From a virus (lineage: Duplodnaviria; Heunggongvirae; Uroviricota; Caudoviricetes): a DNA stretch of 23,468 nucleotides. This document shows positions 1 through 23,468 of the stretch, in pieces. The DNA lies in IMG/VR virus record IMGVR_UViG_2606217174_000011. One strand, 5' to 3'. Under the pieces are notes generated by a model that was given only the letters and a program-made list of their open reading frames with translations, made no database searches and was not told where the DNA came from. How positions within the stretch are numbered: position 1 is the stretch's first letter; every line of letters starts with the position of its first letter. The translations under genes were made by a program, and so were the position numbers.

Positions 1-660
1 GTGGAAGTTATTGGCACTCGCGGCGCAATGACCATACGCGTTACTACGCCGAGCACGTCCAGCGGTGGCGGAATTACTAACGCTCAATTCACTTATATTA
101 ATCATGGTGATGCTTACGCTCCTGGCTGGCGACGAGACTACAACACGAAAAACCAGCAGCCTGCATTTGCTTTAGGGCAAACAGGACGCAGGGTCGCAAA
201 TGATAAAGCTGTTGGCTGGAACTGGAATAGCGGTGTTTATGATGCAGATATCAGTGGTGCATCGACATTAATCCTCCACTTCAATATGAATGCGGGGAGT
301 TGCCCTGCTGTACAGTTCCGCGTGAATTACAGGAACGGCGGTATTTTTTATCGTTCAGCGCGTGATGGTTATGGCTTTGAAGCTAACTGGTCAGAGTTTT
401 ACACCACAACACGCAAACCCTCTGCGGGGGATGTTGGTGCATATACGCAGGCAGAATGTAACTCAAGGTTTATTACAGGTATTCGCCTTGGCGGTCTGTC
501 ATCTGTTCAGACATGGAAAGGCCCCGGCTGGTCTGACAGGTCAGGTTATGTCGTTACGGGTTCAGTTAACGGAAACCGTGATGAATTAATTGATACAACT
601 CAGGCAAGGCCAATTCAGTATTGCATTAATGGGACGTGGTATAACGCGGGGAGTATTTAA
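1..660 (+). CDS. Alternative side tail fibre C-terminal (receptor-binding) segment, 5' end cut by the window edge; not fused to an stf constant part in this orientation
   Basis: ORF is open to position 1 (219 codons, no upstream stop). Its C-terminus RPIQYCINGTWYN parallels the end of the minus-strand stf (RPIQKYINGTWYN). It is followed 2 nt later by a tfa-family gene, the same stf-tfa coupling seen on the other strand. Confidence 0.65.
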   Translation: MEVIGTRGAMTIRVTTPSTSSGGGITNAQFTYINHGDAYAPGWRRDYNTKNQQPAFALGQTGRRVANDKAVGWNWNSGVYDADISGASTLILHFNMNAGSCPAVQFRVNYRNGGIFYRSARDGYGFEANWSEFYTTTRKPSAGDVGAYTQAECNSRFITGIRLGGLSSVQTWKGPGWSDRSGYVVTGSVNGNRDELIDTTQARPIQYCINGTWYNAGSI

Positions 661-662
661 CG

Positions 663-1196
663 ATGATGCACTTAAAAAACATTACTGCTGGCAACCCTAA
701 AACAAAAGAGCAATACCAGCTAACAAAGCAATTTAACATCAAATGGCTTTATTCAGATGATGGAAAAAACTGGTATGAGGAACAAAAGAATTTCCAGCCA
801 GACACTTTGAAAATGGTCTATGACCATAACGGCGTTATTATTTGTATTGAAAAGGATGTTTCAGCAATTAATCCAGAGGGTGCAAGCGTCGTTGAATTAC
901 CTGATATTACAGCAAATCGCCGGGCTGATATTTCGGGGAAATGGATGTTCAAAGATGGCGTAGTGATAAAGCGAACTTATACCGAGGAAGAGCAGAGGCA
1001 ACAAGCGGAAAATGAAAAGCAAAGCCTGTTGCAACTTGTCAGGGATAAAACCCAGCTATGGGACTCACAGCTACGGCTGGGCATCATTTCCGACGAGAAT
1101 AAACAAAAATTAACCGAGTGGATGCTCTATGCGCAGAAAGTCGAATCTACAGACACTTCCGGCCTGCCAGTAACGTTTCCCGAACAACCAGAATGA
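663..1196 (+). CDS. tfa: Tail fibre assembly protein (Tfa family), second inverted copy
   Basis: 177 aa; the N-terminus [25 protein letters not shown]...[14 protein letters not shown] closely parallels the minus-strand Tfa at 1225..1752; ATG 2 nt after the stf' stop. Confidence 0.85.
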   Translation: MMHLKNITAGNPKTKEQYQLTKQFNIKWLYSDDGKNWYEEQKNFQPDTLKMVYDHNGVIICIEKDVSAINPEGASVVELPDITANRRADISGKWMFKDGVVIKRTYTEEEQRQQAENEKQSLLQLVRDKTQLWDSQLRLGIISDENKQKLTEWMLYAQKVESTDTSGLPVTFPEQPE

Positions 1197-1224
1197 GAGA
1201 AGGCCCGCTATCGGGCCTTAATTT
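1197..1224. terminator. Hairpin between the two convergent tfa genes, putative bidirectional terminator
   Basis: AGGCCCG-ctat-CGGGCCT stem-loop at about 1201..1217, followed by TAATTTTT on the plus strand; it sits in the 28-bp gap between two convergent stop codons. Confidence 0.45.
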
Positions 1225-1752
1225 TTACTCTGGTTTTTGTGGCCATTCAGGATTTGCCGTATCCACACGGCTGGCCAGAACACTGTAGCGTTCCCATGCT
1301 TCCAGTCGTGTGCGTTCCTCGTCTGTTGCCATATTCAGCCTGACAGCGCGTTCCAGCGGTTGGATGACTGATTCAGCTTCGGAAAGCAATGCGGCCTTTT
1401 GTGATTCGGCCTGTTGTTGTTGCTCGTCTGCCGTATAAATCCGTTTAACCACAGCTCCGTCCCTAAACATCCACTTACCGGAATCATCAGCGCAGCGGTT
1501 GGCTGTAATATCTGGAACCTCAACGACGCTATAACCTTCAGGGTTAAGCGTGGAGGCATCTTTGGTGATGGCGACAATAATATTATTTGCATCGTAAACA
1601 ATCTTTATTGTGTCTGGCTGAAAGTTTTTCACTTCCTCATACCAGTTTTTTCCGTCTTCGGACCATAACCAGATAACATCAAAATTCTTTGTTAGCTGAT
1701 ATTGTTCTTTTGTTTTTGGATTTCCAGACTTAATATTTTTTAAATGCTGCAT
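1225..1752 (-). CDS. tfa: Tail fibre assembly protein (Tfa)
   Basis: 175 aa, [24 protein letters not shown]...; ATG lies 3 nt downstream of the stf stop (TAAtttATG), typical stf-tfa coupling. Confidence 0.85.
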
Positions 1753-1755
1753 AAA

Positions 1756-4635
1756 TTACACCTGTACGACGTTATACCATGTGCCATTGATGTATTTTTG
1801 TATTGGTCTGAATACTGCCGGATCATCGCCATCAACTGCACCGATAATGCCAAGCCCCGTAATTGCATGACCTGATTTCTCATACATCACGCCTTTTTGC
1901 ATAGTCTGAACAACACGTGTACCAAGTCGGACATCTCTCACATAACGTGAGTCAAAATTACCATAATTGCCGGGAATAACTTGCGCACCGCAAAGCCAGT
2001 TGCCATTGTTGTCCATGTATGCCTGACCATCGGTGCCATTGGCTGTCCTTGAGTTATTAATCATGTAGATGCCAAATTGCTTATTCCCCAGTCCACCAAT
2101 CATAAATTTGCGATCAGCGTGGTCCTGACGAAGTAATGCCTGCGCACCATCGGTGGATACCGCATTGCGTCCCAAAATAACATTCTGGTCACGCATATGA
2201 ATCCACATGCCGGTACTACTGTTAATTGCAAAACGGTTTGCAAATATATCCCCTGTAACATCAAGACCATGCCCCATGCTTATCCGACCAGTTCTGAGAT
2301 TAAGCGTAAAGGGGCGTAGTGGCCCTATACCACCATTTTCTCCCTCATTCTCTCGTGTAGGGATGATATGCAGGCATTCTTCAGAACGACGAAAAATAGC
2401 ACCAAAAGATGAATTAAATATCCTCAGTGCATTGACTGTCGATATTTTTACTTCACTGCTGAAAAGGGCTTTAACAAGGACAGACAAAGCATCCCATTTA
2501 AGAGTCATCAGGTCTTTTGTTGTGGTGCTCTGGCGGCTTCTCCATTTGAAATATTCATTGCCGTTGTCGCCTGTTTCAAACCACATGTATGAATCAGTGT
2601 CGCTGTCGGCATTATTTTTAAAACCAATCTTTGCCCAGTCAGTATTTCTAATCCAGGCAAGGATTGAGTCGTTTTCAAAAGTAAGCCCACCGGACAAGGT
2701 ATCGCCATTCTTTTGCACGGCGTTCCTGGCCCTGTTTACCGTTTCCTGTAAACCGAGGTATTCGATAACGGCAGCAACGGTCGATTTCGCAAGAATATCC
2801 CGCCCGACTTTTGTCAGGGTTGCCAGGCTGGCGACATCATTCCCCGTAAAATACGGAAACCTGTCTGCCGCAGTAGCAAGCCCGGCCAGCGCCGTCAGGG
2901 TGGCATCTTTCGGTTGCTTACCCGCAAGCGCGTTAGTCATGGTGGTCGCAAAATTCGGGTCGTTGCCCAGCGCCGCCGCTAACTCGTTCAGCGTATTCAG
3001 TGCGTCAGGCGACGAGTCTACAAGGGCGGCAATCGCGGCCATCACATAAGCCGTACTTGCGATCTGAGTATTATTAGTACCTTTTGGCGCAGTTGGCGTT
3101 GTTGGCGTTCCGGTCAGTGCAGGACTATTTAAGGGCGCTTTCTTGTTCGTTTCATCCATTACCGCCTTAACCGCTTTTGGTGTCGCAGCCAGCGTTTCAG
3201 ACGGGCTGTTAGTGGCGCTACTGAGCTGAACCACACCTTTTTTCGTCGTACTCGCATCTTCCAGAGATACGGCATCAGCAATATCCTCTGCCCGTTTTGC
3301 CGCTGTTTCGGCACGCGTTGCCGCGGATTCAGCAGCAACTTTGCTCTGAGATGCAGCCGTCGCACTGCCTGCCGCCTCTGATGCTTTCGTTGTTGCTGTC
3401 GTGGCACTACCTTTCGCTGCTGACGCTTGTCTGGTCGCCTCATCTTTTGAAGCAGACGCAGATGATGTCGATGACGCCGCTGAACCAGCGGACGATGCGG
3501 CTGCCGCCTTAGAGGAAGCAGCATTGTCTGCTGAAGTCTTTGCATTTGTTTCAGAGGTTTTTGCTGCAGAAGCAGACCTCGCTGCTGCAGTGGCTTGCTC
3601 AGTGGCTTCGCCAGCCTTCGTTGTGGCTGTTGAAGCGGATGATGCGGCGCTTTCTGCCGATTTTCCGGCAGCGGTGGCACTGGCTGAGGCCTGCCCGGCA
3701 CTTGTTGACGCAGCACTGGCAGACGACGCAGCCGCTGTTTTTGAACCTGCCGCAGCTGAGGCGCTCTGTCCCGCTGCTGTTTCAGAAGACTTAGCGTTCG
3801 TCTCGGACGTTTTTGCCGCCTTCGCGGAATTTCCTGCCGCTGTTGCCGAGGAAGCTGCGCTACTGGCGCTCGAGGATGCGTTCGTTTCTGATGATTTTGC
3901 CGCCTCTTTTGAAGCCGCCGCATCCCGGGCTGAGGTGGCAGCTTCTGACGCTTTCGTAGTCGCGGTGGATGCAGAAGTGGCTGCTGATTGTTGTGACGCT
4001 GCAGCATTCGTTTCTGACGTTTTCGCGGCACTGGCACTGGTAGCTGCCGCGCTTTTTGAGGACTCTGCAGCGGCAGCACTTTTTGATGCTTCAGTGGCCT
4101 TTGTTGATGCCGTTCCTGCGCTGGAAGTCGCTGACTGAGCCGACGACGCGGCCTGTCCGGCTGACGTGCTGGCTGCGCGTGCTGAGCCTGCAGCATCAGT
4201 CGCATGGGTTGCCGCCTCACGGGCTGATGTGCTGGCATCACTGGCTGACTTCTTTGCGGCTGCCGTGTTCTGTGCCACCACGGACGCGTTACGCGCCACC
4301 TCTTCCACCATCAGCTCAAAACGGCGCAGTGCCTCCGGACGGGCATCATCCTCCGTCATGGCACCGAGAAAATCATTCAGCGTACCGGGTCGGGAATCTT
4401 CATACACTGTGATGGTCCCGGCATGTGACGGCGGGAATCCTTCCACCAACAGAATAACGCTGTACTGACCGTACTCAACGTCCATACTGTAACGCCCGGC
4501 TTCATCCGGATTTTCTGAGGCCAGCGTGTTCACCACCACCGTGGTACTGTTACGTTTTGCTTTCAGCTGGATTGTGCAGTTCTGTACCGGTTTTCCTGTG
4601 CCGTCTTTCAGTACACCTGAAATCTTTACTGCCAT
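1756..4635 (-). CDS. stf: Side tail fibre protein (Stf), full length, about 959 aa
   Basis: Track ORF 1756..4641; the likely true start is the ATG giving MAVKISGVLKDGTGKPVQN..., which matches the recalled lambda Stf N-terminus. Long Ala/Ser/Thr-rich repetitive central region and a C-terminal domain ending ...INGTWYNVVQV. Confidence 0.85.
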   Translation of the reverse strand: MAVKISGVLKDGTGKPVQNCTIQLKAKRNSTTVVVNTLASENPDEAGRYSMDVEYGQYSVILLVEGFPPSHAGTITVYEDSRPGTLNDFLGAMTEDDARPEALRRFELMVEEVARNASVVAQNTAAAKKSASDASTSAREAATHATDAAGSARAASTSAGQAASSAQSATSSAGTASTKATEASKSAAAAESSKSAAATSASAAKTSETNAAASQQSAATSASTATTKASEAATSARDAAASKEAAKSSETNASSSASSAASSATAAGNSAKAAKTSETNAKSSETAAGQSASAAAGSKTAAASSASAASTSAGQASASATAAGKSAESAASSASTATTKAGEATEQATAAARSASAAKTSETNAKTSADNAASSKAAAASSAGSAASSTSSASASKDEATRQASAAKGSATTATTKASEAAGSATAASQSKVAAESAATRAETAAKRAEDIADAVSLEDASTTKKGVVQLSSATNSPSETLAATPKAVKAVMDETNKKAPLNSPALTGTPTTPTAPKGTNNTQIASTAYVMAAIAALVDSSPDALNTLNELAAALGNDPNFATTMTNALAGKQPKDATLTALAGLATAADRFPYFTGNDVASLATLTKVGRDILAKSTVAAVIEYLGLQETVNRARNAVQKNGDTLSGGLTFENDSILAWIRNTDWAKIGFKNNADSDTDSYMWFETGDNGNEYFKWRSRQSTTTKDLMTLKWDALSVLVKALFSSEVKISTVNALRIFNSSFGAIFRRSEECLHIIPTRENEGENGGIGPLRPFTLNLRTGRISMGHGLDVTGDIFANRFAINSSTGMWIHMRDQNVILGRNAVSTDGAQALLRQDHADRKFMIGGLGNKQFGIYMINNSRTANGTDGQAYMDNNGNWLCGAQVIPGNYGNFDSRYVRDVRLGTRVVQTMQKGVMYEKSGHAITGLGIIGAVDGDDPAVFRPIQKYINGTWYNVVQV
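2743..2768. other. Gin/Pin/Hin-family (DNA invertase) crossover site inside stf, gix/pix-like
   Basis: Plus strand reads TTCCTGTAAACCGAGGTATTCGATAA, about 23 of 26 matches to the Mu gix sequence as recalled (TTCCTGTAAACCGAGGTTTTGGATAA). Imperfect dyad around a central GA, and it encodes ...IEYLGLQE... at the stf constant/variable boundary. Confidence 0.6.
3150..4250. repeat. Low-complexity Ala/Ser/Thr-rich repetitive coding region within stf
   Basis: Protein shows reiterated motifs such as KTSETNA, SSASSAASS and TATTKASEA; the DNA is GC-rich and repetitive, producing long spurious ORFs in other frames on both strands. Confidence 0.6.
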
Positions 4636-4642
4636 ATTCACC

Positions 4643-4673
4643 CCACAAAAAAGCCCGCCTGAACCGGCGGGCT
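4643..4673 (-). terminator. Rho-independent terminator downstream of lom
   Basis: Minus strand reads AGCCCGCC-ggttca-GGCGGGCT followed by TTTTTTGTGG, between the lom stop (4700) and the stf start. Confidence 0.6.
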
Positions 4674-4699
4674 GTCATAACACTGTGTTACCTGGCTAA

Positions 4700-5299
4700 T
4701 CAGAATTTATAACCAACACCCACGATGAACCCGTCAGTGCGCCAGTCACCACTGCCGGAGCCTTCATAAGCGACATCAATGGCCACGGATTCGGTCGGGT
4801 TAAACTGCACGCCAGCCCCCCACGCCAGAGACGTGTTGCTGTGGCGACCGTCATCACTTCCGGTCAGCACATCGTGCGTTTTCCCCTTGTTGTCAGTTAC
4901 GCGGAGATAATCCCCGGAGAAAGTCGACACACGGCTGTAAGCCACGCCTGCCATCGCATACGCGCTGAACCATTCATTCACGCGTACAGACGGCCCCGCC
5001 ATCACGCTGAACCAGCGGTTACGCACGGAATCTTCATGCCAGCGGGTATCGCTGTAATGGGTCAGCTGGCGATTCTTGTCTCCTGCATAGCTGAACGACG
5101 TCACCATCCCCAGTGTGTCCGTAAACTCATAACGGTATTTCACGTTAATCCCGTTCAGATCATCACTGCCGGGAACGTTCGTCCGGGCATGAAGATACCC
5201 CGCGCTCAGCGTGGACTGATGTTCAGACGCCCATGCAGGCGCACCGGATACGGCCAGACAAATGGCTGCGGACAAAATGGCGGCATAAAGTTTACGCAT
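4700..5299 (-). CDS. lom: Lom outer-membrane protein (Ail/Lom/OmpX family), a lysogenic-conversion moron
   Basis: 199 aa with an N-terminal signal peptide (MRKLYAAILSAAICLAVSGAPAWA), beta-barrel-like alternating pattern and C-terminal ...GVGYKF; located between J and stf as in lambda. Confidence 0.9.
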   Translation of the reverse strand: MRKLYAAILSAAICLAVSGAPAWASEHQSTLSAGYLHARTNVPGSDDLNGINVKYRYEFTDTLGMVTSFSYAGDKNRQLTHYSDTRWHEDSVRNRWFSVMAGPSVRVNEWFSAYAMAGVAYSRVSTFSGDYLRVTDNKGKTHDVLTGSDDGRHSNTSLAWGAGVQFNPTESVAIDVAYEGSGSGDWRTDGFIVGVGYKF

Positions 5300-5323
5300 A
5301 ATTACCTCTCGCTTTTCTGCAAT

Positions 5324-5347
5324 AAAAAAGGCGTCATTTCTGACGCC
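5324..5347 (-). terminator. Rho-independent terminator downstream of J and upstream of lom
   Basis: Minus strand reads GGCGTCA-gaaa-TGACGCC followed by TTTTTTATT, then GAGAGG (SD) and the lom ATG. Confidence 0.6.
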
Positions 5348-5365
5348 CGTTATGGGTTATAAAAT

Positions 5366-8300
5366 TCAGCTGATACTGATACCTGCTGTGGATTTCTTCA
5401 TCACCACAACCAGCAGATCGCTGATACTGGTTGTTGGTGTCCAGTTATTCGCTCCTGATGAAGATACGGTGAATGTCAGTGTCAGCGTCCCCTGTCCGGC
5501 AGGCATATCTATAACTGAGGAAAATACGCCCTGAGCATCCGTCGTGGACTGATTAAAAATCTCCTGACCATTGCGGGTCACTCTTAACCGGCAGGTTGAA
5601 TACCAGTATGACTGTTGGTTATTACTGTTGAAATTCTCATGCTTACCACCGCGGAATAACACTGGCGGTATCATGACCTGCCGGTCAAATTTCTGATCAT
5701 CACTGATTCTTACCGTGATGGTGCCACTGGCATAACTGTTCGTGCGGGGGAAAGACTTGCTGACCGTTTTGACAATATCGCCTTCAATCTGATTGGCTGA
5801 CAGTTTCCCCTTAATCTGACAGTTTTCATTAATCGTGACATTGTTGAGCGTCCCTGAATTTGCATTCACATTACCGCTGATATCCGCATTTTTAGCGGTC
5901 AGCTTTCCGTCTGGTGTCAGGGAAAATGCCGGCGGATTTCCACCGCTGGTAATGGTGGGAGCCGTCAGGCGTTTCAGGAACACGTCGTTCATGAATATCT
6001 GATCGCCCTGACCAACAAACATCGGTTTTGTGTTGCCATTCGCAGGATTAACCATCGCAATCCTGTCCGCCGCCAGCAGCACCTGACTCTGCATGCCGTC
6101 AGGGGTATTCTCAATACCGGCACCAATACCCGCGATATAAAGGCGTCCGTCCTGCATCTGCTGCAGCTTCACAGCCCACATGCTGTTCAGGTTATTATTT
6201 GTATCAACCTGAACCTTCTGTATCTGCTGAATTGCAGCACTCTGGTCTTCCAGTTTCTTATTGACGGTCTGCGTGATTTCATTGCTGACATCCGTAATGG
6301 ACGTCCTGATTTCAGCCAGGTCAGGCGCAAGCTGACCGTTATCAATCTGCGTCCACAGCTCCTGAGCCAGATGGGTTTTCCCTATCTCGCCTTTGAAAAA
6401 ATCCAGATAACCGGATGCATCATCACTCGGCTGACCAACAGCCTCCACGAATGCCGATTTGCCAACGGTGTTCACACTGCGGATATAAAAGTAATAATCA
6501 TGGCCCGGTTTGATATTGATACTGGCGGCTATCCAGTACAGCGCCGTGCCAAGATAGCGTGCTGTGGTTTCAACCTGCCTGATATCCGCAATCCGCTTTT
6601 CCGAGAACCAGAACTCAAACTGTACCGTCGGATCATAAACCGCAAGATGCGGCGTGGCGGTTATCTGAAAATAGCCCGGCGTCAGCTCAATCCGCGACGG
6701 CGCTGCCGGTGCGGCAATCCGGAACGATACCGACGCCGGATCGCCCTGCTGCCCCCACGCATTTACTGCCCGGACTGTCAGCCTGTAGTTCCCCAGCGCC
6801 AGTTGTGTGAAGCGGTAAGTGGTTTCCGTCGTCCGGGCCGTGCTGACCAGCCGCTCACTGCCGTCATCCGCTGTTACGGTCAGACGGAGCAGGAAGCTCA
6901 CGCCCTTCACCACCTTCGGTGTGTCCCATCGCGCCAGCACCTGATATTCCCCGCTGTCTGCAGTGACTTCGGCGGTCAGGTGCTGCACTGCTGGCGGCGT
7001 GACACCATTCACCGTGCCGCTCTGGTCACCGTCAAAGTGCGCCCCGTTATCCACGATGGCTTCTTTTTCCGGTACATGCTGCACGGCGGTGATGGCATAC
7101 GTGCCGTCGTCGTTCTCACGGATACTCACGCAGCGGAACAGGCGCTGGCGCAGCGTCGGCAGCTTCAGCCCCCACACGCTGTATTCAGCAACGCCGTCAG
7201 GAACACGGCTCACTTTCACCTTCACGCCGTCGGTGACGGACTGAACCTCCACGCTGACCGGATTGCCACTTCCGTCAACCAGGCTTATCAGCGTGGTGCC
7301 GGAAGATGGCAGCGTGATTTCACGGTCGAGCGTCAGCGTCCGGGTCTGGCTGTTTACCGCCAGCACGCGCCCGCCGGTGCGGATACCGGCATAGTCATCA
7401 TCGCAGATTTCAATGACATCGCCCGGTACATGGCGAAGCCCTTCGGCACCCACGCTGAAGTCCACGGTCTGCGTTTCCAGCAGTTCTGTTTTAATCAGCC
7501 ACAGCCCGGCGCGGTGTGCCTGCCCCCGGCTGGTACAGCCAAAAGCATCCATCTTCGTGACGTTACGACCGTAACGGGCAATGGCCTGCGTGTCCTCCAC
7601 AAGCTCTGTCGCCGTCTCCCAGCCGTTATTCGGGTCAATCCAGTTCACCTCAACGGCATTATGGCGGTCCTTCAGGGCGCTGAAGCTGTAGCGGAACGGC
7701 GCACCATCATCCGGCATCACCACATTACTGCGGTTATAGGTCCACACCTTATCCGACGGTCGGTCCTGCACGAACGTCAGCGTCTGCCCGTTCCATACCG
7801 GCATACAGCGCATCGCAGAGCAGAAATCACTGAGCACATCCCACGCCTTGCGCTGTGTGGTCAGGTACGCATTACAGGTGATGCGCGGCTCCGTGCCGCC
7901 AAAACCGTCCGGCACCGACTGATCGCAATGCTGGCCGATGACATACAGCGCCCATTTGTCCACATCCGCCGCACCAAGACGTTTCCCCATGCCGTAGCGC
8001 GGATGGGTCAGCATATCCCACAGACACCAGGCCATGTTGTTGCTGTATGCTGGCTTAAACGTTCCGTCCCAGATACCGCTGTATTGCCGCGTCTGCGGGT
8101 TATAGTTCGACGGCACCTGCAGAATGCGCCCGCGAAGATGATAATTACGGCTCACCTGCTGGCTGCCGAACTGCTCCGAATCCACCTGCACGCCGACCAG
8201 TGCCGTGTTCGGGTAGCACTGTTTCACATCGATGATTTCGGTGTATGACGACCAGAGCGTTTTGTTCTGCAGCTGGTCTGTGGTGCTGTCCGGCGTCATT

Positions 8301-8848
8301 CTGCGCATCCGGATATTAAACGGGCGCGGCGGCAGGTTATCCACCACCACCGAGGCCAGATACTGCGAGGTGGTTTTGCCCTTAATGGTGATGTCTTTTT
8401 CCGTCACCCAGCCACCGTTACGTTGTATCTGAACCAGCAGGCGAACTTCCGACGGATTCCGGTCCCCCTTTGAGGTGGTTTCCACCAGTGCCTGCACACC
8501 GAAGGTAAAGCGCAGACGGTCGATGTTTGCCGACGTGATGGTCCGGGTAATCGGCGTGTCGTACTTCACTTCCGTACCCAGCACCGTCTCGGAGCCGGAG
8601 GATTCAAATCCCTCCGGCGGTGTCTGCTCCTGCTCACCGGCCCGGAACACCACCGTGACGCCGGATATATTGGTATTCCCCTCACTGTCCAGCACCGGCG
8701 TACTGTTCAGCAGCACGCTTTTTAATCCATCCACCGGACCTTCAACCGGCCCTTCGCTGATGGCATCGATCACACTCAGCAGCTGCGTGGACTTCAGGTT
8801 GTCCTTCGCTTCGCGCGGGGTATGCCCCTTACTGCTGCCTTTACCCAT
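5366..8848 (-). CDS. J: Tail tip / host specificity protein J (central tail fibre)
   Basis: 1160 aa; N-terminus [24 protein letters not shown]... and synteny (I upstream, lom downstream) match lambda J. The last ~170 aa appear different from lambda J as recalled. Confidence 0.9.
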
Positions 8849-8908
8849 TCGTCATGCTCCATAAACGATAAAACCGCCCGGAGGCGGTTTCACATAAAAC
8901 ATTTTGCA

Positions 8909-9550
8909 TCAGCGACCAATCACCACAACCTGACCACCATCCCCTTCGTCTGCCGTGCTGATCTCCTGAGAAACCACGCGTGACCCCACGCGCATTTCAC
9001 CGTACAGAACCGGCAGAACATTGCCCTGGGCAACCATGTTATCCAGTGAAGAAAAATAGGTATTCTGTTTGCCGTTATCCGTTGTCTGTGTGCGGGGGGT
9101 TTTGGGTTTAGGGGCCAGCATCTGTGCAACACCGCCAAGCGTCATACTGGCACCGAGAGAAAACAGCAGATTACTCGCCATAATTCCTACCCCCGGCATC
9201 CATATAGCAACCGCCATAACAGCCGCCCCCAGCACAGCCTGAAACACACCGCCACTTTTGGCTCCTGCCAGACGCGGCACGATATGGATCACGGCACCAT
9301 TTTCCAGCGGCTCATTAAGACGGGCAGACAATTCGGTTTCACCTGCATCACGCCCGGCAATGCGTACCTGGTACCAGCCGTCGCTCAGTTTCTGACGAAA
9401 TGCCGGGATCTGCATGGCCAGCGCCCGGATGGCTTCGGACCCCGTTTTCACTCGAAGGTCGATGCGGCGGCCAAATCGTTGTAAATCCCCGTAAAGGCAG
9501 ATGCGCGCCATGCCCGGTGACGCCAGAGGGAGTGTGTGCGTCGCTGCCAT
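8909..9550 (-). CDS. I: Tail tip assembly protein I
   Basis: 213 aa, MAATHTLPLASPGMARICLYGDLQRFGRR...; overlaps the end of K by about 100 nt as in lambda. Confidence 0.85.
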   Translation of the reverse strand: MAATHTLPLASPGMARICLYGDLQRFGRRIDLRVKTGSEAIRALAMQIPAFRQKLSDGWYQVRIAGRDAGETELSARLNEPLENGAVIHIVPRLAGAKSGGVFQAVLGAAVMAVAIWMPGVGIMASNLLFSLGASMTLGGVAQMLAPKPKTPRTQTTDNGKQNTYFSSLDNMVAQGNVLPVLYGEMRVGSRVVSQEISTADEGDGGQVVVIGR

Positions 9551-10191
9551 TTGTCGGTATACCTCTCTCGTTTGCTCAGTTGTTCAGGAATATGGTGCAG
9601 CAGCTCGCCATCACCACAGTAAATGGCGGCATGATTCGGCACCGATGAACCAAAACAGCACAGCAGCACATCGCCCGGTTGTGCTGATGACAACGGCACC
9701 TGATACAGCCCTGTGGCCTCCAGATTATCCAGATAGAGATTCTGGCCGTTACGCCACCAGTCATCCTCACGATGAAAGTCCGGCATCTCAATCCCCGCCA
9801 GATGATAAGCATCCCGGAACAGTGTGTAACAGTCCGTCACACCGTGCTCAAAGCGCCGCCCGGTGAGATGCGGCACACAGCGGAACTTATGAATCGTCCC
9901 CCGGCAGACCAGCCACCACGGCAAATCACTCTGCACCTGCAGCCGCCGGTCGGCCTCACTCAGCCAGGGCAGACCACCGGGGTGGCTGTGGACCAGCGCC
10001 ACAATCTCACCCTGCATTTCTGCCTGCAGCCAGTCTTCCGGCGACATACGGAAATACGCCTCCGGCTCACCGGAGATATTCACGCAGGGAAAATATCTTT
10101 CCCCCTCCGGCGTGCTTACCACGAAGCCGCACGACTCCGCTGGCGCACATCGCCGGGCGTGCGCCAGAATCGCTGATTCTGTCTGTGTCAT
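9448..10191 (-). CDS. K: Tail tip assembly protein K (JAMM/MPN-like plus NlpC/P60-like); the classic 199-aa annotation would start at internal Met49 (about 10047)
   Basis: 247-codon ORF whose ATG lies 5 nt after the L stop. Contains HSHPGGLPWLSEAD (HxH-x7-S-xx-D) and an upstream ESCGFVV element that falls only in the longer form. Confidence 0.8.
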   Translation of the reverse strand: MTQTESAILAHARRCAPAESCGFVVSTPEGERYFPCVNISGEPEAYFRMSPEDWLQAEMQGEIVALVHSHPGGLPWLSEADRRLQVQSDLPWWLVCRGTIHKFRCVPHLTGRRFEHGVTDCYTLFRDAYHLAGIEMPDFHREDDWWRNGQNLYLDNLEATGLYQVPLSSAQPGDVLLCCFGSSVPNHAAIYCGDGELLHHIPEQLSKRERYTDKWQRRTHSLWRHRAWRASAFTGIYNDLAAASTFE

Positions 10192-10196
10192 GGGAT

Positions 10197-10895
10197 TTAC
10201 TGCGAAAGTTTGTTAATGGAAAGGAAGCCGCCAAAGTTGCCGACGTTATTGCGGAACTTACAACCGCTCAGGCATTTGCTGCATTTATCCTTCGTGATAT
10301 CGGACGTTGGCTGGTCATATTCATCCGCGACAGCCGGACCGCTATAACCGCACTCGTCACCGCGATAGGTCCAGGTGCAGGTGTTGGCCAGCATGATACG
10401 TCCCGGAAAAACAGCGCCATCCGTTTCCGTCGGCGTGGACAGTACAAAGGAGGCACTCACCGCGCTCAGTTCGCTGCACTGCTCAATGCGCCAGCGGCTG
10501 ATCACCTCCTGCTCCGGATCGGCTTCGCTGTTTCCGTTGACGAAGTTCACCGCATCCAGAAAACGGGCGTAAACCTTACGCCGGACCACCGTTCCGCCGA
10601 CCAGACTCTGCATATCTTCCGCCATCCCGGTGACCATACCGTACAGGTTAGAAACCGTCAGCGTGGGGCGCGTACTGGTGCCTTTGCCATTCAGTTCAAA
10701 ACCGCTCCCCTGAATGGGATACGGCTGATACTGTCGCCCCTGCCAGGTGACCGGCTCACCTTTTTCGTTCTGCTCATTACAGAAAAAATAACGTTCTCCA
10801 CCGACCTCTGTCAGGTCGATTTCCCAGAGCACCACGCTGGCCGACTGCTCCGCACGGGTGCATTCATTCAGTGTTTCCTGCCGGATATCCTGCAT
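10197..10895 (-). CDS. L: Tail tip assembly protein L
   Basis: 232 aa, same size as lambda L; cysteine-rich C-terminus; start overlaps the M stop. Confidence 0.9.
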   Translation of the reverse strand: MQDIRQETLNECTRAEQSASVVLWEIDLTEVGGERYFFCNEQNEKGEPVTWQGRQYQPYPIQGSGFELNGKGTSTRPTLTVSNLYGMVTGMAEDMQSLVGGTVVRRKVYARFLDAVNFVNGNSEADPEQEVISRWRIEQCSELSAVSASFVLSTPTETDGAVFPGRIMLANTCTWTYRGDECGYSGPAVADEYDQPTSDITKDKCSKCLSGCKFRNNVGNFGGFLSINKLSQ

Positions 10896-11224
10896 CAGTT
10901 CACCACCTGTTCAAACTCTGCGCTGAACTCAACACGCAACATACTGACCCGCGACGACCATTTTGCGCAGGTCACCTTTATCTGCCGCCACTCATAAGGC
11001 GGCGTCCACAGAAAGGATTTCCAGCCCCCGTGCTCTTCCAGAAACGACTCCAGTACCGTGGCCTCCTCACGGGGGACAGAAAGCGTCACGCTGTACGTTT
11101 TCAGGTTGGCATTCAGCCCGGCAGGCGCTCGCTGAGAATAGCCATCACCAAAGCGCACCTTTCTTACAGAAGGGACCGAAGCCACATCCATACCGGGTTT
11201 CACTTTCCAGCGGAAGGTCTTCAT
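10895..11224 (-). CDS. M: Tail tip assembly protein M
   Basis: 109 aa, same size and position as lambda M; overlaps the end of H by 4 nt. Confidence 0.9.
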   Translation of the reverse strand: MKTFRWKVKPGMDVASVPSVRKVRFGDGYSQRAPAGLNANLKTYSVTLSVPREEATVLESFLEEHGGWKSFLWTPPYEWRQIKVTCAKWSSRVSMLRVEFSAEFEQVVN

Positions 11225-13782
11225 CGTCCACCTCCGGAGAACAGGCCACCATCACGCATCTGTGTCTGAATTTCATCACGGGCACCCTTGCGGGCCATGT
11301 CATACACCGCCTTCAGAGCAGCCGGACCTATCTGCCCGTTCGTGCCGTCGTTGTTAATCACCACATGGTTATTCTGCTCAAACGTCCCGGACGCCTGCGA
11401 CCGGCTGTCTGCCATGCTGCCCGGTGTACCGACATAACCGCCGGTGGCATAGCCGCGCATCAGCCGGTAAAGATTCCCCACGCCAATCCGGCTGGTTACC
11501 TCCTTCGTGAAGACAAACTCACCACGGTGAACAATCCCCGCTGGCTCATATTTGCCGCCGGTTCCCGTAAATCCTCCGGTTGCAAAATGGAATTTCGCCG
11601 CAGCGGCCTGAATGGCTGTACCGCCTGACGCGGATGCGCCGCCACCAACAGCCCCGCCAATGGCGCTGCCGATACTCCCGACAATCCCCACCATTGCCTG
11701 CTTAAGCAGAATTTCTGTCATCATGGACAGCACGGAACGGGTGAAGCTGCGCCAGTTCTGCTCACTGCCGGTCAGCATCGCCGCCATATTCTGTGCAATA
11801 CCATCAAAGGTCTGCGTGGCTGCACTTTTTACCTGCGACATACTGTCCGTGGCGCTCTCTTCCCACTCACTCCAGCCGGACTTCAGGCCTGCCATCCAGT
11901 TCCCGCGAAGCTGGTCTTCAGCCGCCCAGGTCTTTTTCTGCTCTGACATGATGTTATTCAGCGCCAGCGGATTATCGCCATACTGTTCCTTCAGGCGCTG
12001 TTCCGTGGCTTCCCGTTCTGCCTGCCGGTCAGTCAGCCCCCGGCTTTTCGCATCAATGGCGGCCCGTTTTGCCCGTTGCTGCTGTGCGAATTTATCCGCC
12101 TGCTGCGCCAGCGCGTTCAGGCGCTCCTGATACGTAACCTTGTCGCCAAGTGCAGCCAGCTGGCGTTTGTACTCCAGCGTCTCATCTTTATGCGCCAGCA
12201 GGGATTTCTCCTGTGCAGACAGCTGGCGACGTTGCGCCGCCTCCTCCAGTACCGCGAACTGACTCTCCGCCTTCCACAAATCCCGGCGCTGCTGGCTGAT
12301 TTTCTCATTTGCTCCGGCATGCTTCTCCAGCGTCCGGAGTTCTGCCTGAAGCGTCAGCAGGGCAGCATGAGCACTGTCTTCCTGACGATCGCCCGCAGAC
12401 ACCTTCACGCCGGACTGTTTCGGCTTTTTCAGCGTCGCTTCATAATCCTTTTTCGCCGCCGCCATCAGCGTGTTGTAATCCGCCTGCAGGATTTTCCCGT
12501 CTTTCAGTGCCTTGTTCAGTTCTTCCTGACGGGCGGTATATTTCTCCAGCGGCGTCTGCAGCCGTTCGTAAGCCTTCTGCGCCTCTTCGGTATATTTCAG
12601 CCGTGACGCTTCGGTATCGCTCTGCTGCTGCGCATTTTTGTCCTGTTGACTCTGCTGCTCAGCCTTCTTTCGGGCGGCTTCAAGCGCAAGACGGGCCTTT
12701 TCACGATCATCCCAGTAACGCGCCCGCGCTTCATCGTTAACAAAATAATCATCCTTGCGCAGATTCCAGATATCGTCCGCTTTCTTAAACGCGGCCTCTG
12801 CCTTAATCAGCATCTCCTGCGCGGTATCAGGACGACCAATATCCAGCACCGCATCCCACATGGATTTGAATGCCCGTGCTGTCCTGTCTGCCCAGGTTTC
12901 CAGCGTGCCCATGTTCTCTTTCAGGCGGCGGGTCTGGTCATCAAACCCTTTCGTCGCGGCCTCGTTCGCCGCCTGCAATGCCCCGGCTTCTTCGCCGGAA
13001 CGCTGCAACTGAGCAACATACGCAATCTGCTCCGCCGTCACGTTATGGAACTGGCGCGCCATCGCTGTCAGCCCCGACGTCGGGTCAGTGGTCAGCTTCC
13101 CGAAGGCTTCAGCGACCTTGTCCACCTCCACGCCGGATGCAGAGGAGAAACGCGCCACACTCTGGCTGATGGACGCAATCTGAGCCTCACCGCTTACCCC
13201 CGCCTTAACCAGTGCGCTGAGTGACTCGCTGGTCTGGTTAAACGTCAGCCCTGCCGCCTGCCCGGCTCTGGACAGGACCAGCATACGATCTGCCGTCAGC
13301 CCGGCCTGATTGCCGGAAAGGACCAGCGTTTTGTTGAAATCGGACAGGGTTGAGTTGCCCTGATACCAGGCATACGCCAGCGCACCGGTCGCCACCGCCA
13401 GCGAGGTGGCCCCCACCATCGGCAGGGTGAGCGCACCGGCAAGCCCCCGGAACATGGGGATCATCCCGCCGAAGGAGTCCTTCACCTGACCCCCCTGTTG
13501 CAGCAGGATCAGCCACGGACTTTGCCCGCCTGCAAGCTGCGTGGCCACGTCAGTGAACTGCGCAGGCAGCATACGCATGGCGGCTTTATACTGCCCGACG
13601 GAAATTCCCGCTTTCTGTGCAGCCAGCGCCTGCCGGTTCATCGACTGTTCAACGACTGCCGCTGTTTTTTTCGCATCACTTTCCGTACCGGAAAAATGAC
13701 GCCTGACTCTGGCCATCTGCTCGTCAAATCTGGCCGCATCCAGACTCAAATCAACGACCAGATCGCCTACCGGTTCAGCCAT
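11221..13782 (-). CDS. H: Tail tape measure protein H
   Basis: 853 aa, same length as lambda H; coiled-coil-rich middle and glycine-rich C-terminal region. Confidence 0.9.
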   Translation of the reverse strand: MAEPVGDLVVDLSLDAARFDEQMARVRRHFSGTESDAKKTAAVVEQSMNRQALAAQKAGISVGQYKAAMRMLPAQFTDVATQLAGGQSPWLILLQQGGQVKDSFGGMIPMFRGLAGALTLPMVGATSLAVATGALAYAWYQGNSTLSDFNKTLVLSGNQAGLTADRMLVLSRAGQAAGLTFNQTSESLSALVKAGVSGEAQIASISQSVARFSSASGVEVDKVAEAFGKLTTDPTSGLTAMARQFHNVTAEQIAYVAQLQRSGEEAGALQAANEAATKGFDDQTRRLKENMGTLETWADRTARAFKSMWDAVLDIGRPDTAQEMLIKAEAAFKKADDIWNLRKDDYFVNDEARARYWDDREKARLALEAARKKAEQQSQQDKNAQQQSDTEASRLKYTEEAQKAYERLQTPLEKYTARQEELNKALKDGKILQADYNTLMAAAKKDYEATLKKPKQSGVKVSAGDRQEDSAHAALLTLQAELRTLEKHAGANEKISQQRRDLWKAESQFAVLEEAAQRRQLSAQEKSLLAHKDETLEYKRQLAALGDKVTYQERLNALAQQADKFAQQQRAKRAAIDAKSRGLTDRQAEREATEQRLKEQYGDNPLALNNIMSEQKKTWAAEDQLRGNWMAGLKSGWSEWEESATDSMSQVKSAATQTFDGIAQNMAAMLTGSEQNWRSFTRSVLSMMTEILLKQAMVGIVGSIGSAIGGAVGGGASASGGTAIQAAAAKFHFATGGFTGTGGKYEPAGIVHRGEFVFTKEVTSRIGVGNLYRLMRGYATGGYVGTPGSMADSRSQASGTFEQNNHVVINNDGTNGQIGPAALKAVYDMARKGARDEIQTQMRDGGLFSGGGR

Positions 13783-14209
13783 ACCGGACTCCTCCTGCGA
13801 TCCCTTCTGATACTGTCATCAGCATTACGTCATCCTCCGTCATGTCCGCCACATCCGGGGAAGTAGGGATAACTTCATTCCCGTCCGGGCCAAAGCGGAC
13901 ACCTCCGGCAAGCCCTGCCGCTTTCTGCATCAGCACATCATCTTCAGGCTCTTCGTCAGCCTCACGCCGGTTCAGCAAACTGAAATCCAGCGGATGCATA
14001 TCCGGATCGCTGAAAAACAGGCTGAGCACGGTGTACGTCAGCCCGGAAAAGTGCATATCCAGCAGAACATCATGAAAATAATGGGTACTGTAAAAGCGGT
14101 GCCAGTCGGCATACTCCGTGGATGACATCCCGGCAAGCATGGCACGCCAGTCGGGTCGCCCCATCTCACGCGCCAGTTTCAGGGCAAAACTCAGCTCACC
14201 GTCGAACAC
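13775..14209 (-). CDS. T: T reading frame of the tail assembly chaperone, expressed only as the G-T fusion by a programmed -1 frameshift (G-T spans 13775..14613)
   Basis: 144-codon ORF in the -1 frame relative to G, overlapping the G 3' end and the H start. There is no independent ATG; the track start codon is GTG, located immediately after the slippery heptamer. Confidence 0.8.
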   Translation of the reverse strand: MFDGELSFALKLAREMGRPDWRAMLAGMSSTEYADWHRFYSTHYFHDVLLDMHFSGLTYTVLSLFFSDPDMHPLDFSLLNRREADEEPEDDVLMQKAAGLAGGVRFGPDGNEVIPTSPDVADMTEDDVMLMTVSEGIAGGVRYG

Positions 14210-14613
14210 TTTCCCGCAAAAACAGGCTCTGCGGGCCCGGCGTCCTCTGTCTGTTCAGGGGCATTATTCACCACAAACTCATACATACCAGACAGCCGGT
14301 ACACCACGTTTTCAGCATGAGAAATTGCCTCCGTGGGCCAGGTGGTAAGCACTTCCTGCTCAATCTGTTTAACGGCTTCATTCATGGACGGCATCTGCGT
14401 CTTCTGCGGATGGTTATGCCACAGGGACATCGCCACCAGAAACGCGCCGGTTTTGATGGCGTCTTCCACAGTAAACTTCCGGTTGCTGTCTGACTCCGCC
14501 TGTTCTGCCTGCCGTTTCATCAGGGCGAGATGCTCAATACGCTGCAGGGCTGACAGTTCAGAAAGCGTGACGGTCACACCGTTATGTTCAAATGATTCGG
14601 TTTTCAGGAACAT
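14191..14613 (-). CDS. G: Tail assembly chaperone G
   Basis: 140 aa, same size as lambda G; ends ...AGKCSTVS with the slippery site 5 codons before the stop. Confidence 0.9.
   Translation of the reverse strand: MFLKTESFEHNGVTVTLSELSALQRIEHLALMKRQAEQAESDSNRKFTVEDAIKTGAFLVAMSLWHNHPQKTQMPSMNEAVKQIEQEVLTTWPTEAISHAENVVYRLSGMYEFVVNNAPEQTEDAGPAEPVFAGKCSTVS
14209..14215 (-). promoter_or_regulatory. Programmed -1 ribosomal frameshift slippery heptamer G GGA AAG (G to G-T)
   Basis: Minus strand reads ...TTT GCG GGA AAG TGT TCG ACG GTG AGC TGA in the G frame; after a -1 slip it reads GGG AAA GTG TTC GAC..., which is the T-frame ORF. Confidence 0.8.
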
Positions 14614-14628
14614 CGCTGACTCTCCGGA

Positions 14629-15369
14629 TTAACTGGCGGTGACGTTGATTTCTGCAACCGCAGCAAACTCACCATTACCGGATACGACCGGAATGTTGAC
14701 CTTGCCTGCAGCAACACCTTTCACGGTGATGGTCATACCACTGACCGACACGGTGGCTTTTGTTTTATCCGCAGACACCGCACGGAAGCTCTTGTCGGTT
14801 GCGCACTCCGGCTGGAATGCCACGGTCAGCGTGGTGCTCTGCCCTTTCACTACGGAAGCACTGGCGGGTGTCACCGTCATGCCGGTTGTCGCCGTCACCG
14901 TGCTGCGATCTTCTGCCATCGACGGACGTCCCACATTGGTGACTTTCACCGTGCGGGTGATCACTTCCTTCGCCGTCACCGCCTTACCGATACTGCTGAC
15001 CCAGCCACGGAACACATCGACCGTGCCGTTCGGGAAGCGGATTTTATAGGCACGGGTATCGCCTTCATTAAACCACGCCAGCAGCGCCTGCTGCCCCTGC
15101 TCTCCGGGCATCCACGCCAGCGTGAAGCTGGTATCTCCGGCAGATTTCTGCCCCTGCCCGGTCGCAGTCCAGTCCGCATTTTCATCATCGAGATAGCTGT
15201 CGTCATAGGACTCAGCGGTCAGTTCGCCGGGCGTCAGGTCTTTAACTTTTGCCAGACGCGACCAGTCAACGTCTGAAAGCGGATTCGCATAAGGGTCACC
15301 GCTCCCCTTATAAACCAACAGGGTGGTCCCGGCACCTTTCACCGGCATTGTAGGATTTGGTACAGGCAT
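14629..15369 (-). CDS. V: Major tail tube protein V (with C-terminal Ig-like domain)
   Basis: Track ORF is 256 aa; the recalled lambda V begins [16 protein letters not shown], which corresponds to Met11 of the track ORF, giving 246 aa. Confidence 0.9.
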
Positions 15370-15376
15370 AGCGTCC

Positions 15377-15772
15377 TCACATTTCATAGGTAATGACATA
15401 CGTCAGATCGGCTGAACTCCACAGGCCCGCATCATCGTCGCGCCGGTAGTCATAGCCACTGGCCACCATACTGGTGATCAAATCTGACAGTGCCGGGATA
15501 TCGCTCATCACCGGATAAATCCGGGACTCCATCCACGAATCCAGCTCTGAATCCGGCACCTGAGCAGGCAGGAAAACTTCAATATGCAGCTCCGCCTGCC
15601 AGGTATCGCTGTCCAGCTCTTCGCCCGTGTATTCAGCGCCGGTGAGATAAACGGCAATTGCCGGAAAATCCGCCTCATCAAAAACAGCGGGGCGACCATC
15701 AAAAAGCGTCGCCCCGGTGTCATGCTTCTCCAGTGCATCCAGTACGGCTGCACGGAGTTCAGTATGTTTCAT
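15377..15772 (-). CDS. U: Tail terminator protein U
   Basis: 131 aa, same size and position as lambda U. Confidence 0.9.
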
Positions 15773-16347
15773 CGCTTTATTACCATTCTCAGTTGATGCT
15801 GCAGCGCATAGCCCAGCTCTTTCGGAAGACGTTCACGCCGTATCCGTTCAATATTCTGTTTAAACGCCGTGGTAAGCGGCACCGCCATCGGGATTTTCAC
15901 CACATCAATGGGGTAACGGTTTTTCCCGGCCACACGCTGCATGACATGCCACCGGCCATTTTTCAGTTGCTGAATAAACGCGCCGGGAATACGACGGTTT
16001 CCCACCACAAGCACGCTGCCGCCACCTTTCAGGGATGAACGCTGCCCCTTTTTACGACGTCTGCGGCGGGAAAGGACAACCCGCGCGTTACCCAGCTTGA
16101 TTACGGGCAAATCCCCCCGGTTAACCCTGATTCTGGCCTGCGGATTTTTGACCGTGGCCCTTTTCAGCCTGGCCCTTTCCTTTACCAGTTTCCGGCGTAC
16201 CTTTGTCTCACGGGCAACCTGTGCCACCGACTGCGATATCGCGGATGAAGCAACGCGGTTAATGGCCATTGCGGCGGCACCGGGCACCGCCGTTCTGCTG
16301 ATACGGCTGAGGTTTTCAACGGCCTGCTCAAGACCTTTTATGGCCAT
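15769..16347 (-). CDS. Z: Tail completion protein Z
   Basis: 192 aa, same size as lambda Z; 4-nt overlap with the U start. Confidence 0.9.
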   Translation of the reverse strand: MAIKGLEQAVENLSRISRTAVPGAAAMAINRVASSAISQSVAQVARETKVRRKLVKERARLKRATVKNPQARIRVNRGDLPVIKLGNARVVLSRRRRRKKGQRSSLKGGGSVLVVGNRRIPGAFIQQLKNGRWHVMQRVAGKNRYPIDVVKIPMAVPLTTAFKQNIERIRRERLPKELGYALQHQLRMVIKR

Positions 16348-16358
16348 ACATCCCCCTT

Positions 16359-16712
16359 TCAGCGGCGACGGTTAACGGCAGGCGGTACGCCCCGCCCAAG
16401 CCAGAGATGACAGCTTCCGCCATCATCCGGCGAAATCCGGTCTATCCAGAAGTTTTCCTCACCGATGGTCAGCGTGTCGCCGCGCCGCAGCTGCCGCACA
16501 TCATCAGTCCGGACAAACAGGGACGGGCTGGAGCCTTCAACGCGCACCCCCTGTCCGGCATAGCTGATATTTTCAGGGTCATCAAAAACACCACGTATCA
16601 CAGCACCGGACTGCTCACCGGATGTCATGGTGGCTGACGTTCCCATGTACCCGCGTATCGTTTCATCGGCGCGGGCAATGGCAGCATCGAACAGGTTATC
16701 GGAATCAGCCAC
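16359..16712 (-). CDS. FII: Head-tail connector protein FII
   Basis: 117 aa, same size and position as lambda FII. Confidence 0.9.
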   Translation of the reverse strand: MADSDNLFDAAIARADETIRGYMGTSATMTSGEQSGAVIRGVFDDPENISYAGQGVRVEGSSPSLFVRTDDVRQLRRGDTLTIGEENFWIDRISPDDGGSCHLWLGRGVPPAVNRRR

Positions 16713-16723
16713 AGCGCCTCCCG

Positions 16724-17119
16724 TTATTGCATTCTGGCCAGGCCATGTTCTGTCATTTCGGCTGCCACACCGGCAGAGACACGAAACGCCGTTCCCGGCA
16801 GCACAAATGCCACAGGCTCATCCCGCGTGGCGTGAAGTGCATCAGTATGCAGCGTCACCAGTGCCACGACCGTGACCAGAGCAGCCGTATCAATCACGGT
16901 ATCCGGCTGCGCTGATACCACCTCATTTTCATGTCCGGTCAGCGCATTTTCCGGGCTGACAGATGTGTCCTGACCGGCAGCGTCATCCGTGTCATCAAGC
17001 TCCTCTTCCAGCTCTGCCACACGGAGCACCAGTTCTTCTTTCGTCCCCGTCAGGCTGACATCACGGTTCAGTTGCTCACCCAGCACCTGAAGACGGGCAA
17101 TCAGTTCATCTTTCGTCAT
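16724..17119 (-). CDS. FI: DNA-packaging / head completion protein FI
   Basis: Track ORF is 144 aa; the recalled lambda FI starts MTKDELIARL..., which is Met14 of the track ORF, giving 132 aa. Confidence 0.85.
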   Translation of the reverse strand: MTKDELIARLQVLGEQLNRDVSLTGTKEELVLRVAELEEELDDTDDAAGQDTSVSPENALTGHENEVVSAQPDTVIDTAALVTVVALVTLHTDALHATRDEPVAFVLPGTAFRVSAGVAAEMTEHGLARMQ

Positions 17120-17160
17120 GGACTCCTCCACAGAGAGAAAATGGCCCCGAAGGGCCATGA

Positions 17161-18186
17161 TTACGCCAGTTGTACGGACACGAACGCATCAGGATCAGCC
17201 AGCAGCATCAGCGGTGCTGACTGAATCATGGTGAACTCACGCGCCGGATCGCCGGTGGTCACCCAGTTTTTCGGGTAGCGGGCAGAGGCGTTAATACCTT
17301 CGCGCTGTGCGTCCGCATCCTGAATGCAGCCATAGGTGCGCAGACCGCGTGCCTGAGTGTTCCCCAGCACCATCGTGTTGTCCGGCAGGAAGTTCTTTTT
17401 GACGTCGTTTTCCACGTACTGTCCGGAATACACGACGATCGCCGTATCGCCATACATCCCCTTATAGGACACCGCTTCGCCCAGGTCTTTTACCGCTGTC
17501 TCCAGTTCGGAATGAGAGCCGCGACGGGTATCCAGCTTCTCCTTGACGGCTTTGAAGGAACGGAACAGCGCCCAGCCTTTCGGATCAAACACGATGATAT
17601 TCACCACGCCGCTGGCGTTCAGCGCGTAGGCTTCGATATCGTCGGTCGGGTCATACGTGGACTTGTCACGCTTGCTCCACTCCGTGCCGCCGGACTGCGT
17701 GATGTTGTTCGCCGCACTGCGGCCCATATCCACCTCAACCGGATCGAAGGCTTCACCGGTCATGGTGTATTTGCCCTTGAGCACGGCAGAAACTGCCTGC
17801 ATCTCTTCGACCTGAGCAATGGCCAGCTCTTCGTCACGCATGTTCTGCAGGATGATGCGACGGCGGCGGTAAGCCGGGTCCGCCAGATTCTGCGGATCTT
17901 CATCCGGCAGGCGACGCAGGGTCATCTGCGGATTCACTTCATGCTTGGGTTTGACATATCCCGGCGTAAATTCAGAGGTGGAGCCGCCACGGGAACGGAT
18001 AACCTCACCGGAAACAATCGGCGAAACGTACAGCGCCATGTTTACCAGTCCCGGAATTTGTGAGAGATAGACTTTCTCCGTAGTGAAGGGATAGCTCTCA
18101 CGGAAAAAGAGACGCAGAAACAGCGGATCAAACTTAAATTTCTGCTCATTTGCCGCCAGCAGCTGGGCGGTTGTGTACATCGACAT
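17161..18186 (-). CDS. E: Major capsid protein E
   Basis: Track ORF is 350 aa; the recalled lambda E starts MSMYTTAQLLAANEQKF..., which is Met10, giving 341 aa. Confidence 0.9.
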   Translation of the reverse strand: MSMYTTAQLLAANEQKFKFDPLFLRLFFRESYPFTTEKVYLSQIPGLVNMALYVSPIVSGEVIRSRGGSTSEFTPGYVKPKHEVNPQMTLRRLPDEDPQNLADPAYRRRRIILQNMRDEELAIAQVEEMQAVSAVLKGKYTMTGEAFDPVEVDMGRSAANNITQSGGTEWSKRDKSTYDPTDDIEAYALNASGVVNIIVFDPKGWALFRSFKAVKEKLDTRRGSHSELETAVKDLGEAVSYKGMYGDTAIVVYSGQYVENDVKKNFLPDNTMVLGNTQARGLRTYGCIQDADAQREGINASARYPKNWVTTGDPAREFTMIQSAPLMLLADPDAFVSVQLA

Positions 18187-18241
18187 AAAAAAATCCCGTA
18201 AAAAAAGCCGCACAGGCGGCCTTTAGTGATGAAGGGTAAAG

Positions 18242-18574
18242 TTAAACGATGCTGATTGCCGTTCCGGCAAACGCGGTCCGTTTTTTCGTCTCGTCGCTGG
18301 CAGCCTCCGGCCAGAGCACATCCTCATAACGGAACGTGCCGGACTTGTAGAACGTCAGCGTGGTGCTGGTCTGGTCAGCATCAACCGCCAGAATGCCAAC
18401 GGCAGCACCGTCGGTGGTGCCATCCCACGCAACCAGCTTACGGGTGGAGGTATCCAGCATCAGCGGGGTCATTGCAGGCGCTTTCGCACTCAATCCGCCG
18501 GGCGCGGTTGCCGTATGTGCCGGGTCATTGTTGCCCAGCGGCTGGTAATGGGTAAAGGTTTCTTTGCTCGTCAT
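18242..18574 (-). CDS. D: Capsid decoration protein D
   Basis: Track ORF is 112 aa; the recalled lambda D starts [12 protein letters not shown]..., which is Met3, giving 110 aa. Confidence 0.9.
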
Positions 18575-18583
18575 AAACATCCC

Positions 18584-18979
18584 TTACACTGGTGTGTTCA
18601 GCAAATCGTTAACGGCATCAGATGCCGGGTTACCTGCAGCCAGCGGTGCCGGTGCCCCCTGCATCAGACGATCCAGCGCAGTGTCACTGCGCGCCTGTGC
18701 ACTCTGTGGTGCAGCTGCCAGAATGCGGCGGGCCGTTTCCACGGTCATACCGGGGGTTTCTGCCAGCACGCGGGCCTGTTCTTCGCGTCCGTGAGCCTCC
18801 TCACAGTTGAGGATCCCCATAATGCGGCTGTTTTCTGCCGCAACCGCTGCGGTGATCTGCGCGTTCACGTCCGGCTGCGCCGCGCTGGCGTTTTCGCCCT
18901 CCGTCGCTGGCACCACGTCAGTAACGTCAGTCTGCGAAGCAGTGGCTGAAACAGTTGTTGATTGAGTCTCTTTGGTCAT
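18584..18979 (-). CDS. Nu3: Scaffolding protein Nu3, in-frame internal start within the C 3' end
   Basis: An internal Met (MTKETQSTTVSATASQ...) 131 codons from the C stop, consistent with the nested C/Nu3 arrangement known for lambda; the start is inferred only. Confidence 0.5.
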   Translation of the reverse strand: MTKETQSTTVSATASQTDVTDVVPATEGENASAAQPDVNAQITAAVAAENSRIMGILNCEEAHGREEQARVLAETPGMTVETARRILAAAPQSAQARSDTALDRLMQGAPAPLAAGNPASDAVNDLLNTPV

Positions 18980-19883
18980 TCGCCCTCCTGAGAGACGGGA
19001 TTTACGCGCATCCAGTGCATCACGCATGACGGTGATCGCATCGGTGCTGTTAACAAGTTCATCAGCCAGTCCGGCATCAATGGCCTCCTGACCGCTGTAC
19101 ACTGCAGCCTCGGTATCCAGCACAGCCTGCACAGACAGGCCGGTATATGCCGACACCTTCTGTGCAAACATCCGGCGGGTTGCGTCCATCCGGGACTGCA
19201 GTGTCTCCCGGACGTCATCCGGAAGATGGCTGTAGGGATTGCCATCCACCTTATGGCTGCCGCTGTAAATCAGCGTGATTTCCACACCCTGTTTCTCCAG
19301 GGCAGCACCGTAATTACTGTGAGCCATCATGACGCCGATGGAGCCTGTCCGGGCGGTCTGCGTGACCAGACGCCGGGAGGCGGCACTGGCAAGCAGCTGA
19401 CCTGCACTGCAGTTCATGTCGTTGGCCAGCGCCCATACCGGTTTTATGTCACGCACACGGGCGATGATGTCAGCGCAGTCAAATGCCCCCGCCACCATTC
19501 CGCCTGGCGTGTCCATATCGAGCAGAATGCCGTCCACCATCGGGTCGCTGGCAGCCTGTTGCAGACGGGCGATAATGCCGTTGTAACCGGTCATCCCCGA
19601 GTACGGCTGCAGCGCCCGCGTCCGGCTGACCAGCGTGCCGGACACCGGCAGCACGGCGATGCCGTTCATGACCTGATAACTGCGGGCCTGTCGTGGTCCG
19701 TCATCATCACCGGATAATGCCAGCGTCGCGAGTGCCTCCTGGGCAGTCAGGCTGTCGCCGGACACCGCATCCGTCAGGCGGCTGATCCCAAGCTGGCCTG
19801 CAAGCGCACAAAAGAAAACCCGCGCATAGGCGGGTTCAAGCATCAGCGGCTCATTAAAGGCCATGCTGGCAATATGCGGGAGA

Positions 19884-19903
<20 letters not shown>
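18584..19903 (-). CDS. C: Capsid assembly protease / scaffold protein C
   Basis: Track ORF is 484 aa; the recalled lambda C (439 aa) aligns from VTAELRNLPHIASMAFNEPL..., so the start is inferred as GTG 45 codons into the ORF, overlapping the B 3' end. The exact start is uncertain. Confidence 0.8.
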
Positions 19904-22158
<2,255 letters not shown>

Positions 22159-22181
22159 CATAAGCGCTAACTTAAGGGTTG
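22159..22181. repeat. IS186 left terminal inverted repeat
   Basis: CATAAGCGCTAACTTAAGGGTTG located immediately at the break in the A reading frame. Confidence 0.7.
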
Positions 22182-22213
22182 TGGTATTACGCCTGATATG
22201 ATTTAACGTGCCG

Positions 22214-23326
22214 ATGAATTACTCTCACGATAACTGGTCAGCAATTCTGGCCCATATTGGTAAGCCCGAAGAACTGGATACTTCGGCACGTAATGCCGGG
22301 GCTCTAACCCGCCGCCGCGAAATTCGTGATGCTGCAACTCTGCTACGTCTGGGGCTGGCTTACGGCCCCGGGGGGATGTCATTACGTGAAGTCACTGCAT
22401 GGGCTCAGCTCCATGACGTTGCAACATTATCTGACGTGGCTCTCCTGAAGCGGCTGCGGAATGCCGCCGACTGGTTTGGCATACTTGCCGCACAAACACT
22501 TGCTGTACGCGCCGCAGTTACGGGTTGTACAAGCGGAAAGAGATTGCGTCTTGTCGATGGAACAGCAATCAGTGCGCCCGGGGGCGGCAGCGCTGAATGG
22601 CGACTACATATGGGATATGATCCTCATACCTGTCAGTTCACTGATTTTGAGCTAACCGACAGCAGAGACGCTGAACGGCTGGACCGATTTGCGCAAACGG
22701 CAGACGAGATACGCATTGCTGACCGGGGATTCGGTTCGCGTCCCGAATGTATCCGCTCACTTGCTTTTGGAGAAGCTGATTATATCGTCCGGGTTCACTG
22801 GCGAGGATTGCGCTGGTTAACTGCAGAAGGAATGCGCTTTGACATGATGGGTTTTCTGCGCGGGCTGGATTGCGGTAAGAACGGTGAAACCACTGTAATG
22901 ATAGGCAATTCAGGTAATAAAAAAGCCGGAGCTCCCTTTCCGGCACGTCTCATTGCCGTATCACTTCCTCCCGAAAAAGCATTAATCAGTAAAACCCGAC
23001 TGCTCAGCGAGAATCGTCGAAAAGGACGAGTAGTTCAGGCGGAAACGCTGGAAGCAGCGGGCCATGTGCTATTGCTAACATCATTACCGGAAGATGAATA
23101 TTCAGCAGAGCAAGTGGCTGATTGTTACCGTCTGCGATGGCAAATTGAACTGGCTTTTAAGCGGCTCAAAAGTTTGCTGCACCTGGATGCTTTGCGTGCA
23201 AAGGAACCTGAACTCGCGAAAGCGTGGATATTTGCTAATCTACTCGCCGCATTTTTAATTGACGACATAATCCAGCCATCGCTGGATTTCCCCCCCAGAA
23301 GTGCCGGATCCGAAAAGAAGAACTAA
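22214..23326 (+). CDS. insL: IS186 / IS4-family DDE transposase
   Basis: Track ORF 22208..23326 starts at GTG; the ATG two codons in gives MNYSHDNWSAILAHIGKPEELDTSARNAG..., 370 aa, recognised from memory as the IS186 transposase. Confidence 0.8.
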   Translation: MNYSHDNWSAILAHIGKPEELDTSARNAGALTRRREIRDAATLLRLGLAYGPGGMSLREVTAWAQLHDVATLSDVALLKRLRNAADWFGILAAQTLAVRAAVTGCTSGKRLRLVDGTAISAPGGGSAEWRLHMGYDPHTCQFTDFELTDSRDAERLDRFAQTADEIRIADRGFGSRPECIRSLAFGEADYIVRVHWRGLRWLTAEGMRFDMMGFLRGLDCGKNGETTVMIGNSGNKKAGAPFPARLIAVSLPPEKALISKTRLLSENRRKGRVVQAETLEAAGHVLLLTSLPEDEYSAEQVADCYRLRWQIELAFKRLKSLLHLDALRAKEPELAKAWIFANLLAAFLIDDIIQPSLDFPPRSAGSEKKN

Positions 23327-23468
23327 CTCGTTGTGGAGAATAACAAAAATGGTCATCTGGAGCTTACAGGTGGCCATTCGTGGGACAGTATCCCTGACAG
23401 CCTACAAAACGCAATTGAAGAACGCGAGGCATCGTCTTAACGAGGCACCGAGGCGTCGCATTCTTCAG

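Follow-up and report, generated by a model that had tools for sequence, protein, structure and literature searches.

Closest described systems

Invertible tail-fibre segments are textbook host-range switches, and for that reason the basic finding reported here is an ordinary one. The locus described below belongs to a known class of systems but is unusual in having no invertase of its own. It lies at the left end of a 23,468-nt stretch of Caudoviricetes DNA (IMG/VR record IMGVR_UViG_2606217174_000011; hereafter, the window), within the side tail fibre gene stf of a lambda-like siphovirus prophage.

Comparison with the G segment of phage Mu, the substrate of Gin, reveals the same layout and a similar length (~3.06 kb), crossover sites identical at 24 of 26 positions, protein identities of 93–97% for S'v, U', and U, and complete identity of the first 112 nucleotides of the invertase gene. 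The boundary between the constant and variable parts of the fibre is also similarly placed, being in Mu ~336 codons from the fibre C-terminus. The differences from Mu are equally clear: the prophage is lambda-like and has a lambdoid Stf constant part, Sv is only 70% identical to Mu S, the gin gene is reduced to 64 codons, and the outer half of the partner site contains an in-frame TAA. The closest sequence relative is the P2-like Escherichia phage P88 (Xuanwuvirus), in which both 26-bp sites are identical to those of the present locus and the gene order and orientation are the same. P88 differs in encoding a complete invertase of 195 aa and in the myovirus-type N-terminus of its fibre, and its alignment with the window ends ~480 bp into the constant part.

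The P segment of e14, served by PinE, is similar in being an invertible tail-fibre segment of a defective lambdoid E. coli prophage that occurs in both orientations among sequenced genomes. It also provides a precedent for action between prophages, as PinQ of Qin flips a segment of another prophage (PMC12529663). On the other hand, the e14 sites differ from the present ones at 8–10 of 26 positions, the segment is 1.8 kb long, and its own invertase has been kept. Assignment of the locus to the P segment/Pin group was considered and rejected, since the sites are not of the pix type and the residual invertase is not of the pinE type, matching PinE at 49 of 63 residues and Gin at 60 of 63.

Lambda-type tail modules with an invertible end of stf are found in phage LLS (PMC12315714) and in the E47 prophage at dusA, both of which, unlike the window locus, have an intact invertase. 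The variable cassettes of E47 are the same as here (85.5% nucleotide identity), whereas it has crossover sites of its own, none within 7 mismatches of the window site. Finally, the C segment of P1 and P7, served by Cin, contains homologous S/U cassettes (89–92.5% nucleotide identity over ~3 kb), but the homology is confined to the segment interior (query positions 433–3451), and the cix-type sites and the cin-type invertase are not matched. The literature was also searched for lambdoid prophages with an orphan G segment or one devoid of an invertase, and no such case was found described.

Organization of the stf locus

The features are listed below in window coordinates; negative positions lie left of the window and are known from close relatives.

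1756..4641, minus strand: stf, side tail fibre gene; 961 codons from the GTG at 4641, with a probable ATG start at 4635 giving 959 aa
2769-4641, minus strand: constant part of stf (625 residues)
1756-2742, minus strand: Sv, the expressed variable part of stf
2757..3242, minus strand: P88/P2-type portion of the stf constant part; right junction of the patch at ~3164-3242
2743-2768, inside stf: gix-type 26-bp crossover site; half-sites TTCCTGTAAACC and GGTATTCGATAA around a GA core, the core dinucleotide at 2755-2756
1225..1752, minus strand: tfa (U-type), encodes the chaperone for the expressed Sv; Pfam Caudo_TAP; protein 96.6% identical to P88 tfa and 93% to Mu U
1200..1219, plus strand: terminator-like site (AAGGCCCGCTATCGGGCCTT AATTTTTACT) between the convergent tfa genes, a GC-rich hairpin with a T run after it, identified as a consensus match only
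663..1196, plus strand: tfa' (U'-type), encodes the chaperone for the silent cassette; Pfam Caudo_TAP; protein 98.9% identical to P88 and 97% to Mu U'
1..660, plus strand: silent S'v, alternative Stf C-terminal domain; protein 96.6% identical to Mu S'; continues 302 nt left of the window
-298 to 2756 (in the window, 1..2756): invertible segment of 3,055 bp, bounded by the two crossover sites and carrying Sv-tfa and S'v-tfa'

The gene order J-lom-stf is that of a lambda-like tail module, and Stf with Tfa fits a lambda-type side tail fibre. Stf has Pfam matches to phage_tail_N at residues 3–136 and to Gp34_trimer at residues 669–779. Its residues 1–499 are 93% identical to K-12 StfR and residues 1–286 are 87% identical to lambda orf-401; residues 445–623 and Sv resemble P88 H, at 89% and 91% identity, respectively.

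The layout is of the Mu G/P1 C type, i.e., a constant part that can be joined to either of two C-termini, each with its own chaperone, the two cassettes being convergent. Protein identities of S, S', U, and U' to their Mu and P88 counterparts range from 70 to 99%. A preliminary description of this DNA had placed an inverted tfa'-stf' cassette at 1..1196, in line with the matches to Mu S' and U' listed above and with the Caudo_TAP domain in both tfa products. It had also predicted that inversion would swap the Stf C-terminal domain together with its Tfa chaperone. When the segment is inverted in silico, S'v indeed joins the constant part in frame, yielding an intact Stf of 947 aa (vs. 961 aa), and the same 947-aa protein is annotated as one complete CDS in genomes that carry the segment flipped. 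The S'v frame is closed by the in-frame TAA in the outer half-site of the partner site.

Crossover sites and the invertible segment

The 26-mer TTCCTGTAAACCGAGGTATTCGATAA at 2743–2768 is present in a single copy in the window, even when up to 3 mismatches are allowed, and had no matches in 100 shuffled sequences. It differs from Mu gix at 2 of 26 positions; in the Mu genome, both boundaries of the G segment read TTCCTGTAAACCGAGGTTTTGGATAA. All 26 of its positions agree with the corresponding site of P88, which likewise lies in the tail fibre gene. Identity to the e14 (Pin) sites is only 16–18 of 26 positions, and a search of e14 at up to 6 mismatches gave no match, the e14 sites emerging only at 8–10 mismatches. 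Given this low similarity to the e14 sites, the site is specifically gix-type rather than generically “Pin-type.” It is in frame in the minus-strand stf ORF, encoding IEYLGLQE (residues 626–633), and is followed by 328 codons. Breakpoints of the natural inversions that distinguish ES6 from ES1 and E1433 from E8 fall inside it. On sequence grounds, 2743–2768 is confirmed as a true DNA-inversion site of the Gin type, placed where the constant and variable parts of stf meet. The preliminary description had proposed as much, noting a near copy of the Gin/Cin/Pin/Hin-type sites, in frame, ~329 codons from the C-terminus, and at the position of the constant/variable boundary in the Mu and P1 fibre genes. 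By annotation, Mu S has its boundary ~336 codons from the end.

A search with the 26-mer found no second crossover site within the window. The partner had been expected just to the left, as none was seen in 1..660 and the open stf' frame runs off the left edge, and it was found there in close relatives: the inverted site TTCCTGTAAACCGAGGTTTTAGATAA occupies positions 7690–7715 of relative L001, corresponding to window −310..−285. Each of the 12 close relatives that were examined (L001–L007 and L015–L019) has it at this position and in this orientation, and the stf' frame extends 302 nt beyond the window edge, up to this site. The two sites are inverted relative to each other, have the GA/TC core in both, and are identical at 24 of 26 positions; with their inner flanks included, they share a 25-nt perfect run and are identical at 39 of 43 positions. 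The segment between them matches P88 at 93.8% nucleotide identity and the G segment of Mu at 89.5–95%.

Remnant invertase gene and the predicted enhancer region

A serine invertase of ~190 aa had also been expected just left of the window. This expectation failed: in 12 out of 12 relatives examined, the gin-like gene found at that place breaks off after 64 codons, with a TGA at codon 65. The remnant covers positions 2–73 of the 145 positions of the Pfam Resolvase domain, and the remainder of the catalytic domain is missing, as is the DNA-binding domain. After the stop, it is fused in frame to the C-terminus of Tfa, the tfa portion matching the 3' end of the lambda gene at 94.7% identity. Between the partner site and chromosomal ybhB and bioA there is no full-length invertase gene. 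Since its invertase gene is reduced to an N-terminal remnant, the switch is not self-contained.

The part of gin that has remained is identical to Mu gin over nucleotides 1–112, the region where the Mu enhancer is expected. Two 15-mers of the form G-N13-C are found in this region, centred 95.5 and 144.5 bp from the crossover point. Their placement agrees with that of the Mu enhancer reportedly described by Kahmann et al. in 1985. The spacing likewise agrees with the layout of the hin enhancer, in which the proximal site is ~100 bp away and the sites are 47 bp apart (PMC3798978). Hence, the predicted enhancer-bearing 5' end of gin seems to have been kept, and Fis may act on it.

Origin of the cassette

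A single 3,816-nt alignment to P88, at 93.8% identity, extends from approximately codon 64 of the invertase gene into the constant part of H and ends at window position 3242. Homology to K-12 stfR begins at 3167, and that to isolated lambdoid phages at 3164–3176. Judged from these alignments, a lambdoid stf has received the cassette as a graft of ~3.8 kb of P88/Mu-like sequence. The donor was a P88/Mu-like myovirus, and the incoming DNA displaced the distal part of the lambdoid stf and most of its tfa. Of the invertase gene it brought in only the first ~64–77 codons, now terminated by a stop and joined to the 3' end of the old tfa. The graft of a Mu/P88-type G segment into a lambdoid stf had been missed by the preliminary description.

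The prophage of the window also contains IS421, which interrupts the gene for the terminase large subunit. This copy of the prophage probably cannot make phage, and the switch may have no host-range consequence there. No match to the whole window was found among complete E. coli genomes and phage records, all matches ending at window position 22158, the start of IS421. An exact-protein look-up of Stf yielded five further assemblies, with 1–7 mismatches.

Both orientations in E. coli genomes

Symmetric 4.7-kb queries identified 30 complete E. coli genomes with the segment in the window orientation and 38 with the flipped one, as anticipated for an invertible segment in the preliminary description. 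The flipped junction is 100% identical in 16 genomes among those listed. Several pairs of close relatives differ in orientation. Thus, the sequence of ES6 flipped in silico equals that of ES1 with 9 mismatches in 12,644 nt, none of them in the segment, and a direct flip test of E1433 and E8 showed the inversion to be the sole difference over ~10.2 kb. Further, PSS-16, which is flipped, has the unflipped BS15R-A as its nearest relative. All six of these genomes have the same invertase remnant. The same remnant is found in both orientations in three sub-lineages and in three chromosomal contexts, the two orientations within a sub-lineage differing by 0–2 substitutions in 3.1 kb. As an identical remnant is present in both orientations in three sub-lineages, inversion has recurred after the loss of the invertase. 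All evidence on orientation comes from the comparison of assemblies, and no inversion was seen within a single culture.

Proposed inversion in trans and alternative explanations

Invertases of this group have been shown to act outside their own systems: PinQ of Qin turns over the P segment of e14, the Mu G segment is a substrate of PinE, and hix is one of Fin (PMC12529663). Of 5,426 E. coli genomes, 1,097 contain a sequence that matches Mu gix plus gin over nearly the full length. Among the carriers of the cassette, candidate donors include an intact invertase in a P2-like prophage of ES1 and an intact pinR located 0.4 kb from the cassette in 1217KP. More generally, 36 of the 60 carriers listed have a further gin/pin-like sequence on the chromosome. 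The remaining 24 have none at the sensitivity of blastn; among them are PSS-13, which has the window orientation, and the flipped ET76, 13C1065T, and L6-21. In PSS-13, the closest proxy for the window, no second gin/pin-like locus was found on the chromosome, and the first 100 kb of the 166-kb plasmid contained Tn3-type resolvases only. The most likely drivers of the recurrent inversions are Gin/Pin-type invertases supplied in trans by other prophages, and in carriers that have no other invertase the switch may be frozen.

According to the proposed mechanism, a serine invertase of the Gin/Pin group, aided by Fis at the enhancer, would cut both sites at the central GA/TC and rotate the segment. 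The rotation would join the 625-residue constant part of Stf to either of two receptor-binding C-termini, each provided with its own chaperone. In the window state, Sv and the U-type tfa, resembling Mu G(+), are expressed, and S'v with U', resembling Mu G(−), are silent. With both sites and the 5' end of gin kept and no invertase made, flipping would need another Gin/Pin-type invertase in the cell, e.g., one from e14, a Rac- or Qin-type element, or a P2-like, Mu-like, or P1-like element. If no such enzyme is present, the segment would stay in its current orientation. Taken as a whole, this model of an invertase-less Mu/P2-type G segment in a lambdoid stf, flipped only by invertases from elsewhere in the cell, is in our assessment probably correct.

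The strongest competing explanation is that the sites and cassettes are relics no longer inverted by any enzyme, the polymorphism in orientation being older than the loss of the invertase. The destruction of the invertase gene, the 24 of 60 listed carriers with no other detectable chromosomal gin/pin-like sequence, and the interrupted terminase gene of the window's prophage would all fit this scenario. However, an older polymorphism would require that the truncation joint, which is identical in both orientations in three sub-lineages and contexts at 0–2 substitutions in 3.1 kb, arose or was transferred repeatedly; moreover, neither the two sites nor the two reading frames are damaged, and the predicted enhancer region is preserved. 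We therefore consider a fossil switch unlikely. A single genome that has no invertase at all is likely to be one in which the switch is currently frozen, which is compatible with inversion in trans.

Much less likely still is RecA-dependent homologous recombination between the short inverted repeats, with no serine invertase involved. Such a route might be suggested by the lack of an invertase in cis, by the 25-nt perfect run and the high similarity of the sites and their inner flanks, and by the occurrence of both orientations in genomes where no other invertase-like sequence was detected. Since the sites share this run, the recombination products themselves cannot tell site-specific from homologous exchange. 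Nevertheless, a repeat of 25 nt is at the lower limit for RecA-dependent exchange and would not be expected to give rise to three or more independent events among near-identical prophages. In addition, the repeats conform exactly to gix-type sites, agree in their central dinucleotide, and adjoin a conserved predicted enhancer region, and cross-acting invertases are common in E. coli. Finally, a self-contained switch with a functional ~190-aa invertase of its own just left of the window is scarcely credible, for although the partner site lies exactly as predicted, as does the 5' end of an invertase gene, that gene ends after 64 codons, fused to a tfa fragment, in all 12 relatives.

Implications

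Under trans-acting inversion, the locus would be an orphan host-range switch, in which the receptor tip of the fibre is set by the invertases of co-resident elements, forming a control circuit between prophages; we put the chances of this interpretation at about even. The inversions that recurred since the truncation suggest that such a circuit is in use. For defective copies such as that of the window, it might be speculated, by analogy with PinQ/StfE2, that alternative Stf forms act at the cell surface against other phages.

The architecture is unusual in that a Mu/P2-type G segment resides in a lambda-type fibre gene and has lost its invertase while keeping the cis elements, and it has nevertheless been flipped repeatedly in natural E. 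coli lineages. For genome annotation, it calls for caution, as stubs annotated as “recombinase family protein” and split “pseudo” tail fibre genes can signal working switches when they occur at loci of this kind. Should trans-acting enzymes be responsible for the flips, the host range of a temperate phage would hinge on the other prophages sharing its cell. The cross-talk of prophage invertases that was recently shown would then gain a concrete and common example, found in more than 60 complete genomes.

Crossover Site and Organization of the Tail Fiber Locus

A sequence search identified a Gin-type crossover site within the stf gene. Even with three mismatches allowed, the window holds no second copy, and 100 shuffles yielded no match. 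The site differs in two positions from the gix site of Mu, which reads TTCCTGTAAACCGAGGTTTTGGATAA at both annotated G-segment boundaries of the Mu genome (NC_000929). The tail fiber locus contains the following features:

1-660, plus strand: open frame without a start (S'v), 96.6% protein identity to Mu S'
663-1196, plus strand, opposed to tfa: tfa', 97% protein identity to Mu U'
1200-1219: hairpin between tfa and tfa'
1225-1752, minus strand, left of stf: U-type tfa
1756-4641, minus strand: stf, a 961-codon ORF
2743-2768, inside stf: crossover site TTCCTGTAAACCGAGGTATTCGATAA

Residues 3–136 of Stf constitute a prophage tail fiber N-terminal domain (Pfam), and the gene follows J and lom; therefore, it is a lambda-type stf. 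The site lies in frame, encodes IEYLGLQE (residues 626–633), and is followed by 328 codons. The preliminary description, which had recognized a Gin-type site in stf together with an inverted tfa'-stf' cassette, proved right in every detail upon search, translation, and comparison with Mu.

Between lom and the stf start lies a strong hairpin resembling a terminator (AGCCCGCCGGTTCAGGCGGGCT and then a T run; 4652–4673, minus strand), and hence stf expression would presumably need late antitermination or its own promoter. In the NCBI annotation of PSS-13 and ES6, the uninterrupted stf ORF (window 1756–4641; 9756–12635 in L001, the locus of a close relative) is cut into a “pseudo” N-terminal piece and a hypothetical protein, and the silent cassette, begun at an internal ATG, is named hypothetical or tail fiber protein. 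Both are annotation artifacts typical of invertible fiber genes.

Partner Site and Invertible Segment

Nine complete E. coli genomes match the first 4.7 kb of the window with 99.7–100% identity, and five further assemblies with 1–7 mismatches to the window were collected by exact look-up of the Stf protein. The left flank has an identical layout in all 12 close relatives examined (L001–L007, L015–L019). In each of them, an inverted partner site, TTCCTGTAAACCGAGGTTTTAGATAA, is found at −310..−285, where negative positions are those left of the window; a partner just beyond the left edge had indeed been predicted. The two sites delimit a 3,055-bp segment.

The silent S'v frame reaches the partner site and ends at a TAA in its outer half-site; thus, the frame is closed exactly at the site. 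In the fiber frame, this half (within L001 7690–7715) reads ATC TAA AAC; P88 has the same TAA, whereas Mu has CAA. When the segment is inverted in silico at the central dinucleotides, the constant part becomes fused to the silent frame; this yields a 947-aa Stf with no interruption, and tfa' comes next. Exactly this 947-aa Stf is annotated in genomes with the flipped state. Both observations agree with the earlier expectation of an in-frame swap of the Stf C-terminus and Tfa.

Invertase Stump and Enhancer Region

In the place of the Mu and P88 invertase gene, only 64 codons remain beside the partner site (VLIGYVRVSTNDQ...VVWKLD; 60 of 63 residues as in Gin), spanning positions 2–73 of the 145-position Resolvase profile. 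They are followed by TGA and approximately 40 nt of pinE-like sequence, after which the frame enters the C-terminus of a Tfa of the lambda type; at the nucleotide level, this tfa 3' fragment shows 94.7% identity to the 3' end of lambda tfa and 92.5% identity to K-12 tfaR. All 12 close relatives examined have this stump and tfa fragment instead of the serine invertase of about 190 aa that had been expected to the left. Past the tfa fragment, the attλ relatives continue with a diguanylate cyclase gene, ybhB, and bioA. The catalytic serine is still there, but the stump has lost the greater part of the catalytic domain together with the E helix and the DNA-binding domain, and its product cannot act as an invertase.

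Compared with Mu gin, the stump shows no difference in its first 112 nt and eight differences in 195 nt. Two G-N13-C 15-mers have their centers 95.5 and 144.5 bp away from the crossover point. In 1985, Kahmann and colleagues reportedly placed the Mu stimulating site “within the invertase gene.” The spacing of the 15-mers resembles the layout of the hin enhancer, located about 100 bp from hixL and with 47 bp between its two Fis sites (PMC3798978). The sequence identity to Mu gin suggests that the enhancer survives in the stump.

Origin of the Cassette

A continuous 3,816-nt alignment with 93.8% identity links the P2-like phage P88 to L001 7445–11242 (window −555 to 3242), running from P88 invertase codon ~64 across both sites and the whole segment into the constant part of tail fiber gene H, of which it takes in approximately 480 bp. 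The two P88 sites are letter-for-letter those found here, and the identity of Mu to the cassette is 89.5–95%. To the right of approximately 3167, stf is lambdoid (92% identity to K-12 stfR, 87% to lambda), and matches of isolated lambdoid phages to the window begin only at 3164–3176. Therefore, the cassette is a patch from a P88/Mu-like myovirus that took the place of the distal part of a lambdoid stf together with the greater part of the accompanying tfa. Both fiber families have in common the sequence around the right junction. The left junction, inside the invertase gene, is an illegitimate joint. A single patch event may account for the invertase truncation.

Lambda Stf (orf-314 residues 57–65) contains VLEYLGAGE, encoded by CTTGAATACCTTGGGGCCGGTGAG and homologous to the site-encoded IEYLGLQE. 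The lambda sequence has the appearance of a degenerate relative of a crossover site; lambda possesses no inversion system.

Both Orientations in Natural Genomes

The predicted flipped junction is present with 100% identity over 1,400 nt in at least 16 complete E. coli genomes among the matches listed. Symmetric 4.7-kb queries yielded 30 complete E. coli genomes oriented as the window and 38 flipped ones. ES6 flipped in silico at both sites reproduces ES1 with nine mismatches in 12,644 nt, none of them inside the segment, and the inversion is the sole difference between ETEC E1433 and E8 over approximately 10.2 kb. PSS-16 (flipped) is nearest to the unflipped BS15R-A, with two segment differences vs. 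five from the flipped ES1. All these genomes have a common truncation joint, found in three chromosomal contexts, namely, bioA/ybhB, a Rac-like site, and potB. The occurrence of one joint in both orientations and three contexts indicates that the truncation is older than the diversification of these prophages. By this population evidence from genome comparisons, the inversions are younger than the truncation and happened at least three times.

In the potB context (E1433 and E8), the segment is 3,133 bp long with a variant Sv. The diguanylate cyclase gene of the attλ relatives (MASE4+GGDEF, AT-rich; L001 5904–7235, about 0.8–2.1 kb left of the window) occupies the extreme end of the prophage, with ybhB on one side and the tfa fragment on the other, and looks like a cargo gene. 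Seven of the nine ES6/ES1 differences fall within this gene and the sequence just upstream (1331–2906 in L002, the locus of another close relative), and this stretch differs among otherwise near-identical prophages.

Candidate Recombinases

Invertases of this type are documented to act on each other's sites (PMC12529663): the P segment of e14 is flipped by PinQ from Qin, PinE can invert both the G segment of Mu and the H segment of Salmonella, and hix is a target of Fin from Fels-2. In ES1, a P2-like prophage 110 kb from the cassette carries an intact invertase gene (188 aa), and in 1217KP, where the context is the Rac-like locus ompN-uspF-ydfK-pinR, an intact pinR lies 0.4 kb from the stump; both are candidate trans donors. 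At least one further gin/pin-like sequence occurs on the chromosome in 36 of the 60 carriers listed, and a near-full-length match to Mu gix plus gin in 1,097 of 5,426 E. coli genomes. For the other 24 listed carriers, blastn revealed no second gin/pin-like copy on the chromosome; these include PSS-13 (window orientation) and ET76, 13C1065T, and L6-21 (flipped). In such carriers, the segment has probably stayed fixed in the orientation in which it came in. RecA-mediated exchange between the sites, which share a 25-nt identical run, would fit the products as well, but it seems very improbable: a 25-nt run is at the lower limit for RecA, and both repeats are genuine gix sites.

Comparison with Known Systems

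Invertible fiber ends are known in Mu, P1, and e14. They also occur in P2-like prophages (PMC4272514; L010 and L011 in the present analysis) and in the lambdoid phage LLS (PMC12315714). The segment works like the Mu G segment; however, a complete Gin-type system has an adjacent invertase gene, and this defining feature is absent here. The lambdoid E47 prophage at dusA (L023 2446–6700) shares the variable cassettes of the window at 85.5% nucleotide identity and has, in contrast to the stump, an intact 187-aa invertase, while its crossover sites are not gix-like (none within seven mismatches). Therefore, cassettes and recombination machinery have been exchanged independently. Our literature search retrieved no account of a G-type segment in a lambdoid fiber gene that lacks the invertase, keeps the sites and the enhancer region, and inverts recurrently.

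State of the Source Prophage

The right end of the window is occupied by an insertion element:

22147-23468: IS421 (IS4 family), transposase ORF 22208-23326, 99.8% identity to the copy on plasmid pPSS-13_1

All database matches to the window end at 22158. The terminase large-subunit gene, intact in ES6 (641 codons), is broken by IS421, its last 158 codons being left on this side (21685–22161, minus strand). Because of this interruption, the source prophage has probably lost the ability to package DNA, and the switch may be without consequence for phage host range in the source genome.
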